From: a virus
Taxonomy: Duplodnaviria > Caudoviricetes
DNA length: 64,000 bases
Reading direction: 5' to 3' (one strand)
Virus record (IMG/VR): IMGVR_UViG_3300021431_000075
Coordinates: 320,001-384,000 of that record
Shown here: positions 1 to 64,000 of the stretch, piece by piece
Numbering within the stretch: the first letter of the stretch is position 1
Layout of the letters: every line of letters begins with the position of its first letter
The notes under the pieces: generated by a model
Databases searched by the model: none
Told to the model about the DNA's origin: nothing
The model's input: only the letters and a program-made list of their open reading frames with translations
Made by a program: the position numbers and the translations under genes

Positions 1-1
1 T

Positions 2-340
2 TTGCTGGGCAATAAACACTTTAGCAAATGTTATGATTTCAAGGACGGTTTTGCAAAAGTAGAAAATTATAAAGGACAGTTTAATTATATAGACCGATAC
101 GGCAAAGAGCTGTTCAACAAATGGATTAGCCTCAAATATAATGGTGAATATGTCGGTGGTTTTCTAAAGGTTGAGAATACAGGTGATAATACGGTTAATT
201 TTATGAATTTGAAAGGAGACTATATCTTGAACAAGTGGATAAATGCAGATGTTTTAGGGTTCCGTGTAGATAACGGGGTGCTGTTCATAAGTGATGGAAC
301 ATGCGTTGATAGTGATGGAAGTTTTGTTGCTATTGTTTGA
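2..340 (+). CDS. WG-repeat protein, C-terminal part (5' truncated by window)
   Basis: FKDGFAKV..FNYIDRYG repeat; C-terminus resembles the three full paralogs in the window. Confidence 0.85.
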   Translation: MLGNKHFSKCYDFKDGFAKVENYKGQFNYIDRYGKELFNKWISLKYNGEYVGGFLKVENTGDNTVNFMNLKGDYILNKWINADVLGFRVDNGVLFISDGTCVDSDGSFVAIV

Positions 341-375
341 GATTGTCTTAATGTTCGTTTGTTGAAAAAATAAAC

Positions 376-414
376 AAAGTCGCTGTTTTTCTATTTGGAG
401 AAACAGCGACTTTT
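376..414. terminator. bidirectional intrinsic terminator
   Basis: aaagtcgctgttt/aaacagcgacttt stem between convergent genes. Confidence 0.8.
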
Positions 415-440
415 CAGTTCTAACTGCAATAGTCAGATTT

Positions 441-1625
441 CTATTGTTTCGGAATCACTCTCATATTGAATTGTATACTCATCGTGAGCCAGTCAGGTGG
501 AGCGATGTGCATCATCGTTTTTCCGAATTCATCATAGCCTGTGCTGTCGATGTACTTGTCGTCTTCTTCGTTTGTCAAGCGACCGTGCTCGTCGATGTCC
601 ATCAAGCTCTTTGATTTCGCGTTGATGTAGTTTCCCTTGTATGGAACGAAAGCGCGGAAGTCCTTTCCGTCATGGTACAGATATGCGTATGCAGGGATTG
701 TTGCGAGCTTTTTGAGTTCATAGTTGACCTTTGTCATCATAAGAACCATATACGGAACCATCTGATCCGTTAAGAACAGTTCCTTGATATAGAACTTCAC
801 ATCATCATCGATGTTGATTTTTGACGTGATGTCCTTGAATGCTTTTGCAAACTTCTTGTTTGACTTGAACTGATCAATTCTTTTGTTCTTCATTTGTTCA
901 AAAGATATGTTCTTTTCTTCACCGAATATCGCCAGCTCGAAGAGTTTCAAAAATTCTTCATCGCTCATTACTTTTCCGTATCTTCCGGGTTTTGCATCGG
1001 GAAGGTTGCCGTTGAAAATGAATCTTGCACTGTCGTCTTTGGTTTTGCTGGTGGTATTCTTCTCTTGTTTGAAATCAACAAGTTTGAAGAATTCCTTTGC
1101 TTGTCTTTTGTAGTCGGCAAGAGATTGATAGACTGTATTGTCTTCTATGTCTCCGTCTTCATCGAATTCCTTTGCGGTTGGAGAGTTGACAAATTCTTTG
1201 ATTTCTTCACACATGCCGAACAAAAGGTCTTGGTTCTCGCTCAATGCATAGTGACAGAAAATCTTGAAAAAGAAGTAACCGCAATCTTGTTCAGAATCAT
1301 ATTCGTCGGCATTTGTTATGTCATATATGTCGCCATAACCTTCCGGCTGCTCTTCTCTGTTGTCTTTGTGACTGAAGTAATCCTGAACGTCAAATCCGTA
1401 CTTATCGTTAATGACTTTATGGAATGTTTTGAAAGACCCGGGGAAGTTCTTCTTGGCATAGTCCATGAATAGCTTCTGGTTGGCTTTGCTGCTGAAGAAA
1501 TTTTCACCATAATATCTGAATTCTGCAACATCGCATAATCCTTCTTCATAAAGTTCTGCTGGAGTTCCGTACAGGTTAGCTAACATCATAACCTGATTTT
1601 CTGTAGGGTTTTTGATAGTTTTCAT
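441..1625 (-). CDS. hypothetical protein
   Basis: long ORF; start set at MKTIKN, downstream of promoter 1674-1681. Confidence 0.8.
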   Translation of the reverse strand: MKTIKNPTENQVMMLANLYGTPAELYEEGLCDVAEFRYYGENFFSSKANQKLFMDYAKKNFPGSFKTFHKVINDKYGFDVQDYFSHKDNREEQPEGYGDIYDITNADEYDSEQDCGYFFFKIFCHYALSENQDLLFGMCEEIKEFVNSPTAKEFDEDGDIEDNTVYQSLADYKRQAKEFFKLVDFKQEKNTTSKTKDDSARFIFNGNLPDAKPGRYGKVMSDEEFLKLFELAIFGEEKNISFEQMKNKRIDQFKSNKKFAKAFKDITSKINIDDDVKFYIKELFLTDQMVPYMVLMMTKVNYELKKLATIPAYAYLYHDGKDFRAFVPYKGNYINAKSKSLMDIDEHGRLTNEEDDKYIDSTGYDEFGKTMMHIAPPDWLTMSIQFNMRVIPKQ

Positions 1626-1673
1626 TGCTTTTTTGTTTTTGATTGTTTGTAATTGGTTGAATTGTTTATGTTG

Positions 1674-1681
1674 CAAATTTA
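1674..1681 (-). promoter_or_regulatory. Bacteroidota-type -7 promoter element (TAAATTTG)
   Basis: matches TAnnTTTG upstream of gene. Confidence 0.65.
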
Positions 1682-1766
1682 AGCGTTTGTGATGGTTGCT
1701 GCAAGATAAAATGCTTTAAATGTTTATATTTTAAGATAGTTTAACAAAACATGTTTGAAACGATAA

Positions 1767-2225
1767 TTAAGATTTATCTTTTCTTAAAAATTCAAGAACT
1801 TTTTTGAGTGTTGGCGGAATTTCTGTGAAGTCTGATTGGGTTGCGTCAAGCGCATAGTTCGGTTTGTTCTTGAAATCTGTGAAGAAACCTATTTGCTCTT
1901 TGCCGATTTCGACAGAGACGAGTCCGGTTTGTTCAGTCTCGAAATCAAGGACTACGGAGCCGTACAGTGTCGGATAGACATCTTCCGGGTCGAGTTGTGT
2001 GAAACCTTCTTTGAAAGCATTTTCGACAAAACTGAACGTGTTTCTGATTGTCTGTTCGGATGGAACAGCTGCATCATATCCGTCCCAGTTTTCATCAAGA
2101 CATGCAATCGTATGCAGTTTTGCTTTGATTTGCCGGAGTTGAGAATCACAGTCGTTTTCTTGAGAATCTGCCATATGTTGATGGACTTTCTCTTTGATAA
2201 TTTTAAATAGTTCTGAAGTTTCCAT
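1767..2225 (-). CDS. hypothetical protein (LxxNWDGYxA motif)
   Basis: 152 aa ORF with own TATTTTTG promoter at 2277-2284. Confidence 0.75.
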   Translation of the reverse strand: METSELFKIIKEKVHQHMADSQENDCDSQLRQIKAKLHTIACLDENWDGYDAAVPSEQTIRNTFSFVENAFKEGFTQLDPEDVYPTLYGSVVLDFETEQTGLVSVEIGKEQIGFFTDFKNKPNYALDATQSDFTEIPPTLKKVLEFLRKDKS

Positions 2226-2343
2226 TTTGCTTTTTAATTAAGTTGATTGAAATTTAAGTTGAATGAAATTTTTCTGCAAAAATATTGATAAATTTTGAAA
2301 CTTCAAAAAAATAGACATAAAAAATAAACATATGTAAATAAAG

Positions 2344-2377
2344 AAAACCGGAATCTGTTGTTGTAGAATCCGGTTTT
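2344..2377 (-). terminator. intrinsic terminator (duplicated near 3088-3121)
   Basis: aaaaccgga/tccggtttt stem. Confidence 0.7.
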
Positions 2378-2403
2378 GATAGTAATATTTTTTTGAATTT
2401 TTA

Positions 2404-3009
2404 TTAGATTATGCTGTTGAGTATTTCTGAATAGCCTTTGAAATATGGATATTGTCTTTCAATATAGAAGTTTGCATCTCTATCATCATTTACGTCATCA
2501 CGCTGATTTTTGTCAAGACTTATCCATCCGTTATCCAGTGCTTTGTTATATGCGCATTGATGGAGAATTACGAAAGCAAGTTCTGATTCGTTTAATTTTT
2601 CGATGAAATTATAGTTCAGAAACATATAATTTTTATATTCATCATAAGCAGCAGTGTCAATTTCATCTGTGATTATATATTTCTTTGGCGCAAATGGTAT
2701 GTATAACTCATTGTATGCATTAGGAACTTCTGTCTTGATAAAATTAATTGCAATCTTTATTAATCTATCTCCCAAAACACTAAATCGGTGGTTTTTTAAT
2801 CTTGTTGATGACATTTTTAATCGATCTTGACGCCAATCATCTTTTTTATGAGGAAAATGACTATAACCTTGTTTTTCATCTTTTATGATTCTTTCTGCAT
2901 CTTCTTTGGAAATCAAATTAACGGTAGATTCATTAAGTCTTCTCTTGACAACTTTTGCGACATCTCTCATGATGCTCTCATATAGTGTTTTCTTATTTTG
3001 CCTTTTCAT
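2404..3009 (-). CDS. putative head-associated protein with degenerate zincin-like (DUF2201_N-like) domain
   Basis: LYE..LNE N-terminus; TAAYD..NYNF..ELAFVILHQ; late promoter 3032-3038. Confidence 0.6.
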   Translation of the reverse strand: MKRQNKKTLYESIMRDVAKVVKRRLNESTVNLISKEDAERIIKDEKQGYSHFPHKKDDWRQDRLKMSSTRLKNHRFSVLGDRLIKIAINFIKTEVPNAYNELYIPFAPKKYIITDEIDTAAYDEYKNYMFLNYNFIEKLNESELAFVILHQCAYNKALDNGWISLDKNQRDDVNDDRDANFYIERQYPYFKGYSEILNSII

Positions 3010-3082
3010 TTAATAAAAAATGCATTTTGTTTATTTATTGCACAAAAAGGATTTTTGAGCACATTATCGTTTTGTTGTTGGA

Positions 3083-3170
3083 TAAAGAAAACCGGAAACT
3101 ACTGTTGTAGAATCCGGTTTTAGGTAATAATTCTTTTGAAATTTGTTTTTAGATTATGCTGTTGAGTATT
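3083..3170. repeat. diverged copy of 2339-2425 (terminator plus 3' end of gene 2404-3009)
   Basis: aaagaaaaccgga..tgttgtagaatccggtttt..ttagattatgctgttgagtatt present at both sites. Confidence 0.9.
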
Positions 3171-3268
3171 CTTTCACTTAGATTGAAATGCTCATACCAC
3201 CTACAATAAGTGGATTCTTGAAGAATACTATCTCGTTATTTGTTTGCTTATAATATCTTATTGTCATA

Positions 3269-3943
3269 TCAATTTTGATCGTATTTATTCATGTCTATTT
3301 GGTGGTTATGTATCATTTCATCTGTAGTTAATAATCTATTATATATACGGATTTGATATATTATTCCGTTCAGATAAAAATTTCCGTATGTACCAGTACT
3401 TCTGCTTCCTAAATATGCTACACTACCAGATTTAGACCAATACGTACCACTCGAAGCAAAACTTCCAATATTTCCATTAACTATATTTGCTGGACTACTC
3501 CCATAATGGACAGAGTTTGCAATAAAACCAGTTGATATAGGTATTTTATTATAGTTTTTATTTGTCGACATACTACATAGACAATTTGCTGTAGTATTAT
3601 GAAAACCGTACATTATTGTATTAGAACCCCCACTTTCCAATACAAATTGACTTTTACTTGCTCTCACATAAATAGCAACTTCAATAGTAGATGTATCAAC
3701 TGGATAATTCAAACTGACGCTTGCAACGCCTTTGCTATTTGTACCATTGAATACTACACCACCAAGAGAATCAACTGTTACATTTGACGTTGCAAAACTT
3801 ACACCGCCTTTCTTATCAACCCAAGTGTTAAGTGTAGGATTATAGTTAGCACAGTCCAAATGAAATACAAGTCCATATTGAATATAATCTTCATCTTGAT
3901 TGTTGGTATTGGCTGCTATCATTAATTTTCGTCTGAAACTCAT
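3269..3943 (-). CDS. LamG/concanavalin A-like lectin-domain protein, putative adhesin
   Basis: GLVFHLD..GVVFNGTNS..YLGSR..NGIIYQIRIYNRLLT; N-terminus MSFRRKL. Confidence 0.8.
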   Translation of the reverse strand: MSFRRKLMIAANTNNQDEDYIQYGLVFHLDCANYNPTLNTWVDKKGGVSFATSNVTVDSLGGVVFNGTNSKGVASVSLNYPVDTSTIEVAIYVRASKSQFVLESGGSNTIMYGFHNTTANCLCSMSTNKNYNKIPISTGFIANSVHYGSSPANIVNGNIGSFASSGTYWSKSGSVAYLGSRSTGTYGNFYLNGIIYQIRIYNRLLTTDEMIHNHQIDMNKYDQN

Positions 3944-4044
3944 AACAATTTCCTTTTCATGATTCTTTCTGCATCTTCTTTGTAAATCAAATTAACGTTA
4001 AATTCGTTAAGTTTTCTCTTGACGACTATTGCAACATCTCTCAT
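3940..4044 (-). pseudogene. remnant of the 5' end of gene 2404-3009 (34 aa)
   Basis: MRDVAIVVKRKLNEFNVNLIYKEDAERI vs MRDVAKVVKRRLNESTVNLISKEDAERI; its TGA overlaps the ATG at 3943. Confidence 0.8.
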
Positions 4045-4140
4045 CTCATAATGTTTTTCGTAGAGAGATTTCTTAATTTTTTATTTAATAAAAATACATT
4101 TTGTTTATTTATTGCACAAAAAAAAAAGGATTTTTGAACA
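3951..4140. repeat. diverged copy of about 2880-3060 (5' end and late promoter of gene 2404-3009)
   Basis: atgattctttctgcatcttctttg and cattttgtttatttattgcacaaaa shared. Confidence 0.9.
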
Positions 4141-4178
4141 TACTTGATGCACTTTTTTGTAAAATTGCATCTAAAAAA

Positions 4179-4185
4179 ATAAATA
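4179..4185 (+). promoter_or_regulatory. T4-like late promoter ATAAATA
   Basis: ATAAATATCTTAT context recurs at 42795, 48019 and 51876. Confidence 0.65.
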
Positions 4186-4217
4186 TCTTATAATATCAAA
4201 CATAGAAAGACAAACCA

Positions 4218-6137
4218 ATGAACACTCTATACAGAAGAAGAAATTATTATATAAATGAAGACTTGCTGGACAAGGTCAGTGTGGATGAAGTCGAAGATGA
4301 AGATAATGATGAAGCCAAAAGCATCAAGAATGATGAGAATGCTGATTGTAATGTCAAGTTATGGTTTGGTTATGATTATGGAAACACTGCAATGTGTGTT
4401 GCTGATTGTATTTATGACTATTTGGATAATTGTTCTTTTGTCAAGAAGTTTAAGGCGCCGGTTCATGACCGGTGTCATCATAAAATCGGAATCAATTTCT
4501 ATTCTGATGACATGAAGGCAGAAGACTTGATGAGTCTGATAATCTTTATGTCTTTTAAGTCAGGCGAACGGATGCGTGTCATGGATGAAAATACGAACGC
4601 AAGTTGCTATGTCGAAATTGAAAGATATTACTTGAATGTGGATCTTAGAGAATTTGGAAATTTTTTCAATGGATTCTTTCCGGATGAGAACACCGAGAGA
4701 CTTTTTAAGTTATTTGTTCGAATGTGCATAACAAGGCGTCTTTTGAGAAGGTCGGAGTATTCTGATTTGCCGGGTTATCAAGTTCAGCTCGGATATGAGA
4801 AACACAACTTGGTTGATGAATATGGGAATTTTTTACTCGATAGATGCTACAGCGAAAGTCGAAAGTTGGATAATTGCGATTTGGTCCGTGTTAAATCAGG
4901 AGAAAAGTACAATATCATAGACAAGAGCGGAAAACTTTTGTTTGATGAGAAGAAGTGGTTTGACATGCAGGGATATATGATGTGTGACGGATATATAAAA
5001 ATAGGTTATGGAGCCGGTTATGGCACATATAAGTTCTGGTACAACTTCATTGACATTGACGGAAATTTTCTGAATGACGAGCATTATGATGATTGTGGAA
5101 ACTTCAATGAAGGACTTGCTGCTGTCAAGATAGACAGTCGATGCAATTACATAGATACAGACGGGAACATTGTTTTTGATGAGTGGTTTGATGAGTGCGG
5201 AACTTTTATAAACGGATACGCAAGCGTCAGAAAAGATTCTAAATGGAATTTCATTGACAAGAAAGGTAAGTACTTGAGTAAAGAGTGGTTTGACAAATGC
5301 TATAACTTTGAGTATGGTATGGTTGTTGTCAAGTCAAAGAAATGCAATATGATAGACAACAAAGGAAAACTCGTATTGGCTGAGTGGGTTGATAATATCG
5401 GCACTTTCGTTGATGGATTTTCTATTGTCACGCTTAAGAATAAATTCAATTATATAGACAAGAAAGGTAATCTGTTGTCAAATGAGTGGTTTATCCAGTG
5501 TATCAATTTTAGTGATGGTTTCGGTATAGTATCGAACAAAAAGTCAAAGAAGAACTTTATTGACAAGGATGGAAATTTTTTGTCAAAAGACTGGTATGAC
5601 GATGCATGCTCTTTTGAATGCGGATTTGGCAGAGTACATGATGTAAATAAAAAGGGATGGAACTATATAGACAGAAATGGAAATATTCTGTCACCAAACT
5701 TGTGGTTTAAATCTATTGATGATTTTTGTGACTTTGGTTTGGCACTGGTTAATGAGAATAACTATGATAAGTATAATTTTATAAGGAGAGACGGTAGTTT
5801 AGTTATTGACGGATGGTTTAAGTTCGCAGATCATTTTAGAGAAGGTTTTGCACAAGTTGAAATGATTATCAATGGTCGTGAATCATATAATTTCATAAAT
5901 AGCAAGGGAACCATTATTTCGCCGGATGTCTGGTTCAGGGAAGTCTCGAATTTCAGAAACGGTGTTGCAAAGGTGACAGATTTTTCCGGGAAAATCAATT
6001 ATATAAATGAGGATGGCAAACTTTTGTTCAAAGAATGGTTTGTGTACAAGAAGATGGTTAGCGTTGAGGATGGTATGCTTGTCACGATGAATGGACTGGC
6101 TGTTGATTTAAACGGAGAATATGTGTCATTGATTTGA
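4218..6137 (+). CDS. WG-repeat protein
   Basis: many FxxGxAxV..wNfIDxxG repeats after an N-terminal domain. Confidence 0.9.
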   Translation: MNTLYRRRNYYINEDLLDKVSVDEVEDEDNDEAKSIKNDENADCNVKLWFGYDYGNTAMCVADCIYDYLDNCSFVKKFKAPVHDRCHHKIGINFYSDDMKAEDLMSLIIFMSFKSGERMRVMDENTNASCYVEIERYYLNVDLREFGNFFNGFFPDENTERLFKLFVRMCITRRLLRRSEYSDLPGYQVQLGYEKHNLVDEYGNFLLDRCYSESRKLDNCDLVRVKSGEKYNIIDKSGKLLFDEKKWFDMQGYMMCDGYIKIGYGAGYGTYKFWYNFIDIDGNFLNDEHYDDCGNFNEGLAAVKIDSRCNYIDTDGNIVFDEWFDECGTFINGYASVRKDSKWNFIDKKGKYLSKEWFDKCYNFEYGMVVVKSKKCNMIDNKGKLVLAEWVDNIGTFVDGFSIVTLKNKFNYIDKKGNLLSNEWFIQCINFSDGFGIVSNKKSKKNFIDKDGNFLSKDWYDDACSFECGFGRVHDVNKKGWNYIDRNGNILSPNLWFKSIDDFCDFGLALVNENNYDKYNFIRRDGSLVIDGWFKFADHFREGFAQVEMIINGRESYNFINSKGTIISPDVWFREVSNFRNGVAKVTDFSGKINYINEDGKLLFKEWFVYKKMVSVEDGMLVTMNGLAVDLNGEYVSLI

Positions 6138-6252
6138 CGATGAACAATAAAATATAAAGTTGTGAGTGGTTCTTGGATGCGTTTTCAAAGAACCATATTT
6201 TTGATGCAATGATAAACTTTAAAAAACTTTAACATTTTTTAATTATCAATAA

Positions 6253-6284
6253 TTTGCAAACAAAGAATTAAATCATTATTTTTG
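6253..6284 (+). promoter_or_regulatory. Bacteroidota-type -33/-7 promoter
   Basis: TTTG-N20-TATTTTTG. Confidence 0.75.
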
Positions 6285-6300
6285 CGGTCTGAATCATTAA

Positions 6301-6498
6301 ATGGTTATAATTATGTCTTTGTTTAATAAGAAAGATAAGTTGGAAGTTGCCGAATGGTTTGTTGATCTGACTGGAATCTTTTGTCATTATGAGTTCTTTA
6401 CAAAAGAACTATGGAGAAAGGTTGACGGATTCAAAATGGCAGATAATGCTGAAGTCCTTGTGGCATTCCAGCATTATTGGTTTCATGTAACTTTTATG
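6301..6498 (+). pseudogene. 5' part of a gene interrupted by the TnpB-like element
   Basis: joins in frame to 8197-8325 across a TTTATG repeat, giving 108 aa. Confidence 0.65.
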
Positions 6499-7972
6499 TA
6501 TTATTTTGTGCCAAGATGTTCTTTTTGAAAGACATTTTCTTAGCATAAATCCTGTTAGACAAAAGTTTGGAGACAACTGGCTGACATGCAGCCAGAGAGA
6601 CTCGATACATCATTTTCGGGTCTGCTTTTAGAGCATAATATATTTTCCTCAAGTCTATTTCAGAGTCCTTCAAGTTAAATACTTCCATCGTTCGCTCTAT
6701 TCGTTCTCTGAAGTCGTCAACATTCGGAAACAATATGTTCTTTGTTTTTGCAAAATCATTTGCAATATACTGGTGATAATATTCGTAAGTTCTTCTTCCA
6801 ATCTCGATTGATGCAAGGCACATGTCGGGCAGATTGCAATCTCTGAACACGAAGTTGCTAACAAAGCTGCTATATTCACAAAACACTTCCAAGCACTCTA
6901 TGTCATATTTAGCGCAGTTCTTTCTTATGTTGTCAACTAAAGGTCTGCGGAGCCACTGGTTGTTTATAAGCCTGTTGAAGTTCGTTCCTTTCTTGTTGTC
7001 CTTTGTTACGATTGCAAGTTGTTCATAACCGAACAAAGAGCAACCATAGTGAACTGCCGTTTCAACAAGCGTATTCGAGACAAGAAATATCTCGTTGTGA
7101 CGCTCGTTCGTTATCTTCTTTCTCTTTCTATGACTGCTTGGTAAGTGCTGTTTTTTCAACGCATATTCTGCGTCGTTCAAATCTTTGATTGTGATTGTGC
7201 CGGACTCTACTATATGGAAATCACTATGTGATTTCCAGTCAACAACGCTCCAACCAACATAGTTGGGATTCAAGTCTATTGCAAGAACCCTGTCCTGAAT
7301 CTGCTTCGGTCTGTTAACTATCTTGACATTCTTGTAAAGTTCCTTAACTTTGTATGATATGTATACATATTGTGCATCAATCTTGTAAGTGATAGGCATA
7401 TCACCCGCAACCTGATGTTCATATAGCAGTCTTATAATTTTGAGATAATTCTTAGACAGTCTTGCAGAGAACTTAACTTCCATCCATTTCTTGCCCGGCA
7501 TTAGTATCCTAATGCCGCTTAAGTCATCAAGCAGCCTGAACTTTCTGTTACCAAAACGTCTTGCTGAACCTGAGTCTGCTGATCCTATACTGACAAGCGG
7601 AGAGAGCCTGCCGGCTCTCAACTCATCTTTTGAAACCTTGCCGCTTCTATAGTCGTTCATCAGGGACTTGCCGCCGAAGCAAGTCCGTATCTTCTTCTCG
7701 CTTGTCTTCTGAAGTTCCTTCTCTGTTTCATAAATTGCATTGCCTTCATATACAGCAGACCGCTTCAACCAAGAGTCAAGAAGATTTATGTCATTATAAT
7801 CATCAAACGAATTGTCCTTTACCGGAATTCCTTTCTCGTATTTCTTGAACGCGGAGCGTATGATGTGAGTCTGCTGTCTCCGCAAATCGGAAATCAACAT
7901 ACGGTCTTCGGTTGAATTATATTCAACCGGAATCTTGATAGTGCTGTATGTATCTTTCTGATTCTTGGACAT
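6494..7972 (-). CDS. tnpB: TnpB-like RuvC nuclease
   Basis: RuvC-I LAIDLNP, RuvC-II YEQL, YSSF..PDMCLASIEIGRR RuvC-III; no CxxC-CxxC zinc finger. Confidence 0.8.
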   Translation of the reverse strand: MSKNQKDTYSTIKIPVEYNSTEDRMLISDLRRQQTHIIRSAFKKYEKGIPVKDNSFDDYNDINLLDSWLKRSAVYEGNAIYETEKELQKTSEKKIRTCFGGKSLMNDYRSGKVSKDELRAGRLSPLVSIGSADSGSARRFGNRKFRLLDDLSGIRILMPGKKWMEVKFSARLSKNYLKIIRLLYEHQVAGDMPITYKIDAQYVYISYKVKELYKNVKIVNRPKQIQDRVLAIDLNPNYVGWSVVDWKSHSDFHIVESGTITIKDLNDAEYALKKQHLPSSHRKRKKITNERHNEIFLVSNTLVETAVHYGCSLFGYEQLAIVTKDNKKGTNFNRLINNQWLRRPLVDNIRKNCAKYDIECLEVFCEYSSFVSNFVFRDCNLPDMCLASIEIGRRTYEYYHQYIANDFAKTKNILFPNVDDFRERIERTMEVFNLKDSEIDLRKIYYALKADPKMMYRVSLAACQPVVSKLLSNRIYAKKMSFKKNILAQNNT

Positions 7973-8196
7973 TTTATGATGCTTGTTATGACATATTATT
8001 TATCTTTAAAATATTTCAATATGAAGATTAGCAAATGATTTTTTATGTTAAAAACAATTAAAAATCAATCTGTATATATATTTTTTTCAAATTATTATTG
8101 CATATTGTTTATTTAATCATTATCTTTGCATTGTGATATGAATTCATTAAAGACTGATAATATGTTTATATTCTATAACATAAAAAATAATTTATG
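6499..8196 (-). mobile_element. TnpB-only insertion element (IS200/IS605-related, no transposase)
   Basis: antisense RuvC ORF bounded by TTTATG at 6493-6498 and 8191-8196. Confidence 0.7.
8121..8128 (+). promoter_or_regulatory. outward-facing Bacteroidota-type promoter inside the element
   Basis: aatcatTATCTTTGc, similar to aatcatTATTTTTGc at 6271-6285. Confidence 0.65.
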
Positions 8197-8325
8197 AATT
8201 ATAATCACAAGTTCATCAAGTACACTTCTGCTTGCGGAATGTTATGGTTTGCTGAAACAAGCAAGGACGGCTATGAAACATACATCAAGCGGTTCCAGCC
8301 TGTGATAGATGTTTATGAATCATAG
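8194..8325 (+). pseudogene. 3' part of the interrupted gene (43 aa, has its own ATG)
   Basis: MNYNHKFIKYTSACGMLWFAETSKDGYETYIKRFQPVIDVYES. Confidence 0.6.
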
Positions 8326-8346
8326 ATACTAAAACAGAGATGATAT

Positions 8347-8742
8347 ATGGAAGAACTGAATAAGAAAAGACTTGCTGATTTGGCAAGCAGACTGTTTTCC
8401 AGAACGAAGATAACTTGGAATGGAAAAGATGCGGTCGATTTGACACCTGATGAATTTTCAAACATTGTTAAATGCAACGACTTTAGTTGGAAGCCGTTTC
8501 TCCGTTCATTGAAAACGATGACAGATGAAGAGAAACTTGAACTGAAAAGCGTTTATGATGCTGAATATGTGACAGATACATCTATATGTTTTTTAGAAGG
8601 CGGAACATTGGAAGAGTATCTTTCAGACATATCTTTTAGATTTTGTTCAGAACTTACTGACTGGCTTGTTGCACATCGTTTTGATTGTCATGGATTAATT
8701 CCAGACGGAAATGCGATCGAAGCGCCTGATGGTATGTATTGA
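8347..8742 (+). CDS. hypothetical phage protein (PFLR..MTxEEK type)
   Basis: paralog-like to 15304-15747. Confidence 0.8.
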   Translation: MEELNKKRLADLASRLFSRTKITWNGKDAVDLTPDEFSNIVKCNDFSWKPFLRSLKTMTDEEKLELKSVYDAEYVTDTSICFLEGGTLEEYLSDISFRFCSELTDWLVAHRFDCHGLIPDGNAIEAPDGMY

Positions 8743-8841
8743 AATTTGACTGATTGATTTGTAATCAATTAAATATCAACAATCTAATAAAAATAAGTTG
8801 TTTTATAAGTTACCGTTAATGGTAAGAAAAATCTTAATTAT

Positions 8842-9396
8842 ATGAAACATATACTAATAAGATGCGCTCATTGTCAAAAACTATATACATATTGCACATA
8901 TGGCAACGGTCCGGAGTATGGAACTGATGAAGGTTGTTCTCGAACATATTGCGCTGAATGTCAGAAAGCGATTGATGCTGCTCTTGATGCAATCCCTGTC
9001 AAGTACAGGCCTGTTCAAGTCGAGATTCACGACGACTCTGTTCTTGCAGAACTTGACAGGATTAAGAAGAAATGCTCTGAATCAGATGACGGAATGTTTC
9101 CTCAAGCAATGCAAATGGTTTGCGACGAGTACAGCAATATCGACAAGTTCACATTTGACGGTTCTGTCTATTATGTCAAGTACAACGACAAGAGTCCGGA
9201 TGACAGGCATTTGTTTGTCGAGATGGAGTACGATGTATTGAACGAGAAAGTGACAGATAGGTACTGGAATGCAGAGAGCATGGAAGAAACTTATCGGAAG
9301 ATGAGAGCGATGAACAGCGGTTTCGTTGATGCCGAGAAAGTGAAGCCGATCAATTTGTCAGAACCGAATCCGGAACTATTCTATTGCAGTTTTTAA
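8842..9396 (+). CDS. hypothetical protein with two CxxC motifs
   Basis: CAHC..CAEC. Confidence 0.8.
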   Translation: MKHILIRCAHCQKLYTYCTYGNGPEYGTDEGCSRTYCAECQKAIDAALDAIPVKYRPVQVEIHDDSVLAELDRIKKKCSESDDGMFPQAMQMVCDEYSNIDKFTFDGSVYYVKYNDKSPDDRHLFVEMEYDVLNEKVTDRYWNAESMEETYRKMRAMNSGFVDAEKVKPINLSEPNPELFYCSF

Positions 9397-9453
9397 CCAA
9401 GTCATGTTTGGAAGTTGCTTGAAACGTGTTTTTTTAATAAAAATAGAACAATA

Positions 9454-11952
9454 ATGAACAGAGAAATATATTTTTGCTTTGACTTTAGAAGCTGGCTTAG
9501 TGTGACAGAAAAAATGAAGAAGTTCGTCACGTCGAACAATTATTATGAGACAAGAGACTTGATAGACAAGGGAGAGACTGCAATCGTCACGTCGTCGGTT
9601 GCAAATCTGTCATTTGACTTGTTTGAAAAGTATAGGGTTTTCGTATGCGATGAGTGCGTGACTGTTGAGTTGAAACCCGGAATGGTTTTCAAGGACGGAA
9701 CTGTTATTCGTCGTAAGAATGGAAAAATGCTTGACTTGATTGAACACAGTCTGGCGGAACTTCAGGATTGCAAGATTATTGATGTTGATGACGATTCAAA
9801 TAGAAGAAAGGATTCTATGATCGATGTCGAGCGTTTTGTCGGCAATGTCATGGAACGGCTTTGTCAGAAAGACAATGACATGTACAAGATACTTCAGGAT
9901 TCTCTCTTTGAGCAGGGGCTTGTATATGAAGGTTCCAAGATAACGAAGGCTGGATGTGTTGAAAAAAGCCAGACTTCGACTTCTGGTGACGATTGTGAAA
10001 CATGTGAGCATGTAAGGAAGTTCAATGTCGGGGACTGGATTGTATCAAACGGCGGCATTAGAAACATCGTCAAGATAATGAAGGTTGTAGATAATGACGG
10101 TTTCGACGGTACTGGAAAGTGCAAGTATGTTCTCGGCGGTTCGGACGTTGAGTATGAAAAAGACCAAGACTATGTCGAGCAGAACTATCGTTTCTGGAGC
10201 ATTGATGACGCAGTTGCTGGCGATGTCATATCATTGGACAACTATCTTATGGTTTTCAAAGAGAAAATTGATGAAGGAACATGCACATCGTTCTTTACGT
10301 ATGATAGGGATTCAGATTTGTCGTATCCATTTGTCAAGTCTCTTTTCAATATAATCGGATGTCGTGTTTGTCCTGCGACTGAAGATGAGAAGAGTTTGCT
10401 TGAAGCGAAAATGAGGAACGGCGGATATGCAATGAGTGAAGACAAAACACAACTACTGAGAGTCAAGCCACATAAGTTCGAATACGGCGACTGGATTGTG
10501 TATGACACGAATAATGGAAATGTTTCGACGCCGCGGCAGATAACGGGAGTTGGAATGGCAAATGGTTGCTATTTGCTTGATGACAGCAAGAAGTATCCGT
10601 TTGACGAAGTCGATAAGATGTATAGAAAATGGAACTATGACGATATCAAGGATGGGGATTTCTTGTGCGCATATGAGTTCGGAAAACCGAAAGCGCTGTT
10701 TGTCAAGAGAGACGATTACAAGAATATCGGCGGCATGAGGTATCAATTTGCATATTCGTGCGATGATACTCATGGAAGCATAAGCGGCAAGGGATTCCCT
10801 GTTATTGTCTTTTCTGTCAGTGACGTGAGACCTGCTGATAAAGAGCAGAGGGAAACCATTTTAAGGGAAATTGAAAATGCAGGTTATCGGTGGGATGCTG
10901 CGAAGAAGCGTGTCATTCCAAAGGTAGAATCTGAAGAATCTACGTCAGACAAACAGGATGAAGAACAGCATAAGTTTTCTGTGGGAGACTGGGTTGTCGG
11001 ATTCGGAAAGACACTTCTTATTGTCGATATTTACAAAGATGATGACTTTGAAGGTTATGTATATAAGTTTGAGGGAGATTTTGTTTTGGCTGAATCGCTT
11101 CTTGATGATTTCCGGTTATGGAATCGAAATTTTGATGTCAAGAACGGAGACTTTCTTTGCAGCGATGAGAAAGGAATTCCTAAATATATTTTTATTGCAA
11201 GCAATTCGCATTTTAGCGGCTGTCGTTATTTGTATTATTGTCGATATTGCATTCAATCTGGTGCTTTTGAGACAGAAGACGGTTCTGTGTGTCTGTCTGA
11301 TGATATGTCGTTTGTTCATCCGGCTACGTCTGAACAGCGTAAACTGTTGCTTGACAATATTTTGTTAAACGGCTACAAATGGGATGATGATGTGAAGAAA
11401 TTGTCAAGCATTAAGATGAAAACGCCTGAAGAAAGCCTTGGTATTTCATCTCAAGAGTATGCAGACATTGTTGATGAATGCATTTTCGGAGATGACTGGA
11501 AATTCAAAGCAGGAGACTGGATCGTAGATGCCCTCAATTTTAAGAAGGAGAAGGTTGTTGCCTGCTCGAAAGAGACTGGATACTTTCTGTCAAGCGGTTC
11601 AGAAGAGTGGTGGGCAGACAAAGACGATGTTGAAGAATATTATCATTTGTGGACTATTGACGATTTGATGCCGTTTGATGCTGTTGTTTGTGTGGATGGA
11701 GACGAAAGGATATGTCTGTACAAGAAAGCGAACGATGATACTACGGTTAGATGTTATGGATTTGTTAATATAACACTAAGGAATTCTAAATTTGAATTGG
11801 CTGACAAACATGAGTTATTTCATACGAAAGGAATGCACCCGGCAACAGATGAACAGGAAAAACTGCTTAATAAGAAGATGAACGAAGCAGGTTATGTCAT
11901 TGTTACAAAGGATGGCAAGAAAAAGCTCATGAATCTTGTTGATGTAGATTGA
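9454..11952 (+). CDS. repeat protein with four KFxxGDWxV modules
   Basis: four modules GDWIV..W...D...GD.L..PA..E..L. Confidence 0.85.
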   Translation: MNREIYFCFDFRSWLSVTEKMKKFVTSNNYYETRDLIDKGETAIVTSSVANLSFDLFEKYRVFVCDECVTVELKPGMVFKDGTVIRRKNGKMLDLIEHSLAELQDCKIIDVDDDSNRRKDSMIDVERFVGNVMERLCQKDNDMYKILQDSLFEQGLVYEGSKITKAGCVEKSQTSTSGDDCETCEHVRKFNVGDWIVSNGGIRNIVKIMKVVDNDGFDGTGKCKYVLGGSDVEYEKDQDYVEQNYRFWSIDDAVAGDVISLDNYLMVFKEKIDEGTCTSFFTYDRDSDLSYPFVKSLFNIIGCRVCPATEDEKSLLEAKMRNGGYAMSEDKTQLLRVKPHKFEYGDWIVYDTNNGNVSTPRQITGVGMANGCYLLDDSKKYPFDEVDKMYRKWNYDDIKDGDFLCAYEFGKPKALFVKRDDYKNIGGMRYQFAYSCDDTHGSISGKGFPVIVFSVSDVRPADKEQRETILREIENAGYRWDAAKKRVIPKVESEESTSDKQDEEQHKFSVGDWVVGFGKTLLIVDIYKDDDFEGYVYKFEGDFVLAESLLDDFRLWNRNFDVKNGDFLCSDEKGIPKYIFIASNSHFSGCRYLYYCRYCIQSGAFETEDGSVCLSDDMSFVHPATSEQRKLLLDNILLNGYKWDDDVKKLSSIKMKTPEESLGISSQEYADIVDECIFGDDWKFKAGDWIVDALNFKKEKVVACSKETGYFLSSGSEEWWADKDDVEEYYHLWTIDDLMPFDAVVCVDGDERICLYKKANDDTTVRCYGFVNITLRNSKFELADKHELFHTKGMHPATDEQEKLLNKKMNEAGYVIVTKDGKKKLMNLVDVD

Positions 11953-11990
11953 GATGTGTTTAAAAAAAGAACATTTAGTGATAAAAGATT

Positions 11991-12341
11991 ATGAAACTCA
12001 AAGAGGAAGATTGTTCGATTGTAGATAATAATCATTTTGATTATCTTGGCAAGACATATGATTGTGAAAATGCAATCAAGGATGATGTTGAAATGATTAT
12101 TAATAATGCAAAGTTGCATAACAAATTCAATGAATACAATGAACATTCATTAAGACCGGACCGTGTTCGTTTGTATGTTGATGAAAACAGCAAAGAACCG
12201 GTCTATGGTATGATTATATATTCGATTGAAAACATCAAGTTCAACTATAGGCGCGTGGCGTGTGGAAATTATTATCCTATTGCCGATGTTGGATGTAGAT
12301 GTTTGGAACCGCATTTCTATCAAGCAAGCATTTGCTGGTGA
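11991..12341 (+). CDS. hypothetical protein
   Basis: ORF in co-oriented gene run. Confidence 0.75.
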   Translation: MKLKEEDCSIVDNNHFDYLGKTYDCENAIKDDVEMIINNAKLHNKFNEYNEHSLRPDRVRLYVDENSKEPVYGMIIYSIENIKFNYRRVACGNYYPIADVGCRCLEPHFYQASICW

Positions 12342-12350
12342 GATTAAACT

Positions 12351-12548
12351 ATGGAACCGATTGTTTTGAATTTTATATTGGAACTTGCCTCTTTTGTTGG
12401 TGGCGTTGCATTGATTTTTTTAATTCAGTCAATGATGTTGAGTAATACGGAAAAAGAACTATCAAAATGGATGATGGATGTTTATATATTTTTTTCTGCT
12501 GTTGCTATCACTTTGTTTCTTGTTTCTTATACAAGTACAGGCGGTTAA
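12351..12548 (+). CDS. small membrane protein (2 TM)
   Basis: two hydrophobic segments. Confidence 0.7.
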   Translation: MEPIVLNFILELASFVGGVALIFLIQSMMLSNTEKELSKWMMDVYIFFSAVAITLFLVSYTSTGG

Positions 12549-12566
12549 TTTATAAAGAAGATTTAT

Positions 12567-13043
12567 ATGGCTTTCTGTTTAGATAATAGATTCGAGATGA
12601 TAGAGAGGGTTCGGACTTATCTTGAAGATAATACGAAGATAAATGATAATCCTGCGGAGATGGATGTCATTGACAACATTCTGTACAGGTTCTGGATGCT
12701 TGGATGGCTTCATGATATTGATAACAAAATCAATGATGAGAGAGATATGGATTATGCTCAACGGTTTCATTGTATTGATTATATTCAAGCAAATCGTGTC
12801 TTTAATGATGACGGCTCCATTAACATAAGACAAGCAATGATTGAGAACGAGCATTCCGCATTAAAGATTTTGTCTGATATCGTGAGTTGGGGCGGCAAGA
12901 TAGTTGATGTTTACATCGGAAACTCTATTGACGGAAAAGTTGCTGAATGGAAACCGGATGGCTTGGATAAGATTGTTTCTGATAATGACTGGTTTTCCGA
13001 AGAAATGATAACAAGTTCAAAAAACGTACATCATGGAAATTAA
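12567..13043 (+). CDS. hypothetical protein, paralog of the N-terminal part of 17656-18456
   Basis: RFEMIERV..IDNILYRFWMLGWL shared. Confidence 0.8.
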   Translation: MAFCLDNRFEMIERVRTYLEDNTKINDNPAEMDVIDNILYRFWMLGWLHDIDNKINDERDMDYAQRFHCIDYIQANRVFNDDGSINIRQAMIENEHSALKILSDIVSWGGKIVDVYIGNSIDGKVAEWKPDGLDKIVSDNDWFSEEMITSSKNVHHGN

Positions 13044-13302
13044 GAAGAAGTTTGAAAAATATATTAATTTGCGAGATGAACTCTGGTTGCTTCTTGATGA
13101 TTTTGTCAAAGAGAGAAAGATAAGGCTTGAGACAGACGAGTTTTCAGATTTTATTGTTGAAGGACATGGAAAAAATGTTTTGTTGTTGTTCACAGACAAG
13201 GAAACATTTGATAATAGCGACACATGCACATGCGTTGAAATGGATTTGATTGAAGAGTTTGCTAAAAACAGAAAACATCATGGCATCAAAGACGGTTTAT
13301 AA
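13033..13302 (+). CDS. hypothetical protein
   Basis: overlapping ORF in run. Confidence 0.7.
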   Translation: MEIKKKFEKYINLRDELWLLLDDFVKERKIRLETDEFSDFIVEGHGKNVLLLFTDKETFDNSDTCTCVEMDLIEEFAKNRKHHGIKDGL

Positions 13303-13591
13303 GAAGATAGAAGATTACGACAAGAGCGAGTTTGACGGTCTTGTCGGCAAGATGTGCAAGGTTCTGTGTCATTCGAGATGGTTCGGTGCAAAGACTACGG
13401 AGCCTGCTATCTGGCTCCGTGGACGCATTGTGAAAGTTTCTTGGGGCAGGGATGACGTGTTTAAGAAAGAATGTGATTACCCGGCATTCACTATTGATGT
13501 CTGGAAATGCAAGAAGTACGATACGGCAAGGCTTCCCTGCTTGACGCAGCTGCCGCATCAGGTTGAAGGATGTATAATGATTAAGATTTAG
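13280..13591 (+). CDS. hypothetical protein
   Basis: ORF in run; start at MASKT. Confidence 0.7.
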   Translation: MASKTVYKKIEDYDKSEFDGLVGKMCKVLCHSRWFGAKTTEPAIWLRGRIVKVSWGRDDVFKKECDYPAFTIDVWKCKKYDTARLPCLTQLPHQVEGCIMIKI

Positions 13592-13600
13592 AAATAATTT

Positions 13601-13924
13601 ATGGTGAATTGGAACACAGAAGTCGAAGGTCACTTTATTGAATTCAAGACCGGAAGCACCGGAAGTATTGATCCTTGGTCCCTTGCTTATGCGGTCGAGA
13701 ACAATATAAAGTTATGGATTTCAGACGACATGATGGACTATGTCAGGGTTGACAATTCCGTGATTTATAAATTTGAACGATGTTCGGCATATGTGCTTGT
13801 AGATATGATTAAGAATGGTGAACTGAACACGTTCAAGGAAGTTGATGACTGGCTTATGACTAATTGCAAGCAATGCCTGACTTATCTTGAAATGGTTGAA
13901 ATCTTAAACAAAAGAAAGCGATGA
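13601..13924 (+). CDS. hypothetical protein, tandem paralog A
   Basis: SIDPWSLAYA shared with next gene. Confidence 0.8.
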   Translation: MVNWNTEVEGHFIEFKTGSTGSIDPWSLAYAVENNIKLWISDDMMDYVRVDNSVIYKFERCSAYVLVDMIKNGELNTFKEVDDWLMTNCKQCLTYLEMVEILNKRKR

Positions 13925-14286
13925 TGAACTTTAATGCGGAAATAGACGGTCATGTAGTCGAGTTCTTGTTTGGAACGACAGAAAGCATCGACCCTTGGTC
14001 TCTTGCTTATGCAGATGAAAACAACATAGATGTCTGGATAACTTGCGACCCTACATATTTCGTCAGGCTGGACGGAGAGTCGATTTATCGTTTCGACAAG
14101 AGTTCTGCTGATGATGTCAATAATGAGCAGAAGATTGTTGAAGAAATCAAGACATATAAGGACACCAAGTTCTCGGACTTAGTTATATGGCTTGCAAAGA
14201 ACTGCGTGAAGATGCCTGACTATTCTGAAATGATTGAACAGTTGGACAAACAGAAAGAACAAGATTTTGGTTTAGAAAGTAAATGA
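13921..14286 (+). CDS. hypothetical protein, tandem paralog B
   Basis: SIDPWSLAYA; ATGA overlaps at both ends. Confidence 0.8.
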   Translation: MMNFNAEIDGHVVEFLFGTTESIDPWSLAYADENNIDVWITCDPTYFVRLDGESIYRFDKSSADDVNNEQKIVEEIKTYKDTKFSDLVIWLAKNCVKMPDYSEMIEQLDKQKEQDFGLESK

Positions 14287-15035
14287 AGATTATTTCAAAA
14301 GTCAAGGATTATTATGACTATTTGTCAGGAATCAACGGCATAGACCCACTGGTCGTCTATGACAGGAGAAACTATGTTATTCTTGCAAACAGAAACGAGA
14401 GCATTCCGTCTGACTTGGTCTATCGGCTTGATTTTGAAAAGAGAATTGGAGACAAGAAGAAAAGTCTTAAATATATGTGGCATTCTCACAGGATTCTATA
14501 TAACGAGAAATACAAGAATACGCAAAAGAGCAATAACAAGAAGGTTCTTGAAGGAGAACTCTATTATATGTGTCTGCTTGTTGGATTTGTGAGATATGTC
14601 ATCGAATGTGAGCGTTATCTTGATGATTCGGACAAAGTCTGTATTGACTATAAGATTATCAAGAAGACAGAGTTCGGTTCTATCGGTAGCCGGGAACAAG
14701 TTTGTCTTTATCCGTTCAAGGAGCCTGTTATTCTTTATCCATGTAGTTGCTATAACGATTACAAGATTGTCTATCACGGAAAGACTTTATATAAGGATTT
14801 GCGGAAGGTTTCAGAAGATGAAGTTAGAAAGATGATGATTGTGAACCCGATTCTGAAAGACACAGCGCTTGCATCGTTGATTCCGGCAGAAGAAGTCTGG
14901 AGTAACATATATGCTTATCTTTCCGCATTGAATGAGAAAGATATTGTTGATACCAGAACAGATGATAGTCATATCGTTTCTCATGGTTTCGATTTGAAGG
15001 ATTCTTTCAGAAATATTGAACATAGATTAGATTGA
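14283..15035 (+). CDS. phage hypothetical protein
   Basis: MKIISKVKDYYDY..HGFDLKDSFR termini. Confidence 0.8.
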   Translation: MKIISKVKDYYDYLSGINGIDPLVVYDRRNYVILANRNESIPSDLVYRLDFEKRIGDKKKSLKYMWHSHRILYNEKYKNTQKSNNKKVLEGELYYMCLLVGFVRYVIECERYLDDSDKVCIDYKIIKKTEFGSIGSREQVCLYPFKEPVILYPCSCYNDYKIVYHGKTLYKDLRKVSEDEVRKMMIVNPILKDTALASLIPAEEVWSNIYAYLSALNEKDIVDTRTDDSHIVSHGFDLKDSFRNIEHRLD

Positions 15036-15041
15036 GAAAAC

Positions 15042-15293
15042 ATGAGTGAAAATAAGTTAATGATAAGAGAGCAAGTTGCTGAGAAATTGAAACAGATGAA
15101 GTCTGGCGGAGAAATCCCAGATTCAACAAGAGGCGTCAGCATTATAACTTTGCATCAAGGTTATCCGGTTTTTCATCCGGTTGCGGTGGTTGTAGTTAGA
15201 GAACCCGGAAAACTCGACTATTATTCAGAAGATAATGTTGAGAAGATAATGGATTTTGGTGAGAAGAACGGCGGTTTAATAGACTTTATTTAA
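15042..15293 (+). CDS. hypothetical protein
   Basis: ORF in run. Confidence 0.7.
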   Translation: MSENKLMIREQVAEKLKQMKSGGEIPDSTRGVSIITLHQGYPVFHPVAVVVVREPGKLDYYSEDNVEKIMDFGEKNGGLIDFI

Positions 15294-15303
15294 TTTGAAC
15301 AAA

Positions 15304-15747
15304 ATGAACAAGAAACAAAAAGATTTTTCATTAAGAGTTTTGGCAATGCTTTTGCCATATGATGTTTCTGTCGAGATAACTCTGGTTGACGGAACGAAGT
15401 TCATCGACAAGTTGACAGCAGATAGATGGAACGACTGGAACAGTGATAACGGAGAAACATATGAAGGCATAAGACCGTTCTTGAGACCGACTGCGTCTAT
15501 GACGCTGGAAGAGAAGAACGATTTGCTATTGACAGTTGTTGGAAAAGACGGCGCAGAGCATTTCCATGTAACAAGTACAGGCATATATGACAATGACAAG
15601 AAAGATCAGTCTATTGAGAACTTCTCTTTTCATTGGATAATCTTCGAGAATGATTCGATTGTGAAATATGTTCAATGGATGCTTGAACATAAGTTTGATA
15701 TGTTCAAGATGTTAAAGAAGAAACTTGCAATTTCTGATCGTAAATAA
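15304..15747 (+). CDS. hypothetical protein (PFLR..MTxEEK type)
   Basis: similar to 8347-8742. Confidence 0.75.
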   Translation: MNKKQKDFSLRVLAMLLPYDVSVEITLVDGTKFIDKLTADRWNDWNSDNGETYEGIRPFLRPTASMTLEEKNDLLLTVVGKDGAEHFHVTSTGIYDNDKKDQSIENFSFHWIIFENDSIVKYVQWMLEHKFDMFKMLKKKLAISDRK

Positions 15748-15749
15748 AG

Positions 15750-16286
15750 ATGAAGAAGATTATTCCGTTCTATAAAGGCGAGAACATTTCAAACAATCCG
15801 CTTGGTTATTCATCTGTTTCAAATGCGAAGAAACGGATGAAGCAGGATGACGTCGTCAAGGATTTTGATAAAACTCTTCCAGAAGATTACTGGCTTGGAC
15901 ACATGTACATTTATGAATTGGCGAATCCCTGGAATGAAGATATAAAGCCGAACGACAGGAACGATTTTATGTTCAAAAACAAGCAAGTCAATACACATGG
16001 AGGCATGTTTTGCATAACCTATTATACAAACGGCTACATAAAGGACGGTTCTTTGACTAACTTGAAAGACTTGCCTGATGATGTCTATGAACTGTTTGTT
16101 TCTCTATATAAGGCAGAAGAAACAAACAATAAAGAGTTGTACGAACCGACGCTTTATGCAATTTTGCGAAAAGGATTTCTTCCAGTCTTGTTTAAAGATA
16201 AGAAAGACTATAAGAAAAGATTCAACAAGTTCGTTTCCGATAATGTTGAGTTCAGGGAAATTGAAGTGAATGTCGTCTATTCGTAG
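15750..16286 (+). CDS. hypothetical protein
   Basis: ORF in run. Confidence 0.75.
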   Translation: MKKIIPFYKGENISNNPLGYSSVSNAKKRMKQDDVVKDFDKTLPEDYWLGHMYIYELANPWNEDIKPNDRNDFMFKNKQVNTHGGMFCITYYTNGYIKDGSLTNLKDLPDDVYELFVSLYKAEETNNKELYEPTLYAILRKGFLPVLFKDKKDYKKRFNKFVSDNVEFREIEVNVVYS

Positions 16287-16323
16287 ACGATGTTCATTTT
16301 TTTGTTAAACTATGTTAAACGAT

Positions 16324-16354
16324 TTTGTAGTTTGAGATTTTATCTTTATATTTG
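16324..16354 (+). promoter_or_regulatory. Bacteroidota-type -33/-7 promoter
   Basis: TTTG-N19-TATATTTG. Confidence 0.75.
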
Positions 16355-16375
16355 CCATCTAAAAACTACAAGACG

Positions 16376-16855
16376 ATGGATTTGAATATCAGGCATACGT
16401 TAGACAAGAGAAGAATCAAGAAGCCTGTCGGCTTTCTTGGTCCGGATGGTCGCTGGTTCTTGATAGATGCAAGTGAGAATGGGCTTGCTCATATTGAACT
16501 GGCAGAACATGTCTATGACGAGTATGCTGATTATATTCAGCGAAACAGGATTTTCATTTTCAATTATGATGTGGATTTAGAACATGCTGGCATCATCAAG
16601 GTACATGGTTCGATGGTTCGTTATTTTGCACAATCGCCGTTCGGCGGTTATTATGACCAGAGTGCTTGCAAAACTCCGGAAGTGACAGATGTCCAGATGG
16701 AACAGCTCTGCGAATATGCAAAGAAGTTCGGAGAAAGCGGAAAGTTGAGTTTCAACTACAATTATCCGCAGTTTTCATTTTCTGCATTGAGACAGATGGA
16801 CCGGATTCAAATCAATCGTTTGTTTGCAAAAGATAGAAATCAAATATCCAATTAA
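16376..16855 (+). CDS. hypothetical protein
   Basis: ATG start downstream of promoter. Confidence 0.75.
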   Translation: MDLNIRHTLDKRRIKKPVGFLGPDGRWFLIDASENGLAHIELAEHVYDEYADYIQRNRIFIFNYDVDLEHAGIIKVHGSMVRYFAQSPFGGYYDQSACKTPEVTDVQMEQLCEYAKKFGESGKLSFNYNYPQFSFSALRQMDRIQINRLFAKDRNQISN

Positions 16856-16883
16856 CTAATGAACTATAAAAGAGAGAATAACA

Positions 16884-17375
16884 ATGACGTTACTGTATTA
16901 TTATAGAGCTCACAATCACAATTTTGACAAGACTTGTGCTGTTGCATATGTTATCGGAAAGCCTGCTTATAATGATGTTAGCGGGGTTATGGAATTCGTG
17001 CGAAACTGCAAGATCGAGTTTGAGATTCCGCCAAAAGAAGAACGACTCGGTTTGTTGCAGAAAGTCAACAAGCAGATAAAGGATCCTGATTGTCCTAAGA
17101 ATATTATGTACAAGTTCTATATGTATAAGCATAAGTTTATAAAGTTGATGCTTAAAAACGGACTGGTTGATAAGGTTCTTGAATCAGCCAATCATTACCA
17201 TTTCTTTATTGGTGACTATGACTTTCATCAGCCGAAGACTTATTTTCCGAAGGGAATTGACAAAATAGAAGGAACCGAAGTATATGAACCGCGTGATGCA
17301 ACAGAGAAGTTCAATCACGATGACTATGTCAGATGCATGCTTGGACTCATAGAAGAGTTGCCGATGAAATCTTGA
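16884..17375 (+). CDS. hypothetical protein
   Basis: ORF in run. Confidence 0.75.
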   Translation: MTLLYYYRAHNHNFDKTCAVAYVIGKPAYNDVSGVMEFVRNCKIEFEIPPKEERLGLLQKVNKQIKDPDCPKNIMYKFYMYKHKFIKLMLKNGLVDKVLESANHYHFFIGDYDFHQPKTYFPKGIDKIEGTEVYEPRDATEKFNHDDYVRCMLGLIEELPMKS

Positions 17376-17377
17376 TT

Positions 17378-17659
17378 ATGAGTATGAGTAGCAATTTAGA
17401 CAGCGAACAATTGAAACAACAAGTCAGGTTCAGTTCGCTTTATACAGACATAAGACGATGTGTTGAAATCGCGGTTCGTGACAATATTAGTTATGACAAG
17501 ACTGTTGAAGAAATCATGAAGATTGTCGAGCCGTTGATTAAAGAGAACATAAATCATCAGAAATATGTTGATGAATTGGTTTGCAAGTTGTCAAGTCCTA
17601 CTTTCATTACGTTAAAAGATAATAATAATTTTTCAGTTTTTAATCCACATAATTTATGA
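17378..17659 (+). CDS. hypothetical protein
   Basis: ORF in run. Confidence 0.7.
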   Translation: MSMSSNLDSEQLKQQVRFSSLYTDIRRCVEIAVRDNISYDKTVEEIMKIVEPLIKENINHQKYVDELVCKLSSPTFITLKDNNNFSVFNPHNL

Positions 17660-18456
17660 GCGGAGACAAATGCACAGACGGTCGCTTTGAAATGATAGAC
17701 CGTGTCAAGAAAGTTCTTATTGATAGCACGAACATAGAAACAAGCAAGGAAGATATGGCTGCTATCGACTCGATTCTGTTCAGGTTCTGGCAGATGGGAT
17801 GGCTGAAAGTCATTGATGATAGACTTCCCGGAGCAGACAAGAGAAGATATTGCATCGACTTTGTGAGACCGACTTGTCCGCTTTGTGAAAACGGAACGCT
17901 TAATGTAAGACATTGCAGGGTTATTGGCGAAGATACCGCGATAACCGTCTTGACTGAATTGCTCGGTTGCAATTGCAAGATAGTCGATATGTACATCGGG
18001 AATGTCATAGACGGAAAACTGGATGACTGGAAACTGGATGCACATATGGACATTGTCGGACCTGATGACTGGTTCACGGAAGAATGGTTGAAGATGATAA
18101 CTTCTGATGTTGGTTCTTTGAACGATGACAAGAGAATCAAGATTTCAAACAATCCGAATCCTCAAGTTTGGATAGAGCTGCACATCAAGGGTAATGAATC
18201 CTCAGATTATTTTGATGTTGATAATATTCTGAGTCTTGATTTGTCTGCAGACGGCGAGCCGTTTATTACTTATCAAGCAGACAAGCAAAGCAGTGTTGTT
18301 AATTATTTCATACAGGAAAGTTGTGATGAAATTCAAGAACTTTATGACGAAGCTTGTAAGAAGAAATTGTTGTTGAAAGACAACTCTGTTGTCTTGACAA
18401 ACATCCAGTTCAGAAAGTTGATTGATGCCTCAGGAATTTTAACGAAAGAAAATTAA
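17656..18456 (+). CDS. two-domain hypothetical protein
   Basis: N-part like 12567-13043; C-part weakly like 21814-22266. Confidence 0.8.
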   Translation: MSGDKCTDGRFEMIDRVKKVLIDSTNIETSKEDMAAIDSILFRFWQMGWLKVIDDRLPGADKRRYCIDFVRPTCPLCENGTLNVRHCRVIGEDTAITVLTELLGCNCKIVDMYIGNVIDGKLDDWKLDAHMDIVGPDDWFTEEWLKMITSDVGSLNDDKRIKISNNPNPQVWIELHIKGNESSDYFDVDNILSLDLSADGEPFITYQADKQSSVVNYFIQESCDEIQELYDEACKKKLLLKDNSVVLTNIQFRKLIDASGILTKEN

Positions 18457-18462
18457 AAAATT

Positions 18463-19260
18463 ATGGTTTTATTTGAAGACATTAAAGTTGGAACTTTTCT
18501 TCATTGGGTTAATGAAAACAAAGAGTTCTATGGGATTTTTTCAAACTACAGCCCAGCATGTAGGAAATGCAGTTTCTTTATCACTTATGAAGTGAATACG
18601 GAACAACTGGATCGTTCCGTGTTGATCTACATACCGGAAAATATGATGAGTGATGTTTCGATAGTTGATAAAGAACATCGATTCAAATTCATCAATATGC
18701 TTAAGAAGAGTGGTTTGTATGAAGGTTTTATTGAACGACTTCAGATAAGTAGTTATATATACAAGAATGATGAGTTGATACATGTCAATGCAAAAGATGA
18801 GTATGGTTTCGGAGACTGGATAATAAACGATTTAGGAACTGTCTGTTATAGGCTTGACGAATTTAAACATAATATCCAGGGACGTTTAGAGACATCATAT
18901 CGCGTTGTTTATGACATTGATGGACAACAGCATCGGTTGTATACTGCAATGATTAATAAGTTCTTTCATTTGTGGTCCCTGATTGATGCGAAACCGGGCG
19001 ATGTTCTTGTCCACGGAGATTATATATTCGTTTACAAGGATTTCGACAGCAATACCAAGACTATAAAGGCAAAATGCTGTTGCAATCTCTACATAGGTTA
19101 TCCTGTTGTATGTAAGGAAACAGAAATACCATACACAAATCAAGTGTGTTTTCCTGCGGATGCAAGTCAAAGAGAGTTGTTGTTTGATAGTCTTTTGATT
19201 CGCGGTTATGAGTACAACAAGACTACGGGTTCTATCCGTAAAATAAGAAGAAACAAATGA
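18463..19260 (+). CDS. hypothetical protein with one GDWI module
   Basis: FGDWII..HLWSLIDAKPGDVL..PA as in 9454-11952. Confidence 0.8.
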   Translation: MVLFEDIKVGTFLHWVNENKEFYGIFSNYSPACRKCSFFITYEVNTEQLDRSVLIYIPENMMSDVSIVDKEHRFKFINMLKKSGLYEGFIERLQISSYIYKNDELIHVNAKDEYGFGDWIINDLGTVCYRLDEFKHNIQGRLETSYRVVYDIDGQQHRLYTAMINKFFHLWSLIDAKPGDVLVHGDYIFVYKDFDSNTKTIKAKCCCNLYIGYPVVCKETEIPYTNQVCFPADASQRELLFDSLLIRGYEYNKTTGSIRKIRRNK

Positions 19261-19646
19261 GAAGGTTGTCACAAGAAGAAGCAATCAACGGTTATGCATG
19301 GGCGAATGATAGCATAAGAATAAACAAGGAAACATTTGAGCGTGAGACCAGTGATATTAGCAAGATGGTTTCCATTCCAATCTATGATGAAGTCAAGAAT
19401 GCCGTTGAGTACGGAATCGCGTTTCAGAGAAATGCTATCTGGCATAAGAATGCGGAAGATAAACCGACATCGAGCGGAAGTACGTACATTACTCTGTGCA
19501 GAAACAAGAACAAGCCTGACGGAATCTGGCTGGCTGATATATGCCAGTGGGAAGATGGATGGACAGGAAGAACCAACTGGGAAGATGTGGTTCTCTGGAC
19601 TGAAATCGAAAATATACTGCCTGTGTGTGAACCAAGTGAAATTTAG
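19257..19646 (+). CDS. hypothetical protein (DUF551-like C-terminus)
   Basis: WH...KP..W..VVLW pattern. Confidence 0.7.
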   Translation: MRRLSQEEAINGYAWANDSIRINKETFERETSDISKMVSIPIYDEVKNAVEYGIAFQRNAIWHKNAEDKPTSSGSTYITLCRNKNKPDGIWLADICQWEDGWTGRTNWEDVVLWTEIENILPVCEPSEI

Positions 19647-19795
19647 AAGAGAAGCGGACAGGTTCAAGTTCGAAAATCCGATGACAATAACTTTGTTATT
19701 GCCGTTATCGGCAAGTCATCGAGCTCAGATAAGATAGTCGGAAAGATAAGAGAGAAATAAAGATTTTTAATTTCATACAATAGTTTTTAATTCAT

Positions 19796-20455
19796 ATGAA
19801 CAAACTTAAGGAAAAGATGACGCAGTTCATCAAAGAACAAGGTGCTGTTGAAGATATTCGGAAGTTTATTGTGGATAGTATAGAAGAATACAAGAAGAAG
19901 CCTGCTTATGAGTACATTCCGCCAGAGAATAAAATCCAGAATTTCACGCTTGACCCGTCGAAAGACAAAGCTGGAGAAATCAGAGAGATTAAAGGAAAGA
20001 CTATCGGCGATATTGCTCGTAATGAAGAAGATATATTCAGATCGTATACTGGCGATGGCTGGACATCATGGTCTATGCATCGCGGATATAAATTTCCGAA
20101 AGTTAATGATGTTATCCTGAAAGAAATCAATCTTTTCTTATATGACTTGAAGTTTGATTTTATTTCAGAGAACGGTCAGGACGTTGTTGATTATTTCAAG
20201 AAAGACATCAATAAATTTTTAAATAATGATGCTTTTAGTGAAGATGAGAAAGTGGATTTCTCATTGCCGCTTGATGACGATGCAATAGAAACGTTGATGA
20301 TTTTCATGGATAGTGATAGAGAGTTTTCATATTTTGATATTGATTTTATTGAAAATGAACTACTTGAATACTATGAATATTTTCTGGATATCGATGAATA
20401 TGATTTAGATGATGACGATTATGGTTATGTTGAAGGACACTACTATGAAGATTAG
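19796..20455 (+). CDS. hypothetical protein with acidic C-terminus
   Basis: 219 aa ORF. Confidence 0.75.
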   Translation: MNKLKEKMTQFIKEQGAVEDIRKFIVDSIEEYKKKPAYEYIPPENKIQNFTLDPSKDKAGEIREIKGKTIGDIARNEEDIFRSYTGDGWTSWSMHRGYKFPKVNDVILKEINLFLYDLKFDFISENGQDVVDYFKKDINKFLNNDAFSEDEKVDFSLPLDDDAIETLMIFMDSDREFSYFDIDFIENELLEYYEYFLDIDEYDLDDDDYGYVEGHYYED

Positions 20456-20909
20456 GTTCAAGGGAAGGCGCATGGACAGAAAGTCATGGGTATTCGGCTT
20501 TTTCTATAAGGACAAGTCCGGAAACTGCAAGATAATAACAGATGACGGCAGCCGTTATAAGGTAGAAGAAGATACTGTGTGCCAGCTTGCAATAAAGACG
20601 CCTGTTGATTTGAACAAGTTCGGAAAGTCTGGAAACTATGAAGAGTTCTTGGAGATTTATACCGGCGATGTTGTCGAAGTTAGATATAAGTTCAATTACA
20701 TTGACGGCTATAAGGGTTACAAGGCTGAAATCGGAGACCGGTTTGTTGTCGAGAAACTTGACAGCGGGTTCACGCTGGTTCCTGTTGACATTTATGAGAA
20801 CTGGTCCAAGAGTCGGATTCCGAATACTTGCGGTTTGATTGACAACTACCAGTTGTGGAACTACCATCGGTTTTTGAAACCGGTCGGAAACATTTATGAC
20901 AATGATTAA
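20445..20909 (+). CDS. YopX-like protein
   Basis: IRFKG..WVFG..EIYTGDVV..VGNIYDN. Confidence 0.8.
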   Translation: MKIRFKGRRMDRKSWVFGFFYKDKSGNCKIITDDGSRYKVEEDTVCQLAIKTPVDLNKFGKSGNYEEFLEIYTGDVVEVRYKFNYIDGYKGYKAEIGDRFVVEKLDSGFTLVPVDIYENWSKSRIPNTCGLIDNYQLWNYHRFLKPVGNIYDND

Positions 20910-21345
20910 TTCGGCGATTCCTGTCTATTGCTTGACAGACGAGCATTTGCTTGCAGAGCATAGAGAGATAAAGCGGTTGTCTTATTGCTTTGAGAGAGCG
21001 GTCGAGAGCGGAAGCATTGGAAAGATTCCGGATAAGTTTGTGCTTGGTAGCGGACATGTTTTGTTCTTTCTTGACAAGTTCGGTTTCGTTAGAAATCGCT
21101 ATGTAGAAATTCATGAAGAATGCAAGCGCAGGAAATTCAATGTTGAAGATTATTCAGAAAATTTTGAACGTCTGTTTGTTGATGCTAATAAGCAGTTTCT
21201 GAAAGACTATGAACCGACTGAACAAGAGAAGTTGATGCTCATTGAACGGATAACCGAGCGCATATTGAAAAGTTCAAAGAAAAGTTTCCATTATTGCGGA
21301 AAAGCAATATCAAAGACAGAAGCAGTGCAATTATTAATACGCTAA
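20896..21345 (+). CDS. denV: pyrimidine dimer DNA glycosylase / endonuclease V
   Basis: MTxIN..LTDEHLLAEHREIKR..FVLGSGHVLFF. Confidence 0.9.
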   Translation: MTMINSAIPVYCLTDEHLLAEHREIKRLSYCFERAVESGSIGKIPDKFVLGSGHVLFFLDKFGFVRNRYVEIHEECKRRKFNVEDYSENFERLFVDANKQFLKDYEPTEQEKLMLIERITERILKSSKKSFHYCGKAISKTEAVQLLIR

Positions 21346-21357
21346 AATAAAGAAGTT

Positions 21358-21786
21358 ATGTTCTCATCAAATCAGATTTTTCAAATATCCGGCACATATA
21401 GTCAGATTGAGACTGCATTGAGATTTGCAATGGATTATTCAGACTATTCCAAGCATTTGTCTGGAAACAAGAAATTGAACGGTTTCAAGTTCGTCTGGCA
21501 GATTGCTGAAGACGGTCGATATTGCATCGGATGGAATTTCGAAGATGTTGTTCCGGGCTGGAACGAGTTTCAGTTCGACTTTGACATTTCTATCGTTTCC
21601 AAAGTCATAGAGCAGCAGTTGAGAAAGTCGGAGATGTACGGCTATGCGAACGGCGATGGAGATACGGTTCCCGGATTCTTGATGAAGTGCGGAACCGGAA
21701 GTTTTTCTGATGAAGAGTTCGGAATCAAGAACCCGTTTTATTGCATTGTTAGTTTTGAATCTTATATGGTTTATTTTGCAAAATGA
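21358..21786 (+). CDS. hypothetical protein
   Basis: ORF in run. Confidence 0.75.
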   Translation: MFSSNQIFQISGTYSQIETALRFAMDYSDYSKHLSGNKKLNGFKFVWQIAEDGRYCIGWNFEDVVPGWNEFQFDFDISIVSKVIEQQLRKSEMYGYANGDGDTVPGFLMKCGTGSFSDEEFGIKNPFYCIVSFESYMVYFAK

Positions 21787-21813
21787 AATTTAAGTAATTA
21801 AAGATAGACAATT

Positions 21814-22266
21814 ATGAAAGATGATGCGATTAGAGTTGAAACTTTTGCTGTTGTTGATGTTCTGATTACATTGCATGACGAAGATGATAATGGAGAAGAA
21901 GTTGAAATATGCATTGATAATGTCATTGGATTTGAAACAACAGAAGACAACAAGGCAAGAGTTTTCTATTATTGGATGGATGAAGGCACAAGCATGGTTG
22001 TGACTGAGACCCCGGAAGAAGTTCGTGAAATCATTTCAGCGGCAAGAACGAAAAAGAAGGCAATAAAAGACAATTATGTAGTTGTAGAGAAGTTGTCAGA
22101 AGATGTCAAGTTCCAGACAGTAAGATTAGACATATTGGATAGATTATACGAGCGAGAGCAATGCTTTATGACTCTTATCGAGAGAATGTTTCCCGGAGAA
22201 GAGTTTGCAAAAGTCAAAGAAGATTTTCTGGAAACATTGAAGAAAGATTGCAAATCAAAAACATAA
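21814..22266 (+). CDS. hypothetical protein (weakly FlbD-like)
   Basis: IDNVI..VTETPEEVREII. Confidence 0.65.
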   Translation: MKDDAIRVETFAVVDVLITLHDEDDNGEEVEICIDNVIGFETTEDNKARVFYYWMDEGTSMVVTETPEEVREIISAARTKKKAIKDNYVVVEKLSEDVKFQTVRLDILDRLYEREQCFMTLIERMFPGEEFAKVKEDFLETLKKDCKSKT

Positions 22267-22275
22267 GAAAGCAAG

Positions 22276-22304
22276 AGAAGTCTTTTTGGAAAGGCTTCTT
22301 TTTT
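22276..22304 (+). terminator. intrinsic terminator
   Basis: agaagtcttt/aaaggcttct stem plus T run. Confidence 0.75.
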
Positions 22305-22309
22305 GTTTT

Positions 22310-22338
22310 TAAACTAAAATCGTTTTCCAGACTATAAT
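22310..22338 (+). promoter_or_regulatory. putative phage middle promoter
   Basis: TAAACT-N17-TATAAT. Confidence 0.7.
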
Positions 22339-22372
22339 TTCTATGAAGTTTTTCAAAAAATGATGCAGATAA

Positions 22373-23641
22373 ATGGGCAAGTCATCTATAAGAGAAATTT
22401 GTAAGATGGTTGGATGCGGTTTCGGTTTTCCGGGCTGGCCTGACAAGTTCGGAGAAGCATTGTCTTGCTTTGTTGATAGAAATAATGTTTCAAAGATAAA
22501 GACATTGAGTTTGTTTTCAGGTGGCGGGGGTCTTGACATAGGTTTCCATGATGCAGGCTTTGAAATCATAGAGTCTGTTGAACTTGAAAGCAAATTCTAT
22601 AAGACGTTGGTTTCGAATTCCGGTCAGGGAAAGAAGTTTGCAAGTTCGAATCCGAAGAACTTGGATATAAGAGACTATTCTGCAGATGGACTTGAAGATA
22701 TAGAGTTCATCATTGGCGGACCGCCATGCCAGACATTCAGCGCAGCCGGAAGACGAACCGGTGGAGTCAAGGGACTTGACGATTCGCGCGGAATGCTGTT
22801 CAAGGAATATGTCAGAATCATCAAGAAATTGAATCCTGTCGGATTTTTGTTTGAAAATGTCTATGGATTGGTCGGCGCTCAGCATGGAATTGCTTGGAAT
22901 GTTATTCGGCGGGCTTTTTCTGAAATCGGATATAATTTGTTCTATCGCGTTCTGGATGCGGCAGACTATGGAGTTCCCCAACACAGAGAACGATTGATTG
23001 TGGTCGGATTGAGAAATTTATGTGAGTTCAAGTTTCCGAGACCGCTGTTCGGACCGGACTCTGTTGATAAAGAGCCGTTCTATAATGCAGGTTGTGCAGT
23101 TTCCGGTTTTGAATTGAGTGATGAAGAGAAGAAGGAAGGATTGACGGGAATGTACGGTCATTTGCTGGATGAGATACCGCCCGGTTTGAATTATAGTTTC
23201 TACACAGAGAAGATGGGTTATCCGGAACCCGTCTTTGAATGGCGCAGTCGATTTTCGGATTTTCTATATAAAGCAGATCCTGAACAGCCGGTCAGGACAA
23301 TTAAGGCACAAGGCGGCAAATACACAGGACCGTTTCATTGGAACAACCGCAATTTTTCTGTTTCTGAATTCAAGAGACTGCAGACGTTTCCGGATGACTA
23401 TGAGATATGCGGTTCAAGAAATGTTGCCGTTCATCAGATTGGGAATTCTGTGCCGCCCCAGTTTGCAAGGATAATAGCCATTGCTATCAGGATGCAAGTT
23501 TTTGATTGTGGATTTCCGTTTATAATGGATTTGCTTGATGAAGACGAAGAGTTGTCTTTTAAGAAGAACAAGAGAGAGATGACAGAAATTTATAGAGAGA
23601 AAGCAAGGGATGCAATAGAGAAACTCAAGTTTAAAAAGTAG
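22373..23641 (+). CDS. dcm: DNA (cytosine-5)-methyltransferase
   Basis: LFSGGGG, GGPPCQ, ENV, QHRER, QIGNSV. Confidence 0.95.
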   Translation: MGKSSIREICKMVGCGFGFPGWPDKFGEALSCFVDRNNVSKIKTLSLFSGGGGLDIGFHDAGFEIIESVELESKFYKTLVSNSGQGKKFASSNPKNLDIRDYSADGLEDIEFIIGGPPCQTFSAAGRRTGGVKGLDDSRGMLFKEYVRIIKKLNPVGFLFENVYGLVGAQHGIAWNVIRRAFSEIGYNLFYRVLDAADYGVPQHRERLIVVGLRNLCEFKFPRPLFGPDSVDKEPFYNAGCAVSGFELSDEEKKEGLTGMYGHLLDEIPPGLNYSFYTEKMGYPEPVFEWRSRFSDFLYKADPEQPVRTIKAQGGKYTGPFHWNNRNFSVSEFKRLQTFPDDYEICGSRNVAVHQIGNSVPPQFARIIAIAIRMQVFDCGFPFIMDLLDEDEELSFKKNKREMTEIYREKARDAIEKLKFKK

Positions 23642-23668
23642 AGATTTTAGCTGAAAATCGTTCATTGG

Positions 23669-23675
23669 ATAAATA
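23669..23675 (+). promoter_or_regulatory. T4-like late promoter ATAAATA
   Basis: upstream of adhesin-like gene. Confidence 0.6.
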
Positions 23676-23725
23676 CAAGGAATTATTTTTCACTTTTATT
23701 GTGAAATTTCTACACAAGCTACATT

Positions 23726-25174
23726 ATGAGTTTTTTTAGAAGACATTTGCTGACTACTGCTGCTGATGGTACTGAACAGGAACATATATTGTCCATATAT
23801 GCTGCTGATGAGTATTCTGGAAAGTTGTTTTATTGTGTTGCCAAATATGATAATATGACAGTTGTTCCTGTATGGTCTATTACGAGCGGAAGCCAGTATG
23901 CAACGATAAACTCAAACGGTAGGGTTGACATAGTTTCCGGAACTGTTAGTCAGACTATTGTAGTGCAGTGTTCATATAGCAACGTAATCCAGACGAAGCA
24001 GATAGTCGTGTCTTATGACAACCAGTTGACAATCGAGTGTGATAATGTGATGCGCGGAACAAGCGGCAATGTGATTACAAGATACAACTCTGAAGTTGTG
24101 ACGCCTGTATATCAGATTACAGCCGGGGGATTGAATGCTACTATTGATGCGACAGGTGTGATTACGATAACAGCAAGCGGTCTGATAACTGTTCAGGCTA
24201 CATATAGCGGTTATACAGTTACGAAGGAAATAAGTTTGATTTATGAGCAGAATGTAGAAAGCGAGACTATAGTGAACGATGACGGTTCTGTGACTACGAC
24301 TGTGACAGAGACAGTAGAGAATCAAGATGGTTCTACGACTGCGACAAGTGTTTCGAACACGACGAACAGCGACGGTTCGACTGCATATACAGAAACTACT
24401 ACGGAGACGCAGCAAGATGGTTCTTCTACGACTATATCTAATACGACGAACAGCGACGGAACGACAAGCGATACTGAGATTTCTGTTGCAGCGGATGGTT
24501 CAAGCACGAGCCAGACGACTAACTATGATGTGAATGGAGATCCTACTACTGGTTCTAACAATACGACAGATGTTCTCGGAAACTCGAATACTCAAGAAAT
24601 CGAGTATGATTCGGAAGGAAATACGACAGTGACGAATTATACGATTGACACGACGAATAATACGAGTGGTAATGGAGAGTCGTTTTCGCAAGATGTTTTG
24701 GATACTGAATATTATGCATTCGATCCGACTTCTGGGTTTGAATGTTTAATTCATTTCTATTTTGAAACTACTAATCAAGTATCACAAGCAACAGTTCTTA
24801 ATGCTAAACGAGCAGATCCGAAACCTTGGTATGGTTTTGATATTAGATTGAATACAAATGGAAAAATTAGACTTGGTGTACAATTTGCTGAAGGTGCTAA
24901 TAATGAACCAACAATAGAACATAATAATGATAATATTTATAAAGTTAAGATTGTGTATGATCCGACTGTACCATCAGGAAGTACTACATTTATGGGATAT
25001 GATTTGATAAGAAATACAACTATATGTTCTTATGCTGGACGGTTTGAAGATTCTGATGCAATGAAATATATTAAGGTTACTCTTGGTTGTAATATTGGTA
25101 CAAACGGTCAACCTCAGAGATATGCCAGAGTAAATATTTATGAGTTTTATATTAGAAAAACTATATCATCATAA
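23726..25174 (+). CDS. putative virion adhesin (Ig-like domains, Thr-rich DG repeats, lectin-like C-terminus)
   Basis: MSFFRRHL start; two WSITSG..ATI..G Ig-like units; NxDGSTT repeats. Confidence 0.7.
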   Translation: MSFFRRHLLTTAADGTEQEHILSIYAADEYSGKLFYCVAKYDNMTVVPVWSITSGSQYATINSNGRVDIVSGTVSQTIVVQCSYSNVIQTKQIVVSYDNQLTIECDNVMRGTSGNVITRYNSEVVTPVYQITAGGLNATIDATGVITITASGLITVQATYSGYTVTKEISLIYEQNVESETIVNDDGSVTTTVTETVENQDGSTTATSVSNTTNSDGSTAYTETTTETQQDGSSTTISNTTNSDGTTSDTEISVAADGSSTSQTTNYDVNGDPTTGSNNTTDVLGNSNTQEIEYDSEGNTTVTNYTIDTTNNTSGNGESFSQDVLDTEYYAFDPTSGFECLIHFYFETTNQVSQATVLNAKRADPKPWYGFDIRLNTNGKIRLGVQFAEGANNEPTIEHNNDNIYKVKIVYDPTVPSGSTTFMGYDLIRNTTICSYAGRFEDSDAMKYIKVTLGCNIGTNGQPQRYARVNIYEFYIRKTISS

Positions 25175-25217
25175 TTGTTAATTTTTCATAATTTCTTTCA
25201 TTTGTTTGTACTTTGAC

Positions 25218-25248
25218 TTTGAATTTATAAAATAAATTTATAATTTTG
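25218..25248 (+). promoter_or_regulatory. Bacteroidota-type -33/-7 promoter
   Basis: TTTG-N19-TAATTTTG. Confidence 0.7.
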
Positions 25249-25273
25249 CACAATGAACTAAAAATACAAACAA

Positions 25274-26065
25274 ATGGAAGAAAAACAAATTAAGAAGTCT
25301 TATCCACTGTTGCTGGAATGGCTCAGAATGACTCCGGATATTGATAACACGATGATTTACAAGAAAGCCGCCGAAACTCAATGGCTTTTTGTGCGTGATG
25401 AGTTATGTCGTAATTTGCTAAAAGTACCCTGCTTTGTAGTCGGAACACACATGTCAAAGAGCATTACGTTGCCGGTTTATCGTTTTGAACTTGACAATGG
25501 AATTGAAATTACAATGAGAGAGAATTTCTACGGCTGGGTTGTTTCTCTGAAATCTCCGTTTGTCATTCGGGAACTCCCGCTTGATATTGTATCCGGTGAT
25601 GGTGACAATAGAAGTGATGATGTCAAGATTTGCGAAGGTTTCAATAAAGATTGGATTTATCCGTTTTATAAGTACTCTGTCAGGTTGAGTACGTTCCGTG
25701 TTTCTTCTGATTATAAGCTTTATACTTTGATGTACATGCTGAACAAACTTGTGAATGAAGACAAGGAAAAAGATTCAGAATATTACTTGACGGAAGATTT
25801 CATTAATATTTGTGTAGAAATTGTTATGGCTGCGCATTCTGCAGAACATATAAAACTTGATGAAGTATTTCTGCATAGTTTTTATGCAGTGAGTAATCAT
25901 GACTATTGCCAGCAAAACAACATCAAGATGTTTTTCAGTGATGATGAAAATGCAGTTGATGAGTTTGCAAAGAGAATTGCATCATCGAAAGAAATGCATA
26001 GGATTTTTCATAATGAATATCAGCATTTATATGCTGGTTTTGTTGAAGAGAACAAGATTCTGTGA
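25274..26065 (+). CDS. hypothetical protein
   Basis: 263 aa ORF. Confidence 0.8.
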   Translation: MEEKQIKKSYPLLLEWLRMTPDIDNTMIYKKAAETQWLFVRDELCRNLLKVPCFVVGTHMSKSITLPVYRFELDNGIEITMRENFYGWVVSLKSPFVIRELPLDIVSGDGDNRSDDVKICEGFNKDWIYPFYKYSVRLSTFRVSSDYKLYTLMYMLNKLVNEDKEKDSEYYLTEDFINICVEIVMAAHSAEHIKLDEVFLHSFYAVSNHDYCQQNNIKMFFSDDENAVDEFAKRIASSKEMHRIFHNEYQHLYAGFVEENKIL

Positions 26066-26068
26066 GTT

Positions 26069-26275
26069 ATGGTTAGGAAGTTTGAATTGAACGATAATGA
26101 GTTTAAGAAGGCTTGTGAGTTCGAGAAGAAGCATCAGCATAAAGAAGTCAATACAGGTGCTATTGGTGGTCATTTGAGCGTCAAGTTCATCATAACAAGC
26201 ATTGGTGCATTGGCAAGCATTCGTTGTGGAATTTGCGGTGAAGAAGAAGTAATAACAGATTATGATTCACTATAA
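26069..26275 (+). CDS. small hypothetical protein
   Basis: GAIGG..CxxC. Confidence 0.7.
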   Translation: MVRKFELNDNEFKKACEFEKKHQHKEVNTGAIGGHLSVKFIITSIGALASIRCGICGEEEVITDYDSL

Positions 26276-26285
26276 AATATAGATT

Positions 26286-26663
26286 ATGGTTTTTGTAGTT
26301 GAATGGATTTCAAAAGACTTTGACAATTACGGACATTGCTTATGCATAGATAGGCAAGAAATGGATGTTAATGATGCTTTGAAAGCTTGTTGGAACTTTA
26401 TCAATGAACAGCATCTTGATTTTCCATTGTTTAAATATCTTTGTTGCTGGATTAGTTTGAAACTGGAAACAGATGTTTCGTTGGACGGCAAGACTTTTTC
26501 CAGAACGACAAGCATCTTGAAAGTAACTCCGAAAGAGACATATGAAGCTGAATGTGCGAAGCGGCAAGCGGTGAGAGAAGAACATGAAACTTTCTTTCGG
26601 AACAATTGGAGAAGATTGGTTGATGGTTTAGGACCGAATGAAATTGAAGAAATGTTTATATGA
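26286..26663 (+). CDS. hypothetical protein
   Basis: ORF in run. Confidence 0.7.
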   Translation: MVFVVEWISKDFDNYGHCLCIDRQEMDVNDALKACWNFINEQHLDFPLFKYLCCWISLKLETDVSLDGKTFSRTTSILKVTPKETYEAECAKRQAVREEHETFFRNNWRRLVDGLGPNEIEEMFI

Positions 26664-27820
26664 AAACAATAGATTTGTTTTCCGGCTGCGGCGGCATGAC
26701 TCTCGGTTTCAAGTATGCGGGCTTTCAATCCGTATTCGCATCAGATGTTGATGTGAATGCGGGAAAGACTTTTATGAGAAACTTTCCGGATGTTCCGTTC
26801 AAGGTTGCGGATATTTCAAACATAACAAAAGAAGAAGTTGATGAATTGACTGGCGGTCTTGTTCCGGATGTCATCATCGGCGGTCCGCCTTGTCAGGGTT
26901 TCTCTCTTGCAAACAAGCGCAGGAATGCATTGAAAGATGATCCGAGAAACAAGCTGTTCTATCAGTTTGTCAAGTTCATTGACTGGTACTCACCAAAGGC
27001 ATTTGTGATGGAGAATGTCAAGGGATTGCTGTCGATGCATAACGGAGAAGTCATCAAGACTATTGTTGAAGAGTTCTCTAATGCCGGTTCTGGATACAGA
27101 GTTGCATATAAGGTGATGTGTGCTGCTGATTATGGAGTTCCGCAGATGAGAGAGCGAGTTATCATTATCGGTTTCAGAAAGGATTTGAATATTACGCCGA
27201 GTCATCCGGAAGCGTTAAAGTCAAAGCATTTGACAGTTGATGACGCTATTGGTGACTTGCCTAAAATCAATGCTGGAGAAGGTTCTGACTGTCAAGACTA
27301 TGATGTTGAAGCGCAAAATGATTTTCAGCGATTGATGCGGAAAGACTCGGCAAAAGTCTATAACCATGTAGCAATGAGACATACTCCGAGATTGGTCGAG
27401 AGATTCAAGGCTATAAAGCCCGGACAGAGTCTTGTTGATGTTTGGGATTCCCATGGGGCGGTCAAGCGCGGAAATCCGAACGAGAAGTCAACAGTCAAGT
27501 TCCATCAGAACAACCAGAGAGTTTTCGGAGACAAGCCGGCTCCTACGATAGCGGCATCGTTTCAGAGCAATTTCGTTCATCCGCATCTTGACAGGAACTT
27601 CACTGCAAGAGAAGGTGCAAGACTTCAGTCGTTTCCAGATGACTTTGTTTTTGAAGGAATGAGAACGAAGATGAGTTGGGAAACAGGTTTAAGTCAATAC
27701 CAACAAATCGGAAATGCAGTGCCACCGTTGCTTGCATATCATATTGCAATGCACATCAAAGACAAGTTGTTGAACGGTCCGTTTGATGCAACTGATGACG
27801 AAGAAATGAAATTGTTTTAA
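26660..27820 (+). CDS. dcm: DNA (cytosine-5)-methyltransferase
   Basis: LFSGCGG, GGPPCQGFS, ENV, QMRER, QIGNAVPP. Confidence 0.95.
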   Translation: MKTIDLFSGCGGMTLGFKYAGFQSVFASDVDVNAGKTFMRNFPDVPFKVADISNITKEEVDELTGGLVPDVIIGGPPCQGFSLANKRRNALKDDPRNKLFYQFVKFIDWYSPKAFVMENVKGLLSMHNGEVIKTIVEEFSNAGSGYRVAYKVMCAADYGVPQMRERVIIIGFRKDLNITPSHPEALKSKHLTVDDAIGDLPKINAGEGSDCQDYDVEAQNDFQRLMRKDSAKVYNHVAMRHTPRLVERFKAIKPGQSLVDVWDSHGAVKRGNPNEKSTVKFHQNNQRVFGDKPAPTIAASFQSNFVHPHLDRNFTAREGARLQSFPDDFVFEGMRTKMSWETGLSQYQQIGNAVPPLLAYHIAMHIKDKLLNGPFDATDDEEMKLF

Positions 27821-27831
27821 TTCAAGATAAG

Positions 27832-28047
27832 ATGGAAGCAAAAAACAGCGAAATTGTTATTGTTGATAAGAATCGCAATAAGTACAGGATAAATGCGAAT
27901 GACATAGGTTACATATATCCGACAGTTAACAACAAGTTCCGAATAGTCATGTCCGGAGATTGTGAAGTTTCAGAGTACACTGACATTGTTTTGATTCATT
28001 GGTTAGATGAAGAAAACAAGTTGCTTTTCCAAAGGATAGATAAATGA
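27832..28047 (+). CDS. hypothetical protein
   Basis: ORF in run. Confidence 0.65.
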   Translation: MEAKNSEIVIVDKNRNKYRINANDIGYIYPTVNNKFRIVMSGDCEVSEYTDIVLIHWLDEENKLLFQRIDK

Positions 28048-28601
28048 TTTATAAGGGAATGGATGACCTGTTGAATCAGAGTTTTAATCGTTCATTGCAG
28101 GAGATGTCTGATAAAAAGAAAGATGAAAATTTTTATGATTCAACCGAAATGCAAATTATTATTTCGGTTGGACATATTTTTCGTACTGCCGAACGATATG
28201 TCTGGATGTTCACGAGTCCTGATAGTCCGGAAATGAAATTTGGAAGATATCAATCATTTATTGAAGGTTTTCTTTCTGGAGACTGCAATAGAAGGTTTGA
28301 TGTAATCTTTGAAAACTGTACTAATAGTGAGTCTATTCCGGATGCATTGAAGAAATTGATTGTGAAATATAAGAATCAAGTTTCAGTCAAGCTTTTTCTT
28401 GGAAGTCTTTTTTTCAAAGAAAATGATGTGCATTTTTTAGTGTCAGATGATAGGATGACTATGCTTGTTACTGATGTTGATAAGAATTTGGCATTCGGTA
28501 ATTTTAATTCTGAAAAACTCTCAAGCACAATGAAAACATGTTTCGGAAATTTAAAGAATCATGAAATGACATATTGTTATTATGAAAATAACGGAACTTG
28601 A
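28044..28601 (+). CDS. hypothetical protein (possible degenerate PLD-like fold)
   Basis: HFLVSDD..GNFN without a full HKD motif. Confidence 0.6.
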   Translation: MIYKGMDDLLNQSFNRSLQEMSDKKKDENFYDSTEMQIIISVGHIFRTAERYVWMFTSPDSPEMKFGRYQSFIEGFLSGDCNRRFDVIFENCTNSESIPDALKKLIVKYKNQVSVKLFLGSLFFKENDVHFLVSDDRMTMLVTDVDKNLAFGNFNSEKLSSTMKTCFGNLKNHEMTYCYYENNGT

Positions 28602-28620
28602 AGAAGTTCCGTTATTTTTT
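28586..28620. terminator. bidirectional terminator
   Basis: aaataacggaactt/aagttccgttattt. Confidence 0.8.
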
Positions 28621-29065
28621 AGTTCGTGATGACATCTATCGGAATCGGTAACTTTTCAAAGCCGAGAAGAATGCCGTCATAACCCAAGTCGGACAAGATG
28701 ACGCAATTCTCCATGTCTATATCATAAACATAGATGTCTTGCTCGTTTCCTTCATAGCATTCTCGGACCGCTTCCTCTGTTGCAAGCCATAATGCATATT
28801 TCGGTTTGAAACCGACAATATCTTCCAAGCAAGAGACTATTTCTTCAAGCATGTACTTTATGTCATTTTCTTCGAAATCATAGTCTTCTATGTTTTTTAT
28901 TGCTTCTTGGATGTTTCTTTTTAGTAGTTGTGGCAATTCATAGTTTTCAGAAATATAATCAAGGATATCTGTATTTGAAAGTTCGCAAATCTCAAACAGC
29001 ATAACTTCTACTGCATTTCTGTTCGGTTTCATCGACATCTCTGTTCTATAAAGTATTCTATGCAT
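28619..29065 (-). CDS. hypothetical protein
   Basis: 148 aa; late motif at 29133-29139 on minus strand. Confidence 0.75.
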   Translation of the reverse strand: MHRILYRTEMSMKPNRNAVEVMLFEICELSNTDILDYISENYELPQLLKRNIQEAIKNIEDYDFEENDIKYMLEEIVSCLEDIVGFKPKYALWLATEEAVRECYEGNEQDIYVYDIDMENCVILSDLGYDGILLGFEKLPIPIDVITN

Positions 29066-29163
29066 ATAAAATAAAATACAATTTATTGATAATCAAATAA
29101 TTATGAATAGTTATTATACTTAATCATTACAATATTTATCGATAGTGAAAATAAATATAGAAA

Positions 29164-29700
29164 ATGATTTTGTTGAAAATGATAACAATGTTATTTGAGG
29201 AATGGAAAAGATATTTTGACAAGTTCTTGAAAGAGATGGTAGATGAGATGACAGACAGTTATCTTGATGTTTTCGGTTTGAAAGTTGTCTTTGACGATAA
29301 TTATAATTTCGGAAGAAAAAGATGGCTTGCCGCTTATCAGAAAAGCAAATCACCATTGGATAATAATGAAATACTTATCTCTATTAATTATCCATATATG
29401 TATAAGTTGATGATGCAGAAGATGAAAAATATGAGTCGAAGCAATTTCATCTTTAATATAGAAGCACAGGCAAAGATAACGGTTGGTCATGAGATTGGTC
29501 ATGGCCTTGTTGAGTTTCTGGTTGACTATTGTGATGTTGAGTCAGAAGATTTGGATGAGTTTGTTCATTATTATTTAGATGGTGATTTAGATGAGGAAGA
29601 ACTTGTTGAAGAGTTTGGTCGTTATCAGTTTCCAGAAGCAACCGGAGTCTGGTCGAGTGAACTCGATGACTACTTGAGCAAGATTGTTGATGTGATGTAG
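29164..29700 (+). CDS. HExxH zinc metallopeptidase-like protein
   Basis: VGHEIGH..EEELVEEF; ATAAATA at 29151-29157. Confidence 0.7.
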   Translation: MILLKMITMLFEEWKRYFDKFLKEMVDEMTDSYLDVFGLKVVFDDNYNFGRKRWLAAYQKSKSPLDNNEILISINYPYMYKLMMQKMKNMSRSNFIFNIEAQAKITVGHEIGHGLVEFLVDYCDVESEDLDEFVHYYLDGDLDEEELVEEFGRYQFPEATGVWSSELDDYLSKIVDVM

Positions 29701-29774
29701 AAACAACTGTTTTCGGTTGTATTTTGCAATTACAACTATTTTTGGTTGTTTTCTAAAATAATTTGTTGATTTTG

Positions 29775-29805
29775 TTTGTTGGTTTAATGTTTTTTCTTAA
29801 CTTTG
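29775..29805 (+). promoter_or_regulatory. Bacteroidota-type -33/-7 promoter
   Basis: TTTG-N19-TAACTTTG. Confidence 0.75.
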
Positions 29806-29836
29806 CAAAATTGAAAATATAAAGCGATTTTTAATT

Positions 29837-30907
29837 ATGTCTTCTTGGAAACATGTCGAGATTACAACAGACAGTGGAAAGACTGTTGATGCAGTCAGTC
29901 CGTACATATTGTCTGTAAGTAGAAGCACGGATATTCCGACTTCCTATATGGAATGGTTCATTGCCAGATTGAAAGCCGGTTATTGCTCTTGGAGAAATCC
30001 GTTTAACAATCAGGTTTCTTATGTCAGTTTCAATGATTGCAGATTTGTCGTGTTCTGGTCCAAGAACCCTGCGACTTTGCTTACGACGAATGTAATAGAC
30101 TTGCTTAAGGAACGCGGAATCGACTTTTATTTGCAATATACGCTTAACGATTATTTCGATGAAGGTCTTGAGCCTAAGTTGCAGCTTCCTGATGACAGGA
30201 TGGACTTGTTCCGTAGTTTGTCGCAGAAGTACGGGAAGGAGAGAATCATATGGAGATTCGATCCGCTTGTCTTGACAGACGAGGTTGGAATCAACGAGCT
30301 GTTGAACAAGATTCAGTACGTCGGCGACTATATTCATAATTACACAGAGAAACTGGTGTTCTCGTTTGTTGATGTGAAGCGTTATCCGAAAGTCGTAAAT
30401 AACTTGAAATATGGTGGAGTGAAATACAAGGAGTGGACAAACGAGCAGATGCTTGAGTTCGGAGAGCGGCTTGCAGAACTGAAGAAAAAGAGCGGATGGA
30501 ATATCGAGCTTGCCACTTGCTGCGAGCCTGTTGATTTGGCACAGTTCGGAATCTGTCATAACAAGTGTGTTGATGATGAACTGATAGCAAGGCTTGCTTA
30601 TAACGACAAGGTTCTAATGGACTTTCTTGGAATGGAACTCCATGACGTGTCAGAGAATCTTCTTGATTGCAATGTCCCTGTTGGTGCTATCGACTTGGGC
30701 AATGGAATGTATATAAAGAGAACGCGCGGAAACAAGGATAGTGGTCAGCGAGAGTTTTGCGGTTGCATCATGAGCAAGGACATTGGTCAGTACAACACTT
30801 GCATAAACGGTTGCAAGTACTGCTATGCAAATTCAGATCATGGCGACGCGCTTTGCAACTACAAGAGATGGAGAGTTTATAGAACAAGAGACAGGATTGT
30901 TGAATGA
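29837..30907 (+). CDS. DUF1848-family protein (radical-SAM/SplB-like)
   Basis: SRSTDIP..FWSKNP..WRFDP..DIGQYNTCINGCKYCYAN. Confidence 0.9.
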   Translation: MSSWKHVEITTDSGKTVDAVSPYILSVSRSTDIPTSYMEWFIARLKAGYCSWRNPFNNQVSYVSFNDCRFVVFWSKNPATLLTTNVIDLLKERGIDFYLQYTLNDYFDEGLEPKLQLPDDRMDLFRSLSQKYGKERIIWRFDPLVLTDEVGINELLNKIQYVGDYIHNYTEKLVFSFVDVKRYPKVVNNLKYGGVKYKEWTNEQMLEFGERLAELKKKSGWNIELATCCEPVDLAQFGICHNKCVDDELIARLAYNDKVLMDFLGMELHDVSENLLDCNVPVGAIDLGNGMYIKRTRGNKDSGQREFCGCIMSKDIGQYNTCINGCKYCYANSDHGDALCNYKRWRVYRTRDRIVE

Positions 30908-30919
30908 AAATCAAAAGTT

Positions 30920-31264
30920 ATGTTATATCATGTTTATGAGATTTCGCTTTATAATAGAAGCGATGCGAAACTGGTTCTTGATGTTGTCAAACGTCATAAG
31001 TCTGTTCATCTGTCATACAAGAGAGTTGATTTGAAATATGATGAAGACATTCTTCTTTCACGGAGGTTTTCGGTTATAGTTCTGGTTCCGGCGAAAGACA
31101 AAAGACTTGAAAAAGTTCGTGAACTTCTATATAGAGAATGTGTCGATTCGGATTGCTATGAAGTCGAGCAGCCGGATAGGTATGACGAAATGCTGAAACT
31201 CTACATTGGAAAGCTTCTTCATATTTCAGGTTTTCTGGAAGATATCCAGAAACATTTATCATAA
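30920..31264 (+). CDS. hypothetical protein
   Basis: ORF in run. Confidence 0.7.
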   Translation: MLYHVYEISLYNRSDAKLVLDVVKRHKSVHLSYKRVDLKYDEDILLSRRFSVIVLVPAKDKRLEKVRELLYRECVDSDCYEVEQPDRYDEMLKLYIGKLLHISGFLEDIQKHLS

Positions 31265-31279
31265 TGAACCAAAACATTT

Positions 31280-31308
31280 TAAACTAAATTCCGATTAGTC
31301 TGTATACT
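31280..31308 (+). promoter_or_regulatory. putative phage middle promoter
   Basis: TAAACT-N17-TATACT. Confidence 0.75.
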
Positions 31309-31344
31309 TTTCAGATTTAATCGGAATTTTTTTTAATTTTATAT

Positions 31345-33012
31345 ATGAAATCAGATATTGAAATTGCAAATTCGACCAAGTTGAAGCCGATTGGAGAAAT
31401 TGGCGATATGCTTGGCATCAAGAGAGACGACCTTGTTCCGTACGGAAAGTACATAGCCAAGATTCCGCTTGACTATATTGACGAGTCGAAGATTAACAAG
31501 TCGAAGTTGATTCTTGTTACGTCTATCAGTCCGACAAAGGCTGGCATAGGAAAGACGACTGTGAGTGTCGGCTTGACTCTTGGTTTGAATAAGATTGGAA
31601 AGAAGTCTATTGTCGTGTTGAGAGAGCCTTCGCTTGGTCCATGCTTTGGAATGAAAGGTGGTGCATGTGGTGGCGGTTATGCGCAGGTTCTTCCTATGGA
31701 TAAAATCAACCTTCATTTTACAGGCGATTTCCATGCGGTTACATCAGCGCACAATATGATTGCCGCTTTGAAAGATAACTACTTGTATCATAACAAGATA
31801 ATTCTGAAGCAGGATTTATGGAAACGTGTCATTGACGTGAACGACCGCGGACTTCGTGAAATCATTACGGGTCTGGGCGCTTCAAGCAACGGCGGATTGA
31901 GGAATTCTGGGTTTGATATTACTCCGGCTTCTGAAATCATGGCTATTCTTTGCTTGTCGAAGAATCTTGATGACTTGCGTGCAAGGATTGACAATATTCT
32001 TCTCGGTTATTATCAGGACGGTCGCGAGTTCCTGTTCAGCGAACTTGGATGCACAGGTTCTATTGTTGCATTGTTGAAGGATGCAATGATGCCTAACCTT
32101 GTTCAGACGACAGAGAACACTCCTGCCATTGTTCATGGCGGACCGTTTGCCAATATTGCACATGGATGCAATACGGTTGTTGCTACGAAGATGGGTCTGA
32201 GTTTGTCTGATTATGTAGTGACAGAGGCTGGCTTCGGCGCGGATTTGGGTGCAGAGAAGTTCTATGACATCAAGTGTCGTGAACTTGGAAGGTTCCCTGA
32301 CTTGACTGTTCTTGTCGTTACTTGCCAGGGACTAAAGATGCACGGCGGATGTCCGGAAAGCGAAATCAAGAATCCGAATATTGATATGCTTAAGAAAGGT
32401 TTTGCAAATCTGGATGCGCATATTATGAATATCCGTGGATTTGGACAGAAGTCTGTCGTGTCTTTCAACAGGTTTGCTGACGATACTGATGATGAAATCA
32501 AGGCATTGGTTGAGCATTGTAATCAACTTGGTGTGGAGTGTATCGTGAATGATGCTTTCTTGAATGGCGGAGAAGGTGCTGTTGAACTTGCAAATGCTGT
32601 TGTCAATACGATTGCGGATGATTCTTATACTCTTGCTGGACGTTATTTGTACAATCTTGATGTTGATGTGCGTACAAAGATAGAGTCTGTCGTGAAGAAT
32701 GTTTACGGTGCAGATAATGTTGTCTATTCTGATAAGGCTTCGAAGATGCTTGATAAGGTTGATTCAGAACCGTATTACAAGAACTTCCCGGTTTGTATAG
32801 CAAAAACACAGTATTCGTTCACGGACAATCCGAAGGATTATGTTACGATTACCGGATTCGACTTTACGATACGCGATGTCGTGATAAACCGCGGTTCCGG
32901 ATTCATTGTCGCTATTGCAGGAGAGATGATGAGAATGCCGGGACTTCCTAAACATCCATGTGCAGAGAAGATAGATGTGGATGAGAACGGAGACATAATA
33001 GGTCTCAGTTAA
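31345..33012 (+). CDS. fhs: formate--tetrahydrofolate ligase
   Basis: [45 protein letters not shown]. Confidence 0.97.
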
Positions 33013-33036
33013 TTTTGTAGCATTTTGTGTATTTTG

Positions 33037-33071
33037 AAAGCAGTTTTTGAGAGATTCAAGAACTGCTTTTT
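33037..33071 (+). terminator. intrinsic terminator
   Basis: aaagcagtttttga/tcaagaactgcttt plus T run. Confidence 0.75.
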
Positions 33072-33135
33072 GTTAATTTTTCTTAAAAAGATGAAGTTTT
33101 GTTGCTGAATTGTTTCTGCTTTTGAAAATTCTTAT

Positions 33136-33143
33136 TATATTTG
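33136..33143 (+). promoter_or_regulatory. Bacteroidota-type -7 promoter element
   Basis: TATATTTG. Confidence 0.65.
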
Positions 33144-33177
33144 CATTATATTGTAGAACGTAAAAACAGATTGTCAA

Positions 33178-34389
33178 ATGTTAGATAGGCTTTTTGAAAG
33201 AATGTTTCCGAAGAGAGATGCAGGTTCCGATACTTGTTTCCTGATTAATAGCGACTTGACTGTCAATATGGACGAAGTTAAGAAAATCAAGGAGTTTCTT
33301 GTGCTTAAGGATACGATGCAGAACGAAGCGTATCATAGCGAAGGAAATGCATGGAATCATACGATGCTGGTATGCAAGGAAATGCGTGACATGCTCATGA
33401 GTTGCGCTTATGGTGATTTTAGCGAAACGAATCGGAAGATTCTTATGCTTGCTGCATTGTGTCATGACCTCGGAAAGGGAAATTCGACATACTGGTCGGA
33501 AGAAGAGAATACGTGGAAATGCAAGTCGCATGGTCTTGCCGGCGAGAAGATAACTCGTGATATTCTGTTCGACCTTCCTGTTGAAATGAGAGAAGAAGTC
33601 TGCTGGCTTGTCCGCTGGCATATGAACTTTCATCATATTCTTGACAAGGGTTTTGAAGGCGCGCAGAGCGGAATCAAGAAACTGATGAATGGAAATTCCT
33701 CATTGAACAAGCTCTTGCTGTTGAACTTGTGTGACTCGCTCGGTTCAATCGGCAAGGATTATTCAAGGGATATGTGCTTTAGAAAAGCTGGAAGGATAGA
33801 GCAGTTGCTCAAGCAGATGCATGTCTATGATACAGACTGGACTATCAAAGAAGAAAATCCGGATGAGGAAAAGTACAGGATGTATGTGCTGATAGGTCTT
33901 CCGGGTAGCGGTAAGGATACTTATATCAGAGAAGCATTGAATCCGGACTGGATTGGAGATTGTGCCATGACTAAAGAATGTATCAAGTATCCTGTTATTT
34001 GCCGTGATGATATTCGCGAAGAGTTGGAAGATGGAAAAGTTGTTGGAAGAAAACTGTGTCTTGACGCGTCAGGCGAAGCGACAGTTACGCAAATTGTCAA
34101 TGAGAGAATCGAAGAATGCTGTAAGAAGAAGCAGTCGTTCATCATTAATCAGACATCATTGAAGAAGAAATACAGAGACGAGTTTAGAAGAATCGCGTTC
34201 GGCGCATCGGACGAGCATCCGAAAATCGTCTATGTATATATAGAGGCTCCGTCTATTGACGAGTGTATCAGAAGACGTAATGAAACGTCTAATATCGATT
34301 GGACAAATATTGTTCGCAATATGTGGAGCAACTTTGAGTTTCCGACACCGGACGAGTATGATGTTTTGAAAATCATTAAGCAACAATAA
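33178..34389 (+). CDS. HD phosphohydrolase fused to P-loop (polynucleotide kinase-like) domain
   Basis: HSEG..WNHT..HDLGK..H..HM..D; GLPGSGKDT..CRDDIR. Confidence 0.9.
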   Translation: MLDRLFERMFPKRDAGSDTCFLINSDLTVNMDEVKKIKEFLVLKDTMQNEAYHSEGNAWNHTMLVCKEMRDMLMSCAYGDFSETNRKILMLAALCHDLGKGNSTYWSEEENTWKCKSHGLAGEKITRDILFDLPVEMREEVCWLVRWHMNFHHILDKGFEGAQSGIKKLMNGNSSLNKLLLLNLCDSLGSIGKDYSRDMCFRKAGRIEQLLKQMHVYDTDWTIKEENPDEEKYRMYVLIGLPGSGKDTYIREALNPDWIGDCAMTKECIKYPVICRDDIREELEDGKVVGRKLCLDASGEATVTQIVNERIEECCKKKQSFIINQTSLKKKYRDEFRRIAFGASDEHPKIVYVYIEAPSIDECIRRRNETSNIDWTNIVRNMWSNFEFPTPDEYDVLKIIKQQ

Positions 34390-34394
34390 GATAT

Positions 34395-35336
34395 ATGGAG
34401 AAAGAAAGTTATCTGGTTTTTGCCGGAACCAGCACGAAATATCTGGCAAATGATATTTGTAGAGAACTTGGCTGTCCGCTTGGCAATATGATTGTCACCA
34501 GATTTGCAGATGGCGAGTTTGCAGTTTCATATGAAGAGAGTATTCGCGGTCGTGATGTATTTCTCGTGCAGAGTACGTTTCCGAGTTCAGACAATCTGAT
34601 GGAACTGCTTTTGATGATTGATGCTGCAAAGCGTGCATCGGCAAAGACAATAAATGCAGTCATTCCGTATTTCGGATGGGCAAGACAGGACCGCAAAGAC
34701 AAGCCGAGAGTGAGTCTTGGATGCAAGCTTGTTGCCGATATGTTGTCTGTTGCCGGAATCACCCGATTGATAACGATGGACTTGCATGCTGATCAGGAGC
34801 AGGGGTTCTTCAATGTTCCGGTTGATCATCTCTATGCATCGTCGGTGTTGATTCCGTACATCGAGAGTTTGCATATTGACAACATGGTCATTGCCGCTCC
34901 GGATATGGGTGGTAGTAAGAGGGCGAACACGTATTCAAAGTATTTCGGTTGCCCGATGGTTCTATGCAACAAGACCCGTCAGGTGGCAAACAAGGTTGCC
35001 GGAATGCAGATTATCGGCGATGTCAAGGACAAGAACGTTATTCTTGTTGATGATATTGTAGATACGGCAGGAACTATTACGATGGCAGCTGACTTGATGA
35101 AAGAGAACGGCGCGAATACTGTCCGTGCTATTGTTTCGCACGGTATTATGAGTCATCCGGCTTCAGAACGAATAATGAATAGCAGTTTGGAAGAGATGGT
35201 TTTTACAGACAGCATTCCGTTGACTGACGAGAAGAGGATATCAAAGGTCAAGCAGGTTTCTATCGCCGGTCTGCTTGCAGAAACAATAAGGCGATGTGTG
35301 AACAATGAATCAATCAGTAGTCAATATCTTATTTGA
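34395..35336 (+). CDS. prs: ribose-phosphate pyrophosphokinase
   Basis: FADGE, ARQDRK, DLHADQ, PDMGG, VDDIVDTAGT. Confidence 0.97.
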   Translation: MEKESYLVFAGTSTKYLANDICRELGCPLGNMIVTRFADGEFAVSYEESIRGRDVFLVQSTFPSSDNLMELLLMIDAAKRASAKTINAVIPYFGWARQDRKDKPRVSLGCKLVADMLSVAGITRLITMDLHADQEQGFFNVPVDHLYASSVLIPYIESLHIDNMVIAAPDMGGSKRANTYSKYFGCPMVLCNKTRQVANKVAGMQIIGDVKDKNVILVDDIVDTAGTITMAADLMKENGANTVRAIVSHGIMSHPASERIMNSSLEEMVFTDSIPLTDEKRISKVKQVSIAGLLAETIRRCVNNESISSQYLI

Positions 35337-35346
35337 TTTTTAGTTT

Positions 35347-36705
35347 ATGGGAAAGAAATTAACATTTGATTATATAAGAGAACACGGAATGCTTTTGTAT
35401 GAGTATATCCGTGGTTCCAAGTGTCAGGGGCTTGATTTGCCTACATCAGATACGGATTATGGTGGGGTGTATATTTGCAATCCTGACGAGTTGCTCGGTC
35501 TTGGGATTAATTATGAACCGCAGGTCGAGAATGATAGTCATGATATTGTATGGTATGAACTCAACAGGTTTGTCGAACTGCTTACAAAGTCAAATCCTAC
35601 TGTTCTTGAAGCATTGTTCGTAGATGACGAGTTTGTCGTGTATGAGCATCCGATTATTACGGAACTTAAGAAGAACAAGAATATGTTCTTGACGCAGGCG
35701 GCATTTCCAAGTTTCTATGGATATTCGGTTCAGCAAATCAAGAAAGCGCAGGGTCTCAACAAGAAGATTGTGAATCCCGTCTATGAGCGACTTGGACTTC
35801 TTGACTTTTGCTATACGTTCTATCGTCAGGGAAGCAGCAAAATCAAGAACTGGCTTGATTATAGGAATCTGAACCAGAGGTATTGCGGTTTGATCAATAT
35901 TCCGAATATGAAAGGTGTTTTCGGAGTCTATTATGACTGGAAAGCATTCTTTGAAGATAATGGTATTTCTGCAAATGACTTGGTGAATGTTGTTAAGGAT
36001 TTTAACAAGGGCAATTATATATTGCAAGATATCGTTTCCTTGTTAAAAGATGCAAGAGAATCTAATAGCGACAATCTTGATGAACTTGAAGAGTTGTATA
36101 AGAAGGCAACGATGCATAACATGGTCAAGTTCATTCTTGACAATCTGTGTTTTGGTGCAAATTCTGATACTGCTCAGGAAGACATTAAGAACTGGTACTT
36201 CGCGCAACCTGTTAAGGGTTATCGAGGAATCGTTAAGGAAGGTTGTGATTCTCAAGAAGTTAGGCTTTCTTCTATTTTAAAGGGTGATGTTGCAATCTGC
36301 AATATATGCTATAACCGGGACGGGTACGGCGTTCATTGCAAGGAATACAATGAGTACAAGAAATGGGAGGCTGAAAGGAACCCGGAGCGTTTCCGTATCA
36401 ATGTGGAGAACGGCAGACGCTATGACAGCAAGAACATGTGCGCTTCATGCAGGTTGCTCAATACCGCAGTTGAACTTGCAAGAGACGGAGTTTATAATGT
36501 GAACAGAAGAAACATCGACAGGGATTTCCTTCTTGATGTAAAACTCGGAAAGATGTCTTACGAGTACCTGATTGAGTATCTTATGAAGAAGAAAGAGGAA
36601 ATGGAAGAAGCGATTAAGACCACGAAGCTTCCAGAGAAAGTTGATGTGGATGCTGTCAATAATCTTCTTATCAAGATACGCCATGAGCAATTAAGCAAGG
36701 CGTAG
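35347..36705 (+). CDS. RlaP/YcgL-like Pol-beta superfamily nucleotidyltransferase
   Basis: GS..GL..SDTDYGGV..KSNPTVLE..YDSKNM. Confidence 0.85.
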   Translation: MGKKLTFDYIREHGMLLYEYIRGSKCQGLDLPTSDTDYGGVYICNPDELLGLGINYEPQVENDSHDIVWYELNRFVELLTKSNPTVLEALFVDDEFVVYEHPIITELKKNKNMFLTQAAFPSFYGYSVQQIKKAQGLNKKIVNPVYERLGLLDFCYTFYRQGSSKIKNWLDYRNLNQRYCGLINIPNMKGVFGVYYDWKAFFEDNGISANDLVNVVKDFNKGNYILQDIVSLLKDARESNSDNLDELEELYKKATMHNMVKFILDNLCFGANSDTAQEDIKNWYFAQPVKGYRGIVKEGCDSQEVRLSSILKGDVAICNICYNRDGYGVHCKEYNEYKKWEAERNPERFRINVENGRRYDSKNMCASCRLLNTAVELARDGVYNVNRRNIDRDFLLDVKLGKMSYEYLIEYLMKKKEEMEEAIKTTKLPEKVDVDAVNNLLIKIRHEQLSKA

Positions 36706-36742
36706 ATTGCTTTTGTTTCAGTTTTTGTATTTTTGTTGTGTT

Positions 36743-36775
36743 CCGGATGGCTATTCTTAGTCATCCGGTTTTTTT
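36743..36775 (+). terminator. intrinsic terminator
   Basis: ccggatggcta/tagtcatccgg plus T7. Confidence 0.8.
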
Positions 36776-38135
36776 AAATGAAGTGGTTATATTCGACGGT
36801 TTTTCCATATTTGTAAGCAATGTCATTGTCTGAATACATAACCCTGATAGGAAGCGATGGATGTTTTTGCGGTCTGTTTTGTTGCTGGTTCTGTGCAAGT
36901 TTCGGTTGTTGAACTGGGGATTGTTGGACTTTTTTCAGTTCTTCTTTCTTTTCTATTACAGGCTTCTGCTCTTCTATTTCTTCAATCTTATGGATGACGA
37001 CTTCCGGCTTTCCTTCTTCTTTTGTTTCTTTATGTTCGGTTTGCATGACAGGTTCGTCTTTCTTTTCTGTCTTTGTGAATTCGCCGGTTCTGATTGACTC
37101 TATGATGTTCAGCATTCCTTCGTTCTCCGCAGTTATCAGTTTGTACTTCAGTTCGTCTTCTTCCTTGCAGAGCTTGTCATAGAGACCATGCGACATGACA
37201 AGCTTGAAGAAAGACGGGATGATTTCAATGGTGATGAACAGCATCGTAATCATGAGTGATATTAGACTGGATGAACTGTTTTCGGATTTGAGGTTGCAGA
37301 ACGCTTCATATCTGGCAATGAAACCGTCGTCGAAAGTGTTGTCAACTTGCTTTTCTGTTATGATGACTGTGCTTGAAATGTTGTCTATTCTTGTCTTTAG
37401 AATCTCAAGCGTGTGATTGTTGATTCTGTTCCAGTTGTCAAGTTCTTCTTGGCACTTCTCCACATATCTTTTCTTGTCCTCGTATATGGGACCGTGACCG
37501 GCGACACCGGATTTTGCATGTCCTTCCGCTTCTGTCCGCAGGTCTTTTTCTGCTTGAAGAAGTTCGTTTGATAGTTTGCTTCTCTCTGCAATCAGTTTGT
37601 TTTGCTTTGCTTCAAGTCTTGATAGTTCTGTTAGGTCTGACGAGCTTGTCTTGGTTTCTGTCTTTCTGTTGATGTTGTCCGCTATGATTTGCGAGTCTAT
37701 CTTGTCGGAGAATATCTTCATCTCAAGCGGGGTCGAGATGACGACGCCGAGAAAGAAAGCAAGGATGAATCTTGGAAGCGCCGCCTTTATCTTCATCCAG
37801 TTCAGGAAAGGAGAGTCGTCAACATACATCGAGTTGACGATATATCGGTCAAGATTGAATATCATGCATCCCCAGACGAGTCCGAATAAGACTGATGCAA
37901 TAACAGAGTTGAATATGAAGAACAAGGCATAAGCGCCTGATATTGCAGCCATGATTCCGGTGAACAGGATGGTTCCGCCGACTCCTGCATATTTCGACTG
38001 CTCGTTGTCGCATCTTCTTATTATCTTCTTGTTGATGCCCGCGCAAGACCAGAGGAATTCATTGATGAAACCGAATTTCTTTTCATTTGCTTGTTTTTTG
38101 TCTTCATCTTCTAAATTTTTAAGAATGTCAAACAT
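36774..38135 (-). CDS. DUF4407-like membrane coiled-coil protein
   Basis: KYAGVGG..NLDRYIV..ISTPLEMKIF, TM helices; late motif 38181-38187. Confidence 0.85.
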   Translation of the reverse strand: MFDILKNLEDEDKKQANEKKFGFINEFLWSCAGINKKIIRRCDNEQSKYAGVGGTILFTGIMAAISGAYALFFIFNSVIASVLFGLVWGCMIFNLDRYIVNSMYVDDSPFLNWMKIKAALPRFILAFFLGVVISTPLEMKIFSDKIDSQIIADNINRKTETKTSSSDLTELSRLEAKQNKLIAERSKLSNELLQAEKDLRTEAEGHAKSGVAGHGPIYEDKKRYVEKCQEELDNWNRINNHTLEILKTRIDNISSTVIITEKQVDNTFDDGFIARYEAFCNLKSENSSSSLISLMITMLFITIEIIPSFFKLVMSHGLYDKLCKEEDELKYKLITAENEGMLNIIESIRTGEFTKTEKKDEPVMQTEHKETKEEGKPEVVIHKIEEIEEQKPVIEKKEELKKVQQSPVQQPKLAQNQQQNRPQKHPSLPIRVMYSDNDIAYKYGKTVEYNHFI

Positions 38136-38210
38136 AATTTATATAAATAGCGGTCTGTCGGTTTTGGATAGACGCTTTTCTATTTATTGAAAAAGAAAGA
38201 ACTTGCCGTT

Positions 38211-38612
38211 TTAAGCAAGTTCTTTCTTTCTGTATATCTTCATTGTTCTGAAGTCTTCTTCAAGAGGATCGTTGAGATGTGTCGCCTTTATTATCTTTTC
38301 ATGGAAGTCTTTGTAGTTTCGGAGCCATAAGCAGACTTCATGTTCAGTTACTGGCTGAACTGACAGCAGGTCTTCCTCTGTTACTCCGCATTCGCCGCAA
38401 TCCGTTTTATGTTTTCCCAAGTCATATGGATGACCAAAAAAGTAGTAGTGATTGTATTCAGAGCAGTTGTACTTCTTTTCATATTTGTATGTGGCAATGG
38501 CAGTTTTCACTGTGTTGTCATTTCTGTACGATTGTGTATATCGTATCTTTACGATTGTGTTCTTTGGGACTCTGAGTGTGCAGATTTCTTGTGGTTTTTT
38601 CTTGTTTTCCAT
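38211..38612 (-). CDS. hypothetical protein
   Basis: own TATCTTTG promoter at 38639-38646. Confidence 0.75.
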   Translation of the reverse strand: MENKKKPQEICTLRVPKNTIVKIRYTQSYRNDNTVKTAIATYKYEKKYNCSEYNHYYFFGHPYDLGKHKTDCGECGVTEEDLLSVQPVTEHEVCLWLRNYKDFHEKIIKATHLNDPLEEDFRTMKIYRKKELA

Positions 38613-38695
38613 AAAATGACGCTTTTGAGTTTATGCTGCAAAGATATAAATTTTTTTTGATTTGTGAAAAGATTTTGGCTATTATTTTAAAATAG

Positions 38696-38734
38696 AAAGA
38701 GTCTGCGGTTCCGGATATTCGCAGACTCTTTTTT
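38696..38734. terminator. intrinsic terminator
   Basis: aaagagtctgcg/cgcagactcttt. Confidence 0.8.
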
Positions 38735-38750
38735 GTAGAAGTTTGAAATC

Positions 38751-38954
38751 TTATAGACTGAACAAGATGATTGCGATGATTATCACGCCGATGCTGCAGC
38801 CGATGTAGATGTTCTTCTTTGAAGTGTTCGGTTCTTGCTTGTAGTTTTCAAGAAAGTTTGTTTCGGCGTCTTCATTGTTTTGTTCGATGTCGCTTTCGTC
38901 TATGAACTCGTCATTGTCGTTGATAAGTTCCTCGTTGAATTCTTCTGTCTTCAT
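38751..38954 (-). CDS. small acidic protein with C-terminal membrane anchor
   Basis: terminal hydrophobic helix. Confidence 0.7.
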   Translation of the reverse strand: MKTEEFNEELINDNDEFIDESDIEQNNEDAETNFLENYKQEPNTSKKNIYIGCSIGVIIIAIILFSL

Positions 38955-39424
38955 TTTGCTACGAATTTGAGTTTTCTTATGATTTTGTTGAATGATTCGG
39001 TTTTGTTCGGACGTTTGTAGTTCATCTCTTTTGAAATGTTGAACATATAACCGTTAGCCCATCTATGCCTGTTTTCTCGTACATTCCATAAGCAGTCTCT
39101 TAAAACGACAGCAGATAAGTATGAGTCTTTTGGTTGTTTGACCTTGTTCTTGTCAAGAATTGTGTAGTACCAGCCGTTCTTCTGGTCTTGTGAGAAGAAC
39201 AGGCTTTCCTGCATGAGTATCATCTTGTTTGTCTTGTTCTCTGAGAACACGAACGCGATGTGCTTGAACTTCTTGTCTGTGAACAAGGTGTCTCCGTTGA
39301 CATAGTACTTGACTGTGCATACTTTGTCGGTGTGACGCCATACAGACACTGTGTCGATTTTTGCGGCTGATGCCGATAATGTTGCCAGCATGAATACTAA
39401 TGCTGCGATTGCTAAATGTTTCAT
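38951..39424 (-). CDS. signal-peptide-containing hypothetical protein
   Basis: MKHLAIAALVFMLATLSASA; promoter TATATTTG at 39470-39477 fixes the start. Confidence 0.75.
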   Translation of the reverse strand: MKHLAIAALVFMLATLSASAAKIDTVSVWRHTDKVCTVKYYVNGDTLFTDKKFKHIAFVFSENKTNKMILMQESLFFSQDQKNGWYYTILDKNKVKQPKDSYLSAVVLRDCLWNVRENRHRWANGYMFNISKEMNYKRPNKTESFNKIIRKLKFVAK

Positions 39425-39577
39425 TGCTTCTTTGTATTTTAGTTGTTTGACAAAATGTTTTTGATAGTGCAAATATAATGAATGTTTTTCATTAGACATA
39501 GCATTATTGATTAAAATGTTGTATTTTTAATATTTTTTAGGAAATGATTATTAGATAGGCAGATCTTTGGAAAATAG

Positions 39578-39584
39578 ATAAATA
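39578..39584 (+). promoter_or_regulatory. T4-like late promoter ATAAATA
   Basis: GATAAATACAATAC, also at 52063. Confidence 0.65.
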
Positions 39585-39632
39585 CAATACATGCAATGAT
39601 GCTGTTTTTATATAAAACGATTTTATGTTGTA

Positions 39633-42600
39633 ATGAATATTCTTTTGGAAAAAAACCATGTTCTTGATGAAGGAGTCTTGTTCGAGCAGAATATGAATAA
39701 TTATGCCACTTTGTTCAACAAGGTTAACATCTATTCAAAGCGTGGATATATGGCTTCTCTTAACGAGAGCAATAGCAGGCATTTCAGGTCGAAGTTCGGG
39801 TACAATCCCGATATTCTTTTCAGTGTTGAAGAACGTGAGTCGGTACGTGACTTGTTCTGTCAGATAAGAGCGCATCTTGTCGAGCAGATGAATCGTGAAC
39901 TTGCAGACGCTCAGGCGCAGATGATTTACGAGGGAGTCTGGGACAATATCAAGAGCGGTGTCAAGAAAGGCGTTGATGCTGTCAAGAACAAGCTTGATGC
40001 GATTTCGGAGAAGTACAAGAAAGGAATAGAACTCATCAACAAGATTATCAAAGACGGCGTCAGTTCGGTTAAGGATTTCTTATCGAAGATTGGAAAACTG
40101 TTCTCGACTCTCGGTGATAATTTCGCAGAGGTTGTCGAGAAACTTGGTGGGGGTTCTAAGGATGAAACCGCTGAGGATGATTCTGTTTCCCTGAACATAA
40201 ACAAGGCATATCTTGAAGTTGTTCCTGAAAACCAGAGAACTGTGTTCGGACATGTTATCGAATACATTGTCGAGATGTTCAAGAATGACAAGGACAAGGC
40301 AAAGCAGCTTGTGAACGAGGGCTTTGTTGACGCTGTGGCAAAGAACAAGGTTCTTCAGTTCATTATCGGTCATAGGGAAGGAAAGCAGTGGGGATGGTGG
40401 CATACCATTCTTGTTTCCATTATCGGTTCGTTCATCGTTTCTGTCATTCTTCCGATGTCTTTGTGCCTGTTCGGAATTGGCGGTTCGGCTGCGGCTGTTA
40501 TCTGCACGACTGTTGCCTGTGTGTGGTGCGGGCGCGGTTTGTTCAAGGTTCTTCTCAACAGATATCTGAACAAGGATCCGAAAGAGCGTTTCTTGGACAA
40601 GTGGACTGTTCTTGGCATATTCTTGTCTGTGGTTCCTGTCGTCGTGTTCAGGATTCCGGCGGTTCAGGATTTTATGCATGACTGTATCAAGGGGCTTTTC
40701 GAGTCGCTTGGTCTTGATAAGGCGATTGACAAGATTGAGGATTTTCTTACTTCCATTTATAAGCATTTTGCAGGGAAGAGTGTCGAGGAAGTCGATACTG
40801 TGAAGACCGGCGAATGGATTAAGGAGAGAGTCGAGTCGATTGCGAATGCCGGCGACACACATACTTCATTGATGGGAAGCGGTGGAGCGCATGCGTATAT
40901 TGACAGCCTGTTCAACGGAAAGAGTGATTTGAACTCTTTTACTGGAAAGGTCAGCGAGTTGAAGTCTTGGCTTGAGACTATCGCCGATGCAAAATGGACA
41001 AGTTCTACACAGATGCTGAATCATCTCCCTGAATTGTCAGGAAATGCTCCATTGACTACGGTTCTTGACGGAAACACATTCCAGCATGTTCCGAGAGAGG
41101 CATTGAGCAATGCGATTAAGGAGTTGTCCGGTCAGATGGGAATTCACTGCGAGCTTATCAACGCGTCGAACGATGCATTGAGAGACGCCACTCATAATAT
41201 GGCTGGAACTTCATTCGTTCTGGTTGCTGATGCGAATCCGACTTCGGAGAATGCGGCAATGCTCAATGATTTGATTAGAAAGACTGCGGAAAAGCTGGGT
41301 ATTCATAATGTAACGACATTCGGAAAGATTATGAATAACATTACAGATTTCGAGGAAGTTTTCCATGAGACGATTATCAACAATAAGACCATCCATACGC
41401 TGGTGGATACGATTGCAAGTTGCTTTACTCCGGTGTTCTGTCCGTTCTTTGACGAGAAGAAGTGGGGCGACTACAAGTTGAGTCTCGGTTCCAACGCGTC
41501 AGGTTATTCTGCTTATACGGTTACGAAGGTCGAGCATATGAAGTTCGACAAGGTTGTCGAGCTTGATTCTACGAACATGGCGATTCCTCTGCTTGTGAAG
41601 CATAGCGATGATGTTCTCAAGCAGCAGAGGGATATGCTTGTGAACAGCTATAAGGATGAAGCGAAGAAGACAGACGGCAAGCTTTCCACTGCTGTCAAGA
41701 AGTTCTTCAAGATTGAGACCAAGAAGTACAACGAGAGCACGAATATCGAGAAGCATGACATGGTTGTCATCTATGTTTCCGGGACTGTGAAGTACAGGAC
41801 GAAGGACGGAGAGAGAAAAGAAAAGGAATTGAAGAACGTTCCGGCTGTTGCTCTTGATATGAACACGATGATGTGTGTGGATATTGCGCCGTGGTTCAAA
41901 AAGCGCAGGAAAGTTCCATATTTTATGAAAGGCTTGTTCAGCAGGCTTGATTTCATGCCTGTTAAGAAAGATGACAACGACACGAAGGAGTTCATCCATA
42001 ATATGCTTGAAAAGACGATGGAGACCGCTTGTAAGTTCTGTGTTACATACGGTGTCGGTGGCTATTATGTCGAGTATTCGAAAGAGGAAAAGAAGTATGT
42101 TCCTGTTGATAAGAAGAACGCGGATGTCAATTATTTCGACATTGGCAATCTCACGGTGAACGAGCTGTGCGATGTCATTAACGAGGTTGATAATGCAGCA
42201 TACCAGTTGCTTGATGGAAAGTACGGCAAGAGAGTGATAATGAAGACCGGCAAGGACGGAAAGATGACGAAGAAAACTGGAGAGAACAATAACCTTATCG
42301 AGAAGAAGAGATATTCGAAGAAAGACGGAAAGTTCGTCGAGGATAAGAACGGCAAGTATGACTATATAGACGCGGTTGTGATTCCGTATATCTCAAGAAA
42401 GAAGTCGGCTGTTTATAAGGAACTTGCTGCTGACGAGGATGTTGCTGAAATCATCTTGACGAAAGACGGAGACATCGACACTTCTATCATAAATGATAAG
42501 GAGTTGAATCTGAAGCAGTTCCTATATAGACCGGGAAAGACCTTCGGAAAAGAAGACAAGGTCAATCTTGTGAACTCCATCAACAAGTATCTCAAGGGAA

Positions 42601-42719
42601 GAAGTCGCAAGGAGAAGCTTGATGCATACAATGTTGTTAAGAGGATGATTGAGATTATCTGGCGCAATATGTCCGAGACGATTAGAAAGAACCGGGCAAA
42701 GAGAGTCAAGGAGTCTTGA
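39633..42719 (+). CDS. large putative internal virion/ejection protein with hydrophobic segments
   Basis: 1028 aa; several (L/I/V)xE motifs; hydrophobic helices at about aa 255-340. Confidence 0.6.
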   Translation: MNILLEKNHVLDEGVLFEQNMNNYATLFNKVNIYSKRGYMASLNESNSRHFRSKFGYNPDILFSVEERESVRDLFCQIRAHLVEQMNRELADAQAQMIYEGVWDNIKSGVKKGVDAVKNKLDAISEKYKKGIELINKIIKDGVSSVKDFLSKIGKLFSTLGDNFAEVVEKLGGGSKDETAEDDSVSLNINKAYLEVVPENQRTVFGHVIEYIVEMFKNDKDKAKQLVNEGFVDAVAKNKVLQFIIGHREGKQWGWWHTILVSIIGSFIVSVILPMSLCLFGIGGSAAAVICTTVACVWCGRGLFKVLLNRYLNKDPKERFLDKWTVLGIFLSVVPVVVFRIPAVQDFMHDCIKGLFESLGLDKAIDKIEDFLTSIYKHFAGKSVEEVDTVKTGEWIKERVESIANAGDTHTSLMGSGGAHAYIDSLFNGKSDLNSFTGKVSELKSWLETIADAKWTSSTQMLNHLPELSGNAPLTTVLDGNTFQHVPREALSNAIKELSGQMGIHCELINASNDALRDATHNMAGTSFVLVADANPTSENAAMLNDLIRKTAEKLGIHNVTTFGKIMNNITDFEEVFHETIINNKTIHTLVDTIASCFTPVFCPFFDEKKWGDYKLSLGSNASGYSAYTVTKVEHMKFDKVVELDSTNMAIPLLVKHSDDVLKQQRDMLVNSYKDEAKKTDGKLSTAVKKFFKIETKKYNESTNIEKHDMVVIYVSGTVKYRTKDGERKEKELKNVPAVALDMNTMMCVDIAPWFKKRRKVPYFMKGLFSRLDFMPVKKDDNDTKEFIHNMLEKTMETACKFCVTYGVGGYYVEYSKEEKKYVPVDKKNADVNYFDIGNLTVNELCDVINEVDNAAYQLLDGKYGKRVIMKTGKDGKMTKKTGENNNLIEKKRYSKKDGKFVEDKNGKYDYIDAVVIPYISRKKSAVYKELAADEDVAEIILTKDGDIDTSIINDKELNLKQFLYRPGKTFGKEDKVNLVNSINKYLKGRSRKEKLDAYNVVKRMIEIIWRNMSETIRKNRAKRVKES

Positions 42720-42746
42720 TTTTCAAATAGTTGTGTTTTTGCATAG

Positions 42747-42781
42747 CAGGATTCGGTTGATGAAACCGAATCCTGTTTTTT
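42747..42781 (+). terminator. intrinsic terminator
   Basis: caggattcggtt/aaccgaatcctg plus T run. Confidence 0.85.
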
Positions 42782-42825
42782 GTTGTCGATGAAAATAAAT
42801 ATCTTATGAAATGTTTGGTTGCACA

Positions 42826-44523
42826 ATGATGGAATTTCCATATAGAAAGAACTTATATTTGAATGAAGGTTTGATGGATGATGTTGAAGTAGACGAAGTT
42901 GTTGATGACATTGAAGATGCTGATTGTGACGGTAATCGTGTCATTATATATGTAAATTATACGAAATGTACAAAAGACTTGGAATATTTCACAAGATGCT
43001 TAAACAAGTGGAGCGTGTGTGGAAATGTTAGAGTGGAGAATATTTCGGATGGCAAGTTCTCTGTTGATTTCATCTTGGGTGACAACGTGTCTCTTGAAGA
43101 TTTTTGTATATTGATCTGCATGTTGATTATGCCAAGTTTGCCTGCTTCGAGCGTAGAGATTGAAAATGATTCGGTATCTCCATTTCAATGCAAGTTTAAC
43201 CCATGTTTATATGACTCAATGGAGTTGTCTCTGATTTATGTAGATAGATTTTGTAAGTTTTTCAAGTGTTATTATCCAGATGCTTCAGATAAGGAAATAA
43301 TAGATACTTTTGTTAGAAAATATGTAAGGCTGAAACCAAATAGAGAAAAATATACGAACGTTGTCAAGTTTTTTGATGATGACAATATAACGAATGAAGA
43401 TGACAATGGAAGAGCCGTAATCGTAGACGAAAACGGAAAATTTATTTCTAACGAACCGCTTAATGATTGTACGGGGTTTTGTGAGGGGTTTTCAGTAGTT
43501 AAACGTAACAAGAAGTACAATTATATGGATAAGCATGGTAATCTGTTGTCAGAAATATGGTTTGATTGCTGTTATGGTTTTAAAAATGGATTTGGTGTCG
43601 TTAAAATAGGGAATACTGAAAATTACATAGATAAAGATGGAAACTATTTATTGTCTAAATGGTATGATAGTTGTTCCAACTTCTATAAAGAGGGTTTTGC
43701 TACCATAGAATTAAAAAACAAATATAACTTTGTGGATACAAGCGGAAAGGTTATTTCATCTATGTGGTTTGATGAAGTATCTGGTGATAATGGAGAAGGA
43801 TTTGTTGCTGTAAGAAAGAAAAACAAATGGAACTATGTTGATGTAACAGGGAATATTCTGTCAAAAGATTTGTGGTTTACTCAATGCTTAAAATTTGTTG
43901 GAAGGTTTGCTAAAGTTAAAATCGGAAGATATTGGAATTTTATAGACAAGGACGGTAAACTTCTGTTAGACGAAACAAAGTTTCAATCGATTGGCAACTT
44001 TAGTGACGGTTTTGCAAAAGTTGAACTGAAAAACAAATGTAATTATATAAATGAAAGTGGTGAAATCGTATTCGATACATGGTATTATGGATGTTTTGAC
44101 TTTATGGAAGGATTTGCTGCTGTTATTAAATCGCCGAATGTACGAAATTTCATAGACAAGAACGGACGGATAATTTCTCCTGATTTGTGGTTTGGTTATT
44201 GTGACTATTTCAAGAATGGTTTTGCGATAGTAATTAACGAAGTTGACGGCAATGTAAGTAAAAGAAATTTTATAGACACGAATGGAAAACTGATTTCTAA
44301 TAAATGGTTTGATTATGCAGATAATTTTGATGGGGGTTTTGCACTGGTGTATAATAAAACAGGAAATGATTATATATACAATTTCATAAACACGAAAGGA
44401 GAATTGATGTTGGATACATGGTCAACTGTGTATGGTGAATATGTCGTAAAAGACGGGATGGTTGTAATGTCCGATGGAAATTTATGCATTGACTCTGAAC
44501 ATAATCTTGTATTTGTCGTTTGA
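42826..44523 (+). CDS. WG-repeat protein
   Basis: repeats as in 4218-6137; late promoter 42795-42801. Confidence 0.9.
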   Translation: MMEFPYRKNLYLNEGLMDDVEVDEVVDDIEDADCDGNRVIIYVNYTKCTKDLEYFTRCLNKWSVCGNVRVENISDGKFSVDFILGDNVSLEDFCILICMLIMPSLPASSVEIENDSVSPFQCKFNPCLYDSMELSLIYVDRFCKFFKCYYPDASDKEIIDTFVRKYVRLKPNREKYTNVVKFFDDDNITNEDDNGRAVIVDENGKFISNEPLNDCTGFCEGFSVVKRNKKYNYMDKHGNLLSEIWFDCCYGFKNGFGVVKIGNTENYIDKDGNYLLSKWYDSCSNFYKEGFATIELKNKYNFVDTSGKVISSMWFDEVSGDNGEGFVAVRKKNKWNYVDVTGNILSKDLWFTQCLKFVGRFAKVKIGRYWNFIDKDGKLLLDETKFQSIGNFSDGFAKVELKNKCNYINESGEIVFDTWYYGCFDFMEGFAAVIKSPNVRNFIDKNGRIISPDLWFGYCDYFKNGFAIVINEVDGNVSKRNFIDTNGKLISNKWFDYADNFDGGFALVYNKTGNDYIYNFINTKGELMLDTWSTVYGEYVVKDGMVVMSDGNLCIDSEHNLVFVV

Positions 44524-44570
44524 TATACTTGAAAATAAAGAAAAACTGTTAAAACGTTTAATCAGGTGCA

Positions 44571-46271
44571 ATGAAATCTATATATTTGAATGAGGATTTG
44601 TTAAGAGGCATAGAAGCAGATAATGTTGAAGATAGTGATGTCTATGAAGCATGTGATGAAACACAGATATGCTTATGCTATAAGTCTAAATGCTTTTCAA
44701 CAGATTTCATGGAGAGTTACATTTCAAAGTTGTTGAATAAGTTATACGGATTCGATGAACCTAATATAGAAGTAGAAAGAAGAAACGGAATTTTGGCAGA
44801 TGTTGTTTATGTCAAATTTTGTTTGAATAAGCATATGCAACTTTCTTATTTTTGCGATGCGTTATGTCAGCTGATTGTGCCAAGAAATGCTGGCGTAGAA
44901 ATTATGATTGGTTATGATAGAGATAGTTGTTTTGGTTGTTGTCTTCATAATTCGTCTCATTCGGATTACATGATGTTGACTATTAGTCATTTTGATAGAT
45001 TTGTTGATTTTTTTAGAAATTATTTTCCTGATGTGACGGAAAAAGAAAGTTTTAATTGTTTCGTACGCTCGTTTGTGAAACATCAGAATGATGAATCTGA
45101 TTTTTGTTTGATAAGAATTCGGGATGATAAAGCATCGACTATTATTAACGAGGTCGGAGAGACGTTTATTGTAGACAAGAAAGGAAATTTTGTTTCTGAT
45201 TTGTGGTTTAATGAGATTCATGGTTTCAAAGACGGTTTTGCATTGGTCGAAAAAGATAACTTAGAGAATTTTATAGATATGAATGGAAAACTTTTATCAG
45301 ATAAATGGTTTTTAAAATGTTTTGATTTTAACGAAGGCTTTGCTCCTGTTAGGTGTTGTAGTGGTGAGTATAATTTCATAGACGAGAGTGGAGAATTTTT
45401 AATAAAGAACAATAAGTTGTTTGATAGTTGTTCTAATTTTAAATATGGTTTTGCTTGCGTTATGTCACATGATAGATATAATTTTGTTGACATGAAAGGA
45501 AACCTTCTTTCGGATATATGGTATAACGACGTGTCGAATGAGACGAAAGATGGTTTTGTGAGAGTGAAAAAGAAAAATAAGTGGAATTTTGTTGATAATA
45601 GAGGAAACGTTCTTTCTAAGGATTTGTGGTTTTCACAATGTTTGGAATTTGAGGATGGTTTTGCAGAAGTTAAGTTAAATAACAAGTGGAACTTTATTGA
45701 TAATACTGGCACGATTATTTCAAAAGATCGATGGTTTTCCGAGGTAAAGCATTTTAGTGAAGGTCTTGCTCCTGTTAAAATAAACAAGAAATGGAATTTT
45801 ATCGACACAAGCGGAAATATCGTTTTTGATGAATGGCATGATAATTGTTCATATTTTCGAGAAGGTTTTGCTGTTGTTTGCAGATATAATAGAAGAAATC
45901 AACAGACTGAACGCAATTTCATAAACAAACAAGGAGAACTTGTATCGCCGCATTTGTGGTTTGAAGGAGCAACACATTTTAAGAATGGTTTTGCGGTTGT
46001 TTCACGACGGGGCGACATGAAAAAAAATTTAATAGATACTACAGGAAAAGTCATTTCTGATAAATGGTTTGACTATGTGTATGATTTCAAAGACGGTTTC
46101 TCGTTAGTTCAAGACAGCGAACTTATTAATTATATAAACACGAAGGGAGAATTGATGTTTAACGAGTGGTTGAAAACGCCTTTATATTTTAAGCCGAAAG
46201 ATGAGATGCTTGTTTCAGTTGATGGAACTATTCGCATCAGTCCAGACCATAATTTTATAGCAACTGTTTAA
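44571..46271 (+). CDS. WG-repeat protein, tandem paralog
   Basis: repeats collinear with the previous gene. Confidence 0.9.
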   Translation: MKSIYLNEDLLRGIEADNVEDSDVYEACDETQICLCYKSKCFSTDFMESYISKLLNKLYGFDEPNIEVERRNGILADVVYVKFCLNKHMQLSYFCDALCQLIVPRNAGVEIMIGYDRDSCFGCCLHNSSHSDYMMLTISHFDRFVDFFRNYFPDVTEKESFNCFVRSFVKHQNDESDFCLIRIRDDKASTIINEVGETFIVDKKGNFVSDLWFNEIHGFKDGFALVEKDNLENFIDMNGKLLSDKWFLKCFDFNEGFAPVRCCSGEYNFIDESGEFLIKNNKLFDSCSNFKYGFACVMSHDRYNFVDMKGNLLSDIWYNDVSNETKDGFVRVKKKNKWNFVDNRGNVLSKDLWFSQCLEFEDGFAEVKLNNKWNFIDNTGTIISKDRWFSEVKHFSEGLAPVKINKKWNFIDTSGNIVFDEWHDNCSYFREGFAVVCRYNRRNQQTERNFINKQGELVSPHLWFEGATHFKNGFAVVSRRGDMKKNLIDTTGKVISDKWFDYVYDFKDGFSLVQDSELINYINTKGELMFNEWLKTPLYFKPKDEMLVSVDGTIRISPDHNFIATV

Positions 46272-46276
46272 TTATT

Positions 46277-46305
46277 TAAACTATTTTCCTGTTTTGATGT
46301 AGACT
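46277..46305 (+). promoter_or_regulatory. putative phage middle promoter
   Basis: TAAACT-N17-TAGACT. Confidence 0.65.
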
Positions 46306-46337
46306 TTCAAAGAAATGTTTTTAATGAAAGTCGTATT

Positions 46338-46742
46338 ATGAAAATGCTGAACTTAGGAACATTTAGTAAGATGAATATCGCACCAACCGATGCAAGCATA
46401 ATGGCGGCCGACGAAGAAGACAAGAAGCGTCTGGAGTTTGAAAAGACTGTCAGCAAGGATGTTGTCAATGAAATGTTCAGCAAGTTGATGAAGCATGACT
46501 TTGGTTCCAATGAAATATCAAGGTTCAATAAGGAGAACTTGACAGACATCAATGAGGCGATGAAGTCGAAAGTCATAGACGACTATACGAAGATACCTTA
46601 TTCTGAGTTTTGTGACTGGAACATTCTTCTTGACATGAATAACAGTTCCAGCAATTTCAGGAATATGCTTTCATATAAGAAAGTATGTGAGTTGAGAGAA
46701 CATATTCAGAAGTGGGTTGAAGCAAACATGAAAACAAATTAA
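46338..46742 (+). CDS. hypothetical protein
   Basis: 134 aa ORF. Confidence 0.75.
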   Translation: MKMLNLGTFSKMNIAPTDASIMAADEEDKKRLEFEKTVSKDVVNEMFSKLMKHDFGSNEISRFNKENLTDINEAMKSKVIDDYTKIPYSEFCDWNILLDMNNSSSNFRNMLSYKKVCELREHIQKWVEANMKTN

Positions 46743-46763
46743 CCACCATTAAAATAGGTTTAG

Positions 46764-47990
46764 ATGAGAACAACAGAAGATTTAAAGTTGATGTTCGAAT
46801 GTGCGATGACAAAGGCAAAGAACTTGTACTACACTACATCCGGACATGGTTCGTCAAGAGATTGCTATATTTCCGGACTATATTCTTTGTATATGAATAT
46901 GTTCGGAAGTTATCCTTATGAGTTTGAGATTTCCCAGTTTGTGTCTGTTCATTCTATTTCATATGAAGAGTTTACGAATGAAGATTACCGATTTGCAAAG
47001 AAGTATCTGTACAAGTACTCGAAGTATGTTGATGTCGATTATATAGCCACGCTTGTCAATATTAAGAATGCAAACAAGGATAACTGCTATTTGATTTCAA
47101 TGTCTGGCATTCATATGATTATCCTTGATGAATATATCGTGTACTGGACAGATGAGAGTTCATTCTCTGTGTTATGTCCGCAATACATGTCAATCGAAGA
47201 TAATATAAAGATAAAATGCAAAGAGATTCATTTTACGAACATACTGTTTACTGGTGATGTATGGAACGGTTGGTTCAAGATAAATGACTATATTGCATAT
47301 AGGAATCTTAAGAGACAGAAGGAGACGCCGTTCTATTATTATATTATTCGTACTGCCAACGGATTCGATACTACGAATATGCATATCAAGGATTATGTGA
47401 ACATAGACATTGACCAGAACTATAATGATGATTTGCCATATGACAAAATAGTGTCGTTCTTGACAAGCAAGGATGAAAGCGGTCTGGTTATTTTGCGCGG
47501 AGTTCCGGGTTCAGGAAAGACATATTTGATACGGCATTTCATCACAAACATCAAGAAAGACTTTATCATTATCAATGAGAGTTGTCTCGAATATATGAAC
47601 GATCCGTCTTTTTTGAAGATATTGATGGACCATCCGGATTCCATTATAATTCTCGAGGATTGTGAGAAGGTTTTGACAGACAGGAACAACGGAAACTATT
47701 TGATTGGGACTTTGCTGAACTTGTCAGACGGCATTATATCTGACACGTTCAATATGAAGTTTATCTGTACGTTCAATGCAGAGATGACGGATATTGACGA
47801 AGCATTGCTTAGGAAAGGAAGGCTTAAGGTCAAGTATGAGTTTGGAAAATTGTCAAAGGAGAAGACGCAGAAACTTGCAGAAAAACTCGGAAAGAATATA
47901 ACGCCGGGAGTTGAGTTGACGCTTGCTGATATATACAACTATGATGACGAGGTTGATTTCGCGACAAAGAAGAAGAAAATCGGTTTCTGA
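46764..47990 (+). CDS. AAA+ ATPase
   Basis: GVPGSGKT, IILED, ALLRKGRL, terminal KIGF. Confidence 0.9.
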   Translation: MRTTEDLKLMFECAMTKAKNLYYTTSGHGSSRDCYISGLYSLYMNMFGSYPYEFEISQFVSVHSISYEEFTNEDYRFAKKYLYKYSKYVDVDYIATLVNIKNANKDNCYLISMSGIHMIILDEYIVYWTDESSFSVLCPQYMSIEDNIKIKCKEIHFTNILFTGDVWNGWFKINDYIAYRNLKRQKETPFYYYIIRTANGFDTTNMHIKDYVNIDIDQNYNDDLPYDKIVSFLTSKDESGLVILRGVPGSGKTYLIRHFITNIKKDFIIINESCLEYMNDPSFLKILMDHPDSIIILEDCEKVLTDRNNGNYLIGTLLNLSDGIISDTFNMKFICTFNAEMTDIDEALLRKGRLKVKYEFGKLSKEKTQKLAEKLGKNITPGVELTLADIYNYDDEVDFATKKKKIGF

Positions 47991-48070
47991 TTTTTGATGT
48001 TTTTTTGTCTACGAAAAGATAAATATCTTATAATAGGTATGAGAAAGATTTTTCATTTGCGAGGCAATAT

Positions 48071-48253
48071 ATGGATGTAGTTAGAGATTATGATTATATA
48101 TTTTCAGACGTTTATCCAGATAGCGATATAATATACGAGATGACATTTGTTCTTAGCGATTATGGCGATAACAAGGAACAAAACATACTTGATGCTGCAA
48201 TATATGAAGAACTTTCGGTAGATGCAGCATGTCAGACTATGGACATGAGATAA
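48071..48253 (+). CDS. small hypothetical protein or remnant
   Basis: 60 aa after late motif 48019-48025. Confidence 0.4.
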   Translation: MDVVRDYDYIFSDVYPDSDIIYEMTFVLSDYGDNKEQNILDAAIYEELSVDAACQTMDMR

Positions 48254-48266
48254 TACAAATACGACG

Positions 48267-48533
48267 ATGGAAGATAGAATAGAAAAATTGATTCTAACGG
48301 TAACTGACAAGGAAACTGCAACCGTTTTGAAGAACGACATGGCTCTTGCTGGTGTTGACCGCAAGTTGATGAAGATTAGAGCAAACAAGAAAGAAGGAAA
48401 CTTTGTTCTTACAATCAACGAGGCACAAGAGAATATGCCGGCGATTATCAGGATGTTTAACGGTCCGGAGTACAATCTTTCACTGCAGGAGATTCAAGAT
48501 CTTCTTCATATACAGATTGTAATTAACCAATAA
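48267..48533 (+). CDS. hypothetical protein
   Basis: 88 aa ORF. Confidence 0.7.
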   Translation: MEDRIEKLILTVTDKETATVLKNDMALAGVDRKLMKIRANKKEGNFVLTINEAQENMPAIIRMFNGPEYNLSLQEIQDLLHIQIVINQ

Positions 48534-48629
48534 TGCAAACAAAAGTTAATTTTCATTGTCTAACAGTTAAACAATGTTAAAAATAGAACAAAAACTTATC
48601 AAATATTTTTGTTGTATACATTAATTTAT

Positions 48630-48637
48630 TATATTTG
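48630..48637 (+). promoter_or_regulatory. Bacteroidota-type -7 promoter element
   Basis: TATATTTG with TTTG at 48608-48611. Confidence 0.7.
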
Positions 48638-48680
48638 CATCGGTTAAGTTAATAATCATTTATAAAAAAATTAAGAAATT

Positions 48681-49229
48681 ATGTTTCTCGTTAAGTTTAA
48701 AGTTTCAAAGAACAATTCGGGTGACTACAGACCAGCAATCTGGCCGGTTGCATATCCGTACTGGCTCGTTAATGAGGATGAACATGATTTCATTATGCGA
48801 GCTTATGTTGAAGATTTTGTCGTATATAATCTTATGTGGCCGTTTTCATATGTCATAGAAACCAAGGAGGTTGACAAGATTGAGTATACTGATGAATTTC
48901 CTCAGCCTGCTTGGTATGAACCTAACAATAATATCGGAGATATTATCGATAACAAGAATTCTGACAACAAGTTGAAAAATTTGGTAAATGACGATTTGGT
49001 CGACTTATTAAAGTTGGTGAATGAGAAAGTCGGAATCACTGTTGATGATGAAGGTTTGGTTAGAATCGGTGTTGGAGGATGTGATGAGACAGCGGAGATT
49101 GAGAAGTGCTTGCAGTATCTTGACTATAAGAACAAGTATAAGGAATACGATGCGAAAGAAATCAAGATGTTGCTTAAGGAGCGTGAATCTGCACAGTATT
49201 TGATGATTGTCAAAAAATTCTACTCTTGA
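48681..49229 (+). CDS. hypothetical protein
   Basis: DYRP..WP..YPYW N-terminal domain. Confidence 0.75.
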   Translation: MFLVKFKVSKNNSGDYRPAIWPVAYPYWLVNEDEHDFIMRAYVEDFVVYNLMWPFSYVIETKEVDKIEYTDEFPQPAWYEPNNNIGDIIDNKNSDNKLKNLVNDDLVDLLKLVNEKVGITVDDEGLVRIGVGGCDETAEIEKCLQYLDYKNKYKEYDAKEIKMLLKERESAQYLMIVKKFYS

Positions 49230-49284
49230 TACAAAATCAAAATAAGAAGGTCCGGCAATTGAGTTTGCTGGACTTTTTCTTTTT

Positions 49285-49313
49285 TAAACTATTTGGTAAG
49301 TTTGTTGTATAAT
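49285..49313 (+). promoter_or_regulatory. putative phage middle promoter
   Basis: TAAACT-N17-TATAAT, directly after a terminator at 49247-49285. Confidence 0.7.
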
Positions 49314-49335
49314 TACTAAATTGTGGTTCTTCATT

Positions 49336-49848
49336 ATGACTATCAACAACATAAGCATTACAATAACAAATACAGATGTGAAAGATTTGTTCGATTGTGA
49401 CGAGTTTGAAAATGCGTTCGGTTTTGACGTGGACCCGTTAAACCAGAAGTTCAATGTCGGAGCAGATGGAGCAAGTTCATTGGTAAATGTCTTGACGAGC
49501 GGCGGATACGTTATAGTAACAGACATGACACATACTTATTCTGAAGCCAACTGGCAGAACGAGGTCAAGTCCAATCTGGTTCCATATATGTTTGAGCCGA
49601 ATATTTCGAGCGAGGATGAATATATGCAAGTCGGAAACAGGAGCGGTTTCGTTTCTTTCAGGTTATCTCTTGAAGACATAAAGAAAGCCGCGCAGACAGA
49701 AATTGGACTGTTGTTGCTTCTCAAGATGAAATATGAGGAGGATGGAAATGAATCCCTGTATTCGTTGGGTGATTCTATTGCGGCATATGCAATTCCGGAA
49801 ACTGGAAATCATCGTGCATTCATTAACTATTTAATTTACGGGAACTGA
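49336..49848 (+). CDS. hypothetical protein
   Basis: ORF after promoter. Confidence 0.75.
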   Translation: MTINNISITITNTDVKDLFDCDEFENAFGFDVDPLNQKFNVGADGASSLVNVLTSGGYVIVTDMTHTYSEANWQNEVKSNLVPYMFEPNISSEDEYMQVGNRSGFVSFRLSLEDIKKAAQTEIGLLLLLKMKYEEDGNESLYSLGDSIAAYAIPETGNHRAFINYLIYGN

Positions 49849-50600
49849 TGTTTTGGAGCAGTGTCGGATTGGATGTAGACAGAAGTGTCATATTGTATCT
49901 GGATTCATCAAACAAGTCCAGTAGAGAGATTCATTCTGTCGTGAAGTCGAACGAGAATCATAAGACTACATATTCGGAAGTTGTCAGGCATTTGTTTTCA
50001 TTTGACAAGAAACTGATGTCGTCTGTCCGTGAAATATACATAGAGTCCGTTTCTGGCGATTCTATTGAGAGTCACTATTCATTCTGTCGGGATGTTGCAA
50101 ATCATTATGACATTATATGTTCTTTCATAGTTAAGAATTTCAAGATATGCATTAGCAAGAATACGCCGGATGACTGGTATGACATTTGCATAGACGATTG
50201 TTATGCTGATGCAGCAAAGAAGCCGGATGAGTTTCTGACATTCGGTCCGGACTATGTTGAGATTTCAGACGAGGATTTGAAAGAGCGCGCTTGGTCATGC
50301 AGGCAACTGATTGATTATACGGAAAGTCTGATAACTATTGAAATCACTACAGTTGATGATAAGAGGGACGAGTATGTCTGGCGCAGTCATTTCAAGAAGT
50401 ATGATGATTTTTACAAGTGGTCTCTTTTCCGGTATGGTCTTATATTCAAGTACACGAGACGGTTGACTCATTATGTCAAGCTGATGACAGAACGGGGATT
50501 GAGTCTATCAAAGGAAGATATTGAGAGATATATGGAGTTTGACGCAGACTATATCAAGAACATGGAAGATGAATTGAGACTTTCTTTGACACAGGATTGA
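49848..50600 (+). CDS. hypothetical protein
   Basis: TGATG-coupled ORF. Confidence 0.75.
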   Translation: MFWSSVGLDVDRSVILYLDSSNKSSREIHSVVKSNENHKTTYSEVVRHLFSFDKKLMSSVREIYIESVSGDSIESHYSFCRDVANHYDIICSFIVKNFKICISKNTPDDWYDICIDDCYADAAKKPDEFLTFGPDYVEISDEDLKERAWSCRQLIDYTESLITIEITTVDDKRDEYVWRSHFKKYDDFYKWSLFRYGLIFKYTRRLTHYVKLMTERGLSLSKEDIERYMEFDADYIKNMEDELRLSLTQD

Positions 50601-50645
50601 GATTGCGATTTTTTTCGGAACGAATTTTTTCGTAGTTTTCAAATT

Positions 50646-50692
50646 AAAAGAGAGAAACGCTGGTTTATAATGACTTGCGTTCCTCTCTTTTT
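50646..50692. terminator. bidirectional terminator
   Basis: aaaagagag..acgc/gcgt..ctctctttt. Confidence 0.7.
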
Positions 50693-50693
50693 C

Positions 50694-50969
50694 TTATTTC
50701 TTGCTGTTCCAAGGGACTATCAGAGGTCTTGGTGACATGTCGTATCCTGAATTGTCCTGTGTCTTTCTGATCTTTTTTGCCGTTTTTGAACCGGCTTGTT
50801 TCTTTGAAGCCATGTTTAACGGAAAGTTGTCATATCTGTCAGGTCCGCCGAGATTTCCAAGGTCTCCGCCAAAACCGCCAATTGTTGGGTCGCCCATTCC
50901 GCAAATGTTGCAAGGGTTGCTATAGCATGGTCCGCCAGCGCCGCCCATTGATCCTGCACAGTCGCACAT
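50694..50969 (-). CDS. small Gly/Cys-rich late protein
   Basis: co-oriented downstream of tail-tube-like gene. Confidence 0.65.
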   Translation of the reverse strand: MCDCAGSMGGAGGPCYSNPCNICGMGDPTIGGFGGDLGNLGGPDRYDNFPLNMASKKQAGSKTAKKIRKTQDNSGYDMSPRPLIVPWNSKK

Positions 50970-50988
50970 ATTTGTCTGTTTTGTATTT

Positions 50989-51807
50989 TTATTTTTTCTT
51001 GATTGTTGTTGTAAGAATGTCCGGGTTGATATGCATCCGTTTGTTTAGAACGTTTGTGTTCTTGTCATAAGGATCATAGTTCGTTCCGATGTATGCCGGT
51101 TGCTCTTTCTGTTCCTGTTCCGCTTTCATTTGCTGGATTCTTGAAGACAACGGCTTGTGTCTCATATTCTTGTACTTTTCTGACGCGCCGTCAAGATGCT
51201 CTTGCGGAAAGTCCATCTGTGGCTGGAAGTCCGAAGCGATGAGTTCCCGCTTTCCGTTTGCATTCACAAGATACACGTCATAGTAGTTGTATGTGAATGA
51301 CATCGAGAACGTGTTGAAATTTCCGACAGTCTGGTTGTACTGGAGATTCAGGTCGCTGATTGACGACGGTGTGAGTTCCTTGTACACATACTCCATCATG
51401 GCAAATCCGCCGTCGTTCAGAAGGCATATTTTTATCGGGTTCATATACAGGTACTTCGCCGTTTCTCCGAGTGCAAGGAATCTCCTGTACTGGTCCCTCA
51501 TGACGAAGTATGATATGTATGATTCTGTTGTTTTGATTGTCAGGTTCAATTGCTTTGAAACAATCTGGTCGAATGCCTTCCCTATTCTTTTCTGCACGTT
51601 ATATAGCTGGATGTCTTGTGCCGGGTTTGACGCGCTGAGACCCGGAAAGTTCACGGAAGAAATCTGCGAGTTGATGAAGTCTTCGACCGTGTTGTATGGA
51701 AGAAACATCCTGTGTAGCACGCTGAGCCATGTGTCCACCACTTCCGGATAGAACCAGTTCAGGTCTGTTGTTATGACAAAGTTTTGTTGCAGGTTGTTAA
51801 GAAGCAT
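50989..51807 (-). CDS. T4 gp19/gp54-like tail tube-fold protein
   Basis: SVNFPG..LNLTIK..PSSISDLNLQY..TFSMSFTY; late motif 51844-51850. Confidence 0.7.
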   Translation of the reverse strand: MLLNNLQQNFVITTDLNWFYPEVVDTWLSVLHRMFLPYNTVEDFINSQISSVNFPGLSASNPAQDIQLYNVQKRIGKAFDQIVSKQLNLTIKTTESYISYFVMRDQYRRFLALGETAKYLYMNPIKICLLNDGGFAMMEYVYKELTPSSISDLNLQYNQTVGNFNTFSMSFTYNYYDVYLVNANGKRELIASDFQPQMDFPQEHLDGASEKYKNMRHKPLSSRIQQMKAEQEQKEQPAYIGTNYDPYDKNTNVLNKRMHINPDILTTTIKKK

Positions 51808-52101
51808 AATGTTGTTTTCCGGTACCGGACTTCGGCTTTTTTATATTTATTTTTTGCTGAATCTATTTTGGAAAGATAAATATCTTATAATATAAAAAGC
51901 AAATCGTATGGATGAAATAATCATCTTCATTTGCTGGTAAATGATGAAATTGGCTTGGGTTGATAGAAGAAAATTGAAATTAAATTCAGTTGTCGTTCTT
52001 ATGAAGCCGTTTAGGTAACAAACGAAAACAATTTGTTGAAATGATTCGACAAGCCATTTTAAGATAAATACAATACACAAACGGTTAATTCGATTTTAAT
52101 C

Positions 52102-53133
52102 ATGATAAGTTTCTGCTATACTGAAGATGGTAATTATTCGGTTCAAAATATACCTGATGTCTCTCAAAGTATAATTTTCGACAAGTCTAAGCAATTAGTT
52201 CGGTTATTTAATTCAGAAAACTTCTATTTTTCCGTTTTATCGGATGTATTCCAAAGCAATTTGAACGCTCCGCATACAGGTTTCTCGCAGACCGGTGCGT
52301 ACAATATGTTCACTTTTCTGAATTCGTCAATCGATGCAAGAAGACAAGCGCTGGAATCTTCAATCGGAAGCATCAACAGCAGTATAGCAGTAATCAATTC
52401 ATCGGTTAACCATATAGAGGAGACGTATGTCGAGGTTGCTCAACATGACAGCGATTCTTATGATTTGGCTTTTTCTGACGAGGTTGGCTATGTTCTTGTC
52501 AAGTTCTACGGTGGTCATGTTGCTACGAAGAATTTTGATAGTTCTGTGATTGTTGACTATGTCGATCAACTTCAGGTTGATGTGCAGGCTCTGGATAGCA
52601 GCGTGCAGTATCTGGACGGCAGTGTTCAAGAGATAGCAGACACGATAAGCGATTATGTTGATTTGCGTCAACAAGTTTATACGAACCGTGACAATATAGA
52701 AGTTCTGCATCAGCAGGTTTATGACATTAGTGCTTGGCTTGTTGAAGACGAGCTTATATGGAGTAATGTTTACATACACTTCAATAGTAGTATTCTTATG
52801 GCAAACGCGTCAATCAACAGGCTTGAGACGATGATGGGCGACGGTCTGAGGACTCCGATTGTGAACCAGACTTCAAATACGGTAGAGATTGCGCCTAACG
52901 TGCTGAACTTGTGGTCAACGTCCACGAACGCGCTTACCGTTACGTTTGCTGCTCCGGATGATCCTACGGTTGTTAATGAGTATATGATTGAGTTTACGAG
53001 CAATACAAGCGCATTCTCTTTGAGTTTGCCGAATGGAATCAAGTGGGCTAATTATCCGCCGCAAATTGATTCTCTTGCTACTTATCAGATAAGCGTAATC
53101 AACAATCTGGGTGTCTGTGTCAAGTATTCTTGA
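52102..53133 (+). CDS. tail fibre-like protein (coiled coil plus C-terminal beta domain)
   Basis: xSS[IV] heptads; PNVL..VNEYMIEF..LPNGIKW..TYQISVINNLG; late motif 52064-52070. Confidence 0.7.
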   Translation: MISFCYTEDGNYSVQNIPDVSQSIIFDKSKQLVRLFNSENFYFSVLSDVFQSNLNAPHTGFSQTGAYNMFTFLNSSIDARRQALESSIGSINSSIAVINSSVNHIEETYVEVAQHDSDSYDLAFSDEVGYVLVKFYGGHVATKNFDSSVIVDYVDQLQVDVQALDSSVQYLDGSVQEIADTISDYVDLRQQVYTNRDNIEVLHQQVYDISAWLVEDELIWSNVYIHFNSSILMANASINRLETMMGDGLRTPIVNQTSNTVEIAPNVLNLWSTSTNALTVTFAAPDDPTVVNEYMIEFTSNTSAFSLSLPNGIKWANYPPQIDSLATYQISVINNLGVCVKYS

Positions 53134-53195
53134 TTGCATCAAAATATGGAAATCTAACAAGAGAGAAACTTTTTTAAGTTTTTCTCTTTGTTTTT

Positions 53196-53223
53196 TAAAC
53201 TTTTTGTCTTTTTCTTGTATACT
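53196..53223 (+). promoter_or_regulatory. putative phage middle promoter
   Basis: TAAACT-N16-TATACT. Confidence 0.6.
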
Positions 53224-53239
53224 ATTCGGAAACTATTTC

Positions 53240-53998
53240 ATGATTCATAAAAATGACTGCAAAATGATAAATGAGAACATTCGGATAGATGAAGGTTACA
53301 ATCAGCGTGAAGTTGTTGCATACCGCTTTTCCAAGATATTCGATGAGCCGTTTACAAACGAGGCATTGAACGAGTACAGCAAGGGAGAGTGGACGTCCAG
53401 TCTTGCAAGTGGCGCAGATGATATGAACCATACAGACTTGATTATCAAGAATAAGAATGGCATATACAGGTGTGACTGCAAGACAAGGTCAGATGGCTAT
53501 TGTCCAAACAATAAGATAACCGAGCCTTCTGTTCTGACTATCGGTGAATATGCTTATAACTCCAGAATAACAGATTTCATATCGTTCTTCGGTTTGGATG
53601 GAAACCTTTATATGTGCAGTCTGAGCAACATCAGAAGTATGGAGCCATATGAAGTTAAGCAATCAAAGGGCTTTAATAACCATATGCAGAATCTGTACAT
53701 ATTCAGGGTGTTCGATATAATGAATGATTCAAGTGTAATCAAGATAGAAGTTTCCGAAGAATTCAAGAAGTATTATAACAATGGATATGAACTATATAAC
53801 AAGTATAGGAGAGAGATTCGCAGAATGACAAGACTCAATGACTATTATATGATTCCGGGTATTGTTGAGACGTTCGAGAGAGAACTTCGTGAAATTATAC
53901 ATTCGTATAATTCTTCTTTAGAAAAAGATAAAGGTTCAAGTGTTGTTATGGATGACAACTTGAACGAGGTTTGTAATATTCTTAGTTCTTTAGTCTAA
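53240..53998 (+). CDS. putative PD-(D/E)xK nuclease
   Basis: E..DD...TDLII......DCK; start moved downstream of promoter (53240 or 53264). Confidence 0.5.
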   Translation: MIHKNDCKMINENIRIDEGYNQREVVAYRFSKIFDEPFTNEALNEYSKGEWTSSLASGADDMNHTDLIIKNKNGIYRCDCKTRSDGYCPNNKITEPSVLTIGEYAYNSRITDFISFFGLDGNLYMCSLSNIRSMEPYEVKQSKGFNNHMQNLYIFRVFDIMNDSSVIKIEVSEEFKKYYNNGYELYNKYRREIRRMTRLNDYYMIPGIVETFERELREIIHSYNSSLEKDKGSSVVMDDNLNEVCNILSSLV

Positions 53999-54005
53999 TA
54001 GTTTG

Positions 54006-55559
54006 ATGTTTAGGGTTTTTACAGCATTCAGTGGATATGATTCCCAGTGTCTTGCGCTTAAGAGATTGCAGGAACGGTTTCCGGACTTCAAGTTTGAGCT
54101 TGTCGGGTGGTCTGAAATTGAGAAGTCTGCGATAGAGGCGCATAACATCTTGTTTCCGGAATACAAGGATAAGAACTATGGAGACATTTCAAAGATAGAC
54201 TGGAATGACGTTCCGAACTTTGACATGTTGACCTATAGTTCTCCGTGCTTTGTTGCAGGGACTAAGGTGGTGACAAGCGCAGGTCTTAAGAACATAGAAG
54301 ATGTGATAGAAGATGACTATGTTGCTACTCATACCGGTCAGTATAGAAAAGTGCTGAAATGTATGGAGCATGAGCATATCGGTTCATTGTATAGGGTTGA
54401 ACTGGAAAGTGGCAACAGTGTCATTTGTACTCCGAATCATCCATTCTATTGTGTTTCAAAGAATGACAAGAAGAATGCTATTTGGGTTGAGGCACAGAAT
54501 CTTTCCGTTGATGAGCATCTATGTAAGCTTGTTGTTGATTTTAATACAGATGGGATGACTCCTGTATTTGACAACAAGATTATAAAAGATATAGAAGTGT
54601 ATGATAATCAGAGAGATATAGTTTACAATTTGCAAGTTGATGAATATGAGTCATACATTGCAAACGGAATCTGTGTTCATAATTGCACAGACTTTTCAAT
54701 AGCAGGTCATCAGGCTGGCGGAGAAGAAGGTTCTGGGACACGTTCATCCCTGTTGTGGGAGTGCGAGAATGCAATATCTATAAAGAGACCGAAGTATTTG
54801 ATTCTTGAGAATGTGACAGCTCTTGTGAACAGGAAGAACAAGGATGTGTTCTTTAAGTGGATTTCACGAATCTCGAAGTATGGTTATGTGTCATTCTGGA
54901 AGATATTGAATGCAAGTTGGTACGGGATACCTCAGAATAGGGATCGCTTGTTTCTGGTTTCCGTGCTGAAAGAGAATCCGGAAGATATTGTGAGTTATAA
55001 TTTCCCCAATCCGTTCATTAGAGGATGTTCGATAAGTGATTTTTTGAGCAAGGAAGTTGATAAGTCATACTATATTGATTCAGAAGCGGTTAATAAGTGG
55101 ATTGTTGAGAATGAAAATAAAATAAAGGCTTGTATTTCAGAAAAGAATCATATAGATATAAATAGTATTGTCATGGATGATTCTTGCATATATGAGTTTG
55201 ATACAGATACAGAAGAAAAACGCGATAACGATATATCAATGGAAGATAAAGATAACTGCTTGTTTGGCGAGCAGGAACAAGATTGTTGTCTTGTGAAAGA
55301 TCCCAAGCAGGCGACTAAGGACAAGAAGCAGAAGCGTGAACGGAAGAAGAAGATTCGGAATGATGTTAGTAAGTATGAGGGATGCCATATCGTAGATAGA
55401 ATTCCGACTCCGACATGTACAGGAAATGTGGCTCCTACTTTGATGGCGTCAAGTTATGAAGCCGCTGATTATAAGAATTTTTATAGTGTTGGTCATTTTC
55501 CGAAGCTCGGCATTCTTGAGGTTTGGGAACGAGACGGTGTCGAAAAGAAAAATAATTAA
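54006..55559 (+). CDS. dcm: C5 DNA methyltransferase, large subunit (motifs I-VIII), intein-containing
   Basis: AFSGYDSQ, SSP-[intein]-CTDFS, ENV, QNRDR; motifs IX-X absent. Confidence 0.9.
   Translation: MFRVFTAFSGYDSQCLALKRLQERFPDFKFELVGWSEIEKSAIEAHNILFPEYKDKNYGDISKIDWNDVPNFDMLTYSSPCFVAGTKVVTSAGLKNIEDVIEDDYVATHTGQYRKVLKCMEHEHIGSLYRVELESGNSVICTPNHPFYCVSKNDKKNAIWVEAQNLSVDEHLCKLVVDFNTDGMTPVFDNKIIKDIEVYDNQRDIVYNLQVDEYESYIANGICVHNCTDFSIAGHQAGGEEGSGTRSSLLWECENAISIKRPKYLILENVTALVNRKNKDVFFKWISRISKYGYVSFWKILNASWYGIPQNRDRLFLVSVLKENPEDIVSYNFPNPFIRGCSISDFLSKEVDKSYYIDSEAVNKWIVENENKIKACISEKNHIDINSIVMDDSCIYEFDTDTEEKRDNDISMEDKDNCLFGEQEQDCCLVKDPKQATKDKKQKRERKKKIRNDVSKYEGCHIVDRIPTPTCTGNVAPTLMASSYEAADYKNFYSVGHFPKLGILEVWERDGVEKKNN
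54246..54683 (+). mobile_element. mini-intein (146 aa, no endonuclease)
   Basis: CFVAGT..TPNHPF..VYNLQV..ANGICVHN/C; absent from paralog 55931-56992 (SSPCTDFS). Confidence 0.95.
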
Positions 55560-55573
55560 TCAAGATATTAAAT

Positions 55574-55927
55574 ATGCAGACAGAAAGACAAGCATATAAC
55601 AAGAATAAGAACAAGATTATAGAGACTGTTACGAATTTGAAAGAAAACCAGTTTCTTAGGATTCGCAAGTGTTGTCCGAGAGAGTCGTTGCGCTTGATGG
55701 GTATATCTGAAAGTCATATTGACAGGATGCTCAATCCGAGAGGTTATCTGGAATCGCAGGGTTATTCGGAAGAAGAAATCGACAAGATGCTGATTAAGGA
55801 AACCGGCGAAGAGAATATATATAAACAGGCCGGCAACTCTATAGTCGTTGATGTGTTATATCATTTGTTCAGAAAGATGTTCATAGAACCGGGTGTGGAA
55901 GTTGGTCAAGATGAGCAGTTGTTTTGA
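55574..55927 (+). CDS. C5 DNA methyltransferase, small subunit (motifs IX-X)
   Basis: RKCCPRESLRLMG..YKQAGNSIVVDVL. Confidence 0.9.
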   Translation: MQTERQAYNKNKNKIIETVTNLKENQFLRIRKCCPRESLRLMGISESHIDRMLNPRGYLESQGYSEEEIDKMLIKETGEENIYKQAGNSIVVDVLYHLFRKMFIEPGVEVGQDEQLF

Positions 55928-55930
55928 AAA

Positions 55931-56992
55931 ATGAAGATAAGAGTTTTTACAGCATTCAGCGGATATGATTCCCAGTGTTTGGGTTTGAACAGACTTAAGG
56001 ATTACTCATCGGATTTCGACTATGAACTTGTCGGATGGAGCGAGATAGACAAAGGAGCCATTGGCGCTCACAATGCTTTGTTCCCTGAAGCGTCCGACAA
56101 GAACTATGGAGACATATCGAAAGTGGACTGGTCGAATGTACCTGATTTTGATTTGTTTACATATTCAAGTCCATGTACAGATTTTTCAGCAGCCGGACTT
56201 CAGAAAGGCGGCGAGGAAGGTTCCGGGACACGATCTTCATTGTTGTGGGAATGCAGGAGAACTATCGAGAGCAAGAAACCAAAGTTTCTTCTTTTTGAGA
56301 ATGTCATCGCGTTGCTCAGCAACAAGTTTATCAAGTTGTTTGAGAAGTGGATTTCTCTTGTTAATTCCATGGGTTATAAGAGTTATTACTCTGTTTTGAA
56401 TTCAAGGGACTACGGTGTTCCTCAGAACAGACCGAGACTTTTTCTTGTTTCAATAAGGAATGATGTCGGAATCAACTATTCGTTTCCGAGTCCGATAAAT
56501 GACAGACCGCATCTTTATGACATTCTGGAACATGATGATGAGGTGGATCCGAAGTTGTTTCGGAGCGAGCAGAGAATAGATAAGATGATGACGTTGCATC
56601 CGGTTCAGATGGCTGCCCTGGTTAACGAGAAGAACATTGTTCCCGGAAAATATGAAGTGTTGCCATGTGGTCTATATTGTCATTCTTCAGATGCTTTTTC
56701 AAGTCCGCCGATTCGTGACATGTCAAGATGTCTTAAGGCGATGAGTCACGAGTCCGGTATCATATATAAGAAAGACGGAAAGTGGTACGAGCGTCTGTTC
56801 AGTCATAGGGAGTGTTTCCGCTTGATGGGTTTGACTGATGAAGAGTTTGATAAGATAAGTTCTTGTGTCAAGAGTACCGATTTGTACCAGTGTGCTGGAA
56901 ATTCTATTGTCGTCGATGTCCTTTTCCACATTTTCAGGAAGATGTTTGTCGATATAGAACCGGATATAAACACTCAATATGTTTTATTTTAA
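55931..56992 (+). CDS. dcm: DNA (cytosine-5)-methyltransferase, intact paralog
   Basis: AFSGYDSQ, SPCTDFS, ENV, QNRPR, RECFRLMG, AGNSIVV. Confidence 0.95.
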   Translation: MKIRVFTAFSGYDSQCLGLNRLKDYSSDFDYELVGWSEIDKGAIGAHNALFPEASDKNYGDISKVDWSNVPDFDLFTYSSPCTDFSAAGLQKGGEEGSGTRSSLLWECRRTIESKKPKFLLFENVIALLSNKFIKLFEKWISLVNSMGYKSYYSVLNSRDYGVPQNRPRLFLVSIRNDVGINYSFPSPINDRPHLYDILEHDDEVDPKLFRSEQRIDKMMTLHPVQMAALVNEKNIVPGKYEVLPCGLYCHSSDAFSSPPIRDMSRCLKAMSHESGIIYKKDGKWYERLFSHRECFRLMGLTDEEFDKISSCVKSTDLYQCAGNSIVVDVLFHIFRKMFVDIEPDINTQYVLF

Positions 56993-57018
56993 ACTAATTG
57001 AACATTTTGTTGTATACT
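56990..57018 (+). promoter_or_regulatory. putative phage middle promoter
   Basis: TAAACT-N17-TATACT. Confidence 0.75.
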
Positions 57019-57073
57019 TTTTCGAGATAAGATAAAGAATTTTTTTATTCACCTATTTTAATAAAGTTTTCTA

Positions 57074-57916
57074 ATGAAAATCGTTTTTAAGAGTACCGGA
57101 GACAATGCCGGTTTAGAGAATTGGCTTAAGACTTTCAAGGAAATTGACGAGTCTTTGTTGATTGAAGTCGATGCTGAGAACAAGTGCTTTGTTACCAAGG
57201 CATATACTTCCGAGAGGACTATCGTTAAGTATGGTTCTTTGGCGTTTGAGAATGCTAATTATGAAGTTGAGTCTTCTGATGAGTTCAATGGACGTGTTTA
57301 TGTTGGCATATTCCGCTATCTTGACAAATTCATCAAGGTTGTGAATCTTTTTACAAAAGACGAACATACATTGACTATTGAATTCGATGACAACGGCAAG
57401 GGGCAGTTGGTTGCAAGCAGCATTACATTCAAGAGCGATACGCTTCAGATGGTTCTTCCGGGTTCCATTATGGACGAGTTCGTTATTTTTACCGACGAAC
57501 AGTTCAAGAACAAAATCGCTACAATCGACGATCCTATGGTGTTCAATGTTAGTAACGAGAATGTCAAGAAACTTCTTGACTCGTCCTCTATTATGTCTTC
57601 TGATGCAAAAAAGGATGTTCTTGCATTTGATGTTGTTCTTGAGAATGATGAGTTTGTTCTTGTTGCAAGTGACAATAATAACAAGTCATTCTTCTTTAAA
57701 CTTGGAACTTTGTCGGAAGATGCGAATGTTAGCAAGGACATTGACATAAAGAATGCATATAGCGCGGTTATTCGTAACAATTTCATTTTAGCGACAAAGA
57801 ACGACACAGACGACTTGAAGTTGTATATCTCAAGAACAGGCGTTTCCAACAAGATTAGAATCGACGCCGGTGAATCTTTCAGTACAATCATTTCCAAAGT
57901 TCGTATCAATCGCTGA
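57074..57916 (+). CDS. putative DNA polymerase sliding clamp (gp45/PCNA-like)
   Basis: 280 aa acidic protein with a two-domain clamp-like alpha/beta pattern; no diagnostic motif. Confidence 0.5.
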   Translation: MKIVFKSTGDNAGLENWLKTFKEIDESLLIEVDAENKCFVTKAYTSERTIVKYGSLAFENANYEVESSDEFNGRVYVGIFRYLDKFIKVVNLFTKDEHTLTIEFDDNGKGQLVASSITFKSDTLQMVLPGSIMDEFVIFTDEQFKNKIATIDDPMVFNVSNENVKKLLDSSSIMSSDAKKDVLAFDVVLENDEFVLVASDNNNKSFFFKLGTLSEDANVSKDIDIKNAYSAVIRNNFILATKNDTDDLKLYISRTGVSNKIRIDAGESFSTIISKVRINR

Positions 57917-57924
57917 TATGATGA

Positions 57925-58039
57925 CTGTAGTAGGTTGTTAGGTTCAGCCGATTTTATGCTTGATAGACTTGCTATCGAGAAAACATGTTCGGTTCGCCGA
58001 ATCTGTTAGACTTAAATCTAAAATCAGATTTTTCTATAG
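57925..58039 (+). promoter_or_regulatory. structured mRNA leader of the S1-domain gene
   Basis: four hairpins, one with a UUCG loop, closed by ctgtag/ctatag. Confidence 0.5.
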
Positions 58040-59191
58040 ATGATTAGATGTGAGAAATACGCTCATTTGGGCGATGTTGGAAGTTCGGATTTCAATTGGG
58101 ATGAATACGAATCTGGTTGGAACGGAATTTCATTGAAGAAAAATAAGAAGATCAAGACTTCTGGTGGCGACAAGTGTTACAGCCATGCTGTATATGCTCA
58201 GTCATTGTATGACAAGTACACAGGAAGCCATACGGAGGTTGTCAAGGATTTGAAGCGCGGTTCTACTGTTGCTATCCAAGACTTCCGAGTTGTTGATGAC
58301 AATACGATTATGGCTACTGTTTGCGGCGGTGCGACGAATGTTATCATTGACTTGAACAAAGAAGGCAAGTTCTTCAATCAGTTGACTTATAATAACCAGC
58401 CGTTAACAAAGAGTATTTTCGTTGAAGGTACAAGGACAAGTCCTGAATTCAAGGATAGTTTGCTTTCTATGAACCTTTATGTCAAAGTCGGTTCCGACAC
58501 GGAAAAGGGTTCTATTTGGGACGGTTCTGTAGAGAGGCTTGCACAAGAGCTTAAAGAGCAAATCAAGTTGAACGAGAAGGCGTACTATGCTACGATTCTT
58601 TCTACGAATGGTGGCGGTTTCAATGTCGAGATTATGGGTATGATTAACGCGTTCATGCTTGGTTCCCAGGCTGCATCGAACAGGATTACAGACTATGAAT
58701 CGATGGTCGGAAAGACTCTTGAGGTCATGGTTGATTCTTGGAATCCTAAGAACGGTTTTACAGTAAGCCGCAAGAAGTATCTCAACAAGATACGTCCGCA
58801 TATGCTGAAGCCGTTTGAGCAGACTCTTGCTGATGCTCCTGAAACTACTTATGTTGGAAAGATAACCGGCGCGAGCCAATACGGTGTGTTCGTCGAACTC
58901 AACGAGTTCATTACTGGTATGTTGCACAAGACTCTTGTCAGTGACGAGTTGCGTGACATGATGAGAAAGAATGAAGTTGTTGCAGGCGAGGAAATCACAG
59001 TTTATGTTCACAAGATTGAGAACGGACGTGTCATTCTGTCTGATGTTCCTCTTGCTGAACGCGAGGTTGTCATCAAGAAGCGTGAAGCGGAAGACGAGGC
59101 AGAGAAGAGCGAGCATATCGCGCAGATGAAGAGTGCGAATGCGGATTATCGCGGCGGCAATAATAAGTTCAACAAACGTTCTGGAAATTAG
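58040..59191 (+). CDS. ribosomal protein bS1-like S1 RNA-binding domain protein
   Basis: GGFNVEI..AFM.GSQ..VSRK; GKITGASQYGVFVEL..GMLH. Confidence 0.85.
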   Translation: MIRCEKYAHLGDVGSSDFNWDEYESGWNGISLKKNKKIKTSGGDKCYSHAVYAQSLYDKYTGSHTEVVKDLKRGSTVAIQDFRVVDDNTIMATVCGGATNVIIDLNKEGKFFNQLTYNNQPLTKSIFVEGTRTSPEFKDSLLSMNLYVKVGSDTEKGSIWDGSVERLAQELKEQIKLNEKAYYATILSTNGGGFNVEIMGMINAFMLGSQAASNRITDYESMVGKTLEVMVDSWNPKNGFTVSRKKYLNKIRPHMLKPFEQTLADAPETTYVGKITGASQYGVFVELNEFITGMLHKTLVSDELRDMMRKNEVVAGEEITVYVHKIENGRVILSDVPLAEREVVIKKREAEDEAEKSEHIAQMKSANADYRGGNNKFNKRSGN

Positions 59192-59195
59192 GCAT

Positions 59196-59486
59196 ATGGA
59201 TGGATTTGGTTTTAACGATCAAGATTTGAACTTCACCATGCCGAATGTCTATGGATATGATACCATGAAGTGCGAGTGCGGTTGTGAGACTTTCACACGC
59301 GGGTACATATTCAAGAAGGTTCCCGGAATCTTGTTTGGCGGTGGTGTTGATGAAGTTCCTGTCCCGCTGGAAGTGTTTTTCTGCAGCAAATGCGGAACAA
59401 TTCCGGAATTTATTAAGAAGAAGCTGAAAAGCGAGGAAGAAAAGGCAAAGAAGGCAGAAGAAGCCAAGAAAACTCTCATTGTCTGA
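59196..59486 (+). CDS. zinc-ribbon hypothetical protein
   Basis: CECG..CSKCG. Confidence 0.75.
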   Translation: MDGFGFNDQDLNFTMPNVYGYDTMKCECGCETFTRGYIFKKVPGILFGGGVDEVPVPLEVFFCSKCGTIPEFIKKKLKSEEEKAKKAEEAKKTLIV

Positions 59487-60241
59487 TGGAAGTTGATAAC
59501 ATATACAATATGGACTGTCTTGAAGGGATGAAACTTCTGGACGACAAGTCGGTTGATTGTGTTATTTGTGATTTGCCTTATGGAATGACGAGCAACAAGT
59601 GGGATTCAATCATCCCGCTTGATGCTCTCTGGAAACAATACGACAGGGTTTGCAAGGATAATGCTGCCATTGTCTTGACTGCAAGTCAGCCGTTTTCAAG
59701 CATGCTTGTCATGTCTAATGTCCAGATGTTCAGACATGAGTGGATTTGGATAAAGAACCGCGGAAGCAATTTTGCAAATACAGTCAGAGAGCCGTTCAAG
59801 GAACATGAGCATGTTCTTGTGTTCAGCAAGGGCAAATGGACATATAACAAGCAGATGCAGGAAAGGACAGGAGGTGGCGCGGAAAGAGTCAAATATGACT
59901 TGACGTCTACATCGACAAGTTCCAATTACAGGAATTTTGACAAGCCGCAGACCAAGAACGCATCCGAGTTGAGAGTTCCGTCATCTTGGCAGAAGTTCAA
60001 CACTGAAACCGGTTTGCACCCGACACAGAAGCCGGTTGATTTGTTTAGATACTTGATACGGACATACACGAATGAAGGAGAACTTGTTCTTGACAATTGT
60101 ATTGGAAGTGGCACAACGGCTATTGCAGCATTGAGAGAAAAGCGTCATTTTGTCGGTTTTGAGTTGAATAAAGACTATTATGAGATTGCCACCAAAAGAA
60201 TAAAGGATGAGCAAGATTATATGTCTGAAAGTTTATTTTAA
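59486..60241 (+). CDS. N4/N6 DNA methyltransferase (beta class)
   Basis: DLPY, HPTQKP, DNCIGSGTT. Confidence 0.95.
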   Translation: MEVDNIYNMDCLEGMKLLDDKSVDCVICDLPYGMTSNKWDSIIPLDALWKQYDRVCKDNAAIVLTASQPFSSMLVMSNVQMFRHEWIWIKNRGSNFANTVREPFKEHEHVLVFSKGKWTYNKQMQERTGGGAERVKYDLTSTSTSSNYRNFDKPQTKNASELRVPSSWQKFNTETGLHPTQKPVDLFRYLIRTYTNEGELVLDNCIGSGTTAIAALREKRHFVGFELNKDYYEIATKRIKDEQDYMSESLF

Positions 60242-60278
60242 CCATTTAATTATTAACATTTTAATTATTTTGACAGTT

Positions 60279-60530
60279 ATGAGCAATTTATCAGAAAATA
60301 CAGTTGATACAATCACTTTGACACCACAATACGGTTTTTTTGCAGTTACGGTTGAAATTGAAGAAGAAGATTCAGAAACCGGAAAAACCAAGAAGACAAA
60401 GGAAGAACATCTTGTAGACGGAAAAAATGTTACAGATGTTGAGTCAAAGGTTGCAAAGGAGATGGACGGTGTCATGTCACCATGGAAGATAGTGAAATGT
60501 CAGACGTCTAAGATTATCGCAGTTTATTAA
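60279..60530 (+). CDS. DUF4494-like protein
   Basis: GK.KK.KE..LVD..V.D.E.KV pattern. Confidence 0.6.
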   Translation: MSNLSENTVDTITLTPQYGFFAVTVEIEEEDSETGKTKKTKEEHLVDGKNVTDVESKVAKEMDGVMSPWKIVKCQTSKIIAVY

Positions 60531-60540
60531 ATTTCAGAAC

Positions 60541-60596
60541 AAAAGTGGACTTTTTGAGATTGATTTGAATCAATGTATTCTTAATGAGTCCACTTT
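60541..60596 (+). terminator. long hairpin / terminator
   Basis: aaagtggact/agtccacttt. Confidence 0.6.
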
Positions 60597-60917
60597 GTGT
60601 TTTTGAAAGAATAAATCTGTGCATTTTCAACATTTATTGTATAATTTTCATGGTTTTGTGACAGTTTAATAAAAGACGGTTTTTGAATTCAATGAAAAAA
60701 ACTTTTCAAGTATTTTGAGTTTTTAATATTTTTTGGGATTGTATGAAAATTATTCAGCATGGATGTAAAGATTACATGTTTATGTTCTTGAAAATTGAGT
60801 TTTCAAACATCTTCAAAAGAGAGTATTTTGAAAAATTTAGCGCTTGGAACAAATAAATAAATTACCCTTCTTTTAAAAACTGTCAATGCCTATAAATTTT
60901 CAAAAGACTGAAGAAAA

Positions 60918-61550
60918 ATGAAAGAAACTAATTTCTGTTTAGACAGTGCAACTCCGATTATTTACAAAGAGAATATTGACGGAGAAGTCATTATAGAACC
61001 GATAAGCAATGCATATGAAAAGCATCAGGATGATGTTATTTACGTATGCGTGCATAAGTTCAATGAAACAGAGCATACTACCAGCATCGTTACTTGGGAA
61101 GAAGCGAAATTATGTCATACAGAGAGTATAAAGGAAGTTGTCATCTATCTACAGCCGGATGACTTTATGAACACGACGCTTGAAAGTGACAATGTGATTC
61201 GTGTTACTCCCAACCATGTGTTTCCGGTGTTGAAGCCAACGGGTCTGAAGAACATTGAGAGTTATCTTATTCAGACAGGAGATTTGATTCCGTTCGACAA
61301 GGGAAGAGAACTTGAAGAAGGTGTTGATGCAGAAGGATTGACAAACGAGTATATGCTTGAGAACAATTCCGTCCAGCGTCTTTATTATAGACATGTTATG
61401 AAAGTTTCGATTGACGAGTATGATGAGACCAAGGAAAACGGTTTTTCAAAAGATTTCTATGGTATCAAAATTACTGCAAAGGATGCGCCAAGCAAATACT
61501 TTATGATTTGTAATGGTGCTATCAGCCATGATTCTTCAGTAGAATACTAA
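60918..61550 (+). CDS. stand-alone Hint (intein-like) domain protein
   Basis: Cys7 CLDSATPI, TPNHVFP, GDLI, FYGI..YFMICNGAISHD/S. Confidence 0.85.
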   Translation: MKETNFCLDSATPIIYKENIDGEVIIEPISNAYEKHQDDVIYVCVHKFNETEHTTSIVTWEEAKLCHTESIKEVVIYLQPDDFMNTTLESDNVIRVTPNHVFPVLKPTGLKNIESYLIQTGDLIPFDKGRELEEGVDAEGLTNEYMLENNSVQRLYYRHVMKVSIDEYDETKENGFSKDFYGIKITAKDAPSKYFMICNGAISHDSSVEY

Positions 61551-61635
61551 TTTTTGTTAATAATATATCGGCAATATGCTTGTTGCATGGAGTATGCTGT
61601 GTATTTGCCGGTATTCTAAATTTATACTTATAACA

Positions 61636-64000
61636 ATGAATGTAGAGAAAATGGACGGCACTATACAGCCGTTTAAATTTGACAAGATTGTGCGTGTTGT
61701 TCAGCGTGTTTTTGAGAGCAAGCCTGTGTGTGGTAAGGTTCCCGATAAGCTGATTGATGGTCTCAGGAAGTATTTTGAGAACTTTGTTTCCAAGAGTGAC
61801 AAGAAGGATTTGAACTATGCTTTACCTGTCGAGGACATACAGAACACGATTCGCGACTTTCTTATCATGAATAACCAGCCTATTGCTGTTGATAGTTTTA
61901 TTACATACAGGAATAAGAAGAACGAGATTCGTGAAAAGAAGTCATGGTTGACAAAAGATGTTGCAAGCAAGTTGAACGGAAAGAACCCTGAGAATCAGAA
62001 CGCCAATGTTGACGAGTCTTCTTTTGGCGGAAGAATGGGCGAAGCGACAAGAGTTGTGACGAAGGATTATGCTCTTAAGTTTTGTATGTCCAAGAAGTCA
62101 AGACACAATCATGAGAAGAATTTCATCTATATTCATGACCTTGATAGTTATGCTGTTGGAGAGCATAACTGCCTGAGTTGTCCGCTTGACAATCTTCTGA
62201 CCAAGGGTTTCAATACTCGTCAGACAGATGTTCGAAGCGCGAAGAGCGTGAACACTGCAAGTCAGTTAACGGCAGTCATATTCCAGATTCAGTCATTGCA
62301 GCAGTTTGGCGGCGTGTCGGCAACACATATTGACTGGACGATGGTTCCGTTCATCAGACGTTCGTTCGAAAAGCATTATATCTCGAACTGGATTGAAGAT
62401 TTGCAAGAGTTTGCCGAACTTGATATAGAGGACATGTCTTATGAGGATTTCAACAATTGGGTTGAGAAGAAAACAACTGAATTCTTTATAGAGACTGGTT
62501 ATGAAGATTCTGATTTCAAGTTTTCAAATAAGGAAAAGTTTGATAAGAAATTGTATCAGAAGGCTTTGAAGGAGACAAGAGATGAGACGTATCAGGCTGT
62601 CGAGGGTATGTATCATAATCTGAATACGCTTCAGAGTCGTAGCGGAAACCAGTTGCCGTTCTCATCCCTGAACTACGGAACTTGTACAGAGCGCGAGGGA
62701 CGTATGTTCACGAAGGCTTTGCTTGAAGTTTCATATCGCGGTCTTGGAAAGTTCGGCAAGACTTCCATTTTTCCTTGCGGCATTTTCCAGTACAAGAAAG
62801 GCATCAATGACAAGCCGGGCACAATCAACTATGATTTGAAGCTGCTTGCGTTAAAGTCAACATCAAAGAGACTTTATCCTAACTATGCGAACTGCGACTG
62901 GAGCAATCAGGTTGCATGGAAGAAACTTGACAACAAGGTCAAGCAGGGTGTTATAGATGAACTTACTGATGACGAGAGAAAGATTCTTGTTGAGCGTGTT
63001 AAAGACAATGGTGAACTTGCATATCATTTGAGTTTGAATGTTGTCAATGACGAACTTGTTCTTGACGAGCGAGAGAAACCGGAAGAGATGTTCTCTACGA
63101 TGGGTTGCCGCACAGTGAACGGTTTTGATGTCAATTTTGAGAACTCGTATAGGAACAATGTGATGCAGGTTATCAAGGACGGTACCTTGTATGATGATAT
63201 GACTTCGGGAGTCCAGAAGGACGGTCGTGGAAACATTTGTCCAGCCACGATTATTCTTCCGAAGATTGCCATGCTTGCAAAGAAACAAGAGGAAGAGTGT
63301 TGCACAGACGGAGAGAATCCATCAAGTGAAGATATTATCAACAGGTTCTTCTGCATATTGAAGAAGAAGATTAACGAGTCTAAAGATTCATTGATTGAGC
63401 GATTCAGATATGTGACTTCACAGCCTGCTGCATCAGCGAAGTTTATGTATGAGAACCATACGATGAGCGGTTATGTCGAGAGTGAGGGAATCGTGTCCGC
63501 ATTGAGGCATGGAACTTTGACAATCGGTCAGATAGGTATTGCAGAGACTGTTTATATTCTTACTGGTGATTATCATACAACACCTGCGGGAATGGAAGTT
63601 GCAAAAAAGATTGAGCAGTTGTTCTTGGATAAGTGCAATCAGTTCAAGAAAGAGACCAATCTTAATTTCGGTGTTTACTACACGCCGGCAGAAAGTCTTT
63701 GCTATACTGCTTTTAAGAAGTTCAAGGCAGAGTATGGTGATATGGAAGGTGTTACTTACTTTATCAATGACAAAGGCGAGCGCGAAGACAAGATGTACTT
63801 CACGAACAGTATCCATGTGCCGGTATATCTGCATATGACACCGTTTGAGAAAATTGACATCGAGAAGCAGCTGACGGGTTATAGCAATGCAGGATGCATC
63901 ACTTATATTGAAGTCGATCATGATGTTGTTCATAATATCAAGGCGCTTGAGGACTATGTTGATTATGCAATGGATAGTGATATTCCGTATTTTGCAATTA
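61636..64000 (+). CDS. nrdD: anaerobic (class III) ribonucleoside-triphosphate reductase with ATP cone; 3' truncated
   Basis: ATP cone; ENQNANVDE, YIHDLD..NC, NTLQSRSGNQLPF, TSIFP, MGCRT, TPAESL, YFTNS.HVPV. Confidence 0.97.
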   Translation, partial: MNVEKMDGTIQPFKFDKIVRVVQRVFESKPVCGKVPDKLIDGLRKYFENFVSKSDKKDLNYALPVEDIQNTIRDFLIMNNQPIAVDSFITYRNKKNEIREKKSWLTKDVASKLNGKNPENQNANVDESSFGGRMGEATRVVTKDYALKFCMSKKSRHNHEKNFIYIHDLDSYAVGEHNCLSCPLDNLLTKGFNTRQTDVRSAKSVNTASQLTAVIFQIQSLQQFGGVSATHIDWTMVPFIRRSFEKHYISNWIEDLQEFAELDIEDMSYEDFNNWVEKKTTEFFIETGYEDSDFKFSNKEKFDKKLYQKALKETRDETYQAVEGMYHNLNTLQSRSGNQLPFSSLNYGTCTEREGRMFTKALLEVSYRGLGKFGKTSIFPCGIFQYKKGINDKPGTINYDLKLLALKSTSKRLYPNYANCDWSNQVAWKKLDNKVKQGVIDELTDDERKILVERVKDNGELAYHLSLNVVNDELVLDEREKPEEMFSTMGCRTVNGFDVNFENSYRNNVMQVIKDGTLYDDMTSGVQKDGRGNICPATIILPKIAMLAKKQEEECCTDGENPSSEDIINRFFCILKKKINESKDSLIERFRYVTSQPAASAKFMYENHTMSGYVESEGIVSALRHGTLTIGQIGIAETVYILTGDYHTTPAGMEVAKKIEQLFLDKCNQFKKETNLNFGVYYTPAESLCYTAFKKFKAEYGDMEGVTYFINDKGEREDKMYFTNSIHVPVYLHMTPFEKIDIEKQLTGYSNAGCITYIEVDHDVVHNIKALEDYVDYAMDSDIPYFAI

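Follow-up and report, generated by a model that had tools for sequence, protein, structure and literature searches.

A probable tnpA-deleted IS607-type element with a divergent TnpB in a small gene of a huge phage

An insertion splits a small phage gene

The window that we analyzed is a stretch of 64,000 nucleotides, bases 320,001 to 384,000 of a virus record that is 673,114 bp long and has direct terminal repeats and a G+C content of 40.7%. It contains a small phage gene in two pieces, both on the plus strand: the 5' part at positions 6301–6484 and the 3' part (HKFIKY...) at 8206–8325. Both were identified from the list of open reading frames (ORFs) and by comparison with an intact protein of 103 amino acids (P0270) that is 90% identical. 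The ORF of the 5' part continues into the inserted DNA and stops at 6528. On the other side, the ATG at 8194, which begins an ORF of 43 codons, is part of the inserted element and not of the phage gene.

We found P0270 by searching with the N-terminal fragment of the gene. Six syntenic contigs carry the intact gene, preceded by WG-repeat genes and followed downstream by genes for proteins of 184 and about 830 amino acids. The uninterrupted protein reads ...AFQHYWFH|HKFGMYTS..., and the DNA of the empty allele reads GGTTTCAT|CATAAGTTC (compared with the window for loci L014–L019). The occupied site in the window reads GGTTTC-AT-GTAAC...TTATA-AT-CACAAGTTC. This gives an insert of 1719 bp, with an AT on each side. 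A reading made from the window's sequence alone had proposed that an element splits a phage gene here and that the empty allele should be looked for in related genomes. Both points held up: the relatives carry the uninterrupted gene, and the two halves are not separate genes there. Scans of both halves against Pfam, NCBIfam, and PHROG returned nothing usable, and a search of the genome with a divergent allele (P0271/L095) gave no match.

Ends and junctions of the element

The element occupies positions 6485–8203 on the minus strand if one of the two ATs is counted with it (equivalently, 6487–8205). These borders come from the comparison with the empty site, from an alignment of three copies in the genome, and from the ends of six close copies. 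Among the three close genomic copies, homology runs from 6485 (ATGTAACTTT...) to about 8204 (...GAATTATAA). In the sense of the tnpB-like gene, the element reads 5' flank-AT-TATAATTCATAAATTATT ... AAAAGTTAC-AT-3' flank, and the close copies follow the pattern flank-(AT or GT)-TATAATTCATAAATTATT ... (G/A)TTACAT(G/A)AAAGTTAC-AT-flank. The left end (7973–8203, minus strand) is 231 bp of non-coding sequence and, as comparison of the copies indicates, it occupies the place that tnpA has in autonomous relatives. Copy 2 and locus L005 have an internal deletion of about 80–90 bp in this left end.

The AT at the right-end junction (6485–6486) is a candidate for a 2-bp crossover, as only one AT is present at this site in the empty allele and the right end of nine out of nine close copies is followed by AT. 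At the left-end junction the window also has AT (8204–8205, from the empty-site comparison and the ends of close copies). The left and right dinucleotides are AT/AT in L001, L005, L098, and apparently L007, and they are GT/AT in L002, L003, and L006. A second subfamily, found in IMG/VR, has ends of the form AT-GAATCC ... AAAAACAATACA-(AT or GT), with AT/AT or AT/GT junctions.

There is no target-site duplication (the empty and occupied sites have only the AT in common), and there are no terminal inverted repeats (the ends are TATAATTC... and ...AAGTTAC). Near the right end is a direct repeat of two 7-nt units that are 11 nt apart, ATACAT...GTTACAT in this copy and GTTACAT twice in most copies. 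If the ends were joined in a circle, the predicted junction would be GTTAC-AT-TATAATTC. Position +2 is an A in all nine right flanks and likewise in the AT-TA circle junction of the element itself, which suggests a weak target preference. We also looked for a TAM consensus in seven left flanks and saw no clear motif.

These borders differ from those in the sequence-only reading, which had placed the junctions at a 6-bp direct repeat, TTTATG. The motif does occur at 6493–6498 and at 8191–8196 on the plus strand, but the first of these lies within the right end of the element and the second within the left end, and homology among the copies extends 8 nt beyond the motif on both sides. Nor does the motif stand out as a repeat: the window has 76 copies, as compared to an expectation of 64 ± 7, and three further plus-strand copies lie inside the insert. 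It is not a conserved border either, since the right-end copy reads CATGAA instead of CATAAA in three of the first six close copies. Removing the 1698 bp between the two motifs does join the flanking frames, as claimed (66 + 42 = 108 codons). The peptide that was thought to be restored, ...WFHVTFM-NYNHKF..., is not the protein of the relatives, which reads ...HYWFH-HKF...; VTFM and NYN are encoded by the element. Similarly, the stop codon that was said to lie in the junction is at 6494–6496, or 8–10 nt inside the right end, and TTCAT-AAAAGTTACATGAAACC, put forward as TAM and target, is for the most part made up of element termini, with right-end sequence that is common to all copies.

A TnpB-like protein that lacks the zinc finger

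On the minus strand, at 6494–7972, the element encodes a protein of 492 amino acids. This protein has no significant match in Pfam, NCBIfam, or PHROG, and a phmmer search of the PDB with it found nothing. Neither PF01385 nor PF07282 (the zinc-finger TNB domain) matches it. A canonical IS607 TnpB that is encoded elsewhere in the same genome has both OrfB_IS605 and a Cas12f-like TNB domain (PF01385 and PF07282), and aligning our family profile to that protein with hhalign, as a single-sequence template, gave no alignment. We classify the 492-residue protein as TnpB-like from its predicted structure, its invariant residues, a profile match to AsCas12f, and its identity to the TnpB of ISCaje4 (see below).

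An AlphaFold2 model that was built on 27 homologues has a pLDDT of 84.6 and a pTM of 0.80. Comparing this model to known structures with Foldseek identified AsCas12f, OsCas12f, Cas12k, ISFba1 TnpB, and ISDra2 TnpB (E-values from 2e-10 to 8e-7, probability 1.0), and the model has the WED-REC-RuvC fold of the TnpB/Cas12 superfamily. In addition, the family profile has a weak match to AsCas12f in the RuvC-II region (iEeLn with MEDLT and peYSS with PQYTS), with the catalytic glutamate aligned. As the sequence-only reading had it, the RuvC triad is intact: D233 (in AIDLNPNY), E317, and D383 (in LPDMxLASIEIGRR) are invariant in the 27 homologues. In the model, D233 lies on a strand, E317 at the end of a strand, and D383 at the start of a helix. 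This is the placement of the catalytic residues in the RNase H fold.

The zinc finger is missing, also as claimed: the protein has no CxxC anywhere. Only about 12 residues lie between the YSSF motif and D383, the stretch in which TnpB carries its C4 zinc finger, and the zinc-finger (TNB) module appears to be replaced by a loop of about 10 residues. The tail of roughly 100 amino acids is there as well, with about 109 residues after D383. The last 25–30 or so residues of the protein in the window are modeled with low pLDDT and are probably read-through.

All of the close copies that we examined retain the full frame of 492–493 codons. Across six close copies, amino-acid change in the gene's core lies well below the synonymous level; judged from these comparisons, the gene is under purifying selection. 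Some of the homologues match PF27229, and the name in the ESM Atlas is SSO2105_N.

Relatives of the element and their serine recombinase

The family is large. In a set of 5.8 billion proteins, we found 1588 homologues of the 492-residue protein, many of them on contigs of 100–670 kb, and there are 726 representative clusters at 50% identity. The nearest cluster in the ESM Atlas has 8041 members, which are mostly viral. Using tblastn against the phages in GenBank, we found the family in the Prevotella Lak phages A1, A2, B1–B9, and C1, with up to five matching places per genome, and in Campylobacter phages. The homologue in Campylobacter phage CP220 is annotated as "ISCaje4 transposase TnpB" and lies in a 1714-bp repeat region, ISCaje4, together with an 80-residue remnant of a resolvase-like protein. 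In IMG/VR, we identified 72 loci by using the family alignment, for which a single-protein query was insufficient: searches for related loci there with a single protein, and with the 131-residue neighbor, found nothing.

The element is present in multiple copies at different sites, both in this genome and in other huge phages. This genome has three close copies (protein identity of 86–88%) and one distant copy (33%). The sister copy at 163 kb is 1725 bp long. The close copies have diverged by 12–14% at the protein level, which gives no sign of recent activity in this genome. We searched the genome for copies of the element's ends without an ORF, and only the elements themselves were found.

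Neither the copy in the window nor its two sisters have tnpA, so the claim that this element is TnpA-less stands for these copies. It does not extend to the lineage, as several relatives have a transposase gene. In the 86%-identical copy L007, a gene directly upstream and on the same strand encodes a 225-residue protein in which a MerR-type helix-turn-helix (HTH) precedes the catalytic domain of a resolvase; this is the domain order of IS607 TnpA. A serine recombinase of this kind is also encoded directly upstream in relatives with 52% (L092) and 47% identity, in the distant (33%) copy of this genome, and in about 10 of the 72 IMG/VR loci. (The loci and contigs with an IS607-type serine recombinase are L007, L092, the P0027 contig, L026, L027, L045, L047, L057, L058, L062, L064, L072, L004/L008, and, as a remnant, ISCaje4.) The genome has a single TnpA related to this lineage, which is 54% identical to its counterpart in the autonomous relative and belongs to an element with different ends; there is no autonomous copy of the window's subfamily in the genome.

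The sequence-only reading had implicitly placed the element in the context of IS200/IS605 transposons. We found no gene for a Y1 TnpA adjoining the tnpB-like gene in the relatives: where there is a neighboring transposase, it is a resolvase. The single Y1_Tnp match in the genome is about 190 kb away. The serine recombinase of the relatives points instead to IS607, and the junctions fit a 2-bp (AT) crossover by such an enzyme.

A predicted, conserved RNA structure at the 3' end of the gene

The last 141 nt of the element (6485–6625, minus strand), which overlap the last 44 or so codons of the gene, are a candidate omega-RNA scaffold. Among six close copies, synonymous divergence is 0.08–0.12 in codons 406–465, as compared to 0.23–0.33 in the gene's core. 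The ORF of L092, the relative with 52% identity, ends some 90 nt sooner, yet nucleotide homology continues to the right end. The constraint at the 3' end is therefore not due to protein coding.

With a covariance model of these 141 nt, the motif was found in 43 of 68 distant loci, where it lies on the gene's strand at its 3' end. In the resulting alignment, 91% of cells can pair, as compared to at most 50% if the partners are slid by 1–3 columns, and none of 500 shuffles reached the observed pairing values. In one pair of positions, a serine codon (TCT or TCG) pairs with an arginine codon (AGA or CGA): there are 26 U-A pairs, 11 G-C pairs, and no mismatches. Such a model-based alignment leans toward its own structure, and we repeated the analysis with MAFFT and RNAalifold on 20 sequences, including ISCaje4. 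This recovered helix 1 (8 bp) and part of helix 2, with compensatory changes. Helix 1 is at about 6599–6622 and helix 2 at about 6577–6595; they are followed by a long 3' stem and by the direct repeat at the right end. Folding the single sequence did not give a significant result (z = -1.4), and RNAalifold showed no covariation among the six close copies because they are too similar. At E ≤ 1 and on both strands, no Rfam family matches, including RAGATH-18, which is associated with IS607. Overall, the conserved 3' hairpins fit the scaffold of a guide RNA (omega-RNA).

By analogy with the biology of TnpB, the guide would be the 3' flank of the element at 6465–6484 on the minus strand, GAAACCAATAATGCTGGAAT. 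The predicted guides differ between the copies. We searched the genome for second targets of three predicted guides, allowing up to three mismatches, and found only the elements themselves; the guide in the window is unique.

How the element may move

We consider it likely, with a probability of roughly 80%, that positions 6485–8203 are a non-autonomous (tnpA-deleted) IS607-type copy of an ISCaje4-like lineage, with a divergent TnpB and predicted homing guided by an omega-RNA. The element would have inserted antisense into the 103-codon megaphage gene, by exchange across AT catalyzed by a serine recombinase, with neither a duplication nor inverted repeats. For IS607 itself, exchange is across 2 bp (GG) that the ends and the target have in common, with subterminal direct repeats and no target-site duplication (PMC6188088; the TnpBs of IS605 and IS607 elements are reviewed in PMC13565253). 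Given the GT at the left end of three close copies, a mismatch would need to be allowed in the crossover, and the GT left ends may be mismatched crossovers that were fixed by replication.

Once in place, the last 140 nt or so of the element, together with the adjoining flank, would be transcribed into omega-RNA. The protein with its omega-RNA would then cleave sister or co-infecting genomes at the empty AT site (...GAACTTGTG-AT-GAAACCAATAATG...), and recombination after cutting would return a copy of the element to that site ("restorative homing"). For a lytic megaphage, the setting would be genomes that are replicating or co-infecting. New sites would require TnpA in trans. By analogy with the TnpBs of IS605 and IS607, the protein most likely serves as an omega-RNA-guided nuclease that would restore or spread the element by cutting a vacant AT site. 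Such RNA-guided homing is plausible, and stand-alone homing between co-infecting phages is possible.

For the clade as a whole, we offer a more tentative proposal, which we think is rather less likely to be right than wrong: that the ISCaje4-like proteins without a zinc finger are active RNA-guided nucleases at AT-rich sites and that they persist in huge phages mainly without TnpA, by spreading between co-infecting genomes by guided homing.

Alternative explanations

Several other explanations deserve to be weighed against the IS607-type reading. The first, built on the sequence-only reading, is a stand-alone homing element that does not depend on TnpA, is bounded by TTTATG, is of the IS200/IS605 type, and has TTCAT as its TAM and AAAAGTTACATGAAACC as its target. 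Some of this agrees with our results: tnpA is absent from the window copy and both sisters, the D-E-D triad is intact, the covarying 3' hairpins fit a guide RNA, and other elements with TnpB alone are known to persist (PMC10691335, PMC13565253). However, the empty allele and the comparison of copies refute the borders, the proposed target is right-end sequence in all copies, and the TnpA of the relatives is a serine recombinase rather than a Y1 enzyme. Copies are also found at many unrelated sites, which is beyond what homing alone can create. We view this model as unlikely, and equally so the idea that the element is a dead relic, which was mobilized once by a serine TnpA and whose TnpB-like ORF is now functionless in this phage. 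A relic would account for the lack of an autonomous copy of the subfamily in the genome and for the 12–14% divergence of the copies, but it does not explain why the full frame of 492–493 codons persists in every close copy examined, why amino-acid change stays well below synonymous change in the core, or why the catalytic residues are invariant in 27 homologues, with conserved residues along the whole protein.

Two further explanations are less probable still. Repurposed relatives of TnpB do occur in phages (PMC13418256) and the loss of the zinc finger might alter activity, so the protein could be a domesticated RNA-guided regulator (like TldR) or a defense or counter-defense factor (like Cas12) instead of a nuclease that maintains a transposon. 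This seems very unlikely: the RuvC triad is intact, unlike in TldR, there is no CRISPR array and no fixed genomic context, the copies are at different sites, each with exact element ends, and the predicted guide amounts to mere flanking sequence without a second target in the genome. Splicing of the element out of the host transcript, as for an IStron, could be imagined from its location inside a gene and from its length, which is a multiple of three. We give this the least credence of all, as the element and the gene that it interrupts have opposite orientations, there are stop codons in frame (the ORF ends at 6528), and neither strand matches a group I or group II intron or any other Rfam family at E ≤ 1.

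Comparison with known systems

The closest described relative is ISCaje4, from Campylobacter phage CP220 (PMC2853527). Its TnpB is 38% identical to the protein in the window over 92% of the length, and they align end to end. They share the motifs IDLNPNYIG, YSSFIGN, LPDxxLASIEIGRR, and YRVSL, the absence of CxxC, and 3' hairpin 1. Both elements are around 1.7 kb and are found in large virulent phages. ISCaje4 differs in retaining a fragment of TnpA (the 80-residue resolvase-like remnant upstream), in its annotated ends (AATGG...AAGGT), and in belonging to another group of phages. ISCaje4 has an ISfinder name and was filed in 2010 under IS200/IS605, in the IS608 subgroup (Timms et al. 2010, PMC2853527).

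Like IS607, IS1535, and ISC1926 (PMC6188088, PMC4058570), the autonomous relatives encode an HTH-serine recombinase upstream of tnpB and on the same strand. The element also resembles this family in lacking terminal inverted repeats and target duplications, in having the same dinucleotide at the ends and in the target, and in its near-end direct repeats. Typical IS607 elements have GG at their termini and in the target, a G-rich TAM, and a RAGATH-18 RNA (PMC6188088, PMC13565253). In contrast, the dinucleotide here is AT or sometimes GT, the TnpB lacks the Pfam signatures of OrfB_IS605 and TNB, no RNA of the RAGATH-18 type is matched, and the window copy has lost tnpA. Four features thus set the lineage apart from textbook IS607: the AT crossover, the lack of a zinc finger, the lack of a match between its TnpB and the Pfam TnpB models, and a distinct predicted 3' RNA.

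Relative to the canonical TnpB and Cas12f structures (ISDra2, 8exa; ISFba1, 8iaz; AsCas12f, 8j3r), the overall fold is similar, the RuvC D/E/D residues are on the canonical strand, strand, and helix, a YSS or YTS motif follows beta-5, and a predicted structured RNA overlaps the 3' end of the ORF. Identity is only about 12%, however, the C4 zinc-finger/TNB module is absent, and there is an extra C-terminal region of about 100 residues, partly from reading through the RNA-coding end. Other TnpB branches have also lost the C4 zinc finger and are enriched in viruses, such as RIIIr-4, but RIIIr-4 has a histidine in place of the RuvC-III aspartate (PMC10691335), which is invariant here (D383). The outcome proposed for the element, spread into a co-infecting genome by cutting its empty allele, is also that of the free-standing homing endonuclease genes of phage T4 (Seg and Mob). 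In contrast to the element, these genes rely on recognition by protein only, have unrelated folds, and have no transposon ends.

TnpB-only derivatives, virus-enriched TnpB branches without a zinc finger, and restorative homing have all been described (PMC10691335, PMC13565253). The conceptual gain is modest because the general biology (TnpB-only derivatives and restorative homing) is already established. The insertion is real, cleanly delimited, and essentially ordinary, and it belongs to a known family, in which it represents a branch with too little annotation. The ISCaje4-like lineage is known but barely characterized: ISCaje4 has been catalogued since 2010, and a literature search found no paper on the AT crossover, the missing zinc finger, the lack of a match to the Pfam TnpB models, or the distinct predicted 3' RNA of this lineage.

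What the window adds is a clean and fully delimited natural example of an IS607-type insertion in a 673-kb phage, with both the empty and the occupied alleles. It also exposes a large and almost unannotated lineage of TnpB to which Pfam's TnpB models are blind and whose predicted 3' RNA is absent from Rfam. The clade is a candidate source of compact guide-RNA nucleases for AT-rich targets. If the homing interpretation is true, then the element would be a phage "gene drive" with a compact (~460 amino acids) nuclease that lacks TNB and with a new class of omega-RNA. In the meantime, the "hypothetical proteins" that represent this family in Lak phages and other huge phages can be given a label.

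Variation at the insertion site

A third allele of the interrupted small gene is present at L095:1017-1316 (protein P0271). Compared with the intact allele, its sequence is the same as far as ...TTTCACCATAA and then diverges completely, starting 5 nucleotides past the element's AT. The contig continues for 120 nucleotides after this point, and the divergent part had no match when searched against the megaphage genome. The divergence could reflect either another insertion at almost the same site or an assembly join.

The small gene and its surroundings also vary downstream of the element. The C-terminus of the version in the window stops earlier (…DVYES) than that of the intact protein P0270 (…DAYEAWKLRQR). 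A 131-aa ORF (window 8347-8742) separates the interrupted gene from the 184-aa gene. The related syntenic contigs L014, L015, and L018 lack this ORF; there, the 184-aa gene directly follows the 103-aa gene. A pattern search of IMG/VR identified no relative of the 131-aa ORF.

Variation among copies of the element

Among the close copies, the element is 1638-1641 bp long in L002 and L005 versus 1719-1725 bp in the window copy, L003, and L006. Compared with the other three, L002 and L005 have in common a deletion of about 80-90 bp, located in the non-coding left end. The 12-mer TTTATGAATTAT is found in the autonomous copy L007 at the start codon of tnpA (L007:2276-2292). The tnpA-less copies have it at their left terminus (window 8191-8202), there in the opposite orientation with respect to tnpB. 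This double occurrence may be due to chance or may represent a common TnpA-binding motif.

Where other copies have tnpA or the usual left end, a further copy (L096, 88% identical) carries a 160-aa ORF (L096:308-790; no Pfam match) immediately upstream of its TnpB-like gene.

Other IS605 and IS607 elements in the megaphage

This genome also contains a distant (33%) autonomous copy, L004 (G000:C1:73648-77781), which our covariance model of the element's last 141 nucleotides (R1) did not match. Its protein has ISIDDV at the position of the family's RuvC-II glutamate (xxExL), possibly an E-to-D change.

Further matches to TnpB, resolvase, or Y1 transposase are located at 117-119 kb, 133-135 kb, 174 kb, 198-200 kb, and 308-309 kb of G000:C1. 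Of the matches in this genome, five are to TnpB of the OrfB_IS605 type, six are to resolvases, and one, which contains an in-frame TGA, is to a Y1 transposase. The megaphage thus carries several distinct IS605/IS607 lineages beyond the four zinc-finger-less copies.

Follow-up and report, generated by a model that had tools for sequence, protein, structure and literature searches.

The window analysed here is a stretch of 64,000 nucleotides (bases 320001-384000) of the 673,114-bp virus record IMGVR_UViG_3300021431_000075, a gut megaphage genome that bears direct terminal repeats, has a G+C content of 40.7% and uses the standard genetic code. Toward the end of the window, directly upstream of nrdD, the gene for a class III ribonucleotide reductase (RNR), lies a small gene encoding a free-standing protein with an intein-like Hint domain. 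The features of the locus, given in window coordinates, are the following.

60531..60610, + strand: hairpin with a downstream T-run, which probably terminates the S1 / Zn-ribbon / MTase / DUF4494 block lying upstream (RNA fold)
60852..60864, + strand: promoter-like motif R-ATAAATA-N4-A, 65 nt before the Hint-gene ATG
60918..61550, + strand: free-standing Hint gene, 210 aa, ATG start, TAA stop
60918..60935, + strand: N-terminal micro-extein MKETNF, 6 residues, bounded by an in-frame TGA upstream
60936..61532, + strand: predicted Hint (mini-intein) domain, Cys7-Asp205 (AlphaFold2 fold, Foldseek, VIA-align, about 33% identity to Lak NrdD inteins)
61533..61550, + strand: C-terminal micro-extein SSVEY, 5 residues, plus the TAA stop; tail conserved in the clade
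61551..61635, + strand: spacer between the Hint gene and nrdD, 85 nt, with a weak conserved hairpin and without the promoter-like motif
61636..64000, + strand: nrdD, continuing past the window end (Pfam NRDD, E 1.8e-108; ATP-cone)

The Hint gene was described in an initial annotation as an intein-like ORF with intein blocks between two micro-exteins, and Cys7, TPNH, and His204-Asp205-Ser206 were recovered where they had been placed. Block A is CLDSATPI and begins with Cys7 (60936-60938), block B is TPNH (T97-P-N-H100, 61206-61217), and block G is NGAISHD, with His204-Asp205-Ser206 at 61527-61535. Because an in-frame TGA is found at 60909-60911, 9 nt 5' of the ATG, the N-terminal flank cannot exceed MKETNF. 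The absence of both an endonuclease and a host protein was also borne out, as a Pfam search of the 210-aa protein matched no endonuclease family and the domain is flanked by only 6 and 5 residues.

Upstream of the Hint gene, the hairpin at 60531-60610 has a folding energy of -28.7 kcal/mol (z -5.4; none of 200 shuffled sequences reaches this stability), and its 80 nt are nearly invariant in contig L010, which carries a related locus. The entire 387-nt gap upstream of the Hint gene is 87% identical between the window and L010, and the surrounding block about 81%. The heptamer ATAAATA, noted at 60853 from the outset, ranks first in enrichment among the 7-mers that precede genes in this phage, being present in 110 of 314 upstream gaps versus 6.9 expected (16-fold); its copies lie mostly 20-50 nt before an ATG, with a peak at 30-40 nt, and the base at +11 is an A in 85% of them. 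The 20-mer at 60848-60867, which contains the motif, is identical in L010. Other copies of R-ATAAATA-N4-A occur in the window, e.g., at 52063, 51875, 48018, 39577, and 23668. No further RATAAATA was found on the + strand from the Hint gene to the window end, including the region before nrdD, and the hairpin in the 61551-61635 spacer gives fold z values of -1.6 in the window and -2.0 in L010. A terminator before the Hint gene, a conserved promoter-like motif, the lack of such a motif before nrdD, and the placement of nrdG directly next to nrdD together suggest that Hint, nrdD, and nrdG form one expression unit. A search of the window against Rfam gave no match at gathering score, only a single chance-level miRNA match (E 0.44), and an intron or riboswitch in the flanks of the Hint gene was ruled out on this basis.

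The adjoining nrdD is the sole copy in the genome, and its end is overlapped by nrdG. It encodes an 854-aa protein with an ATP-cone from residue 1, the glycyl-radical motif, and MGCRT; the ORF is uninterrupted, in agreement with the earlier claim that no intein sits at MGCRT. DNA context was obtained from three lineages, namely the window, L010 (76% identity in the Hint protein), and the contigs L011 and L012 (both 47%). The gene order S1-domain / Zn-ribbon / DUF4494-like / Hint / nrdD is common to L010, L011, and L012, and in L011 nrdG follows nrdD. Synteny with nrdD, which the initial annotation had proposed as a check, is kept at both levels of Hint identity, with the gene always directly upstream of the reductase. 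Between the window and L011, the identity is 47% for the Hint protein, 40-65% for the flanking genes, and 30% for NrdD, and the L011 NrdD (3352-5352) lacks the ATP-cone whereas that of the window possesses it. Reductases that differ to this extent amid better conserved flanks, with an ATP-cone in one only, suggest that the reductase gene was exchanged while the locus around it was conserved. The Hint gene stays before nrdD although the two reductases differ strongly. An ORF of L011 (2152-2499) that fills the upstream gap in that contig left no trace in the window or in the rest of its genome, and the N6/N4 DNA methyltransferase gene of the window (59486-60241) is reduced in L010 to a truncated, frame-broken remnant (4164-4427).

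The initial annotation had asked for an HMM search and a structure prediction to establish the Hint fold, and the second of these gave the clear answer. The Pfam Intein_splicing model matches the Hint protein below threshold (E 0.0047, 17.2 bits against a cut-off of 35.8 bits), a PHROGs search with the protein gave no match, and the family profile finds only inteins in the PDB, with weak matches to the Pab PolC and CDC21 inteins. The AlphaFold2 model of the 210-aa protein has a pLDDT of 87.4 and a pTM of 0.83, and its top Foldseek matches in the PDB are all intein, BIL, or Hedgehog Hint domains. In VIA-align, the model superposes on the Pyrococcus horikoshii (Pho) RadA mini-intein with a Z of 19.1 and an rmsd of 1.8 Å over 152 residues; residues 7..205 of the model match residues 1..172 of the RadA intein, so that the predicted boundaries of the Hint domain are exactly those of an intein. 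The predicted structure of residues 7-205 is thus unambiguously that of a Hint/mini-intein fold.

Class 1 inteins usually end in Asn and rarely in Asp, Gln, or Glu, and an Asp at block F position 4 (F:4) is frequent among them but not universal. The Hint protein possesses the nucleophile at position 1 (Cys7) and the block B T-x-x-H (T97-P-N-H100), a penultimate His followed by a cyclizable terminal residue in the atypical Asp form (His204-Asp205), and a +1 nucleophile, Ser206, which is invariant in the free-standing clade. In addition, it is homologous to embedded inteins, being about 33% identical to those in the NrdD of Lak phages. The block F acid is missing, since Gly182 stands at F:4 in a by-eye alignment of F-Y-G-I with V-Y-D-I; an alignment of the same kind shows Gly at F:4 in the free-standing clade, which also lacks a His at F:13, and Cys at F:4 in the Lak NrdD inteins. 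Nor is there an in-frame insertion in a host protein, as the flanks measure 6 and 5 residues and the only nrdD is intact. The protein therefore has the structure and the active site of a class 1 intein and lacks the defining property, insertion in a host protein. Terminal Asp, a non-Asp residue at F:4, and a missing F:13 His are each known to slow or uncouple splicing. On the other hand, the review PMC4031507, citing Amitai et al. 2004, reports that inteins ending in Asp, Gln, or Glu follow the standard mechanism.

An exhaustive phmmer search of 1.84 billion representatives yielded 14 related proteins, to which a profile search added 10. These relatives fall in two groups, one of inteins embedded in NrdD and the other of free-standing proteins of 209-221 aa, the latter consisting of the window's Hint protein, P0002, P0003, P0004, P0005, P0007, and the partial P0006 and P0012. 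The free-standing ORFs are intact at this length in lineages down to about 34% identity. The embedded inteins are inserted as ...SLSSC / C...THN / CRLKN... (slashes at the boundaries), immediately before the Cys that aligns to the MGCRT Cys of the window's NrdD, and the NrdD sequence is unbroken on either side in P0046 and L008. A tblastn search located the NrdD intein, at about 33% identity, in 15/15 Prevotella Lak megaphage records, and it is also present in IMG/VR contigs of 313-554 kb (L002-L008); the Lak inteins align over residues 7-209 of the Hint protein with E values of 1e-22 to 1e-27. A complete Lak-like genome of 553,716 bp contains the embedded copy only, whereas the genome of the window contains the free-standing copy only, together with its single intein-less nrdD. 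In the maximum-likelihood tree, a branch of length 1.9 with 100/100 support parts the free-standing His-Asp clade from all the embedded inteins.

Other free-standing proteins nest among the embedded inteins. P0013 retains Cys1 and ends with His-Asn and then a stop, without a C-extein, and P0049 and P0050 lack both Cys1 and His-Asn. Together with P0029-31, P0013 represents a metagenomic, 198-aa derivative of the NrdD intein in which 7 residues lead up to Cys1 and His-Asn forms the very C-terminus; P0049 and P0050, also metagenomic, are 177-aa derivatives without the terminal catalytic residues, and P0010 joins the N-half of a protein of their type to an unrelated C-terminal region. Judging from these sequences, the detachment of Hint ORFs from nrdD seems to have happened more than once, with some of the products losing their chemistry. 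A plausible starting point is the arrangement in the Lak-like contig L003, where nrdD (7166-10678) is in several pieces split by HNH/NUMOD-type genes and the intein sits in a 275-aa ORF with short extein parts.

A scan of the contigs of 185,579 bacterial and archaeal species genomes found no relative, IMG/VR scans with P0013 and P0007 as queries found nothing, and a profile search of longer proteins (631-2000 aa) found none, which is weak evidence given that embedded forms turned up by other routes. At the level of structure, the look-alikes of the Hint protein in the ESM Atlas include several clusters of small viral Hint proteins, and a few phage proteins of 143-199 aa in BFVD share the fold, which indicates that small Hint ORFs are not unique to this phage.

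The four closest members of the free-standing clade (47-76% identity) share C7, T97, P98, N99, H100, H204, D205, S206, S207, and V208 without exception, and Cys7 and block B are also kept in P0005, P0007, and P0013. The initial annotation had further proposed to look at the short flanks, and both proved to be kept throughout the clade. All full-length members except P0005 end in the tail S-[SN]-V-x(1,2)-Y. The N-terminal flank counts 4-9 residues before Cys1, again with the exception of P0005, and the clade has Asn at -2 and F, Y, L, or Q at -1. The singleton P0005 carries Arg-Gly where the others have a His and an acid, with 3 further residues after it; at the other end, its start was called 16 codons ahead of Cys1, and a second, internal Met is present at 4 codons. 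Throughout the clade, the terminal acid is Asp, except in P0012 (Glu) and P0005. Asp is a single nucleotide change away from Asn, yet the acid is conserved, so that an acid at the intein end appears to be selected. A further residue, Cys66, is conserved among the free-standing proteins; the embedded inteins carry Val there.

The Hint gene is under purifying selection at a level like that of its neighbors. The dN/dS (Nei-Gojobori) is 0.088 for the window versus L010 (pS 0.68, pN 0.145) and 0.041 for L011 versus L012 (6 synonymous and 1 nonsynonymous difference), and the four neighboring genes give 0.07-0.12 for the window versus L010. The initial annotation had allowed for homologs occurring only embedded in large proteins while this copy drifted under relaxed selection; embedded homologs do exist in the Lak NrdD, but selection on the free-standing gene is not relaxed. 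Its central idea, that an intact intein with nothing to splice points to domestication, is strengthened by the purifying selection, by the conserved catalytic residues and flanks, and by the kept position at nrdD. Of the three mechanisms that it put forward, namely release of an 11-mer, a Hedgehog-style transfer, and a redox- or metal-sensitive partnership with NrdD, the data favor none over the others.

The explanation considered probable, though by no means certain, is that the Hint protein is an exapted mini-intein of the NrdD type, free-standing and probably self-processing, whose gene heads a Hint-nrdD-nrdG unit and is maintained by purifying selection. It would descend from the inteins located before the catalytic Cys of NrdD in Lak-like megaphages. 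The residues for the first step of splicing are intact, and the best reading of the sequences is that at least this step may still be performed, i.e., that an N-S acyl shift at Phe6-Cys7 would generate a thioester. Two routes could follow. In the first, the thioester would be passed to Ser206 and slow cyclization of Asp205 would release a 199-aa Hint domain and a ligated 11-mer, MKETNF-SSVEY; in the second, N-terminal cleavage alone would take place after thioester formation. Transfer of the N-extein to Ser206 with slow cleavage at Asp205 is probably what occurs, although confidence in the third step is lower, given the Asp in place of a terminal Asn, the Gly at F:4, and the lack of a His at F:13. 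The Arg-Gly of P0005 indicates that the C-terminal chemistry is dispensable, or has been lost, in that protein, and the lack of a C-extein in P0013 and of terminal catalytic residues in P0049/50 indicates that free-standing Hint ORFs can exist without splicing. The conservation of both micro-flanks fits efficient self-processing and a functional ligated peptide equally well. The processing, or its product, may be tied to the function of NrdD/NrdG or to the cellular redox state, a link suggested by the position of the gene in the operon of an O2-sensitive class III RNR. More tentatively, and with the odds rather against it, the virus may have exapted the splicing chemistry itself in the absence of any host protein, in order to supply a conserved ligated micro-peptide (...N-F/Y joined to S-S-V-x-Y), an activated N-terminal thioester, or a processing-dependent redox switch for NrdD/NrdG; if so, an intein would for the first time be shown to serve a function of its own.

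The main rival holds that the exapted Hint domain is no longer catalytic and that the unprocessed 210-aa protein serves as a binding partner or as a redox/metal sensor for NrdD or NrdG, with Cys7, His100, His204, Asp205, and the clade-specific Cys66 acting as ligands or contact residues. Purifying selection and synteny support it as well as they support a self-processing protein, and the conservation of Cys66 in the free-standing clade only, the weakening of step 3 by the missing Asn, F:4 acid, and F:13 His, and the persistence of the dead, free-standing P0049/50 all speak in its favor. This binding or sensing role is nevertheless considered unlikely, as the full class 1 residue set, including Ser+1 and T-x-x-H, has been kept, and binding alone does not obviously need it. 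A further proposal is that the gene is a decaying, functionless relic, i.e., an intein-bearing exon or fragment that outlasted the exchange of a mosaic nrdD for an intact allele and has yet to erode. Such fragments can be envisaged from the Lak-like nrdD broken by HNH genes, whose intein lies in a short ORF, from the stand-alone Intein_splicing ORFs in the fragmented nrdD of Jug phages (PMC12880540), and from the traces of inteins that phage 949 shows in hypothetical genes adjoining its nrdD (PMC3653736); moreover, P0005 and P0049/50 have lost catalytic residues. However, dN/dS values of 0.04-0.09, like those of neighboring genes, an ORF that stays intact at 209-221 aa down to about 34% identity with its catalytic residues and both flanks conserved, a conserved promoter-like motif of its own, and a divergence (47%) within the range of the vertically inherited neighbors (41-65%) contradict a relic, and this proposal is strongly disfavored and improbable.

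Another proposal makes the Hint domain a true intein whose larger host protein would arise through RNA splicing, frameshifting, or stop recoding, in which case the micro-exteins would be an artifact of ORF calling. Lak phages recode TAG, and this habit, the intron-fragmented genes of related megaphages, and the in-frame TGA 9 nt before the ATG are all compatible with it. Against it, all members but P0005 have a Met within 4-9 codons upstream of Cys1 and terminate 5-6 codons past His-Asp, NrdD begins with a complete ATP-cone, the upstream gene ends before the terminator hairpin, and no Rfam intron is present in the window. Furthermore, TAA, TGA, and TAG all end long ORFs in the genome, and recoding mainly inflates spurious or overlapping ORFs, on which grounds an alternative genetic code was rejected. 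An extended host protein is thus scarcely credible.

Among known systems, the NrdD mini-inteins of the Lak phages (Lak-A1, -B1, -C1; L002-L008) are the closest homologs, being equal in size, likewise devoid of an endonuclease, and alike in Cys1, in a block B of the form T-P-[ND]-H, and in the association with class III RNR. They differ in being in frame within NrdD, with a His-Asn end and a Cys+1 that is the catalytic Cys of the enzyme, whereas the window's protein has no host, carries His-Asp with Ser+1, Gly at F:4, and Cys66, and lies beyond the long 100/100 branch. The atypical RNR inteins ending in Asp or Gln (Amitai, Dassa and Pietrokovski 2004, via PMC4031507) share the terminal Asp and the RNR context; they are embedded in functional host proteins, unlike the free-standing Hint protein, and according to that review such terminal residues can cyclize and support splicing.

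Separate Hint-containing genes at phage nrdD loci have been reported as stand-alone Intein_splicing ORFs listed at fragmented nrdD genes in Jug phages (PMC12880540) and as intein traces in hypothetical genes next to nrdD in Lactococcus phage 949 (PMC3653736). These were described as fragments or traces and reported without evidence of selection, whereas here nrdD is intact and the Hint gene, equipped with a start, a stop, and a promoter-like motif of its own, evolves under purifying selection in several lineages. The fractured genes with split inteins and free-standing homing endonucleases of Dassa et al. 2009 (PMC2677866) are comparable in the unusual layout of intein parts around phage or metagenomic replication or RNR genes, but there the intein halves are fused to host halves. 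A split intein or fractured gene was rejected for the window, where the Hint domain is contiguous in one ORF and no host (extein) halves lie nearby.

BIL and Hedgehog domains resemble the Hint protein in fold (VIA-align Z of 15.9-16.1 and 14.2-14.7, respectively) and in serving a function of their host, but they reside in larger proteins with cargo, whereas the window's protein has flanks of 6 and 5 residues and groups with true inteins. BIL domains are Hint domains in variable regions of larger bacterial proteins, the A-type lacking a +1 nucleophile, and Hog proteins consist of an N-terminal cargo, the Hint domain, and a C-terminal sterol/adduct-recognition region. Assignment as a BIL domain was discarded because the protein is a free-standing phage ORF with a conserved Ser+1, its nearest relatives are true inteins, and no relative was found in the 185,579 species genomes; a Hedgehog/Hog domain was discarded on account of the short ends of the protein, just 6 residues on the N-terminal side of the Hint domain and 5 on the C-terminal side.

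Inteins are commonly regarded as selfish elements, for which the one activity under selection is their own removal from an essential host protein. At this locus, purifying selection preserves an entire intein active site although there is no host protein to rescue, and the gene occupies a fixed place at the head of an anaerobic RNR operon; a protein element of the parasitic type seems to have gained a job. The route from embedded intein to stand-alone gene is documented here, and phage nrdD loci seem to have followed it on more than one occasion. The gene therefore offers a direct test case for recruited intein chemistry, be it peptide production, acyl transfer, or redox-gated self-processing, and its conserved Asp/Ser junction and very short natural exteins could interest intein engineering. 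No paper describing a conserved free-standing intein gene was found, although the coverage of the literature was incomplete and novelty is not proven thereby.

The same genome contains other intein-like sequences. The ORF at 54003-55559 of the window encodes a C5 cytosine DNA methyltransferase with a canonical mini-intein (54246-54686; Pfam Intein_splicing, E 6.9e-12), running from Cys1 to His-Asn with a Cys+1 and inserted between the Pro and the catalytic Cys of motif IV (SSP / C...VHN / CTDFS). An origin of the Hint protein from this intein was considered and rejected, the sole similarity being a block B match with an E of 0.007. A family B DNA polymerase is encoded in two ORFs at about 537,780-538,580 of the genome on the - strand (L016, ORFs 1540-2583 and 104-1105); an N-terminal intein part closes the first ORF and a C-terminal part opens the second, with about 430 nt containing stops between them, an arrangement that may represent a split intein, an interrupted intein, or a fractured gene. 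Finally, a weak Intein_splicing match (E 0.025) at 560,144-560,512 on the - strand of the genome (L019) falls in a long ORF with the N-domain of a T4-type terminase large subunit and is a possible TerL intein.
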